Source: a virus
Taxonomy: Duplodnaviria; Heunggongvirae; Uroviricota; Caudoviricetes
DNA: 64,000 nt
Direction: 5' to 3' (one strand)
IMG/VR virus record: IMGVR_UViG_3300021431_000080
Span: 68,460-132,459 of that record
In this document: positions 1 to 64,000 of the stretch, in pieces
Position numbering within the stretch: the stretch's first letter is position 1
How the letters are laid out: each line of letters opens with the position of its first letter
The notes under the pieces: model-generated
What the model saw: the letters and a program-made list of their open reading frames with translations, nothing else
What the model was told of the DNA's origin: nothing
The model's database searches: none
Position numbers and translations under genes: made by a program

Positions 1-35
1 TATTTCTAAAAACAAAAATTAAAATAAAACAAAAA

Positions 36-1934
36 ATGGCAAGTAACAAAATTATTGGTATCGACCTTGGAAGCACTATGAGTGCTGTGGCTGTCGTGGA
101 GGGAGGAACTCCGCACATTATCGTGAACAGCGAAGGTGAGCGTACAACCCCTTCGGTAATCGGTTATGGGAAGGACGGTGAAATCCGTGTTGGTAGTTCA
201 GCCAAGAGACGCTCGGTTGTAGACGCTAAGTCCACCGTGGAAGTCATCAAGAGATTTATCGGTAATTCCTACAAAAAGACTGCTAAGTATGACAAGGATT
301 TCGCATACGACATTGTCGAGGGTCCGAATGACTCAGTCCGTGTGAACATTGACGGAAAGACCTACACTCCGCAGGAGATTTCCGCAGAGGTTCTCCGCAA
401 GCTGAAGAAAGCGGCTGAAGATTATCTCGGTGAGGAAGTAGATAAGGCTGTCATCACCGTGCCTGCGTACTTCGATGATCAGCAGCGTACCGCCACAATG
501 GAGGCTGCCAAGATTGCTGGACTTGATTGCAAGCGTATCATCAACGAACCTACCGCAGCAGCTCTTGCTTTCGGTCTCGACAAACTCGACAAGGACATGA
601 AGATTCTTGTTCTTGACATAGGTGGTTCAACTGCCGATGTGTCGATTCTTGAACTTGGTTCCGGTGTGTTCGAGGTCGTGAGCACACAGGGTGATATGGT
701 TCTCGGTGGTAGGGATCTTGACAAACTCATCACTGACTGGGTTGTCGAGGATGTGAAGAAACAGACTGGCACGGATGTGTCGAAGGATCCCATCGCTTTC
801 CAGCGCGTCATTGAGGCTTCGGAAAAGGCAAAGATTGATCTGTCGAATGCTGTATCGACCGACTTCAACCTTCCTTACCTGAGCATGGATAACGGAACTC
901 CAGTTCACTATACTGGAAAACTTTCGAGAGCCCAGTTCGAGAACATGATGGACGAGTTCATGAACAAGGTGAAGAACTTGTGTATCGGTGCCCTCAACGC
1001 AGCCAAGATGAACACTTCAGATATCGACGAGGTTCTGCTCGTCGGTGGTACAACACGTGTACCGAAAGTTCAGGAGTTCGTCAAGAGCTACTTCGGAAAG
1101 GAGCCCAACAAGAGCGTGAACCCAGACGAAGCTGTCGCTCTCGGCGCTGCTGTCCAAGGCAGTATTCTCGCAGGTGAGATGGGAAGTGACATTGTTCTTC
1201 TCGACGTGACTCCTCTCAACCTCAATATCACAACTGTCGGCGGTGTGGCCACCACTATGATTGAGGCTAACACCACCATCCCAGTTTCCCGTGAGCAGAT
1301 TTTCTCGACCGCTGAGGACAACCAGACAGCCATCACGGTAATCGTCACTCAGGGAAATCGCAAGATTGCCGCTGAGAACAAGCAGCTTGGTGTGTTCAAT
1401 CTCGACGGCATCGCTCCTGCAAGAAGAGGTGTTCCGCAGCTGAAGGTCAAGTTTGATCTTGACTCCAACGGTGTGCTTTCTGTGACCGCCACAGATACTG
1501 CTACAGGAAAGGATCAGTCAATCCGTATTGAGGGATCGTCAAACCTCAGCGACGATGAACTCGACAGAATGCGCAAGGACGCTGAAGCCCATGCAAAGGA
1601 GGATCAGGAGAAAGTTGAGCGTCAGACAAAACTCAACATGGCTGAGAGTTTGATGAATTCTGCCGAGAAGCAACTTGAGGAAGTGGGTGACAAGGTGTCA
1701 GAAGAACTCAAGAACGAGGTCAAGGACAAAATCGAGGCACTCAAGCTCGTGTACAATGTGAACGATTCCGACCGTGACATGGATTCCATAGAGGCTGCAA
1801 CCAAGGATCTGCAGGAAGCGACATGGAAGGTTTCTGAGGAAATCTACAAGAAGGAGAATCCAGACGCTTCTACGGGAGGATTCGATCCCAACATGTTCAC
1901 CCAGTTCGCCCAAGGAGGCTTCACAGGAAAATAA
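36..1934 (+). CDS. dnaK: Molecular chaperone DnaK (Hsp70), full length
   Basis: 632-aa ORF beginning MASNKIIGIDLGST, with Hsp70 signatures (IINEPTAAALAFG, DLGGGTFD-like region, substrate-binding domain and C-terminal lid). GC-rich relative to surroundings (many spurious antisense ORFs). Confidence 0.9.
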   Translation: MASNKIIGIDLGSTMSAVAVVEGGTPHIIVNSEGERTTPSVIGYGKDGEIRVGSSAKRRSVVDAKSTVEVIKRFIGNSYKKTAKYDKDFAYDIVEGPNDSVRVNIDGKTYTPQEISAEVLRKLKKAAEDYLGEEVDKAVITVPAYFDDQQRTATMEAAKIAGLDCKRIINEPTAAALAFGLDKLDKDMKILVLDIGGSTADVSILELGSGVFEVVSTQGDMVLGGRDLDKLITDWVVEDVKKQTGTDVSKDPIAFQRVIEASEKAKIDLSNAVSTDFNLPYLSMDNGTPVHYTGKLSRAQFENMMDEFMNKVKNLCIGALNAAKMNTSDIDEVLLVGGTTRVPKVQEFVKSYFGKEPNKSVNPDEAVALGAAVQGSILAGEMGSDIVLLDVTPLNLNITTVGGVATTMIEANTTIPVSREQIFSTAEDNQTAITVIVTQGNRKIAAENKQLGVFNLDGIAPARRGVPQLKVKFDLDSNGVLSVTATDTATGKDQSIRIEGSSNLSDDELDRMRKDAEAHAKEDQEKVERQTKLNMAESLMNSAEKQLEEVGDKVSEELKNEVKDKIEALKLVYNVNDSDRDMDSIEAATKDLQEATWKVSEEIYKKENPDASTGGFDPNMFTQFAQGGFTGK

Positions 1935-1945
1935 ACAAACAACGA

Positions 1946-1979
1946 AAGTGGGTGTCTTTCATCAGATACCCGCTTTCTA
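1946..1979 (+). terminator. Imperfect hairpin after dnaK, possible terminator
   Basis: AAAGTGGGTGTCT..AGATACCCGCTTTC inverted repeat directly after the TAA stop. Confidence 0.3.
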
Positions 1980-2136
1980 ATTTCATTTGTCTAATGGATA
2001 AGAATTCTAAATTACAGTTGCGGCTTCTGGTTGTCTCAATGTTGTTGATGGCGACAGGAGTCGTCTTGTTCCTTTATCTTCCCGCAGGATCTATTGTGCC
2101 TCTGTTCCCGACAGTCGCCTCGATAGGCTGGTTGTT

Positions 2137-2430
2137 GTGGATTTCAAAACTACAGGAAACCAAACCATGAATTTCTTTTTGTGGATCAAATTGATTTGGC
2201 AGGGATGGACAAATATGATACTTGACCTCATATCTGATGTCAAATACAAAAAATATTTTGACGCGAGGTATGGGATATGCAAGGTGTGTGAACACAACAA
2301 GCTAGGTATATGTGATATCTGTGGATGTGTCTTGAAGGCTAAGACGATGTCGGAGGATTCTGAATGCCCAGAAGGGAAATGGAAAACGATTCCAGAAACA
2401 CTGGAGGAAGAAAAAAGGAAGGTTGATTGA
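2137..2430 (+). CDS. Small Cys-rich hypothetical protein
   Basis: 97-aa ORF with a CxxC...CxxC cluster (KVCEHNKLGICDICGC). Confidence 0.3.
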   Translation: MDFKTTGNQTMNFFLWIKLIWQGWTNMILDLISDVKYKKYFDARYGICKVCEHNKLGICDICGCVLKAKTMSEDSECPEGKWKTIPETLEEEKRKVD

Positions 2431-2438
2431 CCTTCCTT

Positions 2439-3218
2439 TTATTTTATCAGGTATTTGTCTGAGTATTCAATAATTCCTTGCAGATGAATCTCCGCTATAG
2501 CTTCCTTCCCTGTATCGCTTAACAGGAACTCAGTATCCTTTATATTAGTGTAGAATAGGTTTTCAGTCAGGACAGCTGGCATGTTCGCCACATAGATCAC
2601 GGTGAAGTTTTCCTCGTAGTCCCTGTCTCCGTCTGGTAACTTCTCAGTCCTTATTGTCATGTTGTGTTTCGGTAGTATCTTCTCCGCAGCGTTGTACAGG
2701 CAGTCGGCTAACTTGTCGGAGTTGTTCTGTCCTTTTGTAGTCCATGCACTCCAGCCTCTTGCGCTGTTCCACGACTCCCCTTTTCCGAATGCGTTTGAAT
2801 GTATAGATATGAACAGGTGTTTCATGCTAGGATTCTTTCCCTTGACAATGTTAGCCCTGTTTGCCCTTACTGTGAGTTTGATGTCTTCGTCCAGCTCATG
2901 GCAAACCATGTTCACCTTGAATCCATTTGATTCGAGTTTCTCTTTCAGTATTGAGGCAACTTCCCTGTTGAACTTGTATTCGTAGAAATCAAGTTCAGGT
3001 GGGACTTTGTTGGCTGCATACGGGGATCTCTTCCCCTTTGTCGACGAAGCGTGCCCGTTGTCGATATGCACCATGATGTTGGAATAATCGTTCATCTCTA
3101 TATCTGGTTCTGGTTCGTTTTGTTCAATGATTTCATTTGTTGTATCATCCTTTGTATCAATAGTTACAACATGTTTGTTGAACAAAGATATGATCCATTC
3201 TATGATTGTTTTCAGCAT
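2439..3218 (-). CDS. N-acetylmuramoyl-L-alanine amidase (Amidase_3-like endolysin)
   Basis: 259-aa ORF with VHIDNGHASS and ISIHSNA motifs, as in zinc amidase_3 cell-wall hydrolases. Confidence 0.55.
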   Translation of the reverse strand: MLKTIIEWIISLFNKHVVTIDTKDDTTNEIIEQNEPEPDIEMNDYSNIMVHIDNGHASSTKGKRSPYAANKVPPELDFYEYKFNREVASILKEKLESNGFKVNMVCHELDEDIKLTVRANRANIVKGKNPSMKHLFISIHSNAFGKGESWNSARGWSAWTTKGQNNSDKLADCLYNAAEKILPKHNMTIRTEKLPDGDRDYEENFTVIYVANMPAVLTENLFYTNIKDTEFLLSDTGKEAIAEIHLQGIIEYSDKYLIK

Positions 3219-3263
3219 TGTATTTTCAGACTTTCTTTATTTATTGTAATTTTAGCGAGAAAA

Positions 3264-3286
3264 CCCAAAGGTCTTTAGCCTTTGGG
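3264..3286. mobile_element. IS200/IS605 left-end subterminal hairpin
   Basis: Perfect palindrome CCCAAAGG-TCTTTAG-CCTTTGGG. It has the same 7-nt loop as the hairpin at 4952-4974. Confidence 0.55.
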
Positions 3287-3311
3287 ATGAATCGCCACTA
3301 ACCTTGATTCT

Positions 3312-3656
3312 CTATGTACTTACGAATAGTATCAGGATTTGCTTCTCCGATTGAACAAACAAAATATCCATCACTCCAAAACGTATGTTCTTTCCAAAAT
3401 TTTTTAGAAAACTATAATAATGTAACCATAGGTGATGTGCACTTTCTTGTTTCAGTTTTCTTACAATGGATGTAACAGAAATATTTGGTGGGTATGCTAT
3501 TAGTAAATGCATGTGGTCTTTGTCTGTCTCCATTATATCAATTGAGAAGTCCGATGATTCTGAAATCTTTTGAAACAATTGTTTGACTACTATATCAAGA
3601 CCATATTGTAGAAGTTGTTTTCTGTACTTACAAACAAAAATTAAGTGACATTTCAA
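3312..3656 (-). CDS. tnpA: IS200-like TnpA (Y1 HUH transposase), possibly C-terminally truncated
   Basis: 114-aa ORF with MKCHLIFVCKYRKQLL and HUH motif DHMHLL. The C-terminal Tyr region looks shortened. Divergent to tnpB, as in IS605. Confidence 0.55.
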   Translation of the reverse strand: MKCHLIFVCKYRKQLLQYGLDIVVKQLFQKISESSDFSIDIMETDKDHMHLLIAYPPNISVTSIVRKLKQESAHHLWLHYYSFLKNFGKNIRFGVMDILFVQSEKQILILFVST

Positions 3657-3780
3657 ATAATATTTGTGTTTTTTTAGATGTGTAATTGCTCATACGTAAA
3701 ATTATTTTAGAAATTGCTTTACAAATATAAAATAATTTTGTAAATTTGCAAATAAATAATTATAGAAATTTGATTATATA

Positions 3781-4977
3781 GTGAAGACAATATACAGGAC
3801 ATATAAGTTTAGAATGTATCCGAATGCAGAGCAACAAGAATTGTTGAGCAAGTATTTTGGGTGTGTTCGTTTTGTATATAATCATTTTCTAAATGAACGA
3901 AAGGAACAGTATAGAGAAACACAGAAATCCGACAATTATTATGAGCAGGCGAAGAAGTTGACTCTTCTAAAAAAACAAGAAGAATATTCTTGGTTGAAGG
4001 AAATCAACAGTCAGACACTTCAACACAGTTTAAGACATCTTGAATCAGCATACATCAATTTCTTTAGGGGAAATGCGAAATTTCCAAGATTCAAGTCAAA
4101 GAAAGATAGAAATTCCTTTGTTGTTCCACAGTTCTGTTCTATTGACTGTAATTCAATATCGTTACCTAAATTCAAATCTAACATAAAAATCAAGAAGCAT
4201 TGTGAAGTTAATGGTAATGTTCACTCTATGACAATATCAAAAGATTGTGATGGAAAGTACTATGTAGCAATTCTAACGGAACAACAATATAAACCTATAG
4301 AAAAAACTAACAAATCTGTTGGGATAGATTTAGGACTGAAAGATTTTGTCATAACATCTGATGGAAAGGTATATAAGAATCATAGATACACAAAGAAATA
4401 TGAAAGAAAATTAAGTAAGGCACAAAAGCATCTTTCTCGTAAACACAAAGACAGCAATTCTTATGAAAACCAAAGAAGAAAAGTTGTCAAGATTCACAAG
4501 AAGATTGTAAATTCAAGAAATGATATGTTGCATAAGGTTTCAACGGAACTTGTCAAAAATTACGACGTAATTTGTTGTGAGAACCTTAATGTGAAAGGAA
4601 TGATTAAGAACCATAAACTTGCAAAGCATATTGCAGATGTAAGTCGGGGAACTTTCATAAACTTTCTTGAATACAAATGCAATAGAGAAGATAAGACTTT
4701 GGTGAAAATAAACAGATACTTTCCAAGTTCACAGACTTGTAGTGAATGTGGATATATCAACCAAAACACTAAAGACTTGAGTGTACGGGAATGGACTTGT
4801 CCTAATTGTGGTAAACGCCACAACAGGGACTTGAATGCTTCAATCAATATCCTCAGAGAAGGATTGAAATCTCTATCGGCAGGGACTGTCGATTACACAG
4901 GTGGAGATGATGTAAGACTTGCTTGCAAGCAATTGTCTATGAAGCCTGAAGCCCACAAATCTTTAGTTTGTGGGTAG
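3781..4977 (+). CDS. tnpB: TnpB (IS200/IS605 OrfB, RuvC-like RNA-guided nuclease family)
   Basis: 398-aa ORF with an OrfB_IS605 N-terminus, a C-terminal zinc finger CSECG...CPNCG and a RuvC-III motif DLNASINIL. TAG stop at 4975. Confidence 0.85.
   Translation: MKTIYRTYKFRMYPNAEQQELLSKYFGCVRFVYNHFLNERKEQYRETQKSDNYYEQAKKLTLLKKQEEYSWLKEINSQTLQHSLRHLESAYINFFRGNAKFPRFKSKKDRNSFVVPQFCSIDCNSISLPKFKSNIKIKKHCEVNGNVHSMTISKDCDGKYYVAILTEQQYKPIEKTNKSVGIDLGLKDFVITSDGKVYKNHRYTKKYERKLSKAQKHLSRKHKDSNSYENQRRKVVKIHKKIVNSRNDMLHKVSTELVKNYDVICCENLNVKGMIKNHKLAKHIADVSRGTFINFLEYKCNREDKTLVKINRYFPSSQTCSECGYINQNTKDLSVREWTCPNCGKRHNRDLNASINILREGLKSLSAGTVDYTGGDDVRLACKQLSMKPEAHKSLVCG
4952..4974. mobile_element. IS200/IS605 right-end subterminal hairpin, overlapping the tnpB 3' end
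   Basis: Palindrome CCCACAAA-TCTTTAG-TTTGTGGG with the same loop as the left-end hairpin. Defines the IS boundaries at about 3260-4980. Confidence 0.55.
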
Positions 4978-4992
4978 TTCACTTGGAGAAAA

Positions 4993-5012
4993 TCAGTATC
5001 TTTGCAGTAAAT
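4993..5012 (+). promoter_or_regulatory. Conserved promoter motif copy (ATCAGTATCTTTGCAGTAAA)
   Basis: Matches the Bacteroidetes -7 element TAnnTTTG. Tandem with the copy at 5057. Confidence 0.5.
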
Positions 5013-5056
5013 AAAAAGTATGTTGAAATGCACGAAATTTTAATTTCTCGAAAAAT

Positions 5057-5076
5057 ATCAGTATCTTTGCAGTAAA
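5057..5076 (+). promoter_or_regulatory. Conserved promoter motif copy
   Basis: ATCAGTATCTTTGCAGTAAA lies 16 nt upstream of the ATG at 5092. It is preceded by the ~45-nt repeat also seen at 8703. Confidence 0.55.
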
Positions 5077-5091
5077 TAAAACTTGTTAGAG

Positions 5092-5724
5092 ATGAATGTA
5101 GTAAAGAGAAATTTAGGAAAACTGAACAGAATCAGCAAAGAACGAATCGAAGAGACTCTGAAAACATCGGACAATATCCTCGTATGTATACCTTACATGA
5201 AGCAGGACAATGTCAACAAGGCTTTGTTTGAGGGAAAGAATAACTTTCACAAAGTGCTGGTTGCAGCGTCTCTTGAAGACTGTGATTTCAGGGATTCGAT
5301 TGTCGGGGCAAAGGATAAATCATCATGTTATACTCTGGATGTCCCCGCCATGTCGGAATTCGTCAATATGATGCCGTCAAATATCGACAGTTACCGATGC
5401 ACAACCACTGTTGACATAAGCGAGTTCCCTGTGTATGAGCTGACTCCAGAACTGATGAATGTGATGATGAAGTGTTCATGTGACATCCTGATAGATGACG
5501 ATGAGTGTGCATACATCGAAATCGAAGAGTACGGCGATGTGTATGTTCTAGTAGGAAAAAGACGCACATACAAGGGAAAGTCCCACAAGAACGACAACGA
5601 GGTGAACGGTGTGTTCTGTGAGGAGGAAGATGCCAAGAAGATGGGTGACATGTTGAAAGGATATGGTCGCCTGAACGACATTGAGTATACAGGATACGAG
5701 ATTAAGAATTTCCTTGTGATGTAA
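5092..5724 (+). CDS. Hypothetical protein
   Basis: ORF in the frame of the 5083 track entry; the first ATG is at 5092, just downstream of the promoter motif. Confidence 0.4.
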   Translation: MNVVKRNLGKLNRISKERIEETLKTSDNILVCIPYMKQDNVNKALFEGKNNFHKVLVAASLEDCDFRDSIVGAKDKSSCYTLDVPAMSEFVNMMPSNIDSYRCTTTVDISEFPVYELTPELMNVMMKCSCDILIDDDECAYIEIEEYGDVYVLVGKRRTYKGKSHKNDNEVNGVFCEEEDAKKMGDMLKGYGRLNDIEYTGYEIKNFLVM

Positions 5725-6302
5725 TGAGCGTAGATTGTGTTTCAAGACCTCCCGATTTCGGGAATGATCTGTGTACATATGGGAAAATCGGGGAACGGTT
5801 TTTCCTTGGTGTGCACGGGAGACAGATGTACGACAACGGATACGATGTGTACGATGTGTCATCTATTCCTTTTTGGCAACATATAGATGTCGATTTTGTT
5901 GTGGCTAAGAAAGGAAGTGAACTCAAAAATGATTGGGAATGTGTTGATAATGAAGAATTTACAAAAATAGAAGTCAAAGTTGACACAAGAGCCCACGAGA
6001 CTGGGAATATTCCATATGAGGTTATAAGCCACGGAAATTTCGGATGGTCTATCAACACTTATGCCGACAAAGTATTCTTCATAGTGTGTAAGGACGGTAT
6101 TGTTGACGGCAAGCTGTATGCCTATACGGAATACCTGATTGACATGAAGAGATGGAAGGAATTCGCTTCATACGGAAACAATTCGTTCAGGAGACCGAAC
6201 TGTATAAGGAACGAGGAGATATATGATTTCCTTCATAAAATAGATGATCTGAAGAAGTCGAAAGTCATTATCGCTGAACAGACTATAAACAATTGGATAT
6301 AG
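5724..6302 (+). CDS. Hypothetical protein
   Basis: 192-aa ORF whose start overlaps the upstream stop. TAG stop. Confidence 0.4.
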   Translation: MSVDCVSRPPDFGNDLCTYGKIGERFFLGVHGRQMYDNGYDVYDVSSIPFWQHIDVDFVVAKKGSELKNDWECVDNEEFTKIEVKVDTRAHETGNIPYEVISHGNFGWSINTYADKVFFIVCKDGIVDGKLYAYTEYLIDMKRWKEFASYGNNSFRRPNCIRNEEIYDFLHKIDDLKKSKVIIAEQTINNWI

Positions 6303-6332
6303 ATAAATAAAGCAAACTTCATGTTTGCTTGA

Positions 6333-7682
6333 ATGGACAAGTTCTCAGAGATAACAAAGATAGATACAAACAATGTTCCCAGCAATTTCGGGGATATACC
6401 GATTCTTTTGAATAAGGAGTCGGTTTCTTATTTCTCGAATTACGAGGGAATCAGACCGATATGGATCAAGAATGTATACGGAGAGGTATATGAGGTGACA
6501 AATTCACAGATTCAAGCGAAAGGTGTCATATGTGTGGAAAATAGGAGTTCGATTTACCACAAGTATGAAGAGGATGACATAAAGATGCTTCTTTCTGCTT
6601 ATATAATATATGTTGAGTCTGATGCAAGCGTGTGTAGCAGCTGCCATACTGTAAATCCTTTCTTTGATGTGGATTCGTCGAGATGGACATGTTCACATTG
6701 CGGGAATATAAACCAAGCGTGGAAATATACGGAAACCAAGTCTGATGTCCCTTCTTCCGCAACGATTATATATGATACTCCGTTCAAGGGGATGAATTAC
6801 ATAAACGCTGAATTCCTTCCAGATTACATATGCACGGACAAGATGTACATCAATAAGAACGAGATATTGGAGGTTGAATTCTATTCTTATGGAGAAGGGG
6901 TTGACAATCCTGTAAATCCGCTTATTGTGTCAAGGAATTTGAAAGGTGCCGCGTATTCGTTTTACCCGTCTCAGATTGGTGCTCTGTCGAAAATAACAAT
7001 GAAGGACGGGAGAACCATATTCACTCCATACACGAAGTCACAGTTGAACTGGGTGTTGAACTCTGTGTATAGTCTTGAATATCTTCGTTTTGAAAGGTTG
7101 ATGGGTGAGATTGACCTCTCGAATGGAAAGAAGATGAAGAGCATAGACACAAGCTTGCATATACTTGAAATGATGGATTCAAGCATAAGGAAACTTGACG
7201 CTTGTTTGTTCCTGCTTGATTCTAGCTATAGTGTATTACGAAAGAAGTTCACGAAGCTCGATTCGAGCTACATGTTGATGGATTCTAGCTTGTTCCTGCT
7301 CGACTCCAGCTACAGTGTGCTGCGAAACAAATGTACAAAGCTTGATTCAAGTTACACGAAACTCGACACCAGCTTATACTTGCTCGACACCAGCTTCTCA
7401 TTGATTGATTCGAGTGTCAGGAGAATCGATGCAAGCCTGCTTGTCATAGACTCAAGTTGCATAAGACTTGATTCGAGTATAAGGAAACTCGATTCTTGTA
7501 TGTTTGATCTTGATATTGGATTCAGGAGACTTGATACCAGCTTATTGGCTCTGGATGCAAGTGTCAGAAAGATAGGTGCAAGTGTCAGAAAGATAGACTC
7601 TAGTATCAGGCTGCTTGATGCGTGTATCTACAACATCGAAGTCGGATATTATCAACAATTACAGGAACCGAATGATCCTTAA
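6333..7682 (+). CDS. Zinc-ribbon protein with a long C-terminal heptad (LDSSxxx) repeat array
   Basis: 449 aa. N-terminal CSSCH...CSHCG zinc ribbon. C-terminal ~170 aa made of ~25 tandem 7-residue units (xLDSSxx / KLDSSYx), encoded by 21-bp DNA repeats at ~7140-7640. Confidence 0.55.
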   Translation: MDKFSEITKIDTNNVPSNFGDIPILLNKESVSYFSNYEGIRPIWIKNVYGEVYEVTNSQIQAKGVICVENRSSIYHKYEEDDIKMLLSAYIIYVESDASVCSSCHTVNPFFDVDSSRWTCSHCGNINQAWKYTETKSDVPSSATIIYDTPFKGMNYINAEFLPDYICTDKMYINKNEILEVEFYSYGEGVDNPVNPLIVSRNLKGAAYSFYPSQIGALSKITMKDGRTIFTPYTKSQLNWVLNSVYSLEYLRFERLMGEIDLSNGKKMKSIDTSLHILEMMDSSIRKLDACLFLLDSSYSVLRKKFTKLDSSYMLMDSSLFLLDSSYSVLRNKCTKLDSSYTKLDTSLYLLDTSFSLIDSSVRRIDASLLVIDSSCIRLDSSIRKLDSCMFDLDIGFRRLDTSLLALDASVRKIGASVRKIDSSIRLLDACIYNIEVGYYQQLQEPNDP

Positions 7683-7712
7683 TTTGTTTTTCTCGATTTT
7701 TATCAGTATCTT

Positions 7713-7732
7713 TGCAGTAAAAGATATAATAG
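7713..7732 (+). promoter_or_regulatory. Conserved promoter motif copy
   Basis: TTTG...20 nt...TATCTTTGCAG, with the ATG at 7734. Confidence 0.55.
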
Positions 7733-7733
7733 T

Positions 7734-8720
7734 ATGGTAAGATCTGTGACTTTCCCAGAGAACGGAACTGGGTACATATATGAAAAGGTAGAGAAGCCGA
7801 CAAAGCCTTTAAAGACTGATCCTCGGTATTATAACCATCAGGACAGGTATGAGTCCGACAACGAGGAGTACAAGAAGGAGATGGCTTACTACAGGAAGAA
7901 CAAAGGGAAATATATCCTGAAGTGTTCCGAGAACCTTGTAGGGAAGACTTTCTCTTTCGAGGACAAGAAAATCAACATGATATTCGGTCCAAATGGATCT
8001 GGAAAGACTACTATAATAAAAGCCATCGCCGGGCAGATGATGTGTGCAGATGGGTTCACTTCTTTCTGCGAGCCGTTGGAGTTCGGTTGTTTCAGAAGGC
8101 ATAGGACTATCGAGGAGATAATAGAGAAGAAGAAAAGGAATACGTCTGTTGTGGATATGGACGTTGTTCCTGTCTATTATGACAATTTCGAGTACACGAG
8201 AACGCATTCTACAGGTTATCTTGGTGACATGATGGGATCCATCATAAACAACATAGGCGACGAGCTCGCCTACATGATGAATTCAAATAAGATATCATCT
8301 GGTCAACATTCTCTGTTTGTTCTGAACAGGATAATAGAGATAGCGAAGAAGGAGGTTTCCATGGATGATATTGTGAACGTCGGGTTGTACAGATTCTTCC
8401 ATGGAAACTCAACGTGGCAAGATGCAGGAAAATATCAGAAGGATTACTTTAGCAAGCTTGAGAACTACAAGAAAAAGTCCCACCCCGTGCTTCTTTTCGA
8501 CGAGATAGACAAGTCACTTGACATAGAAGCTGTCTGGACATTGTACACGGATTTCTTCCCAAAGGTTATAGAGAAGTGGGGGAACCAGATAATAATGGTC
8601 AGTCACAATCCTCTTATTCTATCGGAAAATATTTTCAACAATGACAAATACAATATAATATCGGTGGATCCTTGCTACACAGATCATGTAAAAAGCATGT
8701 TGAAAGGTACGAAATTTTAA
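7734..8720 (+). CDS. ABC-type (SMC/RecF-like) ATPase
   Basis: 328 aa with Walker A FGPNGSGKTT, a signature-like SSGQ, Walker B LLFDEID and an H-loop SHN. Confidence 0.55.
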   Translation: MVRSVTFPENGTGYIYEKVEKPTKPLKTDPRYYNHQDRYESDNEEYKKEMAYYRKNKGKYILKCSENLVGKTFSFEDKKINMIFGPNGSGKTTIIKAIAGQMMCADGFTSFCEPLEFGCFRRHRTIEEIIEKKKRNTSVVDMDVVPVYYDNFEYTRTHSTGYLGDMMGSIINNIGDELAYMMNSNKISSGQHSLFVLNRIIEIAKKEVSMDDIVNVGLYRFFHGNSTWQDAGKYQKDYFSKLENYKKKSHPVLLFDEIDKSLDIEAVWTLYTDFFPKVIEKWGNQIIMVSHNPLILSENIFNNDKYNIISVDPCYTDHVKSMLKGTKF

Positions 8721-8743
8721 TTTCTCGAAAAATATCAGTATCT

Positions 8744-8763
8744 TTGCAGAAAGAAAACTAAAT
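8744..8763 (+). promoter_or_regulatory. Conserved promoter motif copy
   Basis: ATCAGTATCTTTGCAG. Upstream 45 nt is nearly identical to 5031-5075. Confidence 0.5.
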
Positions 8764-8772
8764 CAAAATAAG

Positions 8773-8979
8773 ATGAAAGCAACAGAAATTATTCAGTTTT
8801 TGACCACAGCGGTGGATCACCACGGTGATTTTTCCGTCGACATCAATAATATGGACGGAATCTACCAGTCAATCAAGGACATCAAAATGAGGCATTGGGA
8901 CGACAATGATGGAAACCACCATCTTGTCGCTGAGATTATCCCCGCCGAGAAGTATGATCCGAAAGAGTCAATCAAATAA
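8773..8979 (+). CDS. Hypothetical small protein
   Basis: 68-aa ORF after a promoter motif. Confidence 0.3.
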   Translation: MKATEIIQFLTTAVDHHGDFSVDINNMDGIYQSIKDIKMRHWDDNDGNHHLVAEIIPAEKYDPKESIK

Positions 8980-8991
8980 ATTCTGGCAGAG

Positions 8992-9774
8992 ATGAGCTAT
9001 TCATTGATAGGACATTTTGTCGATGTCAAGAACAAAAAGATCATATGTTCCGCAGAGCTGGGGTTCATGAAGAACCTCAACGAGAGACGATATTCCAACG
9101 AGTTCGAGGGAATAACGCCGACAGGGACGGCAAATGACGACGATTATCCAGAAATTACCAAGTACCACTCAACGGAGTTCATCGGATATTTCAAGAAAGA
9201 GTTTCTTGATGATGTGAAACTGTACGGCACATATAGGGAGAAACTAAGGAAGGAAATGAACACCGAGGCGAAATCCTATGTATTGCTTGACGGGAAATAC
9301 GAATCCAACAAAGAATACATGGAGAAGTATGCTGCGAACCTTTCTCTCAATGAACTTCTCAACAAGGGTGACGATTTCGACCAGAAGTACATACTTCTTT
9401 ACAGAAGCGACACAAAGTCTTCCAACGGAACGTGGTTCAAATTATCCGACTTCTCTGGTGTTCAGGATTTCCTCAGAAAGGAATATGAGGAGAAGAAAGT
9501 GCGTCTTGACAAGCTCAATTCCATGAAGGACACAACGGAGTGGTTCGAGATGTCTGAGAATGCAAGGAACAATCTCCTTGAGGAGATAGGGTACGCTTCC
9601 GAGGATCTTGAGGAAATCGAGTGGAAGTACGATTCCATCGTTAAGATGAATAACATTCTTGATTTCATAAACGAGGATCTCGGGTTCAGATACGAGGACG
9701 AGGATGGGTGTACAAGATATAGTTGGAAGTACAATGATAATCGTGAGATTGAAATATATATAGAAGTTGACTGA
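8992..9774 (+). CDS. Hypothetical protein
   Basis: 260-aa ORF. Confidence 0.4.
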   Translation: MSYSLIGHFVDVKNKKIICSAELGFMKNLNERRYSNEFEGITPTGTANDDDYPEITKYHSTEFIGYFKKEFLDDVKLYGTYREKLRKEMNTEAKSYVLLDGKYESNKEYMEKYAANLSLNELLNKGDDFDQKYILLYRSDTKSSNGTWFKLSDFSGVQDFLRKEYEEKKVRLDKLNSMKDTTEWFEMSENARNNLLEEIGYASEDLEEIEWKYDSIVKMNNILDFINEDLGFRYEDEDGCTRYSWKYNDNREIEIYIEVD

Positions 9775-10067
9775 TGGACATAGAGAAAGACATTATAACC
9801 ACCGAGGTGATGAGTGATTGGCCTGTTTACAAACGTAATGTTAGAGAAATCCTGACATCGCTTGGTGCAGTTGAAGAAAACGGGAAGATTTCAATAGATT
9901 CGAATGATCCGATACTCGATGTTTATCCACATGTCTATATCGACGATGGTATGGGATATGGTGTGGATGATAGCTATGTCGTGGAAGTAGAGACTTTTGA
10001 AGACGATGGTGAAATCTATGTGAATATCTGGAGAGATAAAGAAACAATTAAAAATAAAGAGAAATGA
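9774..10067 (+). CDS. Hypothetical acidic protein
   Basis: 97-aa ORF whose start overlaps the previous stop. Confidence 0.35.
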   Translation: MDIEKDIITTEVMSDWPVYKRNVREILTSLGAVEENGKISIDSNDPILDVYPHVYIDDGMGYGVDDSYVVEVETFEDDGEIYVNIWRDKETIKNKEK

Positions 10068-10468
10068 CATTTGGAGAATTCAAATCGCTCTGTTATCCAG
10101 ACGCTATGCCTATGGAGGCGTGTTTGGTAGATGCCCTTATGAGGAAGCGGATAAGTTATCAGGAGATTAACATGGCGTACACAAATGCTCTTGATTATGA
10201 GAGGCATGTTGCAAATTCGAAGTTCAATGAGGCTGCCACCTGCATTCTGCAGAACCTTTCTGGAAATTTCACGAAAGATGAAGACAAGGATAAATTGAAC
10301 AAAAGATCTATTCATATTCTTAATGAGTGCTGTATTTTCCCGAAGCACATCTACGACTGTATGTACAATTATACAAAGGAGGATGAGAAAGAATATGATG
10401 AATTCTGCAATAACATGTACGGAAAGATATTTTTCCACGAAAACGAAAAACCGATCAATGAAGGTTAA
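10064..10468 (+). CDS. Hypothetical protein
   Basis: 134-aa ORF with an ATGA overlap to the previous gene. Confidence 0.35.
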
Positions 10469-10886
10469 AATTGTAAACAAGAGCGGATTCGATCTGCCAA
10501 AATATGAAACCCCCTTAAGTGCGGGTATGGACTTGAGAAACGCCGAGGAAGCTTTCGTTCTTGAACCAGGAGAAAGAAAGCTTGTGAAAACAGGAATCTT
10601 TATCCAGCTTCCTGAGGGATACGAGGCTCAGATAAGACCGCGCAGCGGGCTTGCGCTCAAGAAAGGCATAACAGTGCTTAATAGTCCAGGAACGGTTGAC
10701 GCTGACTACACAGGGGAAGTTTGTGTAATACTTATCAACCACGGAGATGAGATTGTTGAGTTTGAGAGAGGAGACCGAATTGCCCAAATGGTCATCGCGA
10801 GATACGAGAAAGCTGAGTGGGAAGAGGTCGACTCTCTTGAGGAGACTGATAGAAAAGGTGGATTTGGTCACACAGGCGTTTCATAA
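10458..10886 (+). CDS. dut: dUTP diphosphatase (dUTPase)
   Basis: [27 protein letters not shown]...[11 protein letters not shown]...GDRIAQMV are classic trimeric dUTPase motifs. The track ORF begins upstream; the true ATG is at 10458. Confidence 0.85.
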
Positions 10887-11360
10887 ATGGAGAGAATTTT
10901 GTTTCTTGACATCGATGGAGTAGTCAACTCCGATGAGTATTTCGTCCGCTGTAGGAATAGAGAAGGAGATACTCTTTTCATCGATCCAGAGAAAGTGAAA
11001 CTCCTCAATACATTGAAGGATATACCTAACATCTCCATTGTCATATCATCATCGTGGGGGACATCCGCAGACACTCCGTTGAAAAATCTCGGGTTGGAAA
11101 TACCTATCTCTGGTCATACTGAGCATTTCTACAATGACTTCATGTGCCGTGGAAACGAGATAGAAAAATACTTGAACGACCATTTTGATATGTGTACAAA
11201 ATTTACTACCCTTCATAAACTCAATACTCTATGTAAATATGTCATAGTTGACGACGACGACGACATGCTTCTCGGTCAAAAGAAAAATTTTGTCAAGACT
11301 AATGCACGGAAAGGATTGATAGAGAAGGACATAGAAAAAGTGAAACAAATACTCTTGTAA
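10887..11360 (+). CDS. HAD-superfamily hydrolase (likely nucleotidase/phosphatase)
   Basis: N-terminal LFLDIDGVV matches HAD motif I (DxDG). 157 aa, adjacent to dut. Confidence 0.5.
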   Translation: MERILFLDIDGVVNSDEYFVRCRNREGDTLFIDPEKVKLLNTLKDIPNISIVISSSWGTSADTPLKNLGLEIPISGHTEHFYNDFMCRGNEIEKYLNDHFDMCTKFTTLHKLNTLCKYVIVDDDDDMLLGQKKNFVKTNARKGLIEKDIEKVKQILL

Positions 11361-11410
11361 GAGAGATAAATAAATAAGCAAAACATTGCATAAAACCAAT
11401 TCAGTTTATA

Positions 11411-11788
11411 ATGGCTAACACAAAGAAAACCACAACTACAAAGAAACCTTCAACGAAGAAAGAGGAAAAGATCGAAACTCCGAAAGTCGTTGACGAGGTT
11501 GTAGAGAAAGACGAGGTTCTGGATCCAGAGGAGACCATCAATACTGAGACTCCTGAAGTTCCCGATACAAACGAAACCGAAGTACCTGAAGAGAAGACTT
11601 CAATCTCCGCAGAAGAGTTGAAGACCGTCGATCTCGACGAACTCAAGAATGACGGAATGAACGAGGATCTGATTCCCACCGTCAAGGAAACTCCTGCTGC
11701 CGAGCAAAGACAGAATGTAATCAAGGCGACTCCCCTCTTCCCGAAGAGCAAGTACACCCAGAGCATGATTGTGAAGAAGTATAACTAA
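11411..11788 (+). CDS. Acidic Lys/Glu/Thr/Pro-rich low-complexity protein
   Basis: 125 aa, KKTTTTKKPSTKKEEK then ETPEVPDTNETEVPEE; predicted disordered. Confidence 0.4.
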   Translation: MANTKKTTTTKKPSTKKEEKIETPKVVDEVVEKDEVLDPEETINTETPEVPDTNETEVPEEKTSISAEELKTVDLDELKNDGMNEDLIPTVKETPAAEQRQNVIKATPLFPKSKYTQSMIVKKYN

Positions 11789-11805
11789 GTTAAAAATCAA
11801 TAAAA

Positions 11806-11837
11806 AAAGGATCCTTTTCATACGGATCCTTTTTTGT
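11806..11837 (+). terminator. Rho-independent terminator
   Basis: AAAGGATCC-TTTTCATAC-GGATCCTTT hairpin followed by a T-run. Confidence 0.7.
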
Positions 11838-11847
11838 TTGGGATTTT

Positions 11848-11867
11848 TTCAGTATCTTTGCATAAAA
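11848..11867 (+). promoter_or_regulatory. Conserved promoter motif copy
   Basis: TTCAGTATCTTTGCATAAAA. Confidence 0.5.
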
Positions 11868-11878
11868 GATGTTCTGAA

Positions 11879-12094
11879 ATGGATCTTGGAAACATCACAA
11901 AGTCAATGTCAACCATGGTAGTCACACTCAATGGCACAACTGGTGTCGTTGATGCGTCGGTGATTTTTCGTGAAATCGGCGTTGATTTGAATACCATGAA
12001 ACTGAATGACACCTGCAAGATACAGAAGATAAATATCAGAAGTTTCCACGGACACGTTGTCTGTGGAGATATCGTAAAACAAATAAAAACATAA
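11879..12094 (+). CDS. Hypothetical small protein
   Basis: 71-aa ORF from the first ATG after the promoter. Confidence 0.3.
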   Translation: MDLGNITKSMSTMVVTLNGTTGVVDASVIFREIGVDLNTMKLNDTCKIQKINIRSFHGHVVCGDIVKQIKT

Positions 12095-12098
12095 ACAA

Positions 12099-12794
12099 AT
12101 GAAGAAACTAAAAAGCATTTTGTGCATCAGCATGATGGCTTTGTCGATGCTGTTTGCAGCATGTAACAGCTGCTCGAAGCCAACCCCCGAACCAGAACCT
12201 GTGTTTGCAGGATACAACTTTGACAACACCGTCATCGGAGACTACGACTACATCGCAAGTCAGGAAGAGATGTTCATGTTCCGCACAGCCGAAGCCCGCT
12301 TCGATAGCACTCTCACGAAGGAATGTGAGAACCAGATCAACTATATTGTTACTTGGTTCCAGTGTGGTCACTATGTAAACATGATTTTCCATACTCCTGA
12401 CACAAACCGTATGAAGGAAATTATGGAGTTCATAGACATGATCAGTACCGACAAGTCGTATAAAATTGACACAAATGAGACCGACTTCCGTGTACATTTC
12501 AGATTCTATGACGCTATTCTCGAATGTGGGGAGATTAATGCACGAAATCCTATTACTTTCGATTCCTGCATGAAGATTGTCGAGCCTTACAAGGATCAGC
12601 TTCACACCCGTGTAATTACCCTCAGGAAATTCCTTGATCCGCGCCTTCCTGAGAATCCGCTGTACATCTTCGGAAACGGCATTCTCACAGTCGACGCTGT
12701 GACTGGCGAGGTGGGAACACTCAAGGAGTCCAATGACACCGTTATGTTAAGTCCGTCAATTCTGGAGTCTGGAATTGTTCTCGATATCCAGTAA
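12099..12794 (+). CDS. Lipoprotein
   Basis: Signal peptide plus lipobox (MLFAAC, with C at +1). Confidence 0.55.
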   Translation: MKKLKSILCISMMALSMLFAACNSCSKPTPEPEPVFAGYNFDNTVIGDYDYIASQEEMFMFRTAEARFDSTLTKECENQINYIVTWFQCGHYVNMIFHTPDTNRMKEIMEFIDMISTDKSYKIDTNETDFRVHFRFYDAILECGEINARNPITFDSCMKIVEPYKDQLHTRVITLRKFLDPRLPENPLYIFGNGILTVDAVTGEVGTLKESNDTVMLSPSILESGIVLDIQ

Positions 12795-12814
12795 GACAGA
12801 ACCGACAACATATG

Positions 12815-12846
12815 AAAAAGGAGAGTTCAAACTCTCCTTTTTCTTT
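12815..12846. terminator. Bidirectional rho-independent terminator between convergent genes
   Basis: AAGGAGAGT-TCAA-ACTCTCCTT hairpin flanked by A-run and T-run. Confidence 0.7.
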
Positions 12847-14462
12847 TATGCTTCGATCCAGTTTCCTTGCTTGTCCTTTACTTTGAACACCCACCTTCCA
12901 CTGGGATGGAGTTCTTCTGCGGGTTCCACATCGTTCCACCATGTAATTCCATCCCTTGAGAGCAGGTCGAATTTTGTCGTGTCGAAATAGGCGAACTTTC
13001 CGTCCCTCTCCACTATTATGAATCTATTCTGTATGTCATATATGTTGTCGATGTCGGTCTTGAAGTATCTTCCCATCCCTTCGGAATTCCTCTTTATGAT
13101 ATTGAACTTTCCTCCTCTTTCTATAACATATTCATCTGTGAAATATGTTTCGAATATGTTGTCGCAACGTATTAGCTCAAGGTTTGCAAACCCCCATGTT
13201 TTCTTGTACCAGTCTGGTTGTGATTGCGGCGAAGGGATAACTACAAACAGTCCATCTTCTGTGTCAACGAATGTGTTTTCCCCGTTAGTGAGTACGTTTT
13301 TTATTTCTGTGCTGTTGAATTCTAATTTAAAATTGTTGGTGTTTTTGTTTCTGTATGTAAAAAGTTTGCATTTTCCGTCTTTTATCTTTATTGCGTAGCG
13401 AAGGTTTATTCCTGCAGTTAGATTGTCCAACCTTTCTATTTCTTCAATGTACTTTGGAATTCCATTTACAGGTTTTATGGTTGTTCCGTCCATGATGGCA
13501 TATCCTTTTTTTGAGTGACATAGGAACAGGTATGCGTCTGCGCTGAAGTAGTTGTATATAATCATGTCAAGCCATGGATCGAACATAGGCTTGAGGTTTC
13601 TGTCGAGGATGTTAAATTCTTTTGCTCCCTTTCTCATCAACACAATATGGTTGACTCGTGAAGCTGAAGATATTTTCAAACTTACATCTTCTTTTGTGAG
13701 ATTTATGACTTCCTCGAAGTTTTCATTGTACACTACATCGTCAATGTCGCGGACAACATAGAAGTATAACGCCGTGTCCTTGTTGCCGTCTATCGATGCA
13801 ATGACATGGTCGTCTATGTCCATCACCCAGTTGAACTTTAGGTTTCCGTCGAAGTCCATGATATTGTACAAGATATCGTCCTTTCTCACTTTGAAGTGTT
13901 TCATGTCTGATGTGTATGTCGCTTCCTGAAACGTTCCGAGTGATTTTCCTTTCTTCATGTTCACAATCTCTGTGCTCTTCCCTTTACTGTGTCGCTCTGG
14001 ATATTTCAACACGGTGACATTTTGTCCTGAATCGGGTGTGATTTGGTATACAGCCCATCCTTTGTTTATAGTCTCCCCGGAAAAGTTAATAAGTTTCATC
14101 CTCTCTGTCCTTCTTACCAGAAGTGTAGCATCAGATAATTTTTCAACGTCGGTCACAAAAGGATTCGACTGCCCGTCATACTGGACAAGCATTCCTGTGT
14201 AGGATGACACGACTATTGTATTGTTGTCTATTGATATCGAAAGATCCTTTATTGCAAACATCTTGCACTTCTCGTCGCCGAATACACCGTTGAATTCCTT
14301 TATCCTTATATTGTCGTTAATGATATTGTCAACTTTGAAGTATGTCCCGACAACAGACAATGATTCTCCGAGGACTATGTCTATAATCTTGTTGTCCTTC
14401 CTGCAGATTGTAACCTTCTGGAATTTTTCCTTATTTACATCGTTAAATGGATATTTCTTCAT
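12846..14462 (-). CDS. WG-repeat paralog 1 (DGKFAYFD / DGKCNI repeat protein)
   Basis: 538 aa. Repeated 'ERDGKFAYFD', 'KDGKCKLF' and 'RDGK..Y' units, and a C-terminal WxDVEP tail. Homologous to the next three genes. Confidence 0.6.
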   Translation of the reverse strand: MKKYPFNDVNKEKFQKVTICRKDNKIIDIVLGESLSVVGTYFKVDNIINDNIRIKEFNGVFGDEKCKMFAIKDLSISIDNNTIVVSSYTGMLVQYDGQSNPFVTDVEKLSDATLLVRRTERMKLINFSGETINKGWAVYQITPDSGQNVTVLKYPERHSKGKSTEIVNMKKGKSLGTFQEATYTSDMKHFKVRKDDILYNIMDFDGNLKFNWVMDIDDHVIASIDGNKDTALYFYVVRDIDDVVYNENFEEVINLTKEDVSLKISSASRVNHIVLMRKGAKEFNILDRNLKPMFDPWLDMIIYNYFSADAYLFLCHSKKGYAIMDGTTIKPVNGIPKYIEEIERLDNLTAGINLRYAIKIKDGKCKLFTYRNKNTNNFKLEFNSTEIKNVLTNGENTFVDTEDGLFVVIPSPQSQPDWYKKTWGFANLELIRCDNIFETYFTDEYVIERGGKFNIIKRNSEGMGRYFKTDIDNIYDIQNRFIIVERDGKFAYFDTTKFDLLSRDGITWWNDVEPAEELHPSGRWVFKVKDKQGNWIEA

Positions 14463-16146
14463 TATCTATTGGTCTTCTTTTTGTCAGTATGGTTCCAGTG
14501 TCACTAATGTCGAATATCATACCGTCTTTCGTCACAGTGAATACCCTTGTGTCGTCGTCCCCGTATTTTTCTTCGTCATAAGGCTCAACGTCGTCGAACC
14601 ACATATATTTGACGCTCGACTCATATGTCTTTCCTGTCTTGAGGTTTATACTGTATTCCTTTTTGTTGGGAATCAATTCAGCCGACTCTGTATCGAAGTA
14701 TGCGAACTTCCCGTCCCTTTCGACAATCGGGAACCAGCTGCCCACATCGTATACAGCATCAATTCCACCGTCTATGAGTTCACATGGTTGATCTGCTGCG
14801 GGGCAAATTGCGTTCCATTTTTTGGTCGATTCGTTATATATAAACATTATGTCGTTTGTGCTAACAACATATTTGTCACATTCAAACAAAGTGTTTTGAA
14901 AGAAGATATATGTCTTTTCGCCGTATTTCGCGAACACGAAATCTTCATCCGATATCAGTATATCGTCAGCCCATTCCTTCAGACAAAGCAGCCATGGAAG
15001 CTTTGGGTTTATTATGTTGCATTTGCCATCTCGTTTTACAGCGAATATTGTATCTGAATAGTTGTTATCACCTATCTGTGTTATGTCGTCAAGCCATTCA
15101 TCTTCGTTGAACAACGGAATCATCGACGATTTTCCAACAATGTTGTATTTTCCATCTCTTTCTATGACAAAGGCTTTTTCATCCAATGGATCGTCAAATT
15201 CTCTTAACTTTTCGTCATATCCAGCCTTCAACGCCATTTTTCCGTCGTATCCTATCCAGTTGGATTTTAATTCAGAGTTTATCAGGAAAACATCCGGGTT
15301 TGGGGTGTCGTCCTTCTCGATTTCATATCTTCCCTGTTCAATTTCCTTTCCGTCTACAATAACTTGATATTTTTCCAGTTTCTTGTTCTTTATTGTGAAA
15401 AGAGCCTCATAACCGTACTCGTTCGTTGTATTCGCGAAACAGAGTTCAACTGACTCTCCGCCGAACTCGTCTTTCATGTATGTGTTTCTGAGCGGATCGA
15501 TTCTTCGTATAGGTTTGTCTGTTAGTATATTCCCGTCCCTGTCTGCGAGAATGTACATCATATCACCTACTCCACACTTGAAACAGTTCAGTGTCCTCAC
15601 GATATCGATGTCCTCGTACCATTTGTCGAACAAGTATTTCTGTTTCTTTATGTCCACGACATTGTCACAACCTTCATCTTCTCCTCTTTCATAGTCGCTT
15701 ACAATTATCGTTCCTTCCAATCCATGGACGATATAATCATGCCATCCGAGTGATATGATGTTCAGGTCACAGTCGAGTATCGCCTTCATTCCACGGTTTG
15801 ATGGTCTGCTCATAGTTGTCGACTCCACTTCTATCCCGTTTCTATTATAGGTGTCTATGTTGAAAAGCGGGGAAGGAAACATCTTTCCTCCGTCCTTGTC
15901 TATTACAATCCATTTGTATGTTGCTGGAATGGTTTCACATATGTATAGCTTGTAAGTCTTTCCTTTGTTGTAAATGTCATGGAAACCGATTTTGTCTATG
16001 CTTGAAACGCCGATTTTCTTCGCAACGTCAGTTCCGTCTGCGAGGATTATGTTCTTCTTTCCGTCTGGAAGATCTATGATCTTGAACTCCCCGTTGGATT
16101 CGTCAAGTCTGTATTCTTTTCTCATTTTACTTTTTCTGCTGTCCAT
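14443..16146 (-). CDS. WG-repeat paralog 2
   Basis: 567 aa with the same repeat units (ERDGKYNIV, KRDGKCNIIN, ERDGKFAYFD; C-terminal WFDDVEPYDEE). Overlaps its neighbours by ~20 nt. Confidence 0.6.
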   Translation of the reverse strand: MDSRKSKMRKEYRLDESNGEFKIIDLPDGKKNIILADGTDVAKKIGVSSIDKIGFHDIYNKGKTYKLYICETIPATYKWIVIDKDGGKMFPSPLFNIDTYNRNGIEVESTTMSRPSNRGMKAILDCDLNIISLGWHDYIVHGLEGTIIVSDYERGEDEGCDNVVDIKKQKYLFDKWYEDIDIVRTLNCFKCGVGDMMYILADRDGNILTDKPIRRIDPLRNTYMKDEFGGESVELCFANTTNEYGYEALFTIKNKKLEKYQVIVDGKEIEQGRYEIEKDDTPNPDVFLINSELKSNWIGYDGKMALKAGYDEKLREFDDPLDEKAFVIERDGKYNIVGKSSMIPLFNEDEWLDDITQIGDNNYSDTIFAVKRDGKCNIINPKLPWLLCLKEWADDILISDEDFVFAKYGEKTYIFFQNTLFECDKYVVSTNDIMFIYNESTKKWNAICPAADQPCELIDGGIDAVYDVGSWFPIVERDGKFAYFDTESAELIPNKKEYSINLKTGKTYESSVKYMWFDDVEPYDEEKYGDDDTRVFTVTKDGMIFDISDTGTILTKRRPIDNEEISI

Positions 16147-17651
16147 TTTCCATCAACTAGGCAATTGAAATCACCATTGTCGTCTATGGGTTCGATATCG
16201 TCGTACCATTTGTCGAACACAGTCTGCAAAGTCAGTATCGAGAATGCGTTGAACTTACCGTCTTTTTCCACAATAGGATATTCCGAATCCAAATCGTAGA
16301 CGTTGTCGAAGACATATGTTTTCCCGTGTGCATCTTTTGCCGGTCCGTATCCAACGATGCTTTCATAGTATCCAAAGGAGAATTTCCCGTCGGAACCCTG
16401 TACACAATACTTGTTCCTTGCGACATCGAATATGTTTTTGCCGTCTATTGTGAATGTGTTTGTCTTGTTTGTGTGGTAGCATATGACTATGTTGTAGAAC
16501 TCTCCTTGTCTTGCGCAGATAAACCCGCTGTCTGTCTTGTATATATCGTCAGACCAGTTCAAAAGTACAGGATCTTGAAGTTTAGGTACTGAATATATGT
16601 TACATTTTCCGTCTTTTCTTTTTACACAAAGGAACAATCCTCTTACAGGATCCGATTTTTCTATTACATATGACGTGAACAACATTCCCTTATTAAGAGT
16701 CACTAAAGATTTTGAGCCAAAGATTATGAAATCGCTGTCATTTATATATGCAGACGACACATCGTCTTCGAAAATTATCTTTGTGAACCAATTCTCATTT
16801 ATTAGCTTGAATTTGTCCCCTATTATGTTATAGTTTTCGTTGTCGTCTACAATTTTGTATATACCAGATGATAATTTGTTAACCTCAACAATATTCCTTC
16901 CGTAGTCGAGAATTTCAAGATTTTCTGTTATTAGTTTTACATTATCTTTGTCAGATTCCGTATCAACACAGCATACAATTTTTCCGTTGAATGTTTTTCC
17001 CCCGAAATAATCTTTACTTAGTGAAATTCTCAAAAGACTCATCATGTCAAATGATCTTCCGTCGAACATAAGCTTTCCTTCATCGTTCATTATGTATTTT
17101 TTCATCTCTTTATCCATACAAAGGAAACATTTGTTCGACACCATTTCCATCCCTGTATACCATGTGTCACTGAGGACGCTTCCGCCGAGTTTAGCAAGAT
17201 TGAATTTGTCGTTGTCGCTGACTATGAACAAATTTGAATTAGGAACATAGATTATGTCGTCATACCAATCCTTTAGAAGGAAAGTTCCGTCAGGTGAAAG
17301 AAAATTTGATTTCTTGTCTGAAGCTCTTTTCATCTCCATGACATTTGTCTTCTCCAGTATATTCCTTATCGGGTTGTGTATGTTTCCCAAGAACAGCATA
17401 GGCTCTCCTTTCTCGTCCCTGACCAAGTCTCCTGTGTATCCAAGAATTACAAGGTTGTATGCGGATTCTTCAGTTCTTACTGAAACGACCTCTGTTGGAA
17501 TTCCGTTTAGATCTTTTAATATCACGAAAAGCTTAAAGTTATCTTTTCCGTACATTTCGGACAACCGTTTCCCGTTCTTCAGGATAATATCGCCATTCTC
17601 TTTGTCGTATTTGAACTTTGTGTTGTATTTTATAGGAATCTTTTTCATCAT
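16122..17651 (-). CDS. WG-repeat paralog 3
   Basis: 509 aa with KRKDGKCNIYS, EKDGKFNAF, WYDDIEPIDDNGDF. Confidence 0.6.
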   Translation of the reverse strand: MMKKIPIKYNTKFKYDKENGDIILKNGKRLSEMYGKDNFKLFVILKDLNGIPTEVVSVRTEESAYNLVILGYTGDLVRDEKGEPMLFLGNIHNPIRNILEKTNVMEMKRASDKKSNFLSPDGTFLLKDWYDDIIYVPNSNLFIVSDNDKFNLAKLGGSVLSDTWYTGMEMVSNKCFLCMDKEMKKYIMNDEGKLMFDGRSFDMMSLLRISLSKDYFGGKTFNGKIVCCVDTESDKDNVKLITENLEILDYGRNIVEVNKLSSGIYKIVDDNENYNIIGDKFKLINENWFTKIIFEDDVSSAYINDSDFIIFGSKSLVTLNKGMLFTSYVIEKSDPVRGLFLCVKRKDGKCNIYSVPKLQDPVLLNWSDDIYKTDSGFICARQGEFYNIVICYHTNKTNTFTIDGKNIFDVARNKYCVQGSDGKFSFGYYESIVGYGPAKDAHGKTYVFDNVYDLDSEYPIVEKDGKFNAFSILTLQTVFDKWYDDIEPIDDNGDFNCLVDGKWTAEKVK

Positions 17652-18820
17652 GCTATTGAAAAGTTTGGTCTTGGTGAGTATGTAAGTGTTTTCTTCTCCC
17701 CGTTCTCATAGACGGTGAAATTATGTGCCTTTCCGTTGTATGTTGTATCATCGTCACCCTCGTAAGGATCAACGTCGTCGAACCATGTGTTGAACACGGG
17801 TTTACCTGTCGTCCTCTCAAGGAAATTGTATTTTCCCTCCTTCCTCACTATGGGGAAAAGACTCTTGATGTCATATACCTCGTCGAATTTGTTGGAGAGT
17901 CTTCCTGAGAAATAGAACATGTAACCATCGTCAAGGTATATGAGTTCTCCGTACCCGCATTCCACACAGTTGTTGCACTTTATGTATTCGTTCGGTGATA
18001 TGAACAGGTGTATTTTGCCTTTCCTCTTGAAAAATATGTACCCTTCTTCATTTGTGTATATGTCCTCTATTGACATGCCGAATATCGGTTTCAGTGTGGC
18101 GGCCTCGAATATGTCACACAGACCTTCCCTGTATTTCACAAGGATTAACGGTCTGTTGAGATTGAACGGATTGTCGAGAACTTTTATGTCATCGGCGAAC
18201 TCTTTCATTACAGGAATCAGGGATCTGTCCTCGAACAGATTGAATTTCCCGTTCTTTTTTACAGCCACCAGTCCACATCTGTTGAAGAGTTCCTCGTTTT
18301 CTATACTTTTCACTCCTATCTCGTCCACGCTTTCCTTGAACATGAATCCGTCTGGTGTGAGTATGTTTGTCCTCAGCGGTTCTTCTATATTGTGCTCATT
18401 CGTGAAAACAAACGAAGATGAAAAACGTATTGCATTCGACACGTATAGTTTTCCATCCTCTTTGTTCATCTTGGTGAGGTCTCCTGTCCTCTGATCTACG
18501 GCATATATAGTGTCTCTGTCTTCTCCGTTGCATACTATGAACTCCTGTGAAACGAAAAAATATGTGTCCAGTTTCCCTCCGTTTCTTCTTACCTCTATTG
18601 TTCTTATATTCTCGTATGTATCGTTTGTGACAGGAAGTCCCAAATCCCCTTTGATATTCTTGAATAGCATCCATCCCTTCTTTCCCTGTGACACCTCGTT
18701 TGTCTTGCGTGCCACGCTAACTGCGACGAAACTGTGTCCGTTCACCTCGAAGTATATGTTGTCGAGAGAAGTAGTCTTTGTGTCTATTCCTTCGTTTATT
18801 TTGTATTCTTTTCTTGACAT
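17648..18820 (-). CDS. WG-repeat paralog 4
   Basis: 390 aa with VKKNGKFNLF, RKEGKYNFL, WFDDVDPYEGDDD. ATGA overlap with paralog 3. Confidence 0.6.
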   Translation of the reverse strand: MSRKEYKINEGIDTKTTSLDNIYFEVNGHSFVAVSVARKTNEVSQGKKGWMLFKNIKGDLGLPVTNDTYENIRTIEVRRNGGKLDTYFFVSQEFIVCNGEDRDTIYAVDQRTGDLTKMNKEDGKLYVSNAIRFSSSFVFTNEHNIEEPLRTNILTPDGFMFKESVDEIGVKSIENEELFNRCGLVAVKKNGKFNLFEDRSLIPVMKEFADDIKVLDNPFNLNRPLILVKYREGLCDIFEAATLKPIFGMSIEDIYTNEEGYIFFKRKGKIHLFISPNEYIKCNNCVECGYGELIYLDDGYMFYFSGRLSNKFDEVYDIKSLFPIVRKEGKYNFLERTTGKPVFNTWFDDVDPYEGDDDTTYNGKAHNFTVYENGEKKTLTYSPRPNFSIA

Positions 18821-18847
18821 AGTGAAAACAGGTTTTCTTATTTATCT

Positions 18848-26677: not shown

Positions 26678-27970
26678 ATGATCAACGAAAATGTACATGT
26701 TCCATTAGAGGACAACGTCGACAAACTGGCTGACGCTGTGATAAACGCTCTGGAATACAAGCTTTATTCTATGGCTGTAAAAAGCGACATATTCTTTGCC
26801 GATGTAAAAAGACTCCCTGCAAATTTCGACATTCTTTCCTGCGGAAAAAACTGGGACGAGTTTGCAAAGGCGATGGAGGACGAGCTGAAGCTGGAGAGGG
26901 AAAAGAGGATGTTCAACTACCCTATAGTGACGGAATTCAGAATTACAGACAAGGAGAATCCCTGCAGTAGCTTCATTTCATCCGATTGTGTCTATCGTTT
27001 TACCATAGACTCTGTATTCAGCTCGTATGGAAACAGAGTGGAACTGAAGGATGCCTATATAGAGAACGACGGATTGAACTTCATAGCCCACGATGTTGTT
27101 TTCGAGTTCAACATATCGCTTGATGAACTAGGGAAGGTAAAATCGATGATAACACATGAAGCGATGCACGTCTACGACGAGGTAAGGCAATATGCTGCGA
27201 AAGCGAAAGATGAAGACAATTATTTCCATGATGACGATTTGTGGAAGCAGTTCGGATATTTCAAGAAGGATAGGGATAAGGAAAGAGACGAGACGTATAG
27301 ATTTGTCGCGAATCTTGTGTCTGCAACCAACAACGACACTTCAAGAAGTCTGGATTCTGTAATCGTGTCAAAAAGCGTTAACCTTATAGCGAAAGCCATA
27401 TACATGTTGTTTCCTGCGGAGATAAAAGCGAACTATGCTGAATTTTACAAAGAGGCTTCGGATCACAAAGGTTTGAAATGTTTCGACAACAGAGCATACA
27501 GGAAGTATTACGATCTCTACATAGAAATTATGAACGGGTTCTATGTCACTGACTACAAGACGGGAAAACAAATTCATGTCGATTCCTTTCCAGATAATGA
27601 ATTTATGGATAAGAAGGTTATTCCAATTGCGATGGAAATTTTCAAGACAAAAAGGGATTTTTCGACAGTTGATGAACTGAAGACATACATACTGAAACGG
27701 ATAAATCTTGTGATAGAGAGGATGAAGAAGATTGACAAGTTTGTTAAAAACGAGCAGAAGTCCACTGAGAACGAGTTCAAGGAATCATTCAACTCACATT
27801 ATGACGGAATACTGGAATCACTGAAGGAGAACTACGGTGAAGTTGAGGGTATGTACAGGTTCACAATGAGAAGATATTACGGATCTGAGGAATTCTATAA
27901 GGTGATAAACGAAATCAGAAGATATTTCAGAAAAATAGAAACAGGATTGCAGCAACACCGGTTAGGCTGA
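26678..27970 (+). CDS. Hypothetical protein with an HExxH motif (possible metallopeptidase)
   Basis: 430 aa; single ITHEAMHVYDE motif. Confidence 0.4.
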   Translation: MINENVHVPLEDNVDKLADAVINALEYKLYSMAVKSDIFFADVKRLPANFDILSCGKNWDEFAKAMEDELKLEREKRMFNYPIVTEFRITDKENPCSSFISSDCVYRFTIDSVFSSYGNRVELKDAYIENDGLNFIAHDVVFEFNISLDELGKVKSMITHEAMHVYDEVRQYAAKAKDEDNYFHDDDLWKQFGYFKKDRDKERDETYRFVANLVSATNNDTSRSLDSVIVSKSVNLIAKAIYMLFPAEIKANYAEFYKEASDHKGLKCFDNRAYRKYYDLYIEIMNGFYVTDYKTGKQIHVDSFPDNEFMDKKVIPIAMEIFKTKRDFSTVDELKTYILKRINLVIERMKKIDKFVKNEQKSTENEFKESFNSHYDGILESLKENYGEVEGMYRFTMRRYYGSEEFYKVINEIRRYFRKIETGLQQHRLG

Positions 27971-28074
27971 TCCTTCCGTTGAGTCGGACGTATTATCCTG
28001 CAACGATAGCTTTGATCCCAGTATAATGTCTGGTGTAGCAAAGGACTCCTGAAGATAGCTACTTCGGGAGCTTT

Positions 28075-28148
28075 GGGGTAGTGCCTTCAATGGTACAGGA
28101 CCGCCCTTGCACGGCGGCATTTTCTCGGTTCGAATCCGAGCTACTCCA
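28075..28148 (+). tRNA. tRNA-Ala(TGC)
   Basis: G3-U70 pair, anticodon stem CCGCC/GGCGG with loop CTTGCAC, T-arm CTCGGTTCGAATCCGAG. Confidence 0.65.
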
Positions 28149-28172
28149 CTTATAATCAGCAAGTTATATAAT

Positions 28173-28260
28173 GGCACGTTAGACTAGTGGTCCAGGTCGC
28201 TACGCTTTCAACGTAGTTGGGGTATAAAAGCCCCTCATGAGTTCGAATCTCATACGTGCT
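28173..28260 (+). tRNA. Type II tRNA (long extra arm) with anticodon loop CTTTCAA (nominal TTC)
   Basis: 88 nt: acceptor GGCACGT/ACGTGCT, anticodon stem CTACG/CGTAG, 19-nt extra arm GGGG-TATAAAAG-CCCC, T-arm ATGAGTTCGAATCTCAT. A Glu-type anticodon on a Leu/Ser/Sec-type body is anomalous. Confidence 0.4.
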
Positions 28261-28265
28261 ACAAC

Positions 28266-28338
28266 GCCCTGTTCGAATAGTCGGTAAGTTCACCAGACCC
28301 TCAATCTGGAAACGCCAGTTCGAGTCTGGCACAGGGTA
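28266..28338 (+). tRNA. tRNA-Glu(CTC)-like, C at position 33
   Basis: Anticodon stem CCAGA/TCTGG with loop CCCTCAA; T-arm GCCAGTTCGAGTCTGGC. Confidence 0.5.
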
Positions 28339-28353
28339 CAATAACACACTGCG

Positions 28354-28429
28354 GGTGGGTGAAACGGATATTGCAAATCATTCAAGACTCATAATCTTGA
28401 GATACACAGTTCGACTCTGTGACCAGCTA
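28354..28429 (+). tRNA. tRNA-Met/Ile2(CAT)-like with an atypical D-arm
   Basis: Anticodon stem CAAGA/TCTTG with loop CTCATAA; T-arm CACAGTTCGACTCTGTG; the D-arm and acceptor are poorly paired. Confidence 0.4.
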
Positions 28430-28634
28430 CTAATTGAATATCAATAATTTGGAATTTGACCGAGGGAGTGAACTCAGCCGTGGTAACACGGTGGCACTGC
28501 GGAATGTGCCTTAATGGAGGGTTGCGAAAAGGAAACGCCTGTCCGCGTTCAGGCAGTTAAGAGAAACGGCGTTCGCGTGAAAAACGAGTACGGATGGCCC
28601 TATCGGTCAACTTGCGCAAGAATTCCAAATTTTT

Positions 28635-28708
28635 CGGCACGTAGCTCAGTTGGTCAGAGCGCATCCCTGATAAGGATGAGGTCGGTCGTTCAACTCGACC
28701 CGTGCCGA
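28635..28708 (+). tRNA. tRNA-Ile(GAT)
   Basis: Anticodon stem CATCC/GGATG with loop CTGATAA; T-arm GGTCGTTCAACTCGACC. Confidence 0.65.
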
Positions 28709-28808
28709 CTAGGTGTAAATCAATCTCTTTACCCGCACCTGAAGACGCATATCTTCTCCAGCATAAAGAAGGGGCAGAGGTCGTGATGCCAGAGAGTGGC
28801 ATCAAATC

Positions 28809-28882
28809 GGTCCCTTAGCTCAGTTGGTCAGAGCGTCTGACTCATAATCAGAGGGTCGGGGGTTCAAGTCCCTCAGGGACCA
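28809..28882 (+). tRNA. tRNA-Met(CAT)
   Basis: Anticodon stem TCTGA/TCAGA with loop CTCATAA; T-arm GGGGGTTCAAGTCCCTC. Confidence 0.65.
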
Positions 28883-28969
28883 CACAAGAGTCAACTTTTC
28901 GGTGGTAACACAGGCATTGGGTGGAGTTGCGGAGATCCGCGCTGGGAGCCTGTGATTTGATTCTTCTAT

Positions 28970-29044
28970 TCTCCTGTAGTTTAGTCCGGTATGAACGCCG
29001 CCGTCACATGGCGGAGGTCACTGGTTCAAATCCAGTCGGGAGAA
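28970..29044 (+). tRNA. tRNA-Val(CAC)
   Basis: Anticodon stem CCGCC/GGCGG with loop GTCACAT; T-arm ACTGGTTCAAATCCAGT. Confidence 0.55.
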
Positions 29045-29045
29045 C

Positions 29046-29090
29046 AATTCGCCGAAATCTAATAATAGGGGTTCGAATCCCCGGCGTTTT
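29046..29090 (+). ncRNA. Free-standing tRNA minihelix-like fragment (acceptor-like stem plus T-arm only)
   Basis: ATTCGCC-GAAATCTAATAAT-AGGGGTTCGAATCCCC-GGCGTTT; too short for D and anticodon arms. Confidence 0.3.
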
Positions 29091-29152
29091 ACACCGGTAC
29101 AAGCCTACCGGTGTGGATCGCCTGAAGGTAAGAGGGATGCCCGGCGAATTAT

Positions 29153-29224
29153 GTTCCTGTAGTTTAGAGGGAGAACATCTCCTTGACGTGGAGAAGGTCG
29201 GTGGTTCGATCCCACCCGGGAACA
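29153..29224 (+). tRNA. tRNA-Val(GAC)
   Basis: Anticodon stem TCTCC/GGAGA with loop TTGACGT; T-arm GGTGGTTCGATCCCACC. Confidence 0.65.
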
Positions 29225-29307
29225 CAAGATACAGGATGCCTATTGTTCGCGAACAGCGTCCTGTCACGTGGAAATCGTGCGGTGGGTCTCCCGATAGTAG
29301 CCGCCAT

Positions 29308-29380
29308 GCGACAATAGCTCAGCTGGCAGAGCGTTGGCTTCCCAAGCCGAAGGTCACGGGTTCGATCCCCGCTTGTCGCT
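29308..29380 (+). tRNA. tRNA-Gly(CCC)
   Basis: GCGACAA-TA-GCTC-AGCTGGCA-GAGC, anticodon loop TTCCCAA. Confidence 0.6.
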
Positions 29381-29583
29381 CTATTGGTCGAAGGTTCTTC
29401 ACACCAGAAACCATACTGTCAGTCTCGGCAGTGCAATGAGAGACCGTAAACGATCGAAACGTCAACAGATCCCCAACGCGACGGTGAGGGAAACGATGCC
29501 GAAGAAGCTTTGTTCAGGTGGTTGCGAGCTCTACAACAGATGTTCAGGCAATGTGAAGATAAGTCTGATAAAACCACTTATAT

Positions 29584-29657
29584 AGCGGGATGGACTGGAG
29601 AGGCTCCAGCTCGGCCTCATAAACCGAATGACGTGGGTTCAAATCCCACTCCCGCTA
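29584..29657 (+). tRNA. tRNA-Met/Ile2(CAT), third CAT species, slightly atypical 8-9 region
   Basis: Acceptor AGCGGGA/TCCCGCT, anticodon stem TCGGC/ACCGA with loop CTCATAA, T-arm GTGGGTTCAAATCCCAC. Confidence 0.5.
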
Positions 29658-29801
29658 CGAAAAACGACTATATATAGCTCAGAAGAGCCTGCAGGTCGAA
29701 GTCTAATGTAGTACATGGCGAACACAACAGGGAACTCGACAAAATCAAGCGGATGCTTGTTAGGTGACTACGCCGTGGGAGTTCGGTCGTTTTCTTTTTA
29801 T

Positions 29802-29885
29802 GCCCAGGTGGTGGAATTGGTAGACACGCCAGCTTGAGGGGCTGGTCCCGATTACGGGGTGCAGGTTCAAGTCCTGTCCTGGGCA
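29802..29885 (+). tRNA. tRNA-Leu(GAG), type II
   Basis: GCCCAGG-TG-GTG-GAATTGGTAGA-CAC, anticodon stem CCAGC/GCTGG with loop TTGAGGG, extra arm CCCG-ATTA-CGGG, T-arm GCAGGTTCAAGTCCTGT. Confidence 0.7.
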
Positions 29886-30023
29886 CAATGATTTTTGGCT
29901 AAGCGGTAACGAGCCAAACTGGTCATTAGTCAGATTGCCCCTGATGAATGTTGGGTGTCCGTGAAAGTCGGAGGAGAGTCTTCCAGTGTATCGTGTTCTA
30001 CTCCTAAAACAAGTAACAAGTAC

Positions 30024-30096
30024 GCCCTGTTAGTTCAGTAGGCAGAACAACTGTTTCGTAAACAGTAGGTCATTGGTTCAAATCCAGTACGGGGCT
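30024..30096 (+). tRNA. tRNA-Thr(CGT)
   Basis: Anticodon stem ACTGT/ACAGT with loop TTCGTAA; T-arm ATTGGTTCAAATCCAGT. Confidence 0.65.
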
Positions 30097-30105
30097 CAAA
30101 CACAC

Positions 30106-30178
30106 AGGGGATTGGTGTAGTGGTCTAGCATAGCGGTCTCCAAAACCGCAGACGGGGGCTCGAATCCTCCATCCCCTG
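30106..30178 (+). tRNA. tRNA-Trp(CCA), second copy, T-loop CTCGAAT
   Basis: Anticodon stem GCGGT/ACCGC with loop CTCCAAA. Confidence 0.55.
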
Positions 30179-30184
30179 CTAAAT

Positions 30185-30339
30185 GGTTCCATAGTTCAAC
30201 GGATAGAACATCGGTCTTTTACAGAGTTGTTCACTGGGACGAACATTTCCTGTATTTCCAAACAGGTGGATAAATGAGAGTTCGAATCTCTATACAGGAA
30301 CCTAAACCGGTAATGAGCGTTCGATTCGCTCTGGGACCA
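30185..30339 (+). tRNA. tRNA-Lys(TTT)-like gene interrupted by an 83-nt insert after the anticodon loop
   Basis: 5' part GGTTCCA-TA-GTTC-AACGGATA-GAAC-A-TCGGT-CTTTTAC at 30185-30222. 3' part ACCGG-TAAT-GAGCGTTCGATTCGCTC-TGGGACC-A at 30306-30339. Insert 30223-30305 opens with AGAGTTGTTCACTGGGACGAAC, the same motif as the 24798 insert, and carries the minihelix TCCTGTA...GAGAGTTCGAATCTCTA-TACAGGA. Confidence 0.5.
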
Positions 30340-30375
30340 CTAATTTTTTCAACCAAATTTTCAACTTTCATTTTT

Positions 30376-30395
30376 TATCGGTATCTTTGCATTGT
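30376..30395 (+). promoter_or_regulatory. Conserved promoter motif variant (TATCGGTATCTTTGCATTG)
   Basis: Lies ~40 nt upstream of the NfeD ATG. Confidence 0.45.
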
Positions 30396-30434
30396 AATCA
30401 ATTTATCATTTACAAATACAAAAAATAAAACACA

Positions 30435-30977
30435 ATGTACACATTAGATTTTATGACGCTGCCTGGATGGATCGCTCTGATCTCCGCTTTCCTTGTTGTC
30501 GGACAGCTGATCATCTCGCTTGTTTTCGGAGGTCTCGATGTCGACACGGACGCTGATGGTTTCGGCGACTTCGACATGTCAACAATCGCTTCCCCCAAGG
30601 GAGTCATTCACTTCCTCTGTGGAGCGTCGTGGTATCTTGTGCTTGTCCAACCTGTCCGCACAGCACGTGAATGGATGTACTATGACTGGTTGATTGCAAT
30701 CGGTGTAGGACTTATTACAGTTTTCCTGCTCGCTCTACTGTATTATGGTCTGAGCAAACTCGCTTGTGAGAAGGAGAAGGAGAAAGGTGAGGATCTGGTT
30801 GGTCGCAGAGGATATGTGTACCTAAACAACGGGAACGGAAACTATGATGTCAACATCTCCGTCTCTGGTGCCTCGACAATCATTCAGGTGACATCGGAGA
30901 ACAAAAACACCTCCCTTAAGGAGGGTGACAACGTTGTCATCAAGTCTTACTCTGACGGAATTTATTTTATCGATTAA
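30435..30977 (+). CDS. NfeD-like membrane protein (partner of SPFH proteins)
   Basis: 180 aa with N-terminal TM helices and a C-terminal OB-like beta domain (YVYLNNGNGNYDVNISVSGASTIIQV...NVVIKSYSDGIYFID). Sits immediately upstream of the SPFH gene. Confidence 0.55.
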   Translation: MYTLDFMTLPGWIALISAFLVVGQLIISLVFGGLDVDTDADGFGDFDMSTIASPKGVIHFLCGASWYLVLVQPVRTAREWMYYDWLIAIGVGLITVFLLALLYYGLSKLACEKEKEKGEDLVGRRGYVYLNNGNGNYDVNISVSGASTIIQVTSENKNTSLKEGDNVVIKSYSDGIYFID

Positions 30978-30997
30978 CTTTTTAAAAAACAAGCCAA

Positions 30998-33019
30998 ATG
31001 AACGTATTCATTATCGCGGGTGTCATCGCACTCGTTGTGATTCTGACGGTCGTCGGAATCCTGACACGCTACAAGAAGTGTCGCTCGGACGAAGTCCTTA
31101 TCGTCTACGGTAAGACGAAAGGCAAAACCTCTGCAAAATGCTACCACGGCGGTGCCGCATTTGTGTGGCCAGTGATCCAAGGTCACGCTGTCATGAGCAT
31201 GAGACCTATGCAGATCCAGTGCAACCTCGCCGGGGCTCTTTCCTCGCAGAAAATCGAGGTCAACGTCCCAACCGTTGTCACTGTGGCAATCTCAACCGAT
31301 CCAGAGGTCATGCAGAACGCTGCTGTACGTCTTCTCGGTCTGGACGAGAAAGAGAAGATTGAGCAAATTAAGGATGTCGTCTGGGGTCAGATGCGTCTTG
31401 TCATCGCAGAGATGGAAGTCGAACAGCTGATTTCCGACCGCGAACGCTTCCTCGGCTCATGTAAGACCAACATCACCACTGAGCTGAAGAAATTCGGTCT
31501 CGATCTGATCAACATCAACATTTCCGACATTTCGGACAATGCTGAGTACATCGCCAACCTCGGTAAGAAAGCCGCTGCAGAGGCGAAGTACCGCGCCCTT
31601 GCCGACATCGAGGAGAAGACCAAGGACGGTGAGGTCGGAATCGCCACCCAGAAGAAGGAGAAGGCTGTGAGTCTCGCCCAGATCAGCAAAGAGCAGGAGA
31701 CCGAAGTCGCCAAGAACGACCGCGATCAACAGACCACTGTCGCCGAGACACAGAAGGATCGCGACATCAAGCTCCGAGACACGGAGAAGGAGAAGAAGGT
31801 CGGTATCGCCGAACGCGAGAAGGAGGAGGTCGTCAGAACCCGTGAGATTATAAAGGATCGTGAGGTCGAGACCGCCAACCTCGACAAAGACGAGGCTACT
31901 CAGGTCGCGAACATCGAGAAGGAGAAATCCGTCGAGGTCGCAACCGCAGAGTCGCTGAAGGTCCAGAAAGTCGCCGAGCAGAAGAAGCTTAAGGATGTCG
32001 CTGTTGCCCAGCAACAGGCTATGACCGAGTCGGAGACTGCAGCAGCAAACGCCAAGCGCGACGCTGTCATCGCCGAGAAGCAAGCCGAGTCGCGTACTGC
32101 ACAGCAGAAAGCAACTCAGGACTCCGAGGCAAGCGTTGTCGAGTTCGAGCAGAGCGCAGAAGCCCGTAAGGAGACCGCTACCCAGCAGGCTGAAGCCAAG
32201 AAGCGGGAAGCCTTCCAGGAGAAGGAGAGCAAGGTCGCCGAGGCTGAAGCTAACACCCAGAAGCGCAAGGCTGTCGCAAAGAAGGATGCGACCCTGACTG
32301 AGAACACCGCCAACATCGAGGTCGCCAAGTCAGACGCAAAGCTCGGTGTTGAGCGTGCAGAGGCTGACAAGACCATCGGCGAGAGCCGTGCCAACGCCGA
32401 CAAAGCCGTCGGTATCGCCAAGGCAAAAGCTGAGGCTGAGGTTGCAAAGGCTCAAGCCGAAGCCGAAAAAGAAAAGCAGACTGCCGACATCATGGTCGGA
32501 ACAGAAATCGAGGCTGCCCGTAAGAAAGCAGAAGCCGAAGGTTTCAAGAACCAGACGATCGTCACCGCAGAAGGTGAAGCTGCTGCAATCCGCATGAAAG
32601 CTGAGGCTGAGGCTGAAGCAATCAAGATCAAGTCTCTTGCCGAAGCTGAAGGTCGACTGAAGATTGCCGAGGCTATCCAAGCCGAGAACGCAGCCAAGAC
32701 AGCGGAACTCCAGGCTCTGCTCCAGAAGGGCATGGCTGGCGAGCAGGTCGTCCAGATCGTCCTTAAGGAGGAACTGGAGAAGATTGCCCGCGCCGATGCA
32801 GAGAAGTTCGAGCACCTGCAGCTCGGCAACATCACGGTGGTTGGTGGACCAGAAGCTGCTCCGAGTTTCCTCGGAAAGGTTGTAGAGACAGTGAGCAAGG
32901 TAAGCACACTCAAGGACAACATTCCTGGAGTAGGCGGACTGCTTGGACTGCTCGGATCTTTCGACAAGAAGCACAACGGCGATCAACCCGCACAGGAAGC
33001 CGTCGAAGCCAACAAGTAA
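30998..33019 (+). CDS. SPFH/band-7 flotillin-like protein (YqiK/FloA-type)
   Basis: 673 aa with an N-terminal TM helix, an SPFH domain and a very long Ala/Glu/Lys coiled-coil. Very GC-rich (dense spurious antisense ORFs). Confidence 0.8.
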   Translation: MNVFIIAGVIALVVILTVVGILTRYKKCRSDEVLIVYGKTKGKTSAKCYHGGAAFVWPVIQGHAVMSMRPMQIQCNLAGALSSQKIEVNVPTVVTVAISTDPEVMQNAAVRLLGLDEKEKIEQIKDVVWGQMRLVIAEMEVEQLISDRERFLGSCKTNITTELKKFGLDLININISDISDNAEYIANLGKKAAAEAKYRALADIEEKTKDGEVGIATQKKEKAVSLAQISKEQETEVAKNDRDQQTTVAETQKDRDIKLRDTEKEKKVGIAEREKEEVVRTREIIKDREVETANLDKDEATQVANIEKEKSVEVATAESLKVQKVAEQKKLKDVAVAQQQAMTESETAAANAKRDAVIAEKQAESRTAQQKATQDSEASVVEFEQSAEARKETATQQAEAKKREAFQEKESKVAEAEANTQKRKAVAKKDATLTENTANIEVAKSDAKLGVERAEADKTIGESRANADKAVGIAKAKAEAEVAKAQAEAEKEKQTADIMVGTEIEAARKKAEAEGFKNQTIVTAEGEAAAIRMKAEAEAEAIKIKSLAEAEGRLKIAEAIQAENAAKTAELQALLQKGMAGEQVVQIVLKEELEKIARADAEKFEHLQLGNITVVGGPEAAPSFLGKVVETVSKVSTLKDNIPGVGGLLGLLGSFDKKHNGDQPAQEAVEANK

Positions 33020-33044
33020 TTGACTGAGAGGTTTCCAAAACCAA

Positions 33045-33080
33045 AGCAGAAGCCGTCCTTGTTTTAAGAACGGCTTCTGT
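33045..33080 (+). terminator. Hairpin between the SPFH gene and tRNA-Gly (terminator or processing site)
   Basis: AGCAGAAGCCGT..13-nt loop..ACGGCTTCTGT. Confidence 0.4.
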
Positions 33081-33084
33081 ATCA

Positions 33085-33157
33085 AGCAGTGTTCGTATAA
33101 CGGTTATTATTCCAGACTTCCAATCTGGGGATGTGGGTTCGATTCCCATACACTGCT
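33085..33157 (+). tRNA. tRNA-Gly(TCC)
   Basis: Anticodon stem CCAGA/TCTGG with loop CTTCCAA; T-arm GTGGGTTCGATTCCCAT; weak D-stem. Confidence 0.55.
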
Positions 33158-33187
33158 CAATAAATAACCAAACAGATCACAACATTT

Positions 33188-33430
33188 ATGAAACTCGAAA
33201 TGACTCGCGGATGCATCTGTGACAGCCTGTCCATAGACGGCACACAAGAAATAGATCTCACAGATGAACAGAGAAAGGAAGTTATCAAGAAAGTATTTGA
33301 TTCGATGGAACCAGAGGACTTGAACTATCTTCTACAGTGGTATCTTCCTTACAAGGGCGACTACGAGTCGAGCGACAAGCCGTGTGAATGTTGCGGCGAT
33401 TTCATCGAGAGTTTCAGTTTGGAAATATAA
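33188..33430 (+). CDS. Small Cys-containing hypothetical protein
   Basis: 80-aa ORF with ...CECCGDF. Confidence 0.3.
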   Translation: MKLEMTRGCICDSLSIDGTQEIDLTDEQRKEVIKKVFDSMEPEDLNYLLQWYLPYKGDYESSDKPCECCGDFIESFSLEI

Positions 33431-33542
33431 ACAGGAAATTATAAGTTGTCTTGTGCCTTAAAGGGAATGAAAGGGCAAAAACAAGATAGGTGGAGAAATC
33501 GTGGATTCCCCTGCGTGCCGAGGTAAGTTTCCTGTTTTGTAT

Positions 33543-33686
33543 GAAGTCATGAAGCAGATAGGATGTGCTACTGCAGGAATTAGTAGTCGTTTGGATCTTG
33601 ATCAAGAGCCTCCACGATAGCAGAACTTGATTTCAGGGTAGACGAAAAGGATGCAGACTATGGTGGTTCGAATCCACTTGACTTCA
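33543..33686 (+). ncRNA. tRNA-like element with a distant acceptor pairing (GAAGTCA...TGACTTC) and a canonical T-arm
   Basis: GGTGGTTCGAATCCACT-TGACTTC-A at 33662-33686. The only 7/7 acceptor partner is 120 nt upstream (33543-33549). Lies within a 1-kb ORF-free, GNRA-rich region. Confidence 0.25.
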
Positions 33687-34411
33687 CAAAAGGTTTTCAA
33701 TTTTGAAAAGAGTTCTTTGAAAGAATAAAACCCAATGCTGCAAAGGTGTGCGAATCATCGGACTGCCTGCCAGAAGAACCTCTGGAGAACTGCAGACGCT
33801 CACACTTAATGTCTAAAATACCTCAAGACCTTTTATTGGTAATCTTGGCTCAAGGTAACAGCGCGAGAGAATAAGTCATTGCAGATGGTCACACGGATGA
33901 TGTCAGGCAGACATTGGGAAATGTTAATCTTGTCTTCGACGGATCAGTTAAACGGTTAAGCACAGGGGACGTAATTGCAGGGGAGACCCCTGCTTCCTGT
34001 AAAGGTTGGATGCCAAACGGTGATGACGGGTTCGAATCCCGTCTTCGTTGTTGATGAGATTGCAATATAAGGATGGAAGGAAAATATGCGGTTTGAAATT
34101 GTTCGAATGTCTCGTTCGGAAGTCAGTGTGTCCCACTTCTGGCACGGAGAAAGGCTTCCGATGAAAGAGAGAAGGAGGAATGGCAGTCGGACTCTTGCAA
34201 GAGTTTCATATCGTATTGACAGATTGTTTTGATCGAAACTGGTCGCCGCTACAAGATTGTCGCGGAGCAGGATAAGGAGACCTGCACATTTGTCTGAATT
34301 CCGTCTTTTATTTTGGAAGGTGAACTGTAGTGGTATTACAGCGCAGTCTTGAAAACTGTTGGGACATTTAGTTGTCTGGGGATCGTGCCCTCCGCCTTCC
34401 GCTTTCTTAAT

Positions 34412-34449
34412 TTTTACCTCCAAGGGTTCGAATAAATAAAGTAAATCGA
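34412..34449 (+). promoter_or_regulatory. Long hairpin immediately upstream of the GIY-YIG gene
   Basis: CCAAGGGTTCGA-ATAAATAAAGTAAA-TCGAACCTTTGG. Confidence 0.35.
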
Positions 34450-34460
34450 ACCTTTGGTGT

Positions 34461-35390
34461 ATGGAAAAGAAATATCATTATTTCTATAAAATCACAAATA
34501 CAAAAACTGGAAAATATTATTATGGTATCCATTCTACAAGCAATTTGAATGATGGATATATGGGTAGTGGGACACATCTTAAAATGGATTATGAAATTTA
34601 TGGGAAAGATGTATTTGTGAAAGAGATAATTAAATTTTTTGATACAAGAGAGGAAGCTTCTAAATTTGAAGCTAATGTTGTAAACGAAGATCTTGTATTT
34701 GATAAAGATTGTTATAACATTAAAATAGGAGGAGATTATGGGGTAACAACAAACACACTTCTTGTAGCAGATAAGAATGGTAGATATCATAGATGTACAC
34801 GTGACGATCCGAGATATATATCTGGAGAATGGAAGCATTTCTGTACAGGAATGTCTACTATGATAAACAAAGAAACAGGGGAAAAAGAATGGGTATCCGC
34901 TGAAATATATAGAAATAATAAAGACAAATATGCATCTATATTTAGCAATATGGTTCCTGTAATAGATGAAAACGGTGTATGTAAGCATGTTAGGGTTGAT
35001 TGCGAAGATATATTGACTGAAAAAGTGAAATATCTTTGGGATGGAAGAAAACACACAGAAGAGACAAAAGAAAAACAAAGAAAAACATTTGCAGAAATAC
35101 ATCATCAGCAAGGAGAAAAAAATTCACATTATGGAACAGTTTGGGTGTATAAAGACAAGGAGACAAAATGTATAAAGAAAGAAGACGAAGGTTTATACAT
35201 TAATAATGGCTGGAAAAAAGGAAGGTTTTTTGAAAAAGGAACATTTGATACACCGTCTGATTCCATTATAGATAAAAATGAACTTATAAAAATGAGAGAA
35301 AATAACATGTCTTGGTCTGAAATTGCGAAGCATTATGGTGTTGGAGAAAATACATTAATAAGGTATAGAAAAAGGCATGGTCTTTTGTAA
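34461..35390 (+). CDS. GIY-YIG homing endonuclease
   Basis: YHYFYKITNTKTGKYYYGIHS matches the GIY-YIG core. AT-rich, Lys-rich, with C-terminal NUMOD/HTH-like segments. Confidence 0.7.
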   Translation: MEKKYHYFYKITNTKTGKYYYGIHSTSNLNDGYMGSGTHLKMDYEIYGKDVFVKEIIKFFDTREEASKFEANVVNEDLVFDKDCYNIKIGGDYGVTTNTLLVADKNGRYHRCTRDDPRYISGEWKHFCTGMSTMINKETGEKEWVSAEIYRNNKDKYASIFSNMVPVIDENGVCKHVRVDCEDILTEKVKYLWDGRKHTEETKEKQRKTFAEIHHQQGEKNSHYGTVWVYKDKETKCIKKEDEGLYINNGWKKGRFFEKGTFDTPSDSIIDKNELIKMRENNMSWSEIAKHYGVGENTLIRYRKRHGLL

Positions 35391-35488
35391 GATGGAGAAA
35401 GTAGCCCTCTTACTACATCCGGGCAATTCAAAAAATAATTTGAGGTAGTTGACATTGGCACCGTTCGAAGATGTGAATGATGCATAAC

Positions 35489-35576
35489 GGAGAGGTGGCC
35501 GAGTGGTTGAAGGCACAGGTTTGCTAAACCTGCAGGCTCGAAAGGGTCTCGGGGGTTCGAATCCCCTCTCTCTCCG
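35489..35576 (+). tRNA. tRNA-Ser(GCT), type II
   Basis: GGAGAGG-TG-GCCGAGTGGTTGAAGGC, anticodon stem CAGGT/ACCTG with loop TTGCTAA, extra arm, T-arm GGGGGTTCGAATCCCCT. Confidence 0.65.
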
Positions 35577-35595
35577 CAAAAATGTACATATAAAT

Positions 35596-35895
35596 ATGGA
35601 TAGTGAAAAAAGTAAAAACTGGAAAGAAGAGATAGTTTCATATGAAAATCTCGACTGCAAGAAGGAAAACCAAATCTGGGTCGATGAAGTCTCTGTGACG
35701 TACTACCAGAACGGCGACTGCACGGAAAGCGATGACAATTGCCAGAAGATGACCGTGTCATCAAGGAACAACGGGATGGCAAGGTTCGTCAACATAAAGA
35801 CTTACGAGAACGGATGGAGTATTGATTCTCCAGATGGAATAAAGATGGTCTTAGAGGATTTCTGCAAGCGTGCAGGAATCGAAGGAATATGCTAA
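35596..35895 (+). CDS. Hypothetical protein
   Basis: 99-aa ORF downstream of tRNA-Ser. The track ORF begins inside the tRNA; the first ATG is at 35596. Confidence 0.35.
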   Translation: MDSEKSKNWKEEIVSYENLDCKKENQIWVDEVSVTYYQNGDCTESDDNCQKMTVSSRNNGMARFVNIKTYENGWSIDSPDGIKMVLEDFCKRAGIEGIC

Positions 35896-36247
35896 ATGGG
35901 GGTGTTCTGGATTTTGATGCGGGATTTTGAGTTGGCGCAAGCAAGCCGTGATCTGTACAAACTCACGTAAAACAGATGTGCGAAAGATAGTTGGCAACAA
36001 CACCTACAGACTCGCTGCCTGAAAACCGCCGAAAGGCGTGAAGGCTTAATCCTGTCCACAAGAGGTGAATAGGACGAGCGTTCCACAGAGAGTTTCTCTG
36101 TTTGTTTCTCTGATTTTGGAGCGTCATCGAAAACAGTGGTTTGAAGTATAATCTTTTAGTTGCCTGAAGTTCAGGATAAGCTTGTAGAAAACGTCCGCTG
36201 GATGCCGTAGACCGCAGTTCGACTCTGCGCACCTCCACAATAAATAT

Positions 36248-36329
36248 GCAGGAATGGCGAAACTGGGATACGCGCCACACTCAAAATGTGGTGCCGAAAG
36301 GCGTTGAGGGTTCGAACCCCTCTTCCTGC
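36248..36329 (+). tRNA. tRNA-Leu(CAA), type II
   Basis: Anticodon stem CCACA/TGTGG with loop CTCAAAA; extra arm GCCGAAAGGC; T-arm GAGGGTTCGAACCCCTC. Confidence 0.65.
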
Positions 36330-36333
36330 ACAA

Positions 36334-36414
36334 ACGCCGAAGTGGTGGAACAGGCAGACACGCCATCCTCAGACGGTGGTTCTTCGGAGTGCGGGTTCAA
36401 ATCCCGCCTTCGGC
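36334..36414 (+). tRNA. tRNA-Leu(CAG), type II
   Basis: Anticodon stem CCATC/GGTGG with loop CTCAGAC; T-arm GCGGGTTCAAATCCCGC. Confidence 0.65.
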
Positions 36415-36492
36415 ACAAAACAACAAAATTATTCGTTATGAAAAAGTACACTTCAAGTTTCGTTTAAGATACAAAACTTAAACGAAACAACA

Positions 36493-37362
36493 ATGAAAAA
36501 CAAAAACTTTAACGGAAACGAAATGGATTATCCACAACATGCAAGTCTTACAAAAGACACATTCTGCTACAGCAACAAGGCAGGTGACTTCTGGGACTAC
36601 AAAGAGAGAAAATGGTTCCACACCAGAAAAATCTATTCCTATATCAACAGATTTTGGGAGAAGCATGTTGGTGAAAACTACAATGAGTGCTATCAGATAC
36701 TCCTCCATAACCTTAAAGAAAAGTTCGGATACGGTGAAGATAGTCACTATTTGGTACATGTTGGTTTAAACAAAATCTCCAACAAACCTCATTACTGGTG
36801 GGATGAGTTCGTTGTCGATGAGAACGGAAACATCTACTGGAACAAGAGAAGTTGGAAGAGAAGACGCTTGACATACGGGTTTGACAACAGGGTCATTCGC
36901 GGATATGCCTTTGATAAATCCGACTTCACACAGGAAGAGATTGATGTTGTCATTAAACGTGTTGGAAAAGACAAACTCAACCGAATCTTCAACGAGATGA
37001 TAACACCAGAAGAGTACATGAAACTCAAAAATATGCTCAATGGCTGGTGGGTTGGACACGACATGGTGGAGATTGACAGAAAGGCGCGTCCTGTTTTCGA
37101 AGGTGAGGTTGTGGAAATCGAAAGGGGGACTTCTGAACACAAGCGGTACAGACACGAGTCGATAGACGCTTGCAAAAAGGAGGAAAGAAGAAAGAAGAGG
37201 GAGAAACTCAAGAAAGAGGAAATCCTCCTTCACAACATTGAAGAAGACCGTAAGAGAAAAGAGAGGTATGAAAACTCCATAAAAATTCTCAAACACGGTT
37301 TTGACGACGAAACCTCGTTCCGTGGAGAGGAATATCACGGAAACAAAAGAAAGAGGAATTAG
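36493..37362 (+). CDS. Hypothetical protein with a Lys/Arg/Glu-rich C-terminus
   Basis: 289-aa ORF. The TAG stop abuts tRNA-Leu(TAG). Confidence 0.45.
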   Translation: MKNKNFNGNEMDYPQHASLTKDTFCYSNKAGDFWDYKERKWFHTRKIYSYINRFWEKHVGENYNECYQILLHNLKEKFGYGEDSHYLVHVGLNKISNKPHYWWDEFVVDENGNIYWNKRSWKRRRLTYGFDNRVIRGYAFDKSDFTQEEIDVVIKRVGKDKLNRIFNEMITPEEYMKLKNMLNGWWVGHDMVEIDRKARPVFEGEVVEIERGTSEHKRYRHESIDACKKEERRKKREKLKKEEILLHNIEEDRKRKERYENSIKILKHGFDDETSFRGEEYHGNKRKRN

Positions 37363-37369
37363 TCCATAA

Positions 37370-37456
37370 GTGGGCTTGTGGCGAAACTGGTTTTACGCAG
37401 CAGGTTTAGAGCCTGCCGTCTGAAATATGACATGTGAGTTCGAATCTCACCAAGCC
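37370..37456 (+). tRNA. tRNA-Leu(TAG), type II
   Basis: GGGCTTG-TG-GCG-AAACTGGTTTTA-CGC, anticodon stem GCAGG/CCTGC with loop TTTAGAG, T-arm GTGAGTTCGAATCTCAC. Confidence 0.65.
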
Positions 37457-37485
37457 CACAACTCCTTAAAACTAATCAAAGCAAA

Positions 37486-37833
37486 ATGTTAATTTCAATT
37501 TCATTTTGGCAGATTGTGGTTTTCGTGTCATCGGTAATCGTCGGCACACAGACTATCACTGCTGCAATTAACGGAGTTTTCAACGTTGACAGTAAATTCT
37601 GGAGGCACCTGATCTCTTGGATCGTCGCAGTGCTTGTCGGTCTTGGATTCGTCCTGACTGGTGGTGTTTCGTTCGGTCTGCCTGAGGTTTGGCAGGAGTA
37701 CCTTGTCGGTGGTCTTGCTGGCTTGATCGCCGGTGGTGCTGCAAACGGTTTCTATGACTGGGACAAGATCAAGGAGATTTTCCACGTCATCGAGAACGTG
37801 TTCAGAGCAAAACCTGAAATGTTGAACGATTAA
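37486..37833 (+). CDS. Small multi-pass membrane protein (holin candidate)
   Basis: 115 aa with 3 predicted TM helices and a charged C-terminus. Confidence 0.35.
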   Translation: MLISISFWQIVVFVSSVIVGTQTITAAINGVFNVDSKFWRHLISWIVAVLVGLGFVLTGGVSFGLPEVWQEYLVGGLAGLIAGGAANGFYDWDKIKEIFHVIENVFRAKPEMLND

Positions 37834-37967
37834 CAAACAAAGAACCGACCTGAAGGACACACCCGACTTCAACAAGCGGGGGAAGTAATCGCAGACATGC
37901 TTCATCTTTGGATGTGACAATTCGACTGCGGAAAGCGAGATAGTGAAATGTAAGGAAGGTTCACTAA

Positions 37968-38039
37968 GTCCCTGTAGCCAAGCTGGTTAAGGCACGAGTC
38001 TGCAAAACTCGCATCGTTGGTTCGATCCCAATCGGGGAC
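37968..38039 (+). tRNA. tRNA-Cys(GCA)
   Basis: Anticodon stem CGAGT/ACTCG with loop CTGCAAA; T-arm GTTGGTTCGATCCCAAT. Confidence 0.65.
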
Positions 38040-38059
38040 TCTGAGAAAAATCAATAGTC

Positions 38060-38911
38060 ATGAAAATAATATCTAAGTACAAGGATTTCTACGACTACAT
38101 GTGGGTGGACAGCGATCCGGATCTCGTGTATGTCAGGAAGGAGAAAGTCTGTTTCAACAACATCCCTGAACTTGACAACATAAGGGGAAGGGAGATCGAA
38201 ATAGGTTCTGGAAGCAGGAGTGACTGGTACTACAGGCATCTCGGATGGATAGAGTTCGTCGGGTTCACGTTCGGCATATATCCATTCGTCTACACTTCAC
38301 CCGCCCTGTCCATGAGAATATCAGACATAGGATGTGCAGTAAGATGCCTTACTAAGCCAGAGGTTGAGAAGATAAAGATGCTGAAGGATGTCAGGCAGCA
38401 GAGTGAATATGTTTTGAAGCTTGCTGGTGAATATTTGAAGACCAAGGAAAACATTCCAAACAATCTGCAGTTGCAGCTTCCAAAGTATTACGGACTGTCT
38501 TCCCCTTACAGTAGCATCATGAGGTTTTGTTGGAAAAGGGAAATTCCAGACGTGTTCATGAAGCTTGAATCCCCAGTGTTCGCTGTGTACTGTAGCGAGA
38601 TAGTTAGCGATGTGTACAAAGATCTTATGACTGTGAAGTCGACAGACACAAAGAACGAAAAACTTCAGCTTGTCGACAACACGATGATTACGAATACAAC
38701 CAGACCTAGATTCCTTACAAACGTGTGTTTCAGCAAACTTGATGTTCCTGTCACAAAGTACTGGTTCGAGGAACTGAACGGCATTAACACTTATTCAAAC
38801 ATAGAGAATTTCCTGATGACATCTAAGATGGATCCAGAGCCTGTCATATCCAATGAAGGAAGGATAATAGCCCACGGGTTCGATCTGAAGACATCGTTCA
38901 GGAAAATGTAG
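38060..38911 (+). CDS. Hypothetical protein
   Basis: 283-aa ORF. The TAG stop is in frame with the next ORF 12 nt downstream. Confidence 0.45.
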   Translation: MKIISKYKDFYDYMWVDSDPDLVYVRKEKVCFNNIPELDNIRGREIEIGSGSRSDWYYRHLGWIEFVGFTFGIYPFVYTSPALSMRISDIGCAVRCLTKPEVEKIKMLKDVRQQSEYVLKLAGEYLKTKENIPNNLQLQLPKYYGLSSPYSSIMRFCWKREIPDVFMKLESPVFAVYCSEIVSDVYKDLMTVKSTDTKNEKLQLVDNTMITNTTRPRFLTNVCFSKLDVPVTKYWFEELNGINTYSNIENFLMTSKMDPEPVISNEGRIIAHGFDLKTSFRKM

Positions 38912-38923
38912 AAAGGAGAAATT

Positions 38924-39400
38924 ATGCAGCATACAAAACTGTTCAGGAAGTTTCCGTGTAAGTTCGGAATCAACAAAAAAGACGATGGATCTTATTTCCT
39001 TTTCTACAAAGGGGATGAGGACATTCTTGGATTCATGGTTTCAGATCCACTCTATAATGTAAGTAATGTAGAGAATATCGAAGAAGGATGTATGGTGACA
39101 TTCAGATACAATGGAAACGAGAACGACGACTATTCCGAAACCGTTGAGTTTGATGTTGAAGGTTTACAGAAAAGTTTCTCAAGCATATCTGGAATATCAT
39201 TCAAAGGAAAACGCCTACCTCACACAAGGAATCAACACGGATGTTGCGGTTATACTGTTGTCTGTGTCGAGGACGACGATGACTGCAAATGGATAGAGGA
39301 GTATGTGTTCGAGAATTTCGGCTACTTGAAACTCAACAGCGAAAAGATAAATAATCAAACGATATTGAGGTTTATCGACCATGCTGAATATTGTAAATGA
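38924..39400 (+). CDS. Hypothetical protein
   Basis: 158-aa ORF preceded by AGGAG. Confidence 0.4.
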   Translation: MQHTKLFRKFPCKFGINKKDDGSYFLFYKGDEDILGFMVSDPLYNVSNVENIEEGCMVTFRYNGNENDDYSETVEFDVEGLQKSFSSISGISFKGKRLPHTRNQHGCCGYTVVCVEDDDDCKWIEEYVFENFGYLKLNSEKINNQTILRFIDHAEYCK

Positions 39401-40262
39401 AAGAATCGAGCTTGGAAAGAAGTTCATGCTGAACGAGAGCATATGTTTCATTAACGAGACACTTGCCTATTCATACAACCTGAATTCTGTCCAGAACACC
39501 CTGAAGAGGATGTTCCCTGAGATTATATCGATAGATCTTTCTGATTTCAGCATGTACCTTACACTTGCAGGAAAGAACAAAAAAGAGGACAAGATAGATG
39601 GTGAGAATAACGGAACCTTCGAGATTAAGCTTGAGAAGATAGACAATGTATACAAGATAGCAGAGTTTGTCGAGAAGGCATACGGGTGGCACCAGTCAAT
39701 CTTGACGATAAACGACTATGTTCTGGCTGACTTCGGTCATGGGTATGAGATGTTGGATGAGCCATATCAAGGTTATTCATTGAGAACGTGTTGGTATCTT
39801 ACAAATGGAACAGACAGGAAGTTTTCTCTGTTCATGGAAGCCAACTATTCAAACATGGTGTCTGATATAGATTCCCTCTACCATCTGACGAACAGGAGTG
39901 TTCTCGGAAAGATATCGAGGAATGGTCTCAGTCCGAGAAGCCACGGCAATTTCCCGGAGAGAATTTATTTTGGAACAGACATAAACGCCATCTTGAGAAT
40001 GGTCGGAAAGTCTGGAATGGATGCAACAGGCGTGATTCCAAATAAGGTTCTGCTAAAGATTGATTTCAACAACTATAGGGACGAAATTATGTCCAAGTAT
40101 AAATTTTATCAGGATCCGAGGGAAAAAACTTCTGTGTATACATATGACGTGATAGATCCGAAATATATCATGGTCTGTACAGACGACATCAACAGATGGC
40201 TGTATCAGGAAGCCGATGTTGACAAGGAAGATTTGGATTCTTTGAGATTCAAACATATTTAA
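39381..40262 (+). CDS. Hypothetical protein with a weak ART/Tpt1(KptA)-like motif
   Basis: 293 aa. SLYHLTNRSVLGKISRNGL resembles the LYHGT...GL core of RNA 2'-phosphotransferase and ADP-ribosyltransferase folds. Only a low-identity local match. Confidence 0.3.
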   Translation: MLNIVNERIELGKKFMLNESICFINETLAYSYNLNSVQNTLKRMFPEIISIDLSDFSMYLTLAGKNKKEDKIDGENNGTFEIKLEKIDNVYKIAEFVEKAYGWHQSILTINDYVLADFGHGYEMLDEPYQGYSLRTCWYLTNGTDRKFSLFMEANYSNMVSDIDSLYHLTNRSVLGKISRNGLSPRSHGNFPERIYFGTDINAILRMVGKSGMDATGVIPNKVLLKIDFNNYRDEIMSKYKFYQDPREKTSVYTYDVIDPKYIMVCTDDINRWLYQEADVDKEDLDSLRFKHI

Positions 40263-40453
40263 GGAGATGTACTCAAATGGTCAAGAGGGCTGATTGCTAA
40301 TCAGTTAGGGTGTGTAAAAGTGTCGTTGTAGTTCGAATTTCCACGTCTCCGCCAAAAGATAATTGATAAAATAAAATTGCCATATCATATAATGGTTATT
40401 ATGCGTGACTCTGGATCACGACATCTATGTTCGACTCATAGTGTGGCAACAAA

Positions 40454-41095
40454 ATGAAGTTTATTGTAGTAATGGTTTGGAAAGATAGAAAAGATGAATT
40501 AGAAAAATTAATTAAAGATAATGTTTCTTATGAGGAAATAGGGCGGATGTATGGATGCTCTGGTACAAATGTAAAACATGCTTGTAGAAGATTATGTATA
40601 GAATTAAAAAGAAGAAGGAAGGTAAATGAAAACGAAAACTTTGCTACAAAAGTAGCGAAAACAGGAATTTGTTTGAATTGTAACAAAGAATATGTTTTAT
40701 ATAAAAGTCATAATGGGAAATTTTGTTCGCATGAGTGTTGTACAGAATACAATAAGAACAAATATATATCAGAGTGGCTATCAGGAGAAAGATCAGGTTG
40801 TTCAAAGCGTTATAAATTAACGAAAAGTGTGAGGGAATATCTTTTTCAGCAGTCAAATTATACTTGTTCATCTTGTGGATTCAATACACCTAATCCATAT
40901 ACAGGAAACACAATACTGCAAATACATCATATAGATGGAGATGCAGCAAATACATCTATCGATAATTTAAAAGTTTTATGTCCAAACTGTCACGGATTAA
41001 CTGAAAATTTTGGATCAAGAAATAAAAACAAATCTGCAAGGCAATATAGAAGAGAAGAGTATAGAAAACAAGAAGATGATATCTTAAATAAATAA
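40454..41095 (+). CDS. HNH homing endonuclease
   Basis: 213 aa with HHIDGDAANTSIDNLKVLCPNCH plus CxxC pairs; AT-rich. Confidence 0.75.
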   Translation: MKFIVVMVWKDRKDELEKLIKDNVSYEEIGRMYGCSGTNVKHACRRLCIELKRRRKVNENENFATKVAKTGICLNCNKEYVLYKSHNGKFCSHECCTEYNKNKYISEWLSGERSGCSKRYKLTKSVREYLFQQSNYTCSSCGFNTPNPYTGNTILQIHHIDGDAANTSIDNLKVLCPNCHGLTENFGSRNKNKSARQYRREEYRKQEDDILNK

Positions 41096-41114
41096 TTCAT
41101 TCCCAGATAGTTTC

Positions 41115-41186
41115 GGGTGGTTAGTTCAATGGATAGAACTTCAGATTACGGCTCTGACGATAGGGATTCGACTTCTCTACCACCCA
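41115..41186 (+). tRNA. tRNA-Arg(ACG)
   Basis: GGGTGGT-TA-GTTC-AATGGATA-GAAC, anticodon stem TCAGA/TCTGA with loop TTACGGC, acceptor ACCACCC. Confidence 0.65.
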
Positions 41187-41243
41187 CAAAAAATAAAAAA
41201 GTTTGAAAAAATTTCACTGAAAACTTTTTTCTTTCGAAAATAA

Positions 41244-41263
41244 TCAGTATCTTTGCAGTGAAA
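41244..41263 (+). promoter_or_regulatory. Conserved promoter motif copy
   Basis: ATCAGTATCTTTGCAGTGAA, upstream of a tRNA-like gene and the ORF-free region that precedes the Ro60 gene. Confidence 0.5.
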
Positions 41264-41319
41264 TTAAACGACAAAGAGAGTTCTTTGAAAAATAAAATCT
41301 GGATGCCAGGATCAAGCGT

Positions 41320-41393
41320 TTCCTCGTAGCTCATTTTGGATAGAGCGCAAACCTCTTAAGTTTGAAGTAATTGGTTCAAATCCAATCGACAGT
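41320..41393 (+). tRNA. tRNA-Lys(CTT)-like with an unpaired acceptor (possible pseudo-tRNA)
   Basis: Good D-arm (GCTC-ATTTTGGATA-GAGC), anticodon arm (CAAAC-CTCTTAA-GTTTG) and T-arm (ATTGGTTCAAATCCAAT). The flanking 7-mers (TTCCTCG / CGACAGT) do not pair. Confidence 0.35.
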
Positions 41394-41559
41394 CAGTAGA
41401 CTGATAATTCGCTTGCCAGTATTCACCAGATTTTTTAGAAATAAACTTGGCATTGCCAGCATTTCGGATACATCGACAATCAATTTGACCGTTATGGTCG
41501 CACCAAAAAATTCGATATTGTAACAAAAAGTATGTTTAACCCTTTTTACCGAATGCGTT

Positions 41560-41800
41560 TTTACTTGCCGAGCACTTTACACCAGATGCCAGCTGAGAGT
41601 TTCATCGATTCGTCGGTTCGAATCCGACTTCACCCGCTCAAGGGAGAATGGCGAAATGGTATACGCGAAAGACTGCAGATCTTTTATCACAATGTTTCAC
41701 TCTCCGCAGTATTCACTGGTGTTATCTTAAAGCTCGGTTTCCAATGGAGATCGAGCTTTTTTATTTTAAAACATATATAATTATTAACTATAAACTGTAA
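41560..41800 (+). ncRNA. Candidate Y-RNA-like (YrlA-type) non-coding RNA upstream of the Ro60 gene
   Basis: ORF-free segment with a tRNA T-arm mimic (GTCGGTTCGAATCCGAC at 41616-41632) and GNRA loops (GCGAAATGG, CGCGAAAGA). Position matches the known rsr/Y-RNA arrangement. Confidence 0.3.
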
Positions 41801-41804
41801 AGTT

Positions 41805-43448
41805 ATGCCACAGATGAAGAAGAGAAACGGGCAGCTCATGAATGCCCTCGGCTCGATGGCTCCAAAGGAGCGAATCGAAGCAGCAAACAACGTTCCTGAT
41901 TATGACGATGTGAACATTCAGGGTCACAAGGCTTATGCTCTGCCTGACGAGCTCAAGCTCCTTTCTATGCTCAACACATTGAAACTGGAGTCGCAGTTCT
42001 ATCGCAACGAGGAGTCCACAATGAAGGAACTTCGTGAGCTCATCGAGCGCGTTGCAGTGAAGGATCCTTATTTCGCTGCACAGTGTGTGTGCTGGTCCAG
42101 AAACCTCGGTGAGAAGATGCGTTCGGTCAGCCACCTCGCCGCAGCTCTCATGGCTCCGTTCGCCTCCGGTCAGGAGTGGGGAAAGCGTTTCTACGGTCTG
42201 TTCGACAAGAAGTCGAAGACTGGCGGATGTGTCTTCCGTACCGACGATATGCGTGAGATCAAGGATATCCACAACACCCTCACAGGCGGCACCCCTCTGT
42301 CTTCCGCCATGAAGAAGGGATTCGCCAACGCGATCGAGAAGATGGACAACTACCAGCTTGCCAAGTACCGCGATGTTATCATCGATATTTCGAACATCGC
42401 CCACCCGGATCCGAGCAAGTCTTCGGCTGAGGTCGACATCGAGATCAACGGCAAGACTGTCCACATGAAGACCATCGACGCTATCATGAAGGGATACACG
42501 GTGTCTGCAGACACATGGGAGGTCGCCAACTCTGAAGCAGGACAGCTCGTCGCTGAGGCTGTCAAGGAAGGTAAGCTCGATGAGGAAGAGGCGAAGACTG
42601 TTCTCGCCGAGGCGAAGAACGACAACTGGGAAGGTCTGCTTGAGGACGGCCGCCTCGGTATGCTCGCCGCACTCCGCAACATCCGCAACATGATGAAGAA
42701 CCCCCGTGAGAGTGTCATCAACAAGCTCTGTGAGCTCGTGTCGGACGGAAAGAAGATCCGCAACTCTGGTGTCATGCCTTACCACATTGACATCGCCTAC
42801 GAGACAATCGTAAACGAGTTCTCTGGATCCCAGTACGCCTCCAAGGTGATGAACGCCCTCCTGCAGGGATATGAGGCTTCGGTGCCTAACCTCGCCGTCG
42901 CTCTCCCTGGCAAGACTCTTGTCGTAGTCGACTGTTCTGGATCGATGTCCACCAGAATGAGAAATGGTCAGGGATACATGACATCGAGCTGTATCCAGAA
43001 GGCTTCCCTCGTGGCTGCGACAATCGCCAAGGGCGCAAACGCCGATGTCATCTGCTTCGGTAGCAACGCTGAGTGGTACACTGGAAGCCGCGACAAGAGT
43101 GTGTTCGACATTTCAAGGGATCTCAACCACGCAAACATGGGCGGAACCTATTTCGGCAGCGCGTTCGAGCTCGCCCGCCGCAGCAAAAAGGCATACGACC
43201 GAATAATCGTCCTGTCCGACAACGAGTGCAACTACGGTCTGACGAGGGAGCACTACAAGAGCTACATCCACGATGTGTGTGATCCTTACATCTACAGCAT
43301 CGACCTCGCTTCCTACGGTACAACCCAGTTCAAGGGCGAGAAGGTGATCAACTACTTCGGATACGGCTACGCGCTGTTCGACGACATCGCCAGCCGCGAG
43401 TTCAACCCGAGTAGAGTCATCAACAAGGTTAAATCCTATGTGATTTAG
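41805..43448 (+). CDS. Ro60-like TROVE-domain protein with a C-terminal vWA domain
   Basis: 547 aa. N-terminal alpha-helical TROVE-like region. C-terminal vWA with the MIDAS motif VVVDCSGSM. GC-rich. TAG stop. Confidence 0.55.
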   Translation: MPQMKKRNGQLMNALGSMAPKERIEAANNVPDYDDVNIQGHKAYALPDELKLLSMLNTLKLESQFYRNEESTMKELRELIERVAVKDPYFAAQCVCWSRNLGEKMRSVSHLAAALMAPFASGQEWGKRFYGLFDKKSKTGGCVFRTDDMREIKDIHNTLTGGTPLSSAMKKGFANAIEKMDNYQLAKYRDVIIDISNIAHPDPSKSSAEVDIEINGKTVHMKTIDAIMKGYTVSADTWEVANSEAGQLVAEAVKEGKLDEEEAKTVLAEAKNDNWEGLLEDGRLGMLAALRNIRNMMKNPRESVINKLCELVSDGKKIRNSGVMPYHIDIAYETIVNEFSGSQYASKVMNALLQGYEASVPNLAVALPGKTLVVVDCSGSMSTRMRNGQGYMTSSCIQKASLVAATIAKGANADVICFGSNAEWYTGSRDKSVFDISRDLNHANMGGTYFGSAFELARRSKKAYDRIIVLSDNECNYGLTREHYKSYIHDVCDPYIYSIDLASYGTTQFKGEKVINYFGYGYALFDDIASREFNPSRVINKVKSYVI

Positions 43449-43461
43449 GGTTTGTTTTTGG

Positions 43462-43498
43462 AAGGCGGTTGAAAAAATTTTAACCGCCTTCTTTTTTC
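43462..43498 (+). terminator. Rho-independent terminator
   Basis: AAGGCGGTT-GAAAAAATTT-TAACCGCCTT followed by a T-run. Confidence 0.7.
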
Positions 43499-43511
43499 TT
43501 TGGAAAAAAAT

Positions 43512-43531
43512 AAGTATCTTTGCATTGTAAT
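43512..43531 (+). promoter_or_regulatory. Conserved promoter motif variant
   Basis: AAGTATCTTTGCATTGTAAT; the ATG at 43547 follows. Confidence 0.45.
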
Positions 43532-43546
43532 CGAAACGAAACGGAA

Positions 43547-44131
43547 ATGATAACTAAACTCTCAGGAGAAGGAATCTGGTTCACAAGTGATACCCATTTT
43601 AATCACAAGAACATCCTGCAGTTCACCAAGCGCCCGTGGAAGACGATAGAGGAGCACGACGAGGCTCTGATAAAGAACTGGAACGATGTTGTTGGAGTGG
43701 ACGACACTGTGTTCCATCTCGGAGACTTCTGCTTCGGAAATTCACAGAAGGTGGTTGAAGTCCGCGAGAAATTGAACGGGAACATAATACTGATCAGGGG
43801 AAACCACGACGACAAGAACCTGCAGAGAAGCCTCTGGACATTGTTCGATGAGGTTTTGTATCAAGCGAGAATTCAGATTGACGGAAGAACTGTGTACCTG
43901 AACCATTTTCCGTTCCTCTGTTTCGCTCATGGGAACCCCTCGATATATAGGGACTGGGCTGTGAACCTGTTTGGACACGTCCACTCGGGACCGGGATCGA
44001 AATCTGAGGATGTGTCGAGACTTGACAACTTGTTCCCTACTCAGTATGATGTCGGAGTTGACAATAACGATTACAAACCAATTTCGTGGAAAGAGGTGAT
44101 GAAGAAGATAAATAAGCAGATAGAGAATTGA
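43547..44131 (+). CDS. Calcineurin-like metallophosphoesterase
   Basis: GDFCFG, LIRGNHDD and GHVHSG motifs (in order GDxxxG, GNHD, GHxH). Confidence 0.7.
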   Translation: MITKLSGEGIWFTSDTHFNHKNILQFTKRPWKTIEEHDEALIKNWNDVVGVDDTVFHLGDFCFGNSQKVVEVREKLNGNIILIRGNHDDKNLQRSLWTLFDEVLYQARIQIDGRTVYLNHFPFLCFAHGNPSIYRDWAVNLFGHVHSGPGSKSEDVSRLDNLFPTQYDVGVDNNDYKPISWKEVMKKINKQIEN

Positions 44132-44146
44132 AAACAATAAACATAT

Positions 44147-44220
44147 GGGACGTATAGCTCAGTTGGCAGAGCGTCGGATTGTGGTTCCGATGGTCGTGGG
44201 TTCGAATCCCTCTACGCCCC
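44147..44220 (+). tRNA. tRNA-His(GTG) with G-1
   Basis: The extra 5' G pairs with discriminator C73. Anticodon stem TCGGA/TCCGA with loop TTGTGGT. Confidence 0.65.
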
Positions 44221-44229
44221 CAAGAAATT

Positions 44230-44302
44230 GCCCCCATAGTACAACGGAATAGTGCGCAGCTCTCCTAAAGCCGAAATACAGGTTCGATTCCTGTTGGGGG
44301 TA
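44230..44302 (+). tRNA. tRNA-Arg(CCT)
   Basis: Anticodon stem CAGCT/AGCCG with loop CTCCTAA; T-arm ACAGGTTCGATTCCTGT. Confidence 0.55.
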
Positions 44303-44507
44303 CTACGAAACATACTGTTCAAGTAAAAAGTTTGCAAAATAAACATCATTGCCATGAAAAGGTTTAGGATTGTATTTGAAATGGAAGTTGAGAGCGGTGA
44401 TTATTTAGGAGCAAACGGAGAAATGTATATAAGAAATGACATCGAGGAACGTTTTTGTGGTGAGAATGTTGATATTGAAGTGATAGAAGAAAATGAATGA
44501 TGCGAAT

Positions 44508-44664
44508 CGGTAATATGGAGGTGTGGTGAAATTGGTAGACACGATGGATTTATATGAGAGTAAACTCTATTGACAAATCGTAACTGCATAGAGTGGGTTA
44601 AATTGGTTCGATTCCAATATGCAGTTCAAGCTCCATTGGGAAATCCGTGTGGGTTCGAATCCCA
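44508..44664 (+). tRNA. Type II (Leu-like body) tRNA with anticodon TAT, interrupted by a ~76-nt insert at 37/38
   Basis: 5' part GGAGGTG-TG-GTG-AAATTGGTAGA-CAC-G-ATGGA-TTTATA at 44508-44545. 3' part C-TCCAT-TGGGAAATCCG-GTGGGTTCGAATCCCAC-CACCTCT-A at 44622-44664. The insert carries the minihelix ACTGCAT-AGAGTGGGTTAAA-TTGGTTCGATTCCAAT-ATGCAGT. Confidence 0.45.
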
Positions 44665-44707
44665 CCACCTCTACTCAGAATCAGAGTTCTATTAATCAAA
44701 AAATAAA

Positions 44708-45001
44708 ATGATATTCTATCACGGAACTACAGAAGAAGCATGGGAACAGATTAAGAAAGACGGCGAATTGTTCGGATATGATCGCATTCTAAGTAACGAC
44801 AGAAAAACTGTACTTCAGGAATTCAGAAAGACTTATTTGGCTACTGATATGGAGGCTGCAGAATGCTATGGAGACGTTATCCTCGAAGTCGAATATGATC
44901 CTTATAAAAAAGGAGCACGATGCAACAGTTTCAATGAAGACTGTTGGCAAATCAGAGTATACGAACCGATTCCTATTTCCAATATAAAACGCATAAAATG
45001 A
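44708..45001 (+). CDS. Hypothetical protein
   Basis: 97-aa ORF. Confidence 0.4.
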   Translation: MIFYHGTTEEAWEQIKKDGELFGYDRILSNDRKTVLQEFRKTYLATDMEAAECYGDVILEVEYDPYKKGARCNSFNEDCWQIRVYEPIPISNIKRIK

Positions 45002-45537
45002 GTATCAGGGAAGAAGAGAGACTTGAAAGTGTCTCCAACGCAAAGAAAATTATTGGCAGTGACTGTAATTACGGAATTCTGAAATCCCCGTTCAGGGAGG
45101 CTTTCTTGTTTGGTGCTTCAATAGACTACAAGTCGAATCCTGAATCGAAGACATCAGATCATTCATATGTCAGGAAACTCGGTTATAATCCTGAGATGAT
45201 GAGCGACTGTTCGTATCATGCAAAGGGACTGAAAGGATTCAGTCTGTCGAGCTACGGTGACTGGGGAACATATTTTGTCAACTGGGGCGACGAGAATACA
45301 CACAAGATGTTTCTCGATATGGTAGAGAAAAAGATAATCATCCCGTGGCGCGTCAGAAAGTATCTTAGACTTAAGGGTGAAACAATTACATACAACTACG
45401 ACGAAAGAGGTTGGAGGTGTTATGATGGGGAGAAGTGGTGTTCGGCAGATAATCCGTTTGATGTGATAATAAAGGAAATCGAGAATGATCTTCCTGAATT
45501 GAAACAGTTTGATGATAACAGCGTTTCTTTGTTTTGA
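44998..45537 (+). CDS. Hypothetical protein
   Basis: 179 aa from the ATG overlapping the upstream stop (ATGA). Confidence 0.4.
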   Translation: MSIREEERLESVSNAKKIIGSDCNYGILKSPFREAFLFGASIDYKSNPESKTSDHSYVRKLGYNPEMMSDCSYHAKGLKGFSLSSYGDWGTYFVNWGDENTHKMFLDMVEKKIIIPWRVRKYLRLKGETITYNYDERGWRCYDGEKWCSADNPFDVIIKEIENDLPELKQFDDNSVSLF

Positions 45538-45645
45538 TTATAATTCAGAATAATGTTAAAATCATATAAATTCATTATATTCTGACAACAAATTTAATTT
45601 TGTAAGATTTTGTTTGCAAATGTTAGATAAATAATAAAAGCAAAC

Positions 45646-47043
45646 GTGGATACACATTTGATTACATACAAGTTCAGATATGAAGCAGACGACGAAGCGA
45701 AAGGCTTCATCATGAAGTGCATGAAACAATACACTTCCATGCTTCACTGTGCTTATAACCGTGTGACTGAAGGGATGAATCCAAAGCAAGTCAGGGATTT
45801 TTTGAAAACTCAGATTAACAACGTTGAGTTGATGGATTCCGCGATGGCAGCTTGTGCTCAGCAGCAGGCTTCAGGGATAAACGAACGGATAAAGAGTTCT
45901 GACAACCCTGACAGGAAGATGATCTTCGGAGGAAAAAATAACTATATCAGACGTTGCAAAGGTCTGATTTCAAAAGAGGAGTACAGAGAGAAGAGAATCT
46001 CTCCGTTGATGTCAATCGGCGAAGCCAACCAGAAGGCAAACCGCAAGTTCAAGATCAATCAGGATCTTCATACAATCACTTTCCAGATAAACCGCTACAA
46101 CCACCATACTCTGACTCTGAAAGGAGTCTACGGAAAGCGCGAGAAGGTTCTTGCCAAACTGTACGAACTTCAGGAAAAGAAAGAGATACCGATCACTTAT
46201 CAGCTTGACAGGGAACATGTTTATTTGAGTTTCGATGAATCGTTAGTTGAGAAATATACCCGTAAGAGATTCGTCGAGAACCGCGTGATGGCTATCGACA
46301 TGAATCCTAATTATATAGGATGGTCTGTTGTCGACTGGAAAGGTGAATCAGAATTTAATATTGTAAAGTCAGGAGTTTTCTCCATAAAGAAGATCAACGA
46401 CATGTCTGAAGTCCTTTCCAAGTCACATACGGATTCGGAGGATCCGAGGAAAATCTATATAAGCAACAAAAGGACACACGAGACTTACCAGATTTCAAAG
46501 AAGCTGATTGACATATGCCTACACTACAAGTGTGAGTCTTTCTGTATAGAGGACTTGGACATGAAATCAAAGGATTCTGAGAAAGGGAGGGGATATAACA
46601 GGCTTGTGAACAGTAACTGGTGTAGGAATAAGCTCGAACTTAACCTTCAGAAGAGATGCAACATATTCGACATCAGGTTTTTCAAGGTCAAGCCAGATTT
46701 CACTTCGTTTGTCGGAAACTTCTTATTCAGGTCGTTGAATCTTCCCGACATGGTGCTTGCAAGCATCGAGATAGGAAGACGTGGTTATGAATTTAACTTA
46801 CAGTATATAAAGAAATCAAAAGAGATAAAACGTAATATCGTGTTCCCGGATTTGGGTGCATACAGAAACTTCTATGTCAAGTCGTTGGAAGAATTTGGCA
46901 TAGAGGATGGCACTGGTCTAAGGGACATATATTACGGTCTAAAAAAGTCTAAAACCAGATATAGGCTTTCTCTGGAACAATGCGGGACGGAGTTTTCAAG
47001 GTGTTTTTCAAAGACTAGTCTAATATTAAAAACAATTAATTGA
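45646..47043 (+). CDS. TnpB-like RuvC-fold protein lacking the zinc-finger cysteines
   Basis: 465 aa. RuvC-I-like AIDMNPNYIGW, RuvC-II CIEDLDM, RuvC-III-like DMVLASIEIGRRG. The segment between II and III (VKPDFTSFVGNF) aligns to the TnpB ZnF position but has no Cys. Confidence 0.5.
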   Translation: MDTHLITYKFRYEADDEAKGFIMKCMKQYTSMLHCAYNRVTEGMNPKQVRDFLKTQINNVELMDSAMAACAQQQASGINERIKSSDNPDRKMIFGGKNNYIRRCKGLISKEEYREKRISPLMSIGEANQKANRKFKINQDLHTITFQINRYNHHTLTLKGVYGKREKVLAKLYELQEKKEIPITYQLDREHVYLSFDESLVEKYTRKRFVENRVMAIDMNPNYIGWSVVDWKGESEFNIVKSGVFSIKKINDMSEVLSKSHTDSEDPRKIYISNKRTHETYQISKKLIDICLHYKCESFCIEDLDMKSKDSEKGRGYNRLVNSNWCRNKLELNLQKRCNIFDIRFFKVKPDFTSFVGNFLFRSLNLPDMVLASIEIGRRGYEFNLQYIKKSKEIKRNIVFPDLGAYRNFYVKSLEEFGIEDGTGLRDIYYGLKKSKTRYRLSLEQCGTEFSRCFSKTSLILKTIN

Positions 47044-47050
47044 TTTTGAT

Positions 47051-47314
47051 ATGATTAATAAAAACACGATCTGGATCATGGCTGCATTTGCAATCATAGA
47101 TCTCGTTTTCATAATCTGTGGAAACGGAAACTTCTTCCTGTGGTTCGGTTTTGTAGCCTGTTCCTATTGTTCAGGGTACTGGGCTGTCATGAAATCTGAG
47201 GAACAGATGAAGATTGAGAAACTGGAGTCAAAACAGCACCTGCTCTGCTGGAACGACATGACAGAGGCTGAGAAGTCGGATTTCTTTTTTGATTTGTCAC
47301 ATCAGGAACAATAA
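47051..47314 (+). CDS. Small membrane protein
   Basis: 87 aa with two TM helices. Confidence 0.3.
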   Translation: MINKNTIWIMAAFAIIDLVFIICGNGNFFLWFGFVACSYCSGYWAVMKSEEQMKIEKLESKQHLLCWNDMTEAEKSDFFFDLSHQEQ

Positions 47315-47850
47315 TGGACAGCCTGATAATAACAAGAAAATGGTCTATGCCGAACTCCAATACGTTTGACATAAAGCCAATCCGCGATATAATAGACAGA
47401 TATGCGGAAGGATACATTATTGATCCTTTCGCCAACAAGAACAGGATAGCCACTGTCACAAACGATCTCAACCCTGCATTTGACACGGATTACCATATGG
47501 ACGCGACTGATTTCCTGAAAACGTTCAGTAACGAGAGCGTGGACACTGTCCTGTACGACCCTCCATACAGCGCACGACAAGTGGCTGAATGCTACCATGA
47601 GTTCGGAAAGACTGTCAATATGGAGACGACACAGGCTTCGTACTGGGCGAACCAGAAGAAAGAAATTTCCCGCATACTGAAGAAAGGCGGAGTCTGTATA
47701 ACATGTGCATGGAACAGCGGGGGAATCGGCATGAAGTATGGGTTCGAGATAGTCGAGATCCTTCTTGTAGCCCACGGAGGGTGGCACAATGATACCATAG
47801 TTACTGTGGAGAGGAAGATAAAGGAAAACGAATCGATACAACTGATATGA
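47314..47850 (+). CDS. DNA N6-adenine/N4-cytosine methyltransferase-like (beta class)
   Basis: VLYDPPYS motif IV followed by an ILKKGGVCIT motif-I-like segment. 178 aa. Confidence 0.5.
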   Translation: MDSLIITRKWSMPNSNTFDIKPIRDIIDRYAEGYIIDPFANKNRIATVTNDLNPAFDTDYHMDATDFLKTFSNESVDTVLYDPPYSARQVAECYHEFGKTVNMETTQASYWANQKKEISRILKKGGVCITCAWNSGGIGMKYGFEIVEILLVAHGGWHNDTIVTVERKIKENESIQLI

Positions 47851-48059
47851 GCCGAAAAGGAGAAACCACGTATATTCTGAGAGACTACAAGTTCTCACAT
47901 GAGGAACACGATGAAATATACGAAGTGTTCTGTAAACATCAAGGACACTTATACAACCATGGTATAACATTGTGCCAAGCTGGACACGATCCTTCGAAAT
48001 GCGACACCTGTGAGTTCAGGGAACCAGACAAGCAGGTATGTAAAGTGTCATCTTGTTAA
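47847..48059 (+). CDS. Small Cys-rich hypothetical protein
   Basis: 70-aa ORF. Confidence 0.3.
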   Translation: MSRKGETTYILRDYKFSHEEHDEIYEVFCKHQGHLYNHGITLCQAGHDPSKCDTCEFREPDKQVCKVSSC

Positions 48060-48092
48060 ATCGAAACAGTATAAAATAAAATAAAACATAAA

Positions 48093-48368
48093 ATGAAAAG
48101 TTTATTGACAGACAGTGACAGAAGTCTCATATGCGAGGCTGTACACAATCTTGAAACAGGCAACTTTCTTCTTGGCAGAAAAACAGGAATAAGTCTGCTT
48201 CTTATGATTGACCATATAAACTGGTGCAGGAAGCAGACAGAGGAAGGTTTAAACAATATAAACAAGGAGGTTCTTGAATATGTTGAGGCTTGCTACGATC
48301 CAGACGAGTTCAAGAAATACAATAAGAAATACGAATTATGTCAAAGCAATTCTTCAGAGCAAAGATAA
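48093..48368 (+). CDS. Hypothetical protein
   Basis: 91-aa ORF. Confidence 0.35.
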   Translation: MKSLLTDSDRSLICEAVHNLETGNFLLGRKTGISLLLMIDHINWCRKQTEEGLNNINKEVLEYVEACYDPDEFKKYNKKYELCQSNSSEQR

Positions 48369-49048
48369 AGTACGACACCAACTGTGGTTACGATGATGAG
48401 ATGACTCTATATGTTATGGAGAACAACTCAATCGACTACAGGATGATCGTTGGCAAGGACGGTCACAATCCTTCGGTGTCTGGCACAGACTGGTACTGCA
48501 ATGCCATCGCGTCTGTCATATCATTGAAAAGTCCAGATCTTGAGGAATGTTCGCTGGACGAACTTCCAGAGGCTGTCAAGATATCCTTCGGTTTGTCCAA
48601 GCCTGTTGTGGATCTTTCATTGCTGCACATGTTCAAGTGTGAGAAATGCTGTTTTGCCTGCAAGAATATGTTCAATCTTATGGGCAAAACATCAAAATGC
48701 AGCTGCGAGTCTCCAGACAGTAACGAGCATTTTTGTTTCTACTGCTGCAACAAGTTCGATCCTGCAGGTGATGGTGTCGTCAACAAGAGGATTGCCGAAT
48801 ATGCCAGCAGCATCTTTCCTGAATCCGTAGAGATAGATGGACACACGTATTCGTTTGTGTGTGAACGATATGATAAGCTTGGCATGTGGGGATATTCATA
48901 TTCAGATGAAATTCATCATTCCGCCTGTGTCACTGACGGGATATACCAATACTACCTTGCATCAGTGTTCCCGAAACAGGAAGATGCCGCCATCGATCTC
49001 GCAGGCAAACTATCAAGATACCTAAACCATAAAAACCAGACAATATGA
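48338..49048 (+). CDS. Cys-rich hypothetical protein
   Basis: 236 aa with many CxxC pairs. Confidence 0.4.
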   Translation: MSKQFFRAKIKYDTNCGYDDEMTLYVMENNSIDYRMIVGKDGHNPSVSGTDWYCNAIASVISLKSPDLEECSLDELPEAVKISFGLSKPVVDLSLLHMFKCEKCCFACKNMFNLMGKTSKCSCESPDSNEHFCFYCCNKFDPAGDGVVNKRIAEYASSIFPESVEIDGHTYSFVCERYDKLGMWGYSYSDEIHHSACVTDGIYQYYLASVFPKQEDAAIDLAGKLSRYLNHKNQTI

Positions 49049-49938
49049 TCTACAACGAAAAAAGATATTTCAACATAAGCATATTAAACCTGCACTTCTG
49101 TCTGAAGCAGCATTTCGTGTATTTCGACAAAGAGAAACAGATTCCTGTTTACAGGAAGGTTTTCAAAATATATTATGAGAAGGACAACGGGAACGACTGG
49201 ATTCATAAAGAATGGCTCAACTTTTACACAGGGTGGGAGAAACCGTGTCTTGTCTACGACACTTTCTCGTATGAAGACGACAACAGGCACCATATGAGAA
49301 TGTCATTGGGATGGGGATTGCTTTACCTTTATTTCCCATGGAAGAACCACGGTACTGACTGGAACGATTTCAACGATCCAGAACCTAAGTACGGATATTA
49401 CTTCTATGGAGAGGGAAAGTTCTTCGACCAGATTGTATTTGAGTTCGGAAAGAAATCAAAGACAGTCGATATGCCGTGGGCTTTGGATTTCTACAAGAAA
49501 GGTGTGATGTTGAAAAACAGTGTTTGGTGGACATGTAATGAAAAAGATATCAAGAAGGCAAAAAAACAAGGCATACAGACTTGGAAAGATCTAAGATTCA
49601 ATCTCGATGATGATGACGAGAGGATTCTGAAAAAGAAATATCCGTTCACTTATGTCACGAAAAATGGAGAAATTCAGAACACAACTGCTACATGCCATGT
49701 AGAAATTCGTGAATGGAGACCGAAATGGTTTATGTGGACGAAGGCTTTTCGTTTCATCAGAAGGGATTTGGAAATAAATTTTAATGACGAAATGGGAAAC
49801 AGAAGGGGTTCTTGGAAAGGCGGTGTTCTTGGAGTGAGCGCACCTATAACAAGAGATGAGATATACGCGGAAGATTTCGAGACTCCTTTAAGAAGATATG
49901 AGGAGAAAGTCAACAGAATCCACGATTATGACAGATGA
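49045..49938 (+). CDS. Hypothetical Trp-rich protein
   Basis: 297-aa ORF. Confidence 0.45.
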   Translation: MIYNEKRYFNISILNLHFCLKQHFVYFDKEKQIPVYRKVFKIYYEKDNGNDWIHKEWLNFYTGWEKPCLVYDTFSYEDDNRHHMRMSLGWGLLYLYFPWKNHGTDWNDFNDPEPKYGYYFYGEGKFFDQIVFEFGKKSKTVDMPWALDFYKKGVMLKNSVWWTCNEKDIKKAKKQGIQTWKDLRFNLDDDDERILKKKYPFTYVTKNGEIQNTTATCHVEIREWRPKWFMWTKAFRFIRRDLEINFNDEMGNRRGSWKGGVLGVSAPITRDEIYAEDFETPLRRYEEKVNRIHDYDR

Positions 49939-49940
49939 AA

Positions 49941-49965
49941 AAAGGAGGCGATTACCTCCTTTCCT
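49941..49965 (+). terminator. Rho-independent terminator
   Basis: AAAGGAGG-CGATTAC-CCTCCTTT followed by a T-rich run. Confidence 0.55.
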
Positions 49966-50021
49966 TTAATCGTTTTTGCAAATGTTCCATATAATTTATA
50001 GAAAAGCATAAAATTGTCCAG

Positions 50022-51533
50022 ATGATAATCAATACAGAAATCAAGGATTTTACAAGGAATGGTGTTCCTGTCGTCGATTCATACGGTAGGTGCAAGCGTC
50101 TTCTGATTGTGTCGTATGTTGATCCGGAAAACCACGTTAAGTTATTCGGATATCCGATACCTGAAGAAATGATGTATCAGTGGAAGTATGCCAGAAAGAA
50201 CGAGGTTCCTGATTCACAATATACATCGTGGGATTTCAAGCCAGTCATAAAGGAGCCGATTGTAGGAAACTTTACAGAACAGCGCGTCCACGAAATAATC
50301 ATGGATCTTGAGAGGCTGTACCCAAATGATCCACAAATCAAATTGTTCAACGAACTCTACATACCAGAGACGACGTTCGCCGATATCGAGACGGATGTTG
50401 ACGAAATCGGTTTTTCGAGTCCGTCGGAGTGCAGGACTAACGTGAACACGTGTTCCTTTGTGAGAGGAGAGAATGCCTGTGTCGTAGGATTGGCTAAACT
50501 AAGCGAAGACGATATAAAATGGATACAGGAAGAAATAGACAAGCATACCGCTCCTTTGGGCGTGCGTTATGATTTCGCCTACAGATATCACGAGAATGAA
50601 GTGAGTCTGTTGAATGACATATTCTTCAATTTCATACAGACAGCCGACTGTGTGTCTGGATGGAACTGGTTCGGGTACGACTGGCCTTATCTTGTAAACA
50701 TAGCGAAGAAATACGGGATAGACATACAGGGGCTGAGCCCGACGAAGACTTGGGCGGACTACAAGCCGATGATGGCTAAGACCAAGGACGACAGTGTGAA
50801 GGTTCCTATGCACAGAGGTATGTACGACTACATGGAAATCTACAAGAAGTGGGACAGGAGCGTTAACCCAAAGATACAGAATAAACTTGACTGGGTCGCA
50901 GAGACTGTGTTGGGTGTGAAGAAGGTTGAGCACAAGCTTGGGTTTAGGGAACTCTGGAGGGAGGATCCGAGGTTGTATGTGTTCTACAACGCAATCGACA
51001 GTGTGCTTATCAGGGAGATTGACAAGAAAATCAGGACAGCGTCGACGTTCTTCGGTTTCGCCAACCTGATGCACACTCCTGCTTTGACTGCATTCAGCTC
51101 TACGAAGAGCATCGAGATTGTGCAGGCTGAGTATTTGTATAAGGAGAACAGGATATTCCCGAAGGTGAAGAAAGAGATTGTTGAGAAGGAGGAAAAGTAC
51201 GAAGGAGCGTTCGTGTTTGAGCCTAATCCAGGGACATTTAAGGGAGTCTTGACAGCCGACTATGCGAGTTTGTACCCTTCCACAATTCGTCAATTTAACA
51301 TGTCGCCTGAGACTTTTCTTCTTAAAGATAAGAATCATGTTCCAACAGCGGACGAAATAAAATGTGTAAGCGGAGCTGTTTATACAAATAAATTCAAAGG
51401 ATTCATTCCCAAGATTTTGGATGATTTCTATGCAAAAAGAAAATCATTCAAAAAGAAGATGATTGTTGCACAGGAAGAAGCTTATGAAATAGAACAAATA
51501 CTCGAAAGAAGGAAGAAATCTTCTATAATATAA
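50022..51533 (+). CDS. Family B DNA polymerase, N-terminal portion (exonuclease domain through motif A); gene appears split or truncated
   Basis: 503 aa. Motif A DYASLYPS sits near the C-terminus and a Kx3 region follows. The ORF stops (TAA, then TGA) before motifs B (KxxxNSxYG) and C (YGDTDS). No continuation directly downstream. Confidence 0.7.
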   Translation: MIINTEIKDFTRNGVPVVDSYGRCKRLLIVSYVDPENHVKLFGYPIPEEMMYQWKYARKNEVPDSQYTSWDFKPVIKEPIVGNFTEQRVHEIIMDLERLYPNDPQIKLFNELYIPETTFADIETDVDEIGFSSPSECRTNVNTCSFVRGENACVVGLAKLSEDDIKWIQEEIDKHTAPLGVRYDFAYRYHENEVSLLNDIFFNFIQTADCVSGWNWFGYDWPYLVNIAKKYGIDIQGLSPTKTWADYKPMMAKTKDDSVKVPMHRGMYDYMEIYKKWDRSVNPKIQNKLDWVAETVLGVKKVEHKLGFRELWREDPRLYVFYNAIDSVLIREIDKKIRTASTFFGFANLMHTPALTAFSSTKSIEIVQAEYLYKENRIFPKVKKEIVEKEEKYEGAFVFEPNPGTFKGVLTADYASLYPSTIRQFNMSPETFLLKDKNHVPTADEIKCVSGAVYTNKFKGFIPKILDDFYAKRKSFKKKMIVAQEEAYEIEQILERRKKSSII

Positions 51534-51550
51534 AACAAATCATATCAGAA

Positions 51551-51997
51551 ATGAAAACGGTAAATGAAATCATGATGGGTTTCGGCAACGGAACCCCAAC
51601 AGTAGAGCAGATGTACTCCATCCGCGACCGCAAGGAGTTCATGGTCGACGACGAAGTCACCAAGATTGTGAAAGCGTTCGTCGACACGACAAACGACAGC
51701 GGCGAGGCTAGAATCAGCCTTGAATACTACGCCGTCGCCGATGAATCCACTGTAGCACATGCGGAAGGCAACGAATGGTACACCATCCCTCGCGAGGGAT
51801 GCAAAAAGGAGTACTGGTTCCTCCTCGTCCTCGGGAAGAACGGCGGGACAAAGTCGTTCGCCAGTGAAATTCTCGATCCAGTCTCCACCCTGCTCAAGAC
51901 GCTCGAAGTCGACGGGTGTGTGTTCCCGGACATCGTCGATGTGTCTCTCGACAATGCAGACGATCTCCACTATTTCGTAATCCACACCTCGAAATGA
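51551..51997 (+). CDS. Hypothetical protein (GC-rich insert next to the polB fragment)
   Basis: 148-aa ORF. Confidence 0.35.
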   Translation: MKTVNEIMMGFGNGTPTVEQMYSIRDRKEFMVDDEVTKIVKAFVDTTNDSGEARISLEYYAVADESTVAHAEGNEWYTIPREGCKKEYWFLLVLGKNGGTKSFASEILDPVSTLLKTLEVDGCVFPDIVDVSLDNADDLHYFVIHTSK

Positions 51998-52512
51998 AGA
52001 AGATCCTTGCCCTATCAGCGTTAATCCTCGCCTCGTTGGTCTGTTCCGCACAGGATCCCGAATACGGTCTGAGGGCATACGCATCTCCGTATGTGCATTA
52101 TTCGCACGGCGGTGTCGGGATGTCCGTGGAGATGTATTTCGAGGACGACCTGTCGACGGCATTCCTGACATGTGCCTCGATGGGGATGTACTATTCACCT
52201 GCGCTGGACGTGGCTTGTGGGACGCATTTCTCCTACGGTGTCAAGTATGTCGGGATAAAACATGTGTACGCCGTGTTCGATCTGAGACCGATTGTCAAAC
52301 TGAACGGAATAGGTCATCAGGTGTACGGGGACTATCTGACGTTCGGTGTGACGAGTGGTGTAGGAATAGGAGGATACATGGATGTCGGGCAGGGCAGTCT
52401 GCTGTACGCCGAGTTGAAGTTGTGTACCGACATAATCATATACAGCGAGCTCAGAGAAAGGGGGTGTTCCTATCTGTACATGGGAATCGGATACAGGCAC
52501 AGGATTCTGTGA
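51916..52512 (+). CDS. Secreted beta-rich protein (signal peptide)
   Basis: MKKILALSALILASLVCSAQ signal, with Gly/Tyr-rich alternating beta-strands. Confidence 0.35.
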   Translation: MCVPGHRRCVSRQCRRSPLFRNPHLEMKKILALSALILASLVCSAQDPEYGLRAYASPYVHYSHGGVGMSVEMYFEDDLSTAFLTCASMGMYYSPALDVACGTHFSYGVKYVGIKHVYAVFDLRPIVKLNGIGHQVYGDYLTFGVTSGVGIGGYMDVGQGSLLYAELKLCTDIIIYSELRERGCSYLYMGIGYRHRIL

Positions 52513-52844
52513 AGAGTAACATAAACAGTCAAGAAAGGAGATTCACTCGTCGTGGATCTCCTTTTTCAGTTCCTCCACAAGCGCGTCGGCTACACGGACA
52601 GCCTGTCTTGCCATTATATGTGGATCGGCTTCGAGAATCATTCCGAGCTTGCCCGATTCCATTATTCCCTGTATAGTGGAAATTGCAGCGTTGATTTTCA
52701 CTTCGTTCCAATCTATCATATTGAAAATTAATACGTTTGAGTATTTATTGTATTATTTTAAATTTCAATGAAATTGAAAATGGTGTGGAACAATGTGTGA
52801 AAAATGAGTATTATTTTGTTATTGGTTTTCAAAATAAAAAAATT

Positions 52845-52864
52845 ATCAGTATCTTTGCAGTGTC
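52845..52864 (+). promoter_or_regulatory. Conserved promoter motif copy
   Basis: ATCAGTATCTTTGCAGTGTC; a 52-codon ORF (52884-53039) follows. Confidence 0.5.
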
Positions 52865-53065
52865 GAATTAAAAATAGGATAAGATGGCACAATTCAAGTA
52901 TGAAGTGACTATTGAGGTTGAGAAACCTTATGAGAACAATACCGATAAATTCATCAAAGATTTGGCGTATGTTGCATTGAACAACTCGCTTAAAAATGGA
53001 AGTATCAATATTAAAAACTACACCATAAAAGACCTCAACGCTTAACAAGCGTACATATCAAAACA

Positions 53066-53085
53066 ATTCGGTATCTTTGCAATGG
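53066..53085 (+). promoter_or_regulatory. Conserved promoter motif variant
   Basis: TCGGTATCTTTGCAATGGCA, upstream of 53102. Confidence 0.45.
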
Positions 53086-53101
53086 CATAAACAATGTAAA
53101 A

Positions 53102-53518
53102 ATGAACACAGTTATTGTAAACGGAAGGAGATACAACGTATCCGGCGGCAACGTAAGTGTAATCAACAACAAGGTCTACTGCAACGGAAAACTCATCGAG
53201 GACTTTGACGGAAGCAAGGAGAAGGAGATAAAGATCACGGTTGAGGGAGACGTACAGAAGCTGGAATCGGACTACGGCGATATAACCGTGAACGGCAACG
53301 TTGAGAGGATCGACTCTGACAGTGGAAACATCAATGTCCACGGCTCGTGTGGAAACATAGAGGTCGATGCGGGAAACGTAAAAGTGTCTGGTGATGTTTC
53401 AGGCAACGTCACGACAGATGCTGGCAACATAACCTGCGGCAACGTCGGAGGAAACGTGAACACCGAGATGGGGATCATTTCCTCTGGTGGGTTGTTCGGT
53501 AAATTCAAAAGAAAATGA
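53102..53518 (+). CDS. Beta-helix-like repeat protein (GNV / GDV hexa- to heptapeptide repeats)
   Basis: 138 aa with repeated units NGNVERIDSDSGNINVHGSCGNIEVDAGNVKVSGDVSGNVTTDAGNITCGNVGGNVN. Confidence 0.5.
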   Translation: MNTVIVNGRRYNVSGGNVSVINNKVYCNGKLIEDFDGSKEKEIKITVEGDVQKLESDYGDITVNGNVERIDSDSGNINVHGSCGNIEVDAGNVKVSGDVSGNVTTDAGNITCGNVGGNVNTEMGIISSGGLFGKFKRK

Positions 53519-53519
53519 T

Positions 53520-53951
53520 ATGGACGAGAAGAATCTGATGATCGGCGATATCGTCAAGGGCAAGGACGGCAAAGTCTGCACTGTCCTCGGTGTGTCTGGT
53601 GGGTTTGTGATATTGAGCACGGATCCACACAACCCTCATGAGTGCAGCGAAATTGAACCTGTTCCTTTGACGGAGGAAATAATCAAGATGCTTGACTGGC
53701 GTGAGGTTGTGAAAGGAGAGGATGGGTATGATAAAGATGTCTCATGGATAAGGAAACAGTTCAAGAATATTTGGTATACAAAGACTTTGAATATAAGCGT
53801 CAACACGACGACTGACATGATGTGGATCGTGGGTGGTGAAATATATGTGAAGAACATAAACGATCTACAGCATGTCCTGAGAATGACAGTCAAGGATGAA
53901 ATCATAATAAAGGAAAACGGAGAATTTGCTTTCGATTTCCTTGGAAATTAA
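53520..53951 (+). CDS. Hypothetical protein
   Basis: In-frame ATG just after the previous stop (MDEKNLMIGDIVKGK...). Confidence 0.4.
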   Translation: MDEKNLMIGDIVKGKDGKVCTVLGVSGGFVILSTDPHNPHECSEIEPVPLTEEIIKMLDWREVVKGEDGYDKDVSWIRKQFKNIWYTKTLNISVNTTTDMMWIVGGEIYVKNINDLQHVLRMTVKDEIIIKENGEFAFDFLGN

Positions 53952-53959
53952 TAAAAATC

Positions 53960-54268
53960 ATGATTTTAGCTGAGAAAATGTACAATGAGTATTCTCCTCA
54001 TGGATCCAAGATGATTGAGGAGAACAAGAAGGATGTGTTGGAAAACATAGCTCATTGGATGGGAGAAGGTGACTTGGAGTGTTATTTCGACATAGATCCA
54101 CCGGAAGACTCTGATGGGTCTGACTTCCTTATATATGAGGAAACAATAGATTATTTGAAAAATAACGGTTTTGAAGTGACCGAGAAGCGATTGGAATTCG
54201 ACGGACACCTGATGGCTGTTGTGTCGTGGAAACATCTTAAAGAGAAATATGATGAAGAACTTAGTTAG
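53960..54268 (+). CDS. Hypothetical acidic protein
   Basis: 102 aa. TAG stop, with no sensible read-through frame downstream. Confidence 0.4.
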   Translation: MILAEKMYNEYSPHGSKMIEENKKDVLENIAHWMGEGDLECYFDIDPPEDSDGSDFLIYEETIDYLKNNGFEVTEKRLEFDGHLMAVVSWKHLKEKYDEELS

Positions 54269-54650
54269 AAAATACATAGTAAAGCAGTTTTACAAATCGC
54301 GCAGACCAAGCAGCGAGAAATACATTTTCCTGAGATGGCTTGCGGAGAAAACCAAAGACAGGAAGGAGACAAAGGACGTAATACGTACAATCGCGTATTT
54401 TCTCGAAGAGACGAATATGAACCTTCCTTACACCGACATCTTCCTTGTCGGCAAGAGAGTGTACATAGTCACCGTGAGACCTGGTTTGTGGATAGGTAGA
54501 TATGGATCTACTGCGAACAATCTCCTGAAAAGGATAAACTGCAGCGTGGACGGAACAAAACATTCCGACTATACGATAGATTTCATAGAACCGAAAGATT
54601 CGGCAGTTGAGCTTGTTCTCACGACACAAGCGACATCGTTCAGAAAATAG
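54219..54650 (+). CDS. Hypothetical protein
   Basis: 143-aa ORF. Confidence 0.4.
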   Translation: MCRGNILKRNMMKNLVRKYIVKQFYKSRRPSSEKYIFLRWLAEKTKDRKETKDVIRTIAYFLEETNMNLPYTDIFLVGKRVYIVTVRPGLWIGRYGSTANNLLKRINCSVDGTKHSDYTIDFIEPKDSAVELVLTTQATSFRK

Positions 54651-54657
54651 ATTGACA

Positions 54658-55353
54658 ATGGAAAAGAAACAACACACAATCGTAGTATACGATGAAAACT
54701 ACAACATAGAAAGAAGAATCAAGACAACAAAGAGGCGTGCAGGATTGTATACGGACACAACACCGTATGTCATCGGATGTGTGGCTCTCTTGATCATGAT
54801 TATGCTGCTTGGTGGAGACAGGAACAGATGGCTCCGTGAGTCGAAGCAGCTCTCTGCAAACATTGAAAAAATCGAGAAGGAGAATGAATTGCTCAAGAAT
54901 TCATATGACTCTCTCTTGATAAAGGAGGAGATGTACCAAGTCCATTACTGGATCGGCAAGTACAGTGTGCAGCAGAACACTGAGATTGAAAAGGACAGCC
55001 TCTGCAGTTTCCTTAAGGAATGCGGTATTTGGTATCCTGAGATAATGTTCGCACAGATTGTGCAGGAGAGTACGATGGGCAAGTTTGTCCCAGACGGAAA
55101 CTCGAACAACCTGATAGGAATGAGGTTCCCGACTCGAAGGGAGACGACAGCATACGGCAAGACGGACAGTGGGTATGCCATGTACAAGAACTGGCAGCTT
55201 TGTATATTGGATAAGATCCTCTGGGATTATGCGGTGTTTGGATACAAGAAACCTTCAAGGAAGGAATATGTGTCGAAGCTGCGTGTTTACGCAGAGGATC
55301 CAGAATATATCGGGAAAATAGAGAATATCATCAAAACGCAATACAACAAATAA
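54658..55353 (+). CDS. Membrane-anchored glucosaminidase-family peptidoglycan hydrolase
   Basis: N-terminal TM helix (VIGCVALLIMIMLLG), a coiled-coil, then AQIVQESTMGKFVPDGNSNNLIGMRF, which resembles the FlgJ/glucosaminidase motif. Confidence 0.5.
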   Translation: MEKKQHTIVVYDENYNIERRIKTTKRRAGLYTDTTPYVIGCVALLIMIMLLGGDRNRWLRESKQLSANIEKIEKENELLKNSYDSLLIKEEMYQVHYWIGKYSVQQNTEIEKDSLCSFLKECGIWYPEIMFAQIVQESTMGKFVPDGNSNNLIGMRFPTRRETTAYGKTDSGYAMYKNWQLCILDKILWDYAVFGYKKPSRKEYVSKLRVYAEDPEYIGKIENIIKTQYNK

Positions 55354-55784
55354 TGACATATAAGGCATTTCTGTTTGAACTCGGCAAACCGACTGCCAAC
55401 GGCACAGTGTACAGCCGTGAAGATATGGAGAGGGCAATCGAAGAGTTCAAGAAAGAAGGGAAGCATTTCGGAAAGATTGGTCAGGACTACTGGGAAGATT
55501 TTGATCATCCGACTCCGATGAAGGACTGGAGTCACGAGATTGTCTCCATAGACATCGAGAAAGACAAATACGGAAACGAAAATGTGTTCGGAACAATAGA
55601 CACTCTCGGAACACCGAACGGAAAGATTGTCGAGGAAATAATGGAGCAGTCGGCTTTCGCTATTCGCGGCATCGGTTACACAAGTGAACTTGGTAATGTT
55701 GAAGGACTGAAGATAATTTCCATAGATCTTGTTCCAAGAAACAGCGGATTAGGCGATCAGCATCCGAAGCAAGTCGATGATTAA
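55353..55784 (+). CDS. Hypothetical protein
   Basis: 143-aa ORF. Confidence 0.4.
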   Translation: MTYKAFLFELGKPTANGTVYSREDMERAIEEFKKEGKHFGKIGQDYWEDFDHPTPMKDWSHEIVSIDIEKDKYGNENVFGTIDTLGTPNGKIVEEIMEQSAFAIRGIGYTSELGNVEGLKIISIDLVPRNSGLGDQHPKQVDD

Positions 55785-56376
55785 AACGGATATTCAAAAA
55801 ATAAACGAGATGAATCTTAGTAAGTTTAGTGAGAAAATGAAACAGTATGGTTCTACTGTGTACAATCTCGGATATCCTCATTTGAGACAGGGACAGAGTA
55901 TAGTCATAGCTGCCTGCAAAATATTCGGCACAAAAGCAGACGGAATGGTGAACGATTGTTTCTACAACGACGGCAAAATAAACTCATACATAGAGGAACT
56001 ATACAGGAGAGTTGGTGAGAAATACAAGTTTCCAAAAAACATGCCGAATGTAAAAGATAATGAGTATTGGAAACCTGCCATCCCACCGAATATCGAAGAT
56101 CTGGTAAAGGAGTTCCTCACATGTGGAGGTATTATTACTGGGGTTTACTACAACGGAAGAAATCTGGAATATGAACTAAGCGGGTTCGCAAAATCTGGAA
56201 ACGGAATACTTACAAAAGACGAGAAGGGGAATGTCATATTGAAGACAAGATATAACACCGTCGATGAGATATGGAGCTTCGAAGACATAGTCGACGTGTC
56301 GAACCGTTGGGCATATGATTACAGAGATCAGTACAATAAAGATCGATGGGCTGAAAATTATTTAAATAAACAATAA
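55777..56376 (+). CDS. Hypothetical protein
   Basis: 199-aa ORF. Confidence 0.4.
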   Translation: MIKTDIQKINEMNLSKFSEKMKQYGSTVYNLGYPHLRQGQSIVIAACKIFGTKADGMVNDCFYNDGKINSYIEELYRRVGEKYKFPKNMPNVKDNEYWKPAIPPNIEDLVKEFLTCGGIITGVYYNGRNLEYELSGFAKSGNGILTKDEKGNVILKTRYNTVDEIWSFEDIVDVSNRWAYDYRDQYNKDRWAENYLNKQ

Positions 56377-56380
56377 ACAT

Positions 56381-56656
56381 ATGAAAAAGATTCTTGGATT
56401 TTTTGCAATTGTTGCTACAACCGTGATGATGCTATCGATGACATCATGTCAGTCGTGTACGAGACATACAGGAGGAACAACAACCATAAACCTTGAGAAA
56501 GGCGAAAAGCTTGTGGAGGCTACATTGAAAGATGACAACATCTGGTATCTCGTAGAGCCGATGGAGGAAGGATATGCCCCGAAGACGAAAGTCTTTAAGG
56601 AAAGTTCCAACCTCGGTATTATCGAAGGAAAAGTAATCTTTGTGGAGAGCAGGTAA
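56381..56656 (+). CDS. Small lipoprotein
   Basis: Signal peptide plus lipobox (LSMTSC). Confidence 0.45.
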   Translation: MKKILGFFAIVATTVMMLSMTSCQSCTRHTGGTTTINLEKGEKLVEATLKDDNIWYLVEPMEEGYAPKTKVFKESSNLGIIEGKVIFVESR

Positions 56657-56657
56657 C

Positions 56658-56940
56658 ATGGAGAAACTGAAGGAGTATCTGAACGCATATGCTCATGTCT
56701 ACAAAGGACACTATCTTCCTGTTGACTGCAGAATGATGTGGAAAAAATTTTTGGGAAGATGTTGGAAAAGACTATGAGGCGGAAACAAAAGTCTTCATCG
56801 AACGGTTCAAGGAATTTTGCAGCAAAGGTCTCCCGTTCTTCGCGATAGGGTTATTTCCTGACTATAAAAAAGAACTGTTCGACAAGAACATGAAAATTGT
56901 AACAGAATATGAATCAAAACATCCTGAGTTGTTCAAATGA
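56658..56940 (+). pseudogene. Gene with a +1 frameshift at an A6T5 homopolymer (or programmed frameshift / sequencing indel)
   Basis: Frame A (MEKLKEYLNAYAHVYKGHYLPVDCRMMWKK...) stops at 56775. Frame +1 continues as coherent protein (DVGKDYEAETKVFIERFKEFCSKGLPFFAIGLFPDYKKELF...) with no start codon for 60 codons. The junction lies at AAAAAATTTTT (56742-56752). Confidence 0.4.
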
Positions 56941-57407
56941 AAAAACACGAGCTTTCAGTTGGTGACTGTGTGTTCTTCGACTTCAACTATCTCGAAGATG
57001 ATCCGATGTACTCGAAGGAGAATTTCTGTCCTTACAAGATAGCGTATGGTGAGGACATAGACCGTGCAGAGGAGAAGACATGGTGTGGCAACGACATCTA
57101 CCAGCCGATTCCGATAAATGTCGCGATTCTTTTGGAGAACGGATATAAGTATGACGAACTGACGCATGGTTGGTATGACAAGACGGGAAGAGTGAGAGTC
57201 TCTGTTCCAGACTATCCGAACACCAACAGGGGATGGCTTGTCCACGTCGATACCGAGGACATGGACACAATGGCTATGTTCGAGATTGCATATGTTCATC
57301 AGCTTCAGCATATCTTGAGGATGTGCGACATGGAATCTGATTTTGAAATATCAGAAAACACACCCTGTATCTCTACAGATAAACATAAAGACGAAGAAAA
57401 TGAGTGA
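56937..57407 (+). CDS. Hypothetical protein
   Basis: 156-aa ORF. Confidence 0.4.
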   Translation: MKKHELSVGDCVFFDFNYLEDDPMYSKENFCPYKIAYGEDIDRAEEKTWCGNDIYQPIPINVAILLENGYKYDELTHGWYDKTGRVRVSVPDYPNTNRGWLVHVDTEDMDTMAMFEIAYVHQLQHILRMCDMESDFEISENTPCISTDKHKDEENE

Positions 57408-57870
57408 TGAGTACAGAACAAGGCTTATTCCAATTTGGATATCTGAAATAGGTGATCTTTCTCTGCGTAGGGACAATTGCCTTGTCCAGATGAAATTCTG
57501 TCAAGGCATTGGTAATGAAATATTTGACGTGTATGTTCCTGCAACTGTCGTAGACAATGGAAACGGATCATACGATCTTGTGTTCTACAAGACAGAGATT
57601 GTCAACGGAAAGGTTGAATATTACACGAGAGTGTGCAGATATAACAAAGACAACCTTCCGTCATTGTACAATATCGATTCAATCAAATGGTTCGACTACT
57701 GCAAGATAAGAGACGGATATCTTGTGAAGTACAACGATGAGGAACACGAGATGGAACCGATAATTGATGTTTGGAGAACAAGTATATCACGCACCGAATT
57801 CATTAAATGGATCAATTTGTTCGACGACTGGAGAAGAGCCGAAACAAAAAAAGACAATATTATTCCGTAA
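57400..57870 (+). CDS. Hypothetical protein
   Basis: ATG overlapping the upstream stop (MSDEYRTRLIP...). Confidence 0.4.
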   Translation: MSDEYRTRLIPIWISEIGDLSLRRDNCLVQMKFCQGIGNEIFDVYVPATVVDNGNGSYDLVFYKTEIVNGKVEYYTRVCRYNKDNLPSLYNIDSIKWFDYCKIRDGYLVKYNDEEHEMEPIIDVWRTSISRTEFIKWINLFDDWRRAETKKDNIIP

Positions 57871-57893
57871 GATATTTTCTTTTTATAAAATTT

Positions 57894-57913
57894 ATCAGTA
57901 TCTTTGCAGTATG
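57894..57913 (+). promoter_or_regulatory. Conserved promoter motif copy
   Basis: ATCAGTATCTTTGCAGTATG. Confidence 0.5.
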
Positions 57914-58060
57914 ATAGGAAAAAATATAGATGTCGATGATGTGTACTAGTACGTAAAACGACTGCACAAGGAATATGGTGAGATAAAGGTTCCGAGAAGA
58001 AGATTCTTCCTTTTCTCTGAGCCAGACTATTGTGGCGAGAACTTCAAGGACGGAAGACTT

Positions 58061-58384
58061 ATGGGATACAGAGATGTAATGAATTTTATCAGCAAGAATG
58101 ATTTTGATACAATCCTGACTCCTGAGATTCTAGAGAAAAACGGATTCGAGAAATATTACGATGAAGGTACGAAAGGCTCATGGATAACAATGTGGACTTC
58201 CATTGGGCCAGACGGAAACGGAGACATAGAGATTGAGTTCAGAGACGACAATGAAATTAATGTCAAGATAGACACGGCAGGATCAAGATGCCTTGGATCC
58301 TATGTAACCACACAGAGCATAAAGTTTGTCGGACAACTTAACACTCTGTTTGAGGTTATTGGAGTAGACAAGAAGATAAAATGA
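58061..58384 (+). CDS. Hypothetical protein (possibly N-terminally extended to 57911 through an in-frame TAG)
   Basis: 107-aa ORF. The same frame is open back to the ATG at 57911, with a single TAG at 57947. Confidence 0.4.
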   Translation: MGYRDVMNFISKNDFDTILTPEILEKNGFEKYYDEGTKGSWITMWTSIGPDGNGDIEIEFRDDNEINVKIDTAGSRCLGSYVTTQSIKFVGQLNTLFEVIGVDKKIK

Positions 58385-58713
58385 TAGGGAATTTATACAG
58401 CAAGGAAGCCTTAGTTGAGGCGATGAAGAGGATAAGCGGAATGTTTTCCGAATACTACAAGTATACGACTATGTTTGTATTCGGATTCTCAGACAAGGTT
58501 CCTGAAGACAAGATTTGGCTTGTAGACAAGATTTGTACACAGGACGAAAAGAGGGTGTTCCTTATGAAGCCTGACGGAATTGTCCACAAGAAGATCCTTG
58601 AAATTGAGAACGAACACAATATAAAATTTGACAGACCAAGCGAGATTACAAAACGTATATTAATCTCTCTTGGATTCACACCGACAGACGAATCAAATAA
58701 ATCAATAAAATGA
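58381..58713 (+). CDS. Hypothetical protein
   Basis: 110-aa ORF. Confidence 0.4.
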   Translation: MIGNLYSKEALVEAMKRISGMFSEYYKYTTMFVFGFSDKVPEDKIWLVDKICTQDEKRVFLMKPDGIVHKKILEIENEHNIKFDRPSEITKRILISLGFTPTDESNKSIK

Positions 58714-58931
58714 AATTGCAACTTTGCATAGACGTAGACAGGTACGAGAGAAAGCCTCTGTACACAGTTAGTCTGAACGACATAGACGAAGCAGTGAACT
58801 TTCATTCCTACAACTGTATCTTCTTCGAACAGGGGAATGATCTTCAACAGCTTATTGAAAAAGTGAAACAATGTCCTGAGGTTGTCGAGAACAATCTCGA
58901 AATAAAGGATTTGCTTGGGTTTAACATATAA
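58710..58931 (+). CDS. Hypothetical protein
   Basis: 73-aa ORF. Confidence 0.35.
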   Translation: MKLQLCIDVDRYERKPLYTVSLNDIDEAVNFHSYNCIFFEQGNDLQQLIEKVKQCPEVVENNLEIKDLLGFNI

Positions 58932-58942
58932 ACATATAAACA

Positions 58943-59587
58943 ATGGGTCTTGATATAACAGTGCATCGGATCACTAAAACTCCGAACACGGAAGGCGATT
59001 ACTTCCAGCTTGTCGATGATGACGGAAACTACAAAAACAATTTTCCGGAATGGACGAAAGAGTTCGAACAAAAGATTGTAGAGCATTGGTACGACTTCGA
59101 AAAGTACAAAGAGATTACAGGAGTCGATCTTAATGACTACGTCACCGACGTGGAGAGTTATAGTGGCAAGGACGACAGCTACATGATCGTACATCACAAA
59201 GATGTCGAGCTTCCTGAGTGGGATGGCAAGGGTGATTATGAGACATACAAAGCTGAAAGAAAGAAACTTCAGCTGAAAATCTACTTCAAGGATATACCTA
59301 CGATGGAGCACGAAACTTCAGTCTTGTACTATGAGGAAACAGGATACCAGAGGAAAGGACTCAACGGAAAGTTCTACGATGACTACACAGATGGAAAAAT
59401 CGGATATTTCGTGTGGTCTCTCGACGAACTCAAATGGTACAAAGAGGAATACTGCGACGATCCTCACAAGTATGTCTATCCTAACGGAGACGAATCCGAT
59501 ATAATGATGTATCCGAAAGATGACTTCCAGAAGAACATTATCGACAAGTTCGTAGAGGGTGAGTGTGTTGTAACATTCAGTTGGTAA
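58943..59587 (+). CDS. Hypothetical acidic protein
   Basis: 214-aa ORF. Confidence 0.45.
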   Translation: MGLDITVHRITKTPNTEGDYFQLVDDDGNYKNNFPEWTKEFEQKIVEHWYDFEKYKEITGVDLNDYVTDVESYSGKDDSYMIVHHKDVELPEWDGKGDYETYKAERKKLQLKIYFKDIPTMEHETSVLYYEETGYQRKGLNGKFYDDYTDGKIGYFVWSLDELKWYKEEYCDDPHKYVYPNGDESDIMMYPKDDFQKNIIDKFVEGECVVTFSW

Positions 59588-59589
59588 TG

Positions 59590-60208
59590 GAACATAAAAA
59601 GAAATTCGAGGAACTTAAAAAATGTCTGGAATCACCTGCGTATTTCATAAACAATTACTGCAGGATAAAGACAAAGTTAGGTAAGGAAGTTCCATTCAGA
59701 AAGTTCACGGACGATGAAGTCTTGCTTGTTAGTGAAAGAATTAGAGCTATTTCAACTTTGGGATTCAGACGTAGACTACGGATTCCATCCGAATTCCAAA
59801 GAGAAACTTCATTTCAAGCACAAGAAAAGTGGAACAAACGATGGAGAAATAAAGATGGAAAGAAAAACCTGTGATCACATATTCAAATTCAGAATCTATC
59901 TCGACAACGAGATCTCGACATCAGAGAGAATTATCAAGACAAATGTTGATTTCTTCGAGAAAGCCGAGAAGAAAATAGATCAAGAAGGACTTACGATAGA
60001 CGAATATGGATACAAAAAACTCGATATTGCTGAGGACATGGTCGAGGAACTTGTGTTCACGAAGGATGAGATCCAGAAACTGAAGGAAGAACTCTGTAAA
60101 AGGATAATGGAATCAGAGAATCCGTTCAACATATGCTGTGTCGATCTTGACGGCGGATACTATTATGAGGACGGTGAATTGTTGGAAGACAAAATAAAAA
60201 TAGAGTGA
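59590..60208 (+). CDS. Hypothetical protein, apparently read in two frames (59590-59874 and 59714-60208): possible frameshift
   Basis: The two overlapping ORFs are each protein-like outside the overlap. In the 59714-59874 overlap the upstream frame becomes Arg-rich junk while the downstream frame stays coherent. Confidence 0.3.
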
Positions 60209-60209
60209 T

Positions 60210-60653
60210 ATGCTTAACGATAACTTAAACGGAATTATCAAGGATTTGCCCTTGAACAAGATGACGGACGAACTCAATGTTGTCCGCTCAATAAAGAACG
60301 AATTTGTAAATTACACAAAGGAAGGAAAGACTCTGACCGAAGCAGACGAGGTTAAAATCCTCATGAAGATGAAAGCACAACGCGAGGATTCAATCCGCCA
60401 GTACAAGGAAGGTGGCAGGATGGATCTTGTGGAGGCAGAGGAAAAGGAACTCGGAATCCTGATGAAGTACATCCCAGAACAACCAACAGACGAGCAGATT
60501 GAGAAATACACGGAACAGGTTATTTCAGACATTATCAGCGAGAAGGGTTCTGTAACCGTCCGTGGCACAAAGGATGTTATGTCCAAAGTTCAAGGAATGT
60601 ATCCAACCGCAAGCGGCAAGATTGTGTCTGCTGTAATCAGAAAGCATTGTTAA
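60210..60653 (+). CDS. GatB/YqeY-domain protein
   Basis: 147 aa. The architecture and motifs (..REDSIRQYKEGGRMDLVEAEEKELGIL..YIPEQ..DEQIEKYTEQVI...) match the YqeY family. Confidence 0.6.
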   Translation: MLNDNLNGIIKDLPLNKMTDELNVVRSIKNEFVNYTKEGKTLTEADEVKILMKMKAQREDSIRQYKEGGRMDLVEAEEKELGILMKYIPEQPTDEQIEKYTEQVISDIISEKGSVTVRGTKDVMSKVQGMYPTASGKIVSAVIRKHC

Positions 60654-60654
60654 A

Positions 60655-60858
60655 ATGAGACCTGGAGATCTGCAAATTGGAGATTGTGCCATTGTACATG
60701 GCTATGGTCGATTTCATGAATGGAAACGTGACATGGTTATGGTTGTGACGAGTATCGATTTCTCCGTTGTCGGTCGTGCTGAAGTGGATGATCACAATGT
60801 GATGAAGCATTCGACGATTCTGCTGTCTCAGATAGAGCCGATCCCGTTTTTACTATAG
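60655..60858 (+). CDS. Hypothetical small protein
   Basis: 67-aa ORF with a TAG stop. Confidence 0.3.
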   Translation: MRPGDLQIGDCAIVHGYGRFHEWKRDMVMVVTSIDFSVVGRAEVDDHNVMKHSTILLSQIEPIPFLL

Positions 60859-61059
60859 AGTTTTTGAAAAGAACTTTCCAGAGTACGAAGAAGGATATGG
60901 GATCGGGTGGTGACATGAGAGTGCTGATTGCGATGAGTCGAAAGGATTTATGATTGAATTCAGGAATGACAATATTGAATTAATAATGCGAAATGTACAT
61001 TATGTTCACGAGGTTCAGCATATTGTGAAGATGGGTGGGTTGCAAAAAGATATCAAATC

Positions 61060-61440
61060 ATGAATAAAGGAAAAGATATTTTGAATCCAGACGTAACTCT
61101 TATAAGTATGACCGGTGTTCTTGTCAGTAGGGAAACAAAGAACATAATAGATCAGCCTATCATTGTAAGGTTCAAGGATGGTGTCGTTGTAGAGTATCCA
61201 GAGCCTGTCCTGAAATCCGATATTGTATTGGATGATGTAAAGTTCTTTCTGAAAGACAAGTTTGGATTCAACTTTTCGCTGCATAATATAGTGATAAGGA
61301 TAACTGAGATTCTTGTTGAAACCAGCGTCTATGAAAACGATCCAATCTTCGGTGTCAGAAAAGACAGCAGGATTGTCAGTGTCAGCATGACGATGGTTCC
61401 AGATTATTCAATCATTGAGTTTTCGAATGAAGCCGAATGA
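61060..61440 (+). CDS. Hypothetical protein
   Basis: 126-aa ORF. Confidence 0.4.
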   Translation: MNKGKDILNPDVTLISMTGVLVSRETKNIIDQPIIVRFKDGVVVEYPEPVLKSDIVLDDVKFFLKDKFGFNFSLHNIVIRITEILVETSVYENDPIFGVRKDSRIVSVSMTMVPDYSIIEFSNEAE

Positions 61441-62095
61441 AATAGCAGACATATTGTTATCTAGAAAAATAGATTGTTTTCCAAGAGGATCTGTTGTATA
61501 TGGCACATACGAGGAAGGTGTCTCTGATTGTGATTATTTGGTTGTTGTCGATGATTCATGCAATACAATATTATCTGACTATCAAAAAGGGGAATTTCGG
61601 TTTGAAATAATAGATGCTTGCCAATTATATAAACGCAAAATCGATTATATGTTTGTAACACAGGCAAATTTTATTACATCGGTAAGAAACAATGAGATTG
61701 ATAGATTGGAATGTTTGTTCTCAAAGACAGGTAAATATTATTCCACAATGTTCATTCTCGATAAATGGAAACTCAGAAAATCAGTATCGTCGATATGCAG
61801 CAACTCGTGGGTAAAAGCTAAAAAGAAACTCACTGTGGGAGAAGACTACAATCTAAGGATTGCGCAGAAATCGTTGTGGCATTCATTGAGAATCTACATG
61901 TTCGGAATACAGGTTGCAAGGTGTGGATCTATTGTTGATTTTTCTGAAGCCAATTATCTGTGGGATGAGATAAAGAACGAGCCGAATCCTGTGTGGGACG
62001 TATACTATGCGAAATACAAGCCTCTGTTCAACAAACTTCGTTCGGAATTGGTTGAACTTTGCGAAAGACCTAAATTTGATTTTCAACTTAACTGA
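61415..62095 (+). CDS. Minimal nucleotidyltransferase-fold protein (Pol-beta superfamily)
   Basis: RGSVVYGTYEEGVSDCDYLVVVD matches the GS-x(9-13)-DxD nucleotidyltransferase motif. Confidence 0.45.
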   Translation: MSFRMKPNEIADILLSRKIDCFPRGSVVYGTYEEGVSDCDYLVVVDDSCNTILSDYQKGEFRFEIIDACQLYKRKIDYMFVTQANFITSVRNNEIDRLECLFSKTGKYYSTMFILDKWKLRKSVSSICSNSWVKAKKKLTVGEDYNLRIAQKSLWHSLRIYMFGIQVARCGSIVDFSEANYLWDEIKNEPNPVWDVYYAKYKPLFNKLRSELVELCERPKFDFQLN

Positions 62096-62101
62096 AAAAT
62101 A

Positions 62102-62121
62102 AGTATCTTTGCAGTAACAAA
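62102..62121 (+). promoter_or_regulatory. Conserved promoter motif variant
   Basis: AAGTATCTTTGCAGTAACAA, upstream of 62133. Confidence 0.45.
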
Positions 62122-62132
62122 TATTATACAAT

Positions 62133-62348
62133 ATGGGAACAACTATTACGGTTGATATAGATCTTGACGACAACTTCTCGAACCTTTCCACAAAAGATCA
62201 AAAGAAGTTCCTCGTCGATCATATTTCGGATCTCAGCGTGAGTGAAATTGTTCATGAACTTGATGTTGATTCCATTCTTGACGAGATTGGATATTATGAC
62301 ATCATCAAATACCTCAACGACAGAGGTTTCACAGTAACCGAGGATTAA
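62133..62348 (+). CDS. Hypothetical acidic protein
   Basis: 71-aa ORF. Confidence 0.35.
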   Translation: MGTTITVDIDLDDNFSNLSTKDQKKFLVDHISDLSVSEIVHELDVDSILDEIGYYDIIKYLNDRGFTVTED

Positions 62349-62364
62349 AACAAAATATAATACC

Positions 62365-62676
62365 ATGAAAGAGAAGTGGATAGGAAACATACATTTCGTG
62401 TTCTATAAGAATTTTGATATCCAGATTCTTCCCTCAATAAACATCATACCGAAATGTGAGTCGCATCACAAGGAAGTCATATTCGGGTTTCTGAGATGCA
62501 GGGTATGTGTGTTTAAGGATACCGAGCGCCTTGAGGTAAGGGGGAACAATTTCGAAATGATCGCCAAGATAAGGCTCGCCCTTACTGATGTACCAGAATC
62601 GAGATTTGACATGATGGAGACATCACTGAAGGAAGTATATGAATGGTTCGACACATTAAAACTTAGACTGTATTGA
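62365..62676 (+). CDS. Hypothetical protein
   Basis: 103-aa ORF. Confidence 0.35.
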   Translation: MKEKWIGNIHFVFYKNFDIQILPSINIIPKCESHHKEVIFGFLRCRVCVFKDTERLEVRGNNFEMIAKIRLALTDVPESRFDMMETSLKEVYEWFDTLKLRLY

Positions 62677-62677
62677 A

Positions 62678-62890
62678 ATGACACACTTCAAAGTAACAAG
62701 AAAAGCAATCACGGATGGAAATACAACCAGAGAGGTTTTCAACGTCTTCTACGGAATAAGGGGGATTTTCAAGATGAAATGGTACAGAGATGGAGAGGAC
62801 ATGACCATCGACGAAGTCCTCAATTATTTTAAGCCATGGATGGGCTGCACACACGTCAAAATATATGTGGCTGGTGTCGAAAACAAATAA
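62678..62890 (+). CDS. Hypothetical protein
   Basis: 70-aa ORF with an ATGA overlap. Confidence 0.35.
   Translation: MTHFKVTRKAITDGNTTREVFNVFYGIRGIFKMKWYRDGEDMTIDEVLNYFKPWMGCTHVKIYVAGVENK

Positions 62891-64000: not shown

Follow-up and report, generated by a model that had tools for sequence, protein, structure and literature searches.

Textbook introns of bacterial and phage tRNA genes are self-splicing group I ribozymes only. As in the phage introns described here, bacterial group I introns (cyanobacterial tRNA-Leu-UAA, Azoarcus tRNA-Ile, and tRNA-Asn/Asp of Patescibacteria, PMC13011429) are located in the anticodon loop of a bacterial-type tRNA gene, and tRNA-Leu(UAA) is interrupted at the same 34/35 position. 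However, a group I intron needs about 200 nt or more, a P1–P9 core, a U at the end of the exon and a terminal G, and the phage introns lack these features. The introns of archaeal and eukaryal tRNAs, which carry a bulge-helix-bulge (BHB) motif and depend on EndA/Sen and on RtcB or Trl1, are short, spliced by proteins and situated near the anticodon. Their exons are held together by the tRNA body and then ligated, as we propose for the phage introns. In comparison, the phage introns have no BHB motif, their splice sites are measured from structures of the intron instead of from the tRNA body, and the setting is bacterial, with a tmRNA in the same array.

Widespread tRNA-shaped introns of 65–141 nt have been noticed in huge phages since 2019, and their mechanism has never been explained. 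Devoto et al. (2019) reported ‘enigmatic’ introns in the tRNAs of Lak megaphages, some of them tRNA-like and one predicted to encode a tRNA (PMC6784885). These introns, with sequences listed in Table S6 of that paper, are conserved across host cohorts, and intron-less Lak alleles place the boundary one nucleotide away from the tRNAscan prediction (PMC6784885). A 2026 survey found such introns in 262 jumbo-phage genomes (PMC13037316). The literature searched, including the Lak and jumbo-phage papers, holds no account of the intron architecture or of the splicing mechanism. By its sequence features, the intron described here is a member of the class first seen in Lak megaphages; the initial annotation of this DNA had regarded such inserts as an undescribed class, which these reports contradict. 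The class itself has thus been reported before, and what is new here is its architecture, the splice rules and a pseudoknotted variant.

The window, by which we mean the entire 64-kb stretch of DNA analyzed, is part of a huge-phage-like genome with a GC content of about 42%. An array on the + strand between 21 and 45 kb contains 35 intact tRNA genes and the tmRNA, and there are four split tRNA genes in the window, for Tyr, Asn, Arg and Leu(UAA). The tRNA gene at 30185–30340 (+) is split by exactly 83 nt, which agrees with the two halves and the spacing originally proposed. Its main parts are as follows.

30185–30218 (+): exon 1 of tRNA-Arg(UCU), with the acceptor 5′ strand, the D-arm (loop AACGGAUA), the anticodon stem 5′ strand, and C32, U33 and U34
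30219–30301 (+): intron of 83 nt between nucleotides 34 and 35, placed by ARAGORN, the spliced fold, the L006 alignment and the class rules
30302–30340 (+): exon 2, with C35, U36, A37 and A38, the anticodon stem 3′ strand, the variable loop, the T-arm, the acceptor 3′ strand, A73 and C74

In intron mode, ARAGORN places the insert at 30219–30301 (i(35,83)), directly after the wobble base, and reads the gene as Arg(TCT). With the intron removed, the same program folds the gene into a well-formed cloverleaf, Arg(tct), that shows the identity features of tRNA-Arg, and the D-loop has A20. A blastn search of GenBank phages with the spliced gene gives only tRNA-Arg among the annotated full-length matches. 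An intron-less tRNA-Arg(TCT) is present in the related contig L006 (12550–12621), and its alignment to the window shows a single gap, which lies exactly between 30218 and 30302. On the unspliced gene the Rfam tRNA model (RF00005) stays below threshold, while the allele in another relative, L084, passes with 46.8 bits. Standard tools miss or mis-assign split genes of this kind, which makes phage tRNA sets look incomplete.

The initial annotation had set the register 4 nt further downstream, with an insert at 30223–30305 located at 37/38 or 38/39, and had read the gene as tRNA-Lys(UUU) and a sister gene as tRNA-Ile(GAU). This register also yields a 7-nt loop, CUUUUAC, but we consider it highly improbable. 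The tRNA body and its A20 fit tRNA-Arg and match nothing else, the gap relative to the intron-less ortholog falls elsewhere, and both class rules given below (a helix starting at +4; 13 nt and a C after the T-loop) would be violated. Moreover, tRNA-Lys-UUU (23535) and tRNA-Ile-GAU (28635) are already present as intact genes in the window, whereas Arg-UCU and Asn are not. The sister gene, at 24761–24916, has U1–A72 and G73, as is typical of bacterial tRNA-Asn. Its blastn matches are Lys, Asn and Thr genes and never Ile. ARAGORN reads it as Asn(GTT), and once spliced it also folds into a well-formed cloverleaf.

The intron begins with a compact 5′ element and ends with a tRNA-like module. The following elements are assigned from its 5′ to its 3′ end.

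30219–30221 (+): UUA, an unpaired triplet that leads from the 5′ splice site to helix S1 (class consensus W-U-A)
30222–30245 (+): 5′ pseudoknot, from the comparison of three homologues
30222–30224 with 30234–30236 (+): pseudoknot helix S1, CAG with CUG
30228–30232 with 30241–30245 (+): pseudoknot helix S2, UGUUC with GAACA
30247–30254 (+): 5′ strand of the acceptor-like helix, UUCCUGUA, with 8 of 8 pairs to 30293–30300 and class covariation
30255–30275 (+): variable middle, with the hairpin UCCA-AACAGG-UGGA (D-arm-like, GG in the loop; RNAfold MFE and centroid)
30276–30292 (+): T-arm-like hairpin GAGAG-UUCGAAU-CUCUA (RNAfold and class alignment)
30293–30301 (+): 3′ strand of the acceptor-like helix, UACAGGAA, and a single unpaired C (T-loop/13-nt/C rule)

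The whole intron is folded by RNAfold into a Y shape, in which a long stem encloses the small hairpin and the T-arm with its UUCGAAU loop. The 3′ splice site is located directly after C30301, 14 nt past the T-loop. An acceptor stem plus T-arm minihelix had been recognized in the insert from the beginning; it is confirmed here, with the UUCCUGUA/UACAGGAA stem extended to 8 bp. An intron-like insert that carries the top half of a tRNA is therefore indeed present in the anticodon loop.

The pseudoknot takes the place of a simple hairpin (for example CAG-AGUAAA-CUG) in other members of the class. S1 pairs into the loop of S2, giving an H-type pseudoknot. Among the Arg and Asn introns of the window and the L084 intron, S1 occurs as CAG/CUG or CGG/CCG, and S2 as UGUUC/GAACA, GGUUC/GAACC or GAUUC/GAAUC. 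Pairing is 100% in the three homologues and drops to 7–48% in slid registers. Compensatory changes are seen in 3 of the 8 pairs, and these pairs account for 6 of the 8 variable columns. The covariation comes from three sequences and is suggestive of a pseudoknot in introns of the Arg/Asn type. S2 also replaces the A-rich linker found in the rest of the class, leaving 0–3 nt between S2 and the acceptor-like helix (1 nt in the window Arg intron). The 27-nt 5′ elements of the Arg and Asn introns have three differences, two of which form one compensatory base pair. The 16-mer GTTCACTGGGACGAAC is common to both and occurs exactly twice on the + strand of the window, at 24804 and 30229. The homology of the two inserts, claimed earlier from their nearly identical 5′ parts, is in agreement with these observations.

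The three other split genes of the window, all on the + strand, have the following organization.

21624–21824 (+): split type-II tRNA-Tyr(GUA), intron 21661–21777 (117 nt, site 36/37), from a purpose-built scanner
24761–24916 (+): split tRNA-Asn(GUU), intron 24794–24876 (83 nt, site 34/35), with the same 5′ pseudoknot
44517–44674 (+): split type-II tRNA-Leu(UAA), intron 44552–44627 (76 nt, site 34/35)

The Tyr and Leu(UAA) genes are additions to the initial annotation. The Tyr intron consists of a 5′ hairpin, GUG-AGUAAA-CAC, and a complete tRNA-like body, which ARAGORN reports as ‘tRNA-???’ (21689–21777). The corresponding hairpin of the Leu intron is GAG-AGUAAA-CUC. In the Leu gene the Rfam tRNA model spans 44517–44673 across the insert (46 bits), and the junction after U34 gives Leu(UAA).

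The 35 intact tRNA genes of the 64-kb window include none for Asn, Tyr, Arg-UCU or Leu-UAA, and the four split genes supply exactly these missing tRNAs. Because the split genes fill exactly the gaps of the intact set, they are probably functional, and the Lys/Ile register is probably wrong; the argument covers 64 kb of the phage genome. Overall, we regard it as about as likely as not that the tRNA-Arg(UCU) gene at 30185–30340 of this huge phage is functional and that its 83-nt intron is removed by splicing.

The rules that define the intron were derived from 21 curated introns of about nine phages: Lak-A1, Lak-A2 and Lak-B1, four IMG/VR contigs found by a motif scan (L007, L009, L015 and L030), two relatives of the window phage (L006 and L084), and the window itself, which contributes four members and the pseudoknotted variant. 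Their host genes encode tRNAs for Asn, Tyr, Thr, Lys, Ala, Phe, Gly, Met, Arg and Leu.

At the 3′ end, all 20 aligned introns have 13 helix nucleotides after the T-loop and then one C, directly behind which exon 2 begins. The 13 nucleotides comprise the T-stem and an 8-bp acceptor-like stem. In a gapless alignment of the 20 introns, 96.9% of the cells of this 13-layer helix are paired, compared to 53% for shuffles and 30–48% for slid registers, although the paired percentage is somewhat inflated, as the 5′ strand of the acceptor-like helix was picked by best pairing. Compensatory changes are found in 12 of the 13 pairs. The acceptor-like stem is complementary at 8 of 8 positions in 19 of 20 introns, which, on these sequences, cannot be due to chance even with the choice of the best-pairing strand. 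One-nucleotide boundary shifts in the intron-less Lak alleles are consistent with an intron that ends at the C.

At the 5′ end, helix S1 starts at +4, 3 nt past the splice site, in 20 of the 21 introns. The exception is a tRNA-Leu intron, in which S1 starts at +5, 1 nt off one of the two rules. The intron starts with W-U-A (AUG once), and the U at +2 is invariant. S1 has 3–5 bp, with at least 8 different complementary stems, and its loop is usually AGUAAA. An A-rich linker of 9–14 nt, often with AAAUC, comes after S1, and the middle region ranges from 7 to about 85 nt. The smallest member has 65 nt, of which 33 nt are the plain T-arm/acceptor helix. The recurrence of this architecture in 21 introns excludes chance as its source, as judged by sequence comparison. 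The window Arg intron shows all the features of the class: an insert of about 65–140 nt in the anticodon loop, the T-loop with 13 nt and a C (30276–30301), and the W-U-A start with the +4 helix. The three rules make the splicing question directly testable.

The position of the insert in the loop is 34/35, 35/36 or 36/37. Moreover, the site differs for Arg-UCU (34/35 in the window, 35/36 in L084 and L030), for Asn (34/35 in the window, 35/36 in L007) and for Tyr (36/37 in the window, 35/36 in L007). Because the site differs even between orthologous genes, the splice sites are probably read from the intron and not from the tRNA. The intron therefore appears to define its own splice sites, with the cuts apparently set by its shape. 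The exons are intact in all 21 cases, and joining them always restores a 7-nt loop and a sensible anticodon. The products fit the tRNA bodies, as type-II bodies become Tyr or Leu and the G3–U70 body becomes Ala. A register shifted by −1, with the cut after N73, was rejected: type-II bodies would become Asp or Cys, type-I bodies Ser, and a body without G3–U70 Ala, and the intron-less Lak allele contradicts it.

The re-analyzed sequences of Lak-A1, Lak-A2 and Lak-B1 follow the same two rules as the window introns. Like the window intron, those of Lak (79–141 nt) are located in the anticodon loop of phage tRNA genes, and their 5′ hairpin, with a loop rich in A, is joined by an A-rich linker to a tRNA-like 3′ module that ends in C. 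The window Arg intron differs in having the pseudoknot and the 1-nt linker in place of the simple hairpin, with its site at 34/35, and the two phages differ in GC content (42% versus 26% in Lak). The rules also correct isotype calls, Lys/Ile to Arg/Asn in the window and ‘Tyr’ to Asn in Lak. The Lak gene called ‘Tyr-GTA’ by tRNAscan in eukaryote mode has a type-I body and G73, and is Asn-GUU under the rules; Lak-A has no intact Asn-GUU gene.

With moderate confidence, we favor a mechanism in which an RNase Z-type cut at the 3′ splice site, a second nuclease at the 5′ site and a phage RNA ligase would together remove the intron. Tentatively, and with somewhat less assurance, this would amount to a third way of tRNA splicing in the bacterial world, in which a truncated-tRNA intron borrows end-processing nucleases and a ligase closes the loop. 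Processing by tRNA-maturation enzymes plus a ligase was among the options first listed for this locus, and it is also the one that we find best supported.

The tRNA-like module would be recognized by tRNA end-processing enzymes. An RNase Z-type endonuclease is predicted to cut after the first unpaired nucleotide, C30301, leaving a 5′-phosphate on exon 2. tRNase Z cuts micro-pre-tRNAs that lack the D and anticodon arms as well as full pre-tRNAs, and for the mammalian enzyme a stacked helix of more than 11 bp is cut only after the nucleotide that follows the helix (review PMC9141469). The bacterial enzyme is blocked by CCA (PMC1874595), and none of the introns has CCA at this position. By these two sources (PMC9141469, PMC1874595), a substrate has an acceptor/T stack of 12 bp or more, a T-loop and an unpaired nucleotide with no CCA behind it, and the module, with its 13 layers followed by C and then by CUA, shows these features. 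With the extra conserved pair, N-1:N73, the cut would fall one nucleotide further on, behind the C instead of behind N73. The canonical bacterial RNase Z cuts after N73, and the evidence for such a one-nucleotide shift comes from mammalian tRNase ZL and not from bacterial enzymes.

Similar ends are found on the tRNA genes themselves. In the window, 31 of the 35 intact genes encode N73–C74 followed by a nucleotide other than C, and one encodes CCA. The N73–C74 pattern without CCA is also seen for essentially all tRNA genes of Lak and other huge phages, and because of it the tRNAs of these phages probably depend on an endonuclease for 3′ maturation and on CCA completion. This N73–C74 signature is also found at the end of the intron. 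At its 5′ end, the tRNA-like module may be cut by RNase P as well; C74 base-pairs with loop L15 in the RNA of this enzyme (PMC1874595), and for this reason the module is probably also one of its substrates. Long 5′ leaders inhibit tRNase Z, so an earlier RNase P cut would be required, after which exon 1 would still carry a structured tail at its 3′ end.

At the 5′ splice site, a second endonuclease would cut 3 nt before S1 and leave a 3′-OH on exon 1. Candidates are an RNase E/G-like enzyme of the host or one encoded by the phage, in either case a structure-guided single-strand endonuclease, which would fit because the spacing to S1 is constant and the U at +2 does not vary. RNase E/G has a preference for U at +2, and an RNase E/G-like enzyme may make this cut, by a weak resemblance in the invariant U and the A/U-rich single strand. 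Two other routes were considered and rejected. RNase P would cut at the 5′ end of the acceptor-like helix, which lies 24–32 nt past the splice site. An exonuclease trimming exon 1 would have no stop at 34, 35 or 36 and would be blocked by S1.

The exons would be held together by the tRNA body and sealed by a phage ATP-dependent RNA ligase of the Rnl2/PF09414 type. The predicted 5′-phosphate and 3′-OH ends fit the substrates of such ligases. A PF09414 RNA ligase is encoded inside the intron-bearing arrays of L007 and L015, and the genes of Lak include one for a ligase of the Rnl2 type and one for a CCA-adding enzyme (Devoto Table S7); this co-occurrence is weak evidence, as RNA ligases are common in jumbo phages. 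A scan of about 50 ORFs of the 64-kb window with Pfam and PHROGs found no RNA ligase, RtcB or tRNA-intron endonuclease. Proteins encoded in the window include a Ro60-like protein, a metallophosphoesterase and a protein with a HAD ‘RNA repair’ domain. The predicted products are a spliced junction GGUCUU/CUAAACC (30218 joined to 30302), an intron or tRNA-like fragment ending in ACAGGAAC, possibly extended to CCA, and a fragment starting with UUACAGAG.

If the proposed mechanism is correct, the introns represent a protein-dependent splicing pathway built from tRNA maturation enzymes and a new kind of mobile RNA element. With self-contained splice signals, the intron could sit at several positions in the loop and spread between tRNA genes. 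The complete tRNA set would depend on a phage-encoded ligase, and this dependence could time late-gene translation or hide the anticodon loop from host anticodon nucleases.

Parts of this scheme are known from other systems. In mascRNA from MALAT1 and in the micro-pre-tRNAs of tRNase Z (PMC9141469), an acceptor/T-arm stack with an unpaired nucleotide is sufficient as a substrate and is cut after the nucleotide that follows the helix. Their flanks are not rejoined, whereas those of the phage intron are tRNA halves that need religation. In the repair system of phage T4 (cleavage by PrrC, healing by Pnkp, sealing by Rnl1), a ligase reseals the anticodon loop beside the wobble base. However, the damage there is inflicted by the host, the ends are a 2′,3′-cyclic phosphate and a 5′-OH, and no intervening sequence is removed. 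We know of no description of RNase P or RNase Z cuts used as splice sites.

The main rival to cutting by proteins is a new small ribozyme, self-cleaving or self-splicing, with the S1 element, the A-rich linker and the T-loop helix as its catalytic core. This core would cut its own 5′ boundary, leaving only ligation to proteins, or carry out both steps, making proteins unnecessary. It would explain why the intron alone defines the splice sites, whatever the position in the loop, and why the S1 loop AGUAAA and the linker AAAUC are conserved beyond the need of a simple hairpin. The 5′ element can be a pseudoknot, a fold often seen in small ribozymes with cleavage at the 5′ edge, and for the 5′ cut the protein model offers only candidate nucleases. 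We nevertheless judge a ribozyme unlikely. Half of the smallest intron is plain T-arm/acceptor helix, the middle region tolerates 7 to about 85 nt, and the tRNA-like shape with N73–C74 is what tRNA-processing proteins read. Even at E≤10, Rfam ribozyme families (among them hammerhead, twister, pistol, hatchet and HDV-like) have no match in 30150–30400, 24700–24980 or 21600–21860. No ribozyme or group I match was obtained either with permissive Rfam searches of the four loci or at gathering thresholds for nine related loci.

Less probable still is that the split genes are pseudogenes, disrupted by a small mobile element that enters anticodon loops, or that their unspliced RNAs act as decoys or carriers, from which RNase P and RNase Z would release a tRNA-like small RNA. 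Mobility is indeed suggested by related introns that occupy distinct host genes, for tRNA-Tyr in L007 and for tRNA-Phe in L015, at varied positions of the loop. Genes for HNH and GIY-YIG homing-type endonucleases are scattered in the arrays, and the tRNA-Asn host gene has an aberrant T-loop, AUCGUAA. On the other hand, dead genes would not be expected to keep intact exons and sensible products in 21 of 21 cases, the Lak introns are conserved across host cohorts (PMC6784885), and the split genes are the only source of four tRNAs in the window. Dead pseudogenes or decoys, an option listed in the initial annotation, are therefore unlikely.

A BHB intron (splicing endonuclease and RtcB) or a miniature group I intron, for which the anticodon-loop location and the known group I introns at 34/35 of bacterial tRNA-Leu(UAA) might speak, has very little chance of being correct. 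Neither the predicted folds nor inspection yields a pair of 3-nt bulges with 4 bp between them, and both splice sites fall within the joints of a multi-helix junction. Their position ranges from 34/35 to 36/37, and the scanned window ORFs gave no tRNA-intron endonuclease domain. The last nucleotide of the 5′ exon can be G, U, A or C, and that of the intron is always C instead of G. The lengths of 65–141 nt (83 nt here, which had been noted at the outset as far too short) come with no Rfam group I match.

Returning to the splicing intron that we favor, its relatives have been found in phage sequences. L084 is 98% identical to the window from 30342 onward, while its upstream part has a different tRNA-Arg(UCU) with a homologous intron. 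Because L084 matches the window downstream and differs upstream, the tRNA and its intron have been exchanged together as a cassette.

Searches of IMG/VR with the exact 16-mer GTTCACTGGGACGAAC gave five matches, all by chance and outside tRNAs, and a degenerate pseudoknot pattern gave none. A blastn search of GenBank phages with the intron returned T-arm-sized matches only. The pattern AGAGTAAAC..RGTTCGAWTCY has 68 matches in IMG/VR, of which three are true introns and the others mostly ordinary type-II tRNAs or other tRNA-like RNAs. The purpose-built scanner found no member of the class in the tRNA regions of the huge phages LR756501 and LR745206. The pattern TACAGAGTAAACTG..GGTTCGAWTCC has no match in 185,579 bacterial and archaeal genomes, which is weak evidence that the class may be confined to phages. 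No close relative of the window was found among GenBank phages. The window is 100% identical over 2.4 kb to the metagenome contig AUXO018072128.1, and its SPFH protein is 79–88% identical to those of several metagenome and IMG/VR contigs.

Downstream of the split tRNA-Arg(UCU) gene, the window and its relative L084 are near-identical (98% from window position 30342 onward; positions 1-844 of L084 were compared with window positions 29500-30341). The tRNA-Arg(UCU) gene of L084 is a different one, interrupted at 35/36 by a homologous intron of 92 nt. The tRNA-plus-intron cassette has been replaced between the two, and the breakpoint coincides with the 3′ end of the tRNA. Homing-type endonuclease genes are free-standing and dispersed along the tRNA array of the window, with a TnpB gene upstream. 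These may act as DNA-level mobilisers of tRNA or intron cassettes.

3781-4977, TnpB (OrfB_IS605)
23687-24517, HNH endonuclease
34461-35390, GIY-YIG endonuclease
40454-41095, HNH endonuclease

An RNA ligase (PF09414) is located within the intron-bearing tRNA arrays of two phages, 97-100% conserved between both, and a reverse transcriptase (RVT_1) gene adjoins the array of the IMG/VR contig L015.

L007 6844-7515 (equivalent to L086 10001-10669), RNA ligase
L087 10001-10654, RNA ligase
L015 874-2076, reverse transcriptase

The T-arm of the split tRNA-Asn in the window (24877-24916) is aberrant (GAGAU-AUCGUAA-UUCUC), lacking both G53-C61 and U54/A58. The T-arm of the homologous Asn gene in the IMG/VR contig L007 is GAGAU-UUCGAAA-UUCUC.

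A conserved structured element of ~120 nt (..CTGGTTCGAAACAGAGTAAAC...GTGGGTTCGATTCCCAT..), distinct from the introns, is found in eight IMG/VR viral contigs (L016, L025, L027, L029, L031, L036, L042 and L049). It holds the same AGAGUAAAC motif together with a T-arm, but does not sit within a recognisable tRNA.

The 3′ ends were tallied for all 35 intact tRNA genes of the window (21167-44303). Only one encodes CCA, and 31 of the 35 encode N73-C74 followed by a base other than C (A in 20, T in 6 and G in 5). The same pattern is present in the Lak megaphages Lak-A1 (18/18) and Lak-B1 (19/19) and in two other huge phages, LR756501 (32/38) and LR745206 (42/42); the observation also covers the window-phage relative L006, the IMG/VR contigs L007, L009, L015 and L030, and L075-L078, L082 and L083. 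The pattern appears to be a signature common to huge-phage tRNA genes at large, with a role perhaps in pairing with L15 of RNase P or in defining the 3′ end.

The window also encodes a tmRNA, an amber-suppressor-type tRNA and three tRNAs with A34 anticodons. Its ORFs read well in the standard code despite the amber-suppressor-type tRNA. Of the A34 tRNAs, Phe-AAA and Pro-AGG are uncommon in bacteria-type decoding.

23127-23200, tRNA Phe-AAA (A34 anticodon)
26055-26126, tRNA(CUA), amber-suppressor-type
26259-26331, tRNA Pro-AGG (A34 anticodon)
35898-36238, phage-encoded tmRNA, tag GNNTYRLAA
41115-41187, tRNA Arg-ACG (A34 anticodon)

Two tRNA-like RNAs precede an ORF for a Ro60/TROVE protein with a vWA domain, the first flanked by complementary arms, and a metallophosphoesterase gene lies directly downstream. 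The ORF and the two RNAs together resemble a phage Ro-Y RNA (YrlA-like) module.

41324-41389, tRNA-like RNA (Rfam tRNA, 45.6 bits)
41642-41703, tRNA-like RNA (Rfam tRNA, 32.8 bits)
41805-43448, Ro60/TROVE + vWA protein
43520-44131, metallophosphoesterase

Among the other window genes, the family-B DNA polymerase fragment is possibly a split gene.

36-1934, DnaK/Hsp70 homologue (E = 1e-217)
7734-8720, AAA ATPase with a weak intein-like insertion
49045-49938, Acb3-like CBASS inhibitor
50022-51533, family-B DNA polymerase fragment, 503 aa

Follow-up and report, generated by a model that had tools for sequence, protein, structure and literature searches.

The DNA at 33431–34460 of the window (the whole 64,000-nt stretch that was analysed) is probably the left part of a strain-variable block within a phage tRNA gene array, a composite of small RNA genes linked to a Seg-like homing endonuclease rather than one RNA. 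Its parts are a non-canonical tRNA gene (element C), a tRNA-like element (A), a tRNA fragment (B), a leader motif, spacers, and a hairpin just ahead of the endonuclease gene (Table 1). A preliminary description of this DNA had taken it for an ORF-free, structured region and offered it as a large ncRNA or an intron-like RNA. The general idea that RNA genes lie here, in a tRNA neighbourhood, holds, whereas the single large RNA or intron does not.

The window comes from a jumbo-phage contig of 286 kb (ENA ERZ12302815 NODE_23), identical copies of which are present in JGI and Logan assemblies; a search of GenBank phages found none similar to it. Between 21 and 45 kb the window carries, all on the + strand, ∼40 tRNA genes, a tmRNA gene (35898–36240) and a suppressor tRNA(CUA), and the gap studied here sits between an 80-aa ORF (33188–33430) and the 309-aa GIY-YIG gene. 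Elsewhere in the window four tRNAs bear introns. The phage's tRNA-Tyr(GUA) gene at 21624–21826, with a 127-nt intron inside it, was detected neither by Rfam nor by ARAGORN at default settings. A motif, ..TTTG..(TA)TCTTTGCA.., is repeated in the window; it matches the Bacteroidetes −33/−7 promoter consensus, and the promoter motifs of the window look Bacteroidetes-like.

Table 1. Features in and around the studied gap, in window coordinates
Feature	Position	Strand	Basis or remark
seg1	33431..33542	+	Most conserved non-coding stretch: 2 changes/112 nt vs L019 and L067; z = −1.2, not significant
Strain-variable block, 2.17 kb	33437..35605	+	blastn breakpoints 33436 and 35606 vs L066
Element A, probable tRNA-like gene	33543..33686	+	Cloverleaf core, 76-nt insert
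Promoter-proximal leader motif AAGAGTTCTTTGAAAGAATAAAAC, 25 nt	33705..33730	+	Recurrence elsewhere
7-bp hairpin GCAGGGG-AGA-CCCCTGC	33977..33993	+	Read from sequence
Element B, tRNA-derived 3' half	33997..34050	+	Perfect T arm 34026–34042
seg5 spacer	34051..34314	+	Long imperfect predicted hairpin, z = −0.66; L068 identical here, no informative relatives
Element C, (8/4) tRNA-Ser(UGA)	34315..34401	+	Model R1, covariation, published type
12-bp hairpin (CCAAGGGTTCGA / TCGAACCTTTGG)	34418..34459	+	z = −4.4
Free-standing Seg-like GIY-YIG homing endonuclease, 309 aa	34461..35390	+	phrog_314, Seg identity
Canonical tRNA-Ser(GCU)	35488..35575	+	Right-hand end of variable block

The assignment of 33431–34460 as non-coding for protein, and as RNA-coding DNA within a tRNA neighbourhood, holds. 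No stop-free run on the + strand exceeds 59 codons, while the longest run in shuffles averages 81. Stop-codon recoding, an idea raised by the suppressor tRNA(CUA), cannot rescue any frame because TAA, TAG and TGA stops are mixed in all six frames; the only stretch with TAG as its sole stop (33471–33725) is broken by a 1-nt insertion in the close strain L019. The initial statement that neither strand has an ORF is thus good for the + strand, whereas the minus strand does contain a 155-aa ORF with a TTG start (33956–34423), inside a 167-codon open run of a length that only 2.6% of shuffles reach. We took this ORF to be spurious: it is antisense to a tRNA and is called as a gene by no source assembly, it matches no Pfam or PHROG family, and it has no homolog among 5.8 billion proteins.

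Motif counts and folding energies were compared with those of shuffled sequence. The region had been described as GNRA-rich, but its 52 raw motifs are what dinucleotide shuffles give (52.5 ± 5.4), and its 6 stem-closed GNRA loops compare with 3.2 ± 1.8 in shuffles (p about 0.11). The two reported T-arm look-alikes are real (GGTGG-TTCGAAT-CCACT at 33662–33678 and ACGGG-TTCGAAT-CCCGT at 34026–34042), as is the perfect 7-bp hairpin, although by simple arithmetic roughly 0.4 such hairpins are expected per kb if loops of 3–8 nt are allowed. Structure in excess of shuffles is local. It is confined to two sub-segments, one with element C (34315–34402, z = −3.1) and one with the hairpin before the endonuclease gene (34403–34460, z = −4.4), and the remaining five fold like shuffles (seg1, z = −1.2; element A, +0.05; seg3, −0.16; element B, −0.8; seg5, −0.66).

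An Rfam search of the whole window at the gathering score gave no match to GOLLD, ROOL, group I or group II models, and relaxing the threshold to E ≤ 10 over 33150–34700, on both strands, gave none to GOLLD, ROOL, group I (RF00028) or group II; within the region the relaxed search returned noise and a sub-threshold tRNA-Sec match, which is element C. With no such match, and with the bulk of the region folding like shuffles, the proposal of a large ornate ncRNA was not borne out. The Rfam negative alone is weak against small group I introns, since the group I model also missed two introns of 190–220 nt that by eye resemble the Azoarcus type of group I, in the tRNA-Asn and tRNA-Leu(UAA) genes at locus L023 of a related phage. 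The case against an intron of this kind therefore rests mainly on anatomy: a group I intron interrupts a host gene and is at least about 190 nt long, whereas the region is intergenic, interrupts no gene, and offers candidate inserts of only 49–88 nt (76 or 49 nt in A, according to the fold, and 88 nt in B). Azoarcus-type core motifs were looked for by eye and none were seen in the region. The suggested group II intron likewise has no interrupted gene and no Rfam match at E ≤ 10.

Element C is an (8/4) tRNA-Ser(UGA), a verified non-canonical tRNA of an already known type (Mukai et al. 2017). The 12 bp of its acceptor branch are split 8+4 between an 8-bp acceptor stem and a 4-bp T stem with the loop ATCGTGC (AUCGUGC); the D stem is long and Sec-like (6 bp) with a short loop (5 nt in the window copy), the variable arm is long, and the discriminator, read from the sequence, is G (G73). 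The anticodon loop CTTGAAA (CUUGAAA), which is invariant in homologs, gives the serine anticodon UGA. The gene was called neither by Rfam, whose tRNA-Sec model gave 37.1 bits over 34315–34400 and thus fell under the gathering score of 47, nor by ARAGORN at default settings. A covariance model, R1, built from four members of the (8/4) family gave the window copy 60.7 bits (E = 2 × 10−12), compared with about 32 bits for canonical tRNA-Ser genes on the 8/4 model.

Eight further (8/4) members were obtained from a pattern scan of IMG/VR, and covariation was assessed on 10 homologs. In this alignment, which was fitted to the model and so favours structure, 97.5% of cells are paired (41–49% in slid controls) and 17 of the 28 pairs change on both sides. 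The eight acceptor pairs (helix 1) are 100% paired, four of them with double changes; all six D-stem pairs change on both sides (96.7% paired); the 5-bp variable-arm helix is 100% paired; and the four T-stem pairs (helix 5) are invariant. The unusual fold recurs in the phage L017 with a D stem of entirely different sequence. Covariation, the check that had been proposed at the outset, supports element C; relatives of 33431–34314 were found only in near-identical strains.

Element A is a probable tRNA-like RNA gene, to judge from its cloverleaf core. The acceptor (GAAGTCA/TGACTTC) has seven Watson–Crick pairs, its partner strand lying 130 nt downstream, and is followed by U8-G9 and a D arm with GG (G18 G19). 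A CTGCA/TGCAG stem then encloses the 76-nt insert (33576–33651) in place of a 7-nt anticodon loop, and the 3' part has a 5-nt variable loop, a consensus T arm with the loop TTCGAAT, discriminator A, and the trailer CAA found after the phage's genuine tRNAs. The 7-bp acceptor, the G18 G19 of the D arm and the TTCGAAT T arm are those of a canonical tRNA, and when an artificial 7-nt loop was swapped for the insert, ARAGORN called the core at default thresholds. Given the perfect CTGCA/TGCAG stem, enumeration found no combination of insert ends that yields a 7-nt loop with U33. Thus, under this fold A is not a decoding tRNA, and from its sequence we have filed it as tRNA-like and not as a tRNA.

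The strains L019 and L067 (93.5% identical) have eight substitutions in A, none of which disrupts the acceptor, D or T helices. One of them, A33681G, turns an acceptor U-A pair into U.G, and three C-to-U changes fall within predicted G-C pairs of a hairpin inside A. Relatives of A and of B were sought by DNA or pattern searches in GenBank phages, IMG/VR and JGI metagenomes, and none turned up. Kinship of A with a 183-nt tRNA-like element in L007 and L017 was considered and dropped, the alignment being unconvincing. The phage also carries a Ro60 gene. A Y RNA was considered for A on that account and rejected, as the topology of A is wrong and there is no YrlA match here or beside the Ro60 gene.

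Element B is tRNA-derived and has no convincing 5' half. Besides its T arm it has a Tyr-type anticodon loop, CTGTAAA (CUGUAAA), the anticodon-stem strand GGTTG and a variable arm; an alternative local fold is an acceptor/T-arm minihelix (34016–34050). The best 5' half, which implies an 88-nt ‘intron’, leaves three mismatches (2 of 8 acceptor positions and a G.G in the anticodon stem), and a systematic search for a better one, with G-U pairs allowed, was too permissive to be useful. The joined exons pass the default ARAGORN thresholds. When the sequence upstream of B is shuffled, relaxed ARAGORN reports a tRNA of some kind in 55% of trials, and Tyr(GTA) again in 12%. The thought that B might be the phage's missing tRNA-Tyr was abandoned once the real tRNA-Tyr(GUA) was found at 21624–21826. 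B is treated as a tRNA-derived fragment because of its poor 5' half, the calls on shuffled sequence, and the real tRNA-Tyr elsewhere.

A and B might instead be genuine intron-containing class II tRNA genes, A a tRNA(UUG) with a 49-nt intron and B a tRNA-Tyr(GUA) with an 88-nt intron, the introns lying at the 5' edge of the anticodon loop and forming a second type beside those that the phage already splices from other tRNAs. We judge this improbable. The relaxed ARAGORN calls, for B here and for A in L019, do place the intron at the same unusual position, A has a canonical AUUUGAU loop in L019 and L067, B passes once joined, and there is precedent both in the four other intron-bearing tRNAs of the window and in the tRNA-Tyr intron of Lak megaphages (10.1101/356790). 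Against this, shuffling the upstream sequence reproduces the anticodon call in 12% of trials for B and 16% for A, and yields a call of any kind in 50–55%, B keeps its acceptor and anticodon-stem mismatches, and the phage already has a good tRNA-Tyr(GUA). The relaxed model of A, a tRNA-Gln(UUG), combines the 49-nt intron with a mismatched stem and requires a Gln anticodon to go with a variable arm of 25 nt; position 33 is C in the window copy, and the spliced form fails the default thresholds. With a different stem partner the A core fits a class I cloverleaf perfectly. A tRNA-Gln(UUG) was rejected for A, which is unlike the tRNA-Gln of relatives and whose call, at 16% of shuffled-upstream trials, is not significant. 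The L019 and L067 substitutions favour neither the fold with the 76-nt insert nor the ARAGORN intron fold.

A further reading can be put forward, tentatively and as unlikely: that A, possibly in combination with B and the highly conserved seg1, represents a new phage RNA class built on a tRNA scaffold, in which an acceptor/D/T core recognisable to host tRNA enzymes carries a 76-nt functional module in place of the anticodon loop. Such an RNA might serve as a decoy or inhibitor of host defences that target tRNAs, or it might be a pre-tRNA whose intron, of a type not described before, interrupts the anticodon loop at its 5' edge.

The block that contains these elements differs between strains. 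It is present here and in near-identical contigs, whereas in the sister phage L066, whose flanks are 90–91% identical, its place is taken by 445 nt in which a canonical tRNA-Ser(UGA) lies together with a lipoprotein-like ORF of 62 aa. A tRNA-Ser also directly follows the 80-aa gene in L007 and L017. Homologs of the 80-aa protein number 25, and that of L017 is 68% identical to the window's. The stretch 33431–34314 is entirely missing from L066, L007 and L017, and nhmmer and blastn searches for these 885 nt upstream of C found none in 60 related loci (the surroundings of other 8/4 tRNAs and of homologs of the 80-aa gene next to the gap); the stretch is confined to near-identical strains. The link between the 8/4 tRNA-Ser and the endonuclease is not strict: L017 has the first and lacks the second. 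The leader motif of Table 1 recurs after a Bacteroidetes-type promoter at 41276–41297 and stands directly upstream of the (8/4) tRNA-Ser in L017. This recurrence hints at an internal transcription start.

Compared with L019 and L067, the sequence from 33431 to 33717/33792 diverges by 3.5–3.9%, against 23–34% at third codon positions (Fisher p about 10−13), so that the part of the region covered by close strains evolves about 6–9 times slower than synonymous sites. Other nearby spacers are equally conserved (3 differences in 95 nt). Within the block divergence is 2–6% and patterned, lowest in seg1 and the core of A, and there is a sharp step at about 33420–33436, with 13 differences in the 28 nt just to its left. 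Selective constraint could explain this low divergence; so could recent spread of the block.

On another view recent transfer alone explains the conservation: the 885 nt, C excepted, would be spacer and tRNA genes in decay that endonuclease-driven recombination has brought along. Such debris would fit the absence from the sister phages, the lack of significant folding, the lack of a convincing 5' half in B and the divergence step at the left edge of the block. We nonetheless find this decidedly unlikely: the acceptor, D arm and T arm of A are flawless, its variants either hit only the insert or keep the pairs, it retains the N73-CAA trailer of working phage tRNAs, and divergence within the block is non-zero and patterned, being lowest in seg1 and the core of A.

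The conservation relative to synonymous sites would also suit a single new large structured ncRNA spanning 33431–34314, with its two tRNA-like modules embedded in it, lying as such RNAs do in a phage tRNA neighbourhood and too divergent for Rfam, whose models divergent members can escape. This is very unlikely. No Rfam match appears even at E ≤ 10, there is no enrichment of GNRA motifs, only C and the hairpin fold better than shuffled sequence, and the leader motif inside the region suggests more than one transcription unit. Such an RNA would, moreover, be absent from sister phages (68–90% identity), from the 60 related loci, from IMG/VR and from the JGI metagenome collection. A composite of small RNA genes thus remains the preferred reading.

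The gene downstream encodes a GIY-YIG homing endonuclease, just as first described, matching phrog_314 at 8 × 10−31 and 34–35% identical to Seg/SegB-like genes of T4-like phages. It is matched by 867 phage records, the best of them labelled Seg/SegB-like; relatives sought in IMG/VR for the homing site were not found. The gene has a GC content of about 30%, against about 45% in its flanks, and is intergenic and missing from L066; its sequence and this presence/absence polymorphism place it with the Seg-like genes. The long hairpin noted before it is confirmed: its 12 bp end 2 nt ahead of the ATG at 34461 and fold well below shuffles. In T4, translation of endonuclease genes is restrained, and by analogy the hairpin at 34418–34459 probably limits translation of the endonuclease.

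These observations suggest the following mechanism. The stretch would be transcribed together with the neighbouring tRNAs from a Bacteroidetes-type promoter near 30355, and perhaps also from a weaker one near 33690. Host RNase P and RNase Z would cut at the tRNA-shaped elements, releasing the 87-nt serine tRNA and a tRNA-like RNA of roughly 144 nt. SerRS could then charge the serine tRNA by way of G73 and the long variable arm, and the tRNA would read UCN codons. The hairpin adjacent to the ATG would hold translation of the endonuclease low. During co-infection the endonuclease may cut genomes that do not carry its gene, near this site, and repair would copy the whole block, RNA genes included, into the cut genomes.

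For annotation, the region illustrates that ORF-free, structured-looking gaps in the tRNA arrays of jumbo phages can conceal tRNA genes that standard tools overlook, and also that relaxed intron searches over-call tRNAs badly. The homing endonuclease here also seems to move alternative RNA genes among giant phages that are close relatives, one strain having a canonical serine tRNA and another an 8/4 tRNA at the same locus. It adds no new large RNA class.

With GOLLD (RF01998) and ROOL (RF03087) the region shares a phage or prophage setting near tRNA genes and several hundred nucleotides without an ORF; it differs in having no covariance-model match (E ≤ 10), no excess folding stability, and no conservation past near-identical strains. 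Group I introns of the Azoarcus or cyanobacterial type in tRNA anticodon loops are apparently present, by eye, at locus L023 of a related phage, whereas 33431–34460 interrupts no gene, the insert of A is only 76 nt long, and by eye there are no shared core motifs and in Rfam no match. The closest parallel for the endonuclease is the Seg type of the T4-like phages, of which SegB sits in the T4 tRNA gene cluster. The window protein, 34–35% identical, is likewise intergenic, lies inside a tRNA array, has low GC relative to its flanks and is presence/absence polymorphic among close relatives. Here, though, the strain-differing block is 2.2 kb with three RNA genes and not the endonuclease alone.

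Lak megaphages, like this one huge gut phages with many tRNAs, have ‘enigmatic’ tRNA introns of roughly 80–130 nt in the anticodon loop, which contain a tRNA-like fold (Devoto et al. 2019; 10.1101/356790). Four genes of the window have such introns; they lie outside 33431–34460, and the inserts of A and B differ from them in having no 5' pseudoknot and no tRNA-like minihelix. Element C finds its counterpart in the (8/4) tRNA-Ser (allo-tRNA group), which Mukai et al. (2017, Nucleic Acids Res 45:2776; PMC5389517) reported from rumen bacteria as well as from uncultured phages, in the tRNA clusters of the latter. The two have in common the 8-bp acceptor, the 4-bp T stem, a short-looped D stem that is long as in tRNA-Sec, the long variable arm, G73 and the serine anticodon. 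The setting is different, C belonging to a jumbo phage with Bacteroidetes-type promoter motifs and standing beside a homing endonuclease. At the same locus sister phages have a canonical 7/5 tRNA-Ser(UGA), and in L007 the first 7 acceptor bases are the same as those of C.

Possibly the most interesting feature of the window is a family of introns of 65–127 nt lying in the anticodon loops of tRNA genes, mostly inserted after nucleotide 34, with further members in loci from related phages (L007, L017 and L021). Every intron begins with AUAC(A/G)G at its 5′ end. In six aligned copies, this start is followed by a 27-nt H-type pseudoknot, consisting of a CAG/CUG pairing and a 5-bp stem, in which pairing is 100% and three of the eight pairs are compensatory; 3′ of the pseudoknot lies a tRNA-like structure, either a minihelix or a nearly complete fold. 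A single nucleotide, mostly C, separates the minihelix stem from the 3′ exon, and this junction would be the expected position of an RNase Z cut. The introns gave no matches to the Rfam ribozyme families.

Standard tools misread some of these genes. The tRNA-Tyr(GUA) gene was not seen by Rfam or by default ARAGORN because of its 127-nt intron, and the odd tRNA that ARAGORN placed at 21689–21777 is really a tRNA-like piece embedded in the gene. The gene labelled tRNA-Ile(TAT) by ARAGORN was reassigned as a class II tRNA-Leu(UAA) with an intron after U34; with its exons joined, ARAGORN called Leu(TAA) at the default threshold. When a good T arm was joined to shuffled upstream sequence, relaxed ARAGORN (-i -ps) reported an intron-containing tRNA in 50–55% of trials, and its intron calls therefore require independent support.

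Intron-bearing tRNAs and unannotated tRNA-like elements in the window and related-phage loci (each in its own coordinates; anticodon-loop introns are listed by the span of the tRNA gene that carries them)
Feature	Locus	Position	Remarks
Anticodon-loop intron	window	21624–21826	tRNA-Tyr(GUA)
Anticodon-loop intron	window	24761–24916	
Anticodon-loop intron	window	30185–30340	
Anticodon-loop intron	window	44517–44674	tRNA-Leu(UAA); ARAGORN, tRNA-Ile(TAT)
Anticodon-loop intron	L007	981–1172; 1892–2053	
Anticodon-loop intron	L017	283–436; 1465–1628	
Anticodon-loop intron	L021	1364–1504; 3816–3976	
Intron-bearing tRNA-Asn	L023	1161–1454	222-nt intron
Intron-bearing tRNA-Leu(UAA)	L023	2941–3215	189-nt intron
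tRNA-like element	window	22051–22126	76 nt, D arm absent
tRNA-like element	window	22642–22778	137 nt, no recognisable anticodon arm
tRNA-like element	window	28405	T arm
tRNA-like element	window	41612	T arm

The window also holds further unannotated tRNA-like elements, each abnormal in its middle but perfect in its acceptor and T arm. The phage encodes a Ro60 ortholog, a TROVE/vWA Ro60-like gene from ∼41805 onward, and tRNA-like pieces lie just upstream in 41540–41780 (a weak tRNA match at 41642–41703, preceded by the T arm at 41612). These pieces could be its Y RNA partner; L007 has the same arrangement, and Rfam YrlA gave zero matches beside the gene.

A suppressor tRNA with anticodon CUA (26055–26126; labelled ‘Pyl’ by ARAGORN) points tentatively to read-through of TAG codons over part of the phage genome. 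A promoter-like block of 45–60 nt is repeated at 20306, 20885, 30355, 41221 and 43488, and its end, ..GTATCTTTGCA.., agrees with the Bacteroidetes −7 promoter consensus. This agreement suggests a Bacteroidetes host, and the blocks appear to mark transcription units of the tRNA array.

A 183-nt tRNA-like element, comprising an acceptor, D arm, hairpin, ∼100-nt insert and T arm, is conserved between L007 (1201–1384) and L017 (1870–2052). Its hairpin carries a compensatory change (CCCCC/GGGGG to CCUCC/GGAGG), and the element had no Rfam match. The introns of L023, from a related 410-kb phage, have core motifs similar, by eye, to those of Azoarcus group I introns; Rfam RF00028 was not reported for them at E ≤ 1. 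The anticodon-loop family is probably the counterpart of the ‘enigmatic’ tRNA introns of Lak megaphages (Devoto et al. 2019, preprint 10.1101/356790).

Follow-up and report, generated by a model that had tools for sequence, protein, structure and literature searches.

An array of three tandem structured RNAs precedes a gene for Ro60 in the window, the whole 64,000 nt stretch of phage DNA analysed here, and we conclude that this locus is probably a phage Ro60 ribonucleoprotein module made up of Y-like RNAs and Ro60. Ro60, which is a major autoantigen, and Y RNAs have been conserved all the way from bacteria to humans. While the partnership of Ro60 with Y RNA is known, a shared scaffold on a rearranged tRNA look-alike that has an anticodon hairpin is new. 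This giant phage occurs in gut and rumen metagenomes and is distantly related to the Prevotella Lak megaphages.

Identity of the Ro60 protein

An earlier note on this DNA had identified the 547 aa ORF as a Ro60/TROVE-vWA protein with the MIDAS motif DCSGSM, and both the identity and the motif were confirmed. In Pfam, vWA_Ro60 scored 35.7 bits (cut-off 27.7), VWA_2 was likewise above its curated cut-off, and TROVE scored 25.1 bits (cut-off 23) with an aligned part that covers residues 268–335 only. PHROG 850, ‘RNA-binding protein’, matched across the whole ORF (E 1.1e-32). DCSGSM occupies residues 376–381, and the MIDAS residues D376, S378, S380, T448 and D472 (DxSxS...T...D) are unchanged in 28 homologues. 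Sequence matches in PDB were to 9l5y/9kop (3.5e-12) and 9nen/1yvp (~1e-5). When an AF2 model built from alignment A4 (pLDDT 76.7) was used in a Foldseek search, the 13 best PDB matches were all full-length Ro60 (TM 0.5–0.66, 525–585 columns), and included the phage phiLo, human, Xenopus and Deinococcus proteins. As TROVE and vWA_Ro60 are above cut-off, the MIDAS is intact and the fold matches are all Ro60, we conclude that the product is a genuine Ro60. By analogy, it would bind Y RNA on the outside of its ring and the ends of misfolded RNAs in the central hole.

The protein database contained 1728 homologues at E≤1e-10, and a further search of IMG/VR yielded 356 confirmed relatives. The latter were gathered with the protein alignment; peptide patterns made from a single protein were too specific and gave none in the viral contigs. 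The closest solved homologue, both by sequence and by fold, is the Ro60 of Thermus phage phiLo (PDB 9KOP, 9L5Y), which is only about 20–24% identical. That Ro60 binds two Y-like RNAs, Yrl1 and Yrl2, encoded just 5′ of its gene, and the two loci share several tandem Y-like RNAs directly upstream and a stem-bulge-stem RNA design (PMC12135203). However, the phiLo RNAs were picked via a CGAA motif in a large bulge, and they are not known to include a tRNA-like domain (PMC12135203). Binding and a complex with PNPase were shown there by experiment (PMC12135203), whereas binding at the present locus is predicted.

A metallophosphoesterase gene (43520–44131) adjoins ro60 on its downstream side. A functional tie between the two was considered and dropped, as the adjacency is kept in the closest relatives, loci L002 and L004, only and is absent from L005, L006 and L288–L291.

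Structured RNAs upstream of ro60

Units A, C and B lie in that order 83–510 nt upstream of the ro60 start codon, on the same strand (Table 1). All three share one layout. The 5′ and 3′ ends pair in a bipartite stem, a conserved asymmetric internal loop separates its 7 bp lower part from the upper stem, and the motif UUNCNUCG follows the upper stem. This is the hallmark of a Y RNA, namely an end-paired stem that has a conserved internal loop and a variable module beyond it.

Table 1. Positions of features at the ro60 locus and of related units elsewhere in the window
Feature	Position	Strand	Description
Unit E	22642–22783	+	Un-permuted relative; open 7 bp acceptor stem, T arm, anticodon-like hairpin
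Unit D	26231–26364	+	Same scaffold, 15 kb upstream of ro60
tRNA-Arg(ACG)	41115–41187	+	ARAGORN; Rfam tRNA 57.7 bits, full model; no scaffold around it
Candidate promoter −7 element	41248–41256	+	TATCTTTGC; Bacteroidetes TAnnTTTG type
Unit A	41295–41432	+	Y-like scaffold around normal-order tRNA-like cargo (41324–41389)
Unit C	41445–41572	+	Y-like scaffold; interior not tRNA-like
Unit B	41578–41722	+	Y-like scaffold and permuted tRNA-like cloverleaf
Unit B, lower stem	41579–41585/41716–41722
Unit B, 5′ loop	41586–41592		AUGCCAG
Unit B, upper stem	41593–41599/41700–41706
Unit B, motif	41600–41607		UUUCAUCG
Unit B, T arm	41612–41628		T-arm-like GTCGGTTCGAATCCGAC
Unit B, acceptor-like hairpin	41629–41648		Capped, 7 bp
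Unit B, U8-like U	41649
Unit B, D arm	41651–41666
Unit B, anticodon-like arm	41668–41684		Loop CUGCAGA
Unit B, 3′ loop	41707–41715		CAGUAUUCA
Terminator-like hairpin	41729–41769	+	Intrinsic type with U run, between unit B and ro60 start
ro60	41805–43448	+	547 aa; TROVE (HEAT-repeat ring) and vWA/MIDAS; stop TAG
Predicted strong terminator	43460–43502	+	Terminator scan, 15 pairs; 3′ of ro60
Next promoter-like element	43515–43523		TATCTTTGC; 3′ of the 43460–43502 terminator

The earlier note had placed a single Y-RNA-like element here, in a stretch described as ORF-free and starting at 41400. There is indeed an RNA array, but that start cuts through unit A. Mechanical ORFs of up to 82 aa are also present, but the conservation pattern is that of an RNA. 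A small-protein reading of the 82 aa ORF at 41532–41780, and of the 68 aa gene called in L002, was rejected because substitutions within RNA helices compensate one another and the loop closing the acceptor-like hairpin of unit B ranges from 2 to 21 nt among homologues.

The motif put forward as a promoter was found. The window contains 17 copies of TATCTTTGC (0.53 expected), 15 of them on the + strand, and the copy at 41248 belongs to repeat families D8/D10. A TTTG..TATCTTTGCAGTG block is likewise located 5′ of the arrays in L002, L004, L005 and L006. Judging by its sequence, the 41248 copy is likely to be the start signal of a transcription unit that includes the RNA array and ro60. The hairpin between unit B and ro60 has 14 pairs (6/14 G-C) and the tail TTTATTTTAA in a terminator scan, and equivalent hairpins with T runs are found at the corresponding position in L002, L004 and L005. 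A transcript starting near 41248 would pass through A, C and B and stop in part at this hairpin and its U run, with the remainder reading into ro60. The precursor may then be cut to separate RNAs, as in the case of YrlA/YrlB of Mycobacterium smegmatis.

Of the two tRNA or tRNA-like genes claimed ahead of the array, tRNA-Arg(ACG) is real, while the second is the cargo of unit A and is not free-standing. The scaffold of unit A reads AAAUCUGG / AUGCCAGG.. / AAGCG .. UUUCCUCG ... CGCUU / GCCAGUAUUCA / CCAGAUU. Its cargo consists of D, anticodon (CUU) and T arms, a small hairpin comes after it, and it matched the Rfam tRNA model with 45.6 bits over model positions 5–66 only. It does not qualify as a tRNA, as the acceptor is just 3 bp, and ARAGORN called neither A nor B. 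Unit A matched our covariance model R1 over its full length (21.9 bits, E 0.004), scaffold and arms both form in the MFE fold, and nhmmer located homologues at 39 places. The pattern TGCCAG..TYNCNTCG was found in units A and B only.

Unit C, with the scaffold ACUUGGCA / UUGCCAG / CAUUUCGG / AUACAUCGA ... CCGAAUG / CGUUUUUACU / UGCCGAG, is the weakest of the three (R1 15.2 bits, E 0.076, full model), and is also supported by its MFE fold. In the homologues from L002, L004 and L005 the lower stem is kept and the upper stem has undergone compensatory changes (GUUCUCAG/CUGAGAAC; UCCUUUCGGA/UCCGAAGGA). As the thermodynamic stability of single units A–D is not significant (z-scores −1.4 to −1.8), we relied on covariation for these.

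The Rfam Y_RNA and YrlA models, suggested in the earlier note as a means of recognising the element, found nothing at E≤10 in 41000–44800 (YrlA gathering score 69 bits). At Rfam gathering scores there was no Y_RNA, YrlA or Deinococcus Y RNA in the whole window, and the only Rfam matches at the array were of the tRNA model to fragments of units A and B. Similarly, YrlA was not detected at E≤0.1 in the relatives L002, L092 and L006. As a control, YrlA scored 28–32 bits beside Ro60 in the actinophages and phage csAssE-Sib scanned; in csAssE-Sib and phage Atuin, sub-threshold YrlA matches and R1 matches fall at the same spots. R1 found nothing at E≤0.1 in the phiLo locus. A regular expression scan of 41290–41730 found no strict YrlA Ro-binding motif, GNCGAAN0-1G; CGAA sits there only in stems, a T loop and a D arm. 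The related string is UUUCAUCGA / UUACUUCG, and UAGUCA (AUGCCAG in the window) ... UUNCNUCG ... UUCU takes the place of the YrlA motif.

The tRNA-like interior of unit B

Unit B matched the full R1 model with 132.7 bits (E 2e-22), and its MFE fold reproduced every helix. The T-arm mimic pointed out previously is its T arm. The GNRA loops reported with it are not hairpin loops; the GAAA strings belong to the D loop of the tRNA-like fold and to the junction of its D and anticodon arms. The arms follow one another as in YrlA, with the T arm first, then the closed acceptor-like hairpin and then the D arm, and an anticodon-like hairpin (5 bp/7 nt) is intact, with 100% pairing across 53 sequences. 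The closing stem is attached between this hairpin and the T arm, and the ends leave at the variable-arm position via a 3 bp helix. The Rfam tRNA model covers only the acceptor-5′/D/anticodon part (41642–41703, 32.8 bits), with the T arm missing.

In a structure-blind MAFFT alignment of 21 unit B sequences (A2), 85.9% of cells are paired (67.1% shuffled), and the covariation score is 0.561, which none of 500 shuffles reached (0.198 shuffled; 0.11–0.19 with slid partners). Across 53 homologues (alignment A3) pairing is 93.1%, against 59.3% shuffled, with double changes in 35/37 pairs. Pairing reaches 100% in the T, D and anticodon stems and 97% in the capped acceptor, and the GGUUCGAnUCC T-loop, U8-like U, D-loop GG and U33-like U are each conserved in at least 90%. 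Given such strong covariation across many homologous loci, we conclude that a Y-RNA-like RNA with a tRNA mimic lies upstream of ro60, and these data support unit B as a predicted tRNA mimic in YrlA arm order.

The T-arm mimic and partial tRNA matches could instead be functionless, decayed remnants of tandem tRNA genes. The region sits in a dense tRNA island, and R1 weakly matches real tandem tRNAs, e.g. at 36213–36292 and 23173–23253 (model positions 33–111 only), which is the artefact Chen et al. warned of when they described dimeric-tRNA arrangements as a known false positive in YrlA searches (PMC4201824). These two matches and those at 36304–36380, 23504–23578 and 28121–28218 cover the model only in part, and we rejected all five because each joins a T arm from a real tRNA (or tmRNA) to the D arm of the one that follows. 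Two further matches of 15–17 bits, 34260–34396, in which no scaffold motifs are visible, and 28273–28436, were not accepted. However, the capped acceptor and both closing stems of unit B covary in the 53 homologues, down to about 50% Ro60 identity, its position relative to ro60 is fixed, and tandem tRNAs score ≤35 bits with partial coverage compared with its full-model score. As the 53 sequences are distinct, carry many compensatory changes and are not recent copies, decay of tandem tRNA genes is effectively refuted.

In 254 bacteria and 22 phages, YrlA RNAs (RF02553; Salmonella Typhimurium, M. smegmatis, mycobacteriophages) share a strand with the adjacent rsr gene (PMC4201824), and the array adjoins ro60 in the same manner. 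In both, the 5′ and 3′ ends pair into a stem, which in YrlA holds the Ro60 site, and YrlA and unit B share the T arm, closed acceptor-like hairpin and D arm, with the tRNA elbow nucleotides conserved (PMC4201824; 10.1101/312249). However, YrlA has no anticodon loop, its Ro60 stem being an extension of the anticodon stem (10.1101/312249). Thus, YrlA arm order and covariation bear out the proposed Y-RNA-like element with a tRNA mimic, but there are three tandem units instead of one and the topology is unlike that of YrlA. Yrn1 of Deinococcus radiodurans, in the RYPER complex (Ro60-Y RNA-PNPase), embodies the same concept of a Y RNA that tethers Ro60 to an effector via a non-Ro module. Yrn1 has a T-arm-like hairpin (PMC4201824), but its arms are oriented differently and, unlike the RNAs here, it retains the two strands of the metazoan-like Ro60 helix.

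In the permuted tRNA genes of Cyanidioschyzon merolae and in two-piece permuted tmRNA, as in unit B, the 3′ half precedes the 5′ half, the acceptor stem is at first loop-closed, and the ends are paired in a helix elsewhere (10.1101/312249). Unit B and its relatives might be tRNA genes, permuted or split, whose products become working tRNAs, possibly Ro60-bound. RNase P would open the capped acceptor, the 3′ end would be trimmed and given CCA, and the scaffold would hold the two pieces together in the manner of a very long variable arm. Such maturation would suit the complete cloverleaf with its 97% paired 7 bp acceptor-like stem, canonical T loop, D-loop GG, U8-like U and 7 nt anticodon loop with U33-like and purine-37-like bases. 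NCCA begins 8 of the 47 distinct acceptor loops among unit B homologues (about 0.7 expected), un-permuted relatives with open acceptors exist (unit E; crAss001 3800–3943), and M. smegmatis YrlA, which has a 7 bp acceptor stem, is cut by RNase P and gains CCA (PMC4201824). However, unit B lacks the open 7 bp acceptor, CCA-addable end and conserved anticodon of a tRNA. Its ‘anticodon’ triplet varies freely, with 27 different loops in 53 sequences and differences even between near-identical orthologues, and in the window the acceptor loop is GCUCAA, without CCA, and the acceptor stem contains an A-A mismatch. The variable length of the acceptor loop also counts against maturation, as do the orthologues of unit B in L004 and L005, which are without any tRNA-like interior. 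Maturation of such permuted precursors to canonical tRNAs passes through a circular intermediate and involves a splicing endonuclease and a ligase; neither enzyme was seen among the window neighbours scanned, and no bulge-helix-bulge motif was seen at unit B. We consider it very unlikely that unit B gives rise to a working tRNA.

Distribution of the scaffold and its linkage to ro60

In 140 distinct units, the two scaffold stems are 90.7% paired (54.2% shuffled, 36–49% slid), the alignments behind the largest pairing counts having been fitted to the model. The best-conserved bases are unpaired loop bases (UAGUCA, UUACUUCG, UUCU), UAGUCA being the consensus of the loop that reads AUGCCAG in window unit B. 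Interiors differ widely, at 4–106 nt. G-U pairs and the strict same-strand orientation of the scaffolds point to selection at the RNA level.

Of the 160 loci fetched, roughly 100 contain scaffold RNAs, again close to ro60 and on its strand. Every R1 match is on the ro60 strand. In 136 kb with long flanks (the window and L288–L291), all five strong B-type units are no more than about 120 nt from one end of a Ro60 ORF, and 19 of 53 strong units end 29–126 nt before the start codon. The pattern TAGTCAN{8,12}TTACTTCG (14 specified bases) gave mostly chance matches among the matches listed for viral contigs, and 100 viral loci among these (844 kb), picked by DNA pattern and not by Ro60, served as a control set. 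Only two of the 100 contain scaffolds, and both encode Ro60 beside them. Indeed, Ro60 is encoded in every scaffold-bearing locus examined, including those found independently of Ro60, and the TROVE genes of crAss001 and csAssE-Sib are flanked by scaffold. Gene linkage and analogy thus suggest that the scaffold RNAs are bound by Ro60. The ring would bind the scaffold with its outer surface, as it does in the case of Y RNAs, and the variable interior would be an effector module. Carried by Ro60, the tRNA mimic of unit B may attract proteins that bind tRNA or keep them occupied, and modification enzymes, RNase P, host anticodon nucleases and nucleases such as PNPase are candidates.

Scaffold units are also spread over the tRNA island, up to 15–19 kb from ro60 in the window. 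The proposal that minihelices elsewhere in the island are Ro60 ligands holds to the extent that two elements, units D and E, have the same scaffold motifs. Unit D (AAACGA / UUGCCAG / GCAAGGAGG / UGCAUCGA ... CUCCUUCC / GAUUUUCU / UCGUUU) wraps an ARAGORN-called tRNA-Pro(AGG) at 26259–26331 and matched the full R1 model with 28.1 bits (E 0.003, filters off); its MFE fold also supports it. Wrapped ‘tRNAs’ like this occur in L288–L290 and in phage csAssE-Sib. In unit E the motifs are inside-out in an internal arm, CUCUCCG-AUUUAUUCU-hairpin-UUGCCAUU-CGGCAGAG-UUACUUCGAGG. Its MFE z-score is −3.74, with none of 200 shuffles folding as well, and an alignment of eight sequences (A6) has compensatory changes in 20 of 24 predicted pairs. 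The crAss001 relative likewise has an open acceptor and an internal scaffold arm.

As units are scattered, many of them around ordinary-looking tRNAs, the handle could serve tRNA biogenesis instead of Ro60. It would then be a processing or stabilising stem of pre-tRNAs, read by an RNase or phage endonuclease, and Ro60 merely another gene of a tRNA/RNA-metabolism island. ARAGORN-called tRNAs with 7 bp acceptors are wrapped in L288 (9084–9221, Gln), L290 (9519–9647, Trp) and the window (unit D), the same wrapping is seen in csAssE-Sib around the annotated tRNA-Tyr and tRNA-Lys, units occur many kb from ro60 within islands, and the canonical Ro-binding sequence motif is absent. However, only four full-length R1 scaffolds (units A–D) were upheld on inspection in the window, against 36 tRNA/tmRNA calls, and therefore most tRNAs of the island are unwrapped. 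Many interiors are just 4–13 nt or not tRNA-like, from which we conclude that the scaffold is conserved for its own sake, and conserved unpaired loop bases are typical of a specific protein site, not of an RNase III duplex. In addition, the permuted units abut the Ro60 ORF, and all scaffold-bearing loci examined encode Ro60. A pre-tRNA handle unrelated to Ro60 is therefore unlikely, and we favour a Ro60 ribonucleoprotein module.

Within such a module, some of the phage's tRNAs would probably be coupled to Ro60 through the same handle, which could protect them, allow their quality control or regulate their maturation. A bolder possibility, which we regard as quite unlikely, is that a portable Ro60 ‘handle’ has been grafted on tRNA bodies in three topologies, making part of the tRNA repertoire Ro60-bound particles. 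In two of these, the RNA ends would lie in the handle and enclose a tRNA, normal in one and permuted in the other; in the third, the acceptor would be open and the handle would form an internal arm. Once RNase P has opened the capped acceptor, the particles could still decode as split or long-armed tRNAs. Alternatively, they could be shielded decoys whose freely varying anticodon loops absorb host anticodon nucleases. In either case, they would represent a new way to couple RNA surveillance with translation during infection.

One conserved Ro60-type scaffold is found fused to tRNA bodies in several topologies, including a cloverleaf permuted at the variable arm, in a family that spans gut and rumen megaphages and reaches crAss-like phages. 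R1 detects Y-like RNAs that Rfam misses, and some ‘tRNA genes’ of phage islands, now annotated as ordinary tRNAs, are parts of larger RNAs. The family also provides a natural variant series for finding what the tRNA mimic recruits.

Ro60 and the RNA array upstream of its gene

The 547 aa product of ro60 is Ro60, as an earlier note had proposed from the sequence. It exceeds the Pfam curated thresholds for vWA_Ro60, VWA_2 and TROVE and matches PHROG 850 over its full length, and sequence searches alone were enough to find Ro60 from Thermus phage phiLo (9KOP/9L5Y, E 3.5e-12) and from vertebrates. When an AlphaFold2 model built from an alignment of 28 homologues (pLDDT 76.7) was compared with the PDB, the top 13 matches were all full-length Ro60 structures (phiLo, human, Xenopus and Deinococcus Rsr; TM 0.5–0.66), and isolated vWA domains ranked below them. 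The MIDAS residues D376, S378, S380, T448 and D472 are invariant. The family comprises 1728 homologues at E ≤ 1e-10, with 356 confirmed relatives in IMG/VR alone.

A repeated design is visible in the 800 nt upstream of the ro60 genes of homologues. The single Y-RNA-like element suggested in the earlier note is indeed structured and conserved RNA, but there are three units, A, C and B, separated by 12 nt (A–C) and 5 nt (C–B). The TATCTTTGC element ahead of them occurs 17 times in the window against 0.53 expected, with 15/17 copies on the + strand (further examples are at 20333 and 30382), and is often surrounded by a longer conserved block (TTTG..N..TATCTTTGCA). It agrees with the Bacteroidetes -7 promoter consensus, TAnnTTTG, and is probably a promoter in use across the whole phage. 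On the simplest reading, promoter, units A, C and B, a leaky terminator, ro60 and a terminator would form a single transcription unit, and the array would be cut from one precursor.

Features of the ro60 locus, other units in the tRNA island and scaffold units in published crAss-like genomes
Feature	Position	Strand	Remarks
Promoter-type element TATCTTTGC	41248		Ahead of units A-C-B
Unit A	41295-41432	+	
Unit C	41445-41572	+	
Unit B	41578-41722	+	
T arm of unit B	41612-41628		MFE fold
Acceptor-like stem of unit B	41629-41648		MFE fold; 7 bp, 6-nt capping loop
D arm of unit B	41651-41666		MFE fold
Anticodon-like hairpin of unit B	41668-41684		MFE fold; 5 bp/7 nt, loop CUGCAGA
Terminator-like hairpin	41729-41769		After unit B
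ro60	41805-43448	+	
Second terminator	43460		After ro60; stronger
Next promoter element	43515		Beyond ro60 terminator
Unit D	26231-26364		
Unit E	22642-22783		Open 7-bp acceptor stem, T arm, anticodon-like hairpin
csAssE-Sib OR575929.1	2450-2870		Scaffold units
crAss001 MH675552.1	3622-3943		Scaffold units

The scaffold and its tRNA-like cargos

The common denominator of the unit family is a scaffold in which the RNA ends pair in a 7 bp lower stem. This is followed by an asymmetric internal loop (in the window, its 5' strand reads AUGCCAG or UUGCCAG and its 3' strand (G)UAUUCA or UUUUUACU), an upper stem of approximately 7 bp and then UUNCNUCG (variants UUUCCUCG, AUACAUCG and UUUCAUCG). When 140 distinct units were aligned, the 5' side ran lower stem, UAGUCA, upper stem, (G)UUACUUCG and interior, and the 3' side ran upper-stem 3' strand, NAA(U/C)(A/U)UUCU and lower-stem 3' strand. 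The scaffold stems of these units are 90.7% paired (54.2% shuffled, 36–49% slid), and 14/14 stem pairs covary. Four classes of interior were found: bare hairpins of 4–13 nt, tRNA-like bodies in normal order (about 56–70 nt), permuted bodies (69–79 nt), and other sequences of up to 106 nt.

The MFE fold of unit B is a complete cloverleaf with a lone U at the place of U8, its core linked to the scaffold by a 3-bp helix, GAU/AUC. This structure was tested on 21, later 53, homologues. In a structure-blind MAFFT alignment 85.9% of cells are paired, compared with 67.1% in column shuffles and 38–51% when partners are slid, and the covariation score is 0.561 versus 0.198. From this alignment the covariance model R1 was built; the 53-sequence alignment was fitted to R1, and the structure-blind result is therefore given first. 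The best 53 R1 matches are 93.1% paired (versus 59.3%), reaching 100% in the T, D and anticodon stems, with both-side changes in 35/37 pairs. Across homologues the joining helix alternates between GAU/AUC and GUU/AAC, and the tRNA elbow nucleotides are at least 90% conserved.

R1 additionally returned many weaker full-length matches that fit in the scaffold alone. With speed filters off, the scaffold was matched in unit A (21.9 bits), unit C (15.2 bits) and unit D, which encloses an ARAGORN-called tRNA-Pro(AGG). Unit C is the weakest-supported unit; its homologues are confined to the three closest relatives, where the upper stem carries compensatory changes.

The tRNA mimic may recruit or occupy a tRNA-binding factor. 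More adventurously, RNase P might cut the capped 7-bp acceptor open, yielding a two-piece, CCA-tailed, Ro60-bound tRNA. Two hints point this way. M. smegmatis YrlA is a precedent, and NCCA, which in a tRNA comes after the acceptor stem, starts 8/47 distinct capped-acceptor loops in the 53-sequence alignment (approximately 0.7 expected by chance), with several further loops beginning NCC. However, unit B of the window has no CCA, its acceptor loop (GCUCAA) lacking an NCCA start, and the 'anticodon' is unconserved, the triplet varying freely (27 different loops in 53 sequences).

Unit E carries an internal arm that reads like an inside-out scaffold: the 3' strand of the upper stem and AUUUAUUCU come first, a short closed lower stem follows, and UUGCCAUU, the 5' strand of the upper stem and UUACUUCGAGG complete it. 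Its fold is much more stable than those of shuffles (z -3.74), and compensatory changes were found in 20/24 predicted pairs among eight homologues. tRNA body and scaffold are combined in at least three ways. Unit E lends support to the suggestion that 'minihelix' elements in other parts of the island are plausible Ro60 ligands. Pieces resembling T-arm/acceptor 'minihelices', orphaned and with no ARAGORN tRNA call, lie at 21690-22130 (e.g. 22053-22128 and 21794-21815). In 22053-22128, UAGUCGGUUAC immediately precedes the T arm, and the fold has no extra stability over shuffles (z -0.22).

Linkage to ro60 and the phage setting

All R1 matches, with no exception, have the same orientation as the Ro60 gene. 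Within loci extending ±1.5 kb, 30/53 strong B-type units are upstream of the Ro60 ORF, 19 of them ending 29–126 nt before its start, and the other 23 lie 101–1145 nt past it. In four loci with 10-kb flanks and the 64-kb window, 5/5 strong units lie no more than about 120 nt from a Ro60 ORF end, and weaker scaffold units are dispersed over the surrounding tRNA island. As an unbiased control we used 100 viral loci (844 kb) from among the matches listed for a loosely specified DNA pattern; almost all were chance matches. R1 matched only two (L202 and L212), both with a Ro60 homologue beside the matches.

The TROVE genes of Bacteroides phage crAss001 and phage csAssE-Sib are likewise flanked by the scaffold. 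Upstream of its 'Ro sixty-related protein', csAssE-Sib has two annotated tRNAs, tRNA-Tyr and tRNA-Lys, both enclosed in scaffold units as cargos, and a third unit is a YrlA-like element (T arm, closed acceptor hairpin, D arm). In crAss001, a tRNA-like element that carries the inside-out scaffold internally, comparable to unit E, comes right after two minimal scaffold hairpins. The RNAs are real, conserved, structured, on the correct strand and tightly linked to ro60, and the earlier interpretation is essentially right.

The source of the window is a very large phage. Its family-B DNA polymerase has Prevotella Lak megaphages as best database relatives, at only 37–38% identity, and related contigs of up to 476 kb come from rumen and gut metagenomes. 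The ~21–45 kb region holds 35 tRNA calls and one tmRNA, and HNH and GIY-YIG homing endonuclease genes are interspersed. The tmRNA (35898-36240; Rfam 101.2 bits; tag peptide GNNTYRLAA) lies within the tRNA island, and relatives L002 and L288 also have one near ro60. A tRNA at 44517-44673 (Rfam 46 bits) has its anticodon loop interrupted by 77 nt that hold a T-arm-like hairpin, AUUGGUUCGAUUCCAAU, a candidate intron or nested tRNA-like element. A suppressor-type tRNA with anticodon CUA (26055-26126; labelled 'Pyl' by ARAGORN) is present, and ro60 ends in TAG (43446-43448). These may reflect TAG recoding as in Lak phages; readthrough would add just 8 codons before a TGA, and ro60 homologues terminate at the same residue.

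Among neighbouring genes, a 465 aa ORF 2 kb downstream of ro60 (45646-47043) has no Pfam or PHROG match, and a homologue of the CBASS inhibitor Acb3 (49045-49938; PF25187, E 3e-32) adjoins the DNA polymerase B gene. A Band_7/SPFH-domain protein is encoded near ro60 in the window (30998-33019, with 132-nt internal repeats at 31647-32244), in relative L291 (9979-11166) and in crAss001 (5798-5996; gp91). A HEARO RNA (RF02033, 133 bits) lies directly downstream of a Ro60 homologue in a 289-kb contig (L006, 4779-5010).

Comparison with YrlA and other phage Ro60 systems

YrlA adjoins rsr in 254 bacteria and 22 phages, and its tRNA-like domain is ordered T arm, closed acceptor hairpin, D arm (Chen et al., PMC4201824). 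The window locus has the same logic and the same order. However, the Ro60 stem of YrlA continues the anticodon stem, without an anticodon loop (Wang et al., 10.1101/312249), whereas unit B keeps an anticodon hairpin and its stem exits at the variable-arm position. Unlike in YrlA, GNCGAAN0-1G is not present. The Rfam YrlA model, with which the earlier note would have scanned for the RNA, did not detect those in the window.

Sub-threshold YrlA matches and R1 matches coincide on the same RNAs in csAssE-Sib and Arthrobacter phage Atuin, which form a bridge between YrlA and the present family. The annotated Ro-like gene likewise lies inside or beside the tRNA cluster in 3/3 actinophages examined (Gordonia Rabbitrun, Atuin and Streptomyces GiJojo). 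As YrlA scores there are only sub-threshold (28–32 bits; gathering score 69), their Y-like RNAs may go unannotated when the Rfam gathering threshold is applied.

The main alternative is a role for the scaffold in tRNA maturation that is unconnected with Ro60. It draws on the many ordinary-looking tRNAs that are scaffold-wrapped and on the lack of a canonical Ro60-binding sequence. We consider it unlikely, and regard the scaffold as a putative Ro60 site.

TROVE proteins with a tRNA-like partner occur in a subset of phages (jumbo-phage survey, PMC7824862). In a 2025 study, phiLo Ro60 was shown to bind two Y-like RNAs from upstream of its gene and to form a complex with host PNPase (PMC12135203). 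Our literature searches returned no paper linking Lak-type phages with Ro60 and none describing the scaffold. As the pairing of phage Ro60 with neighbouring Y-like RNAs is already established, the system is not categorically new. Even so, the RNA family forms a distinct variant that is widespread and unannotated and whose tRNA topology is unusual.
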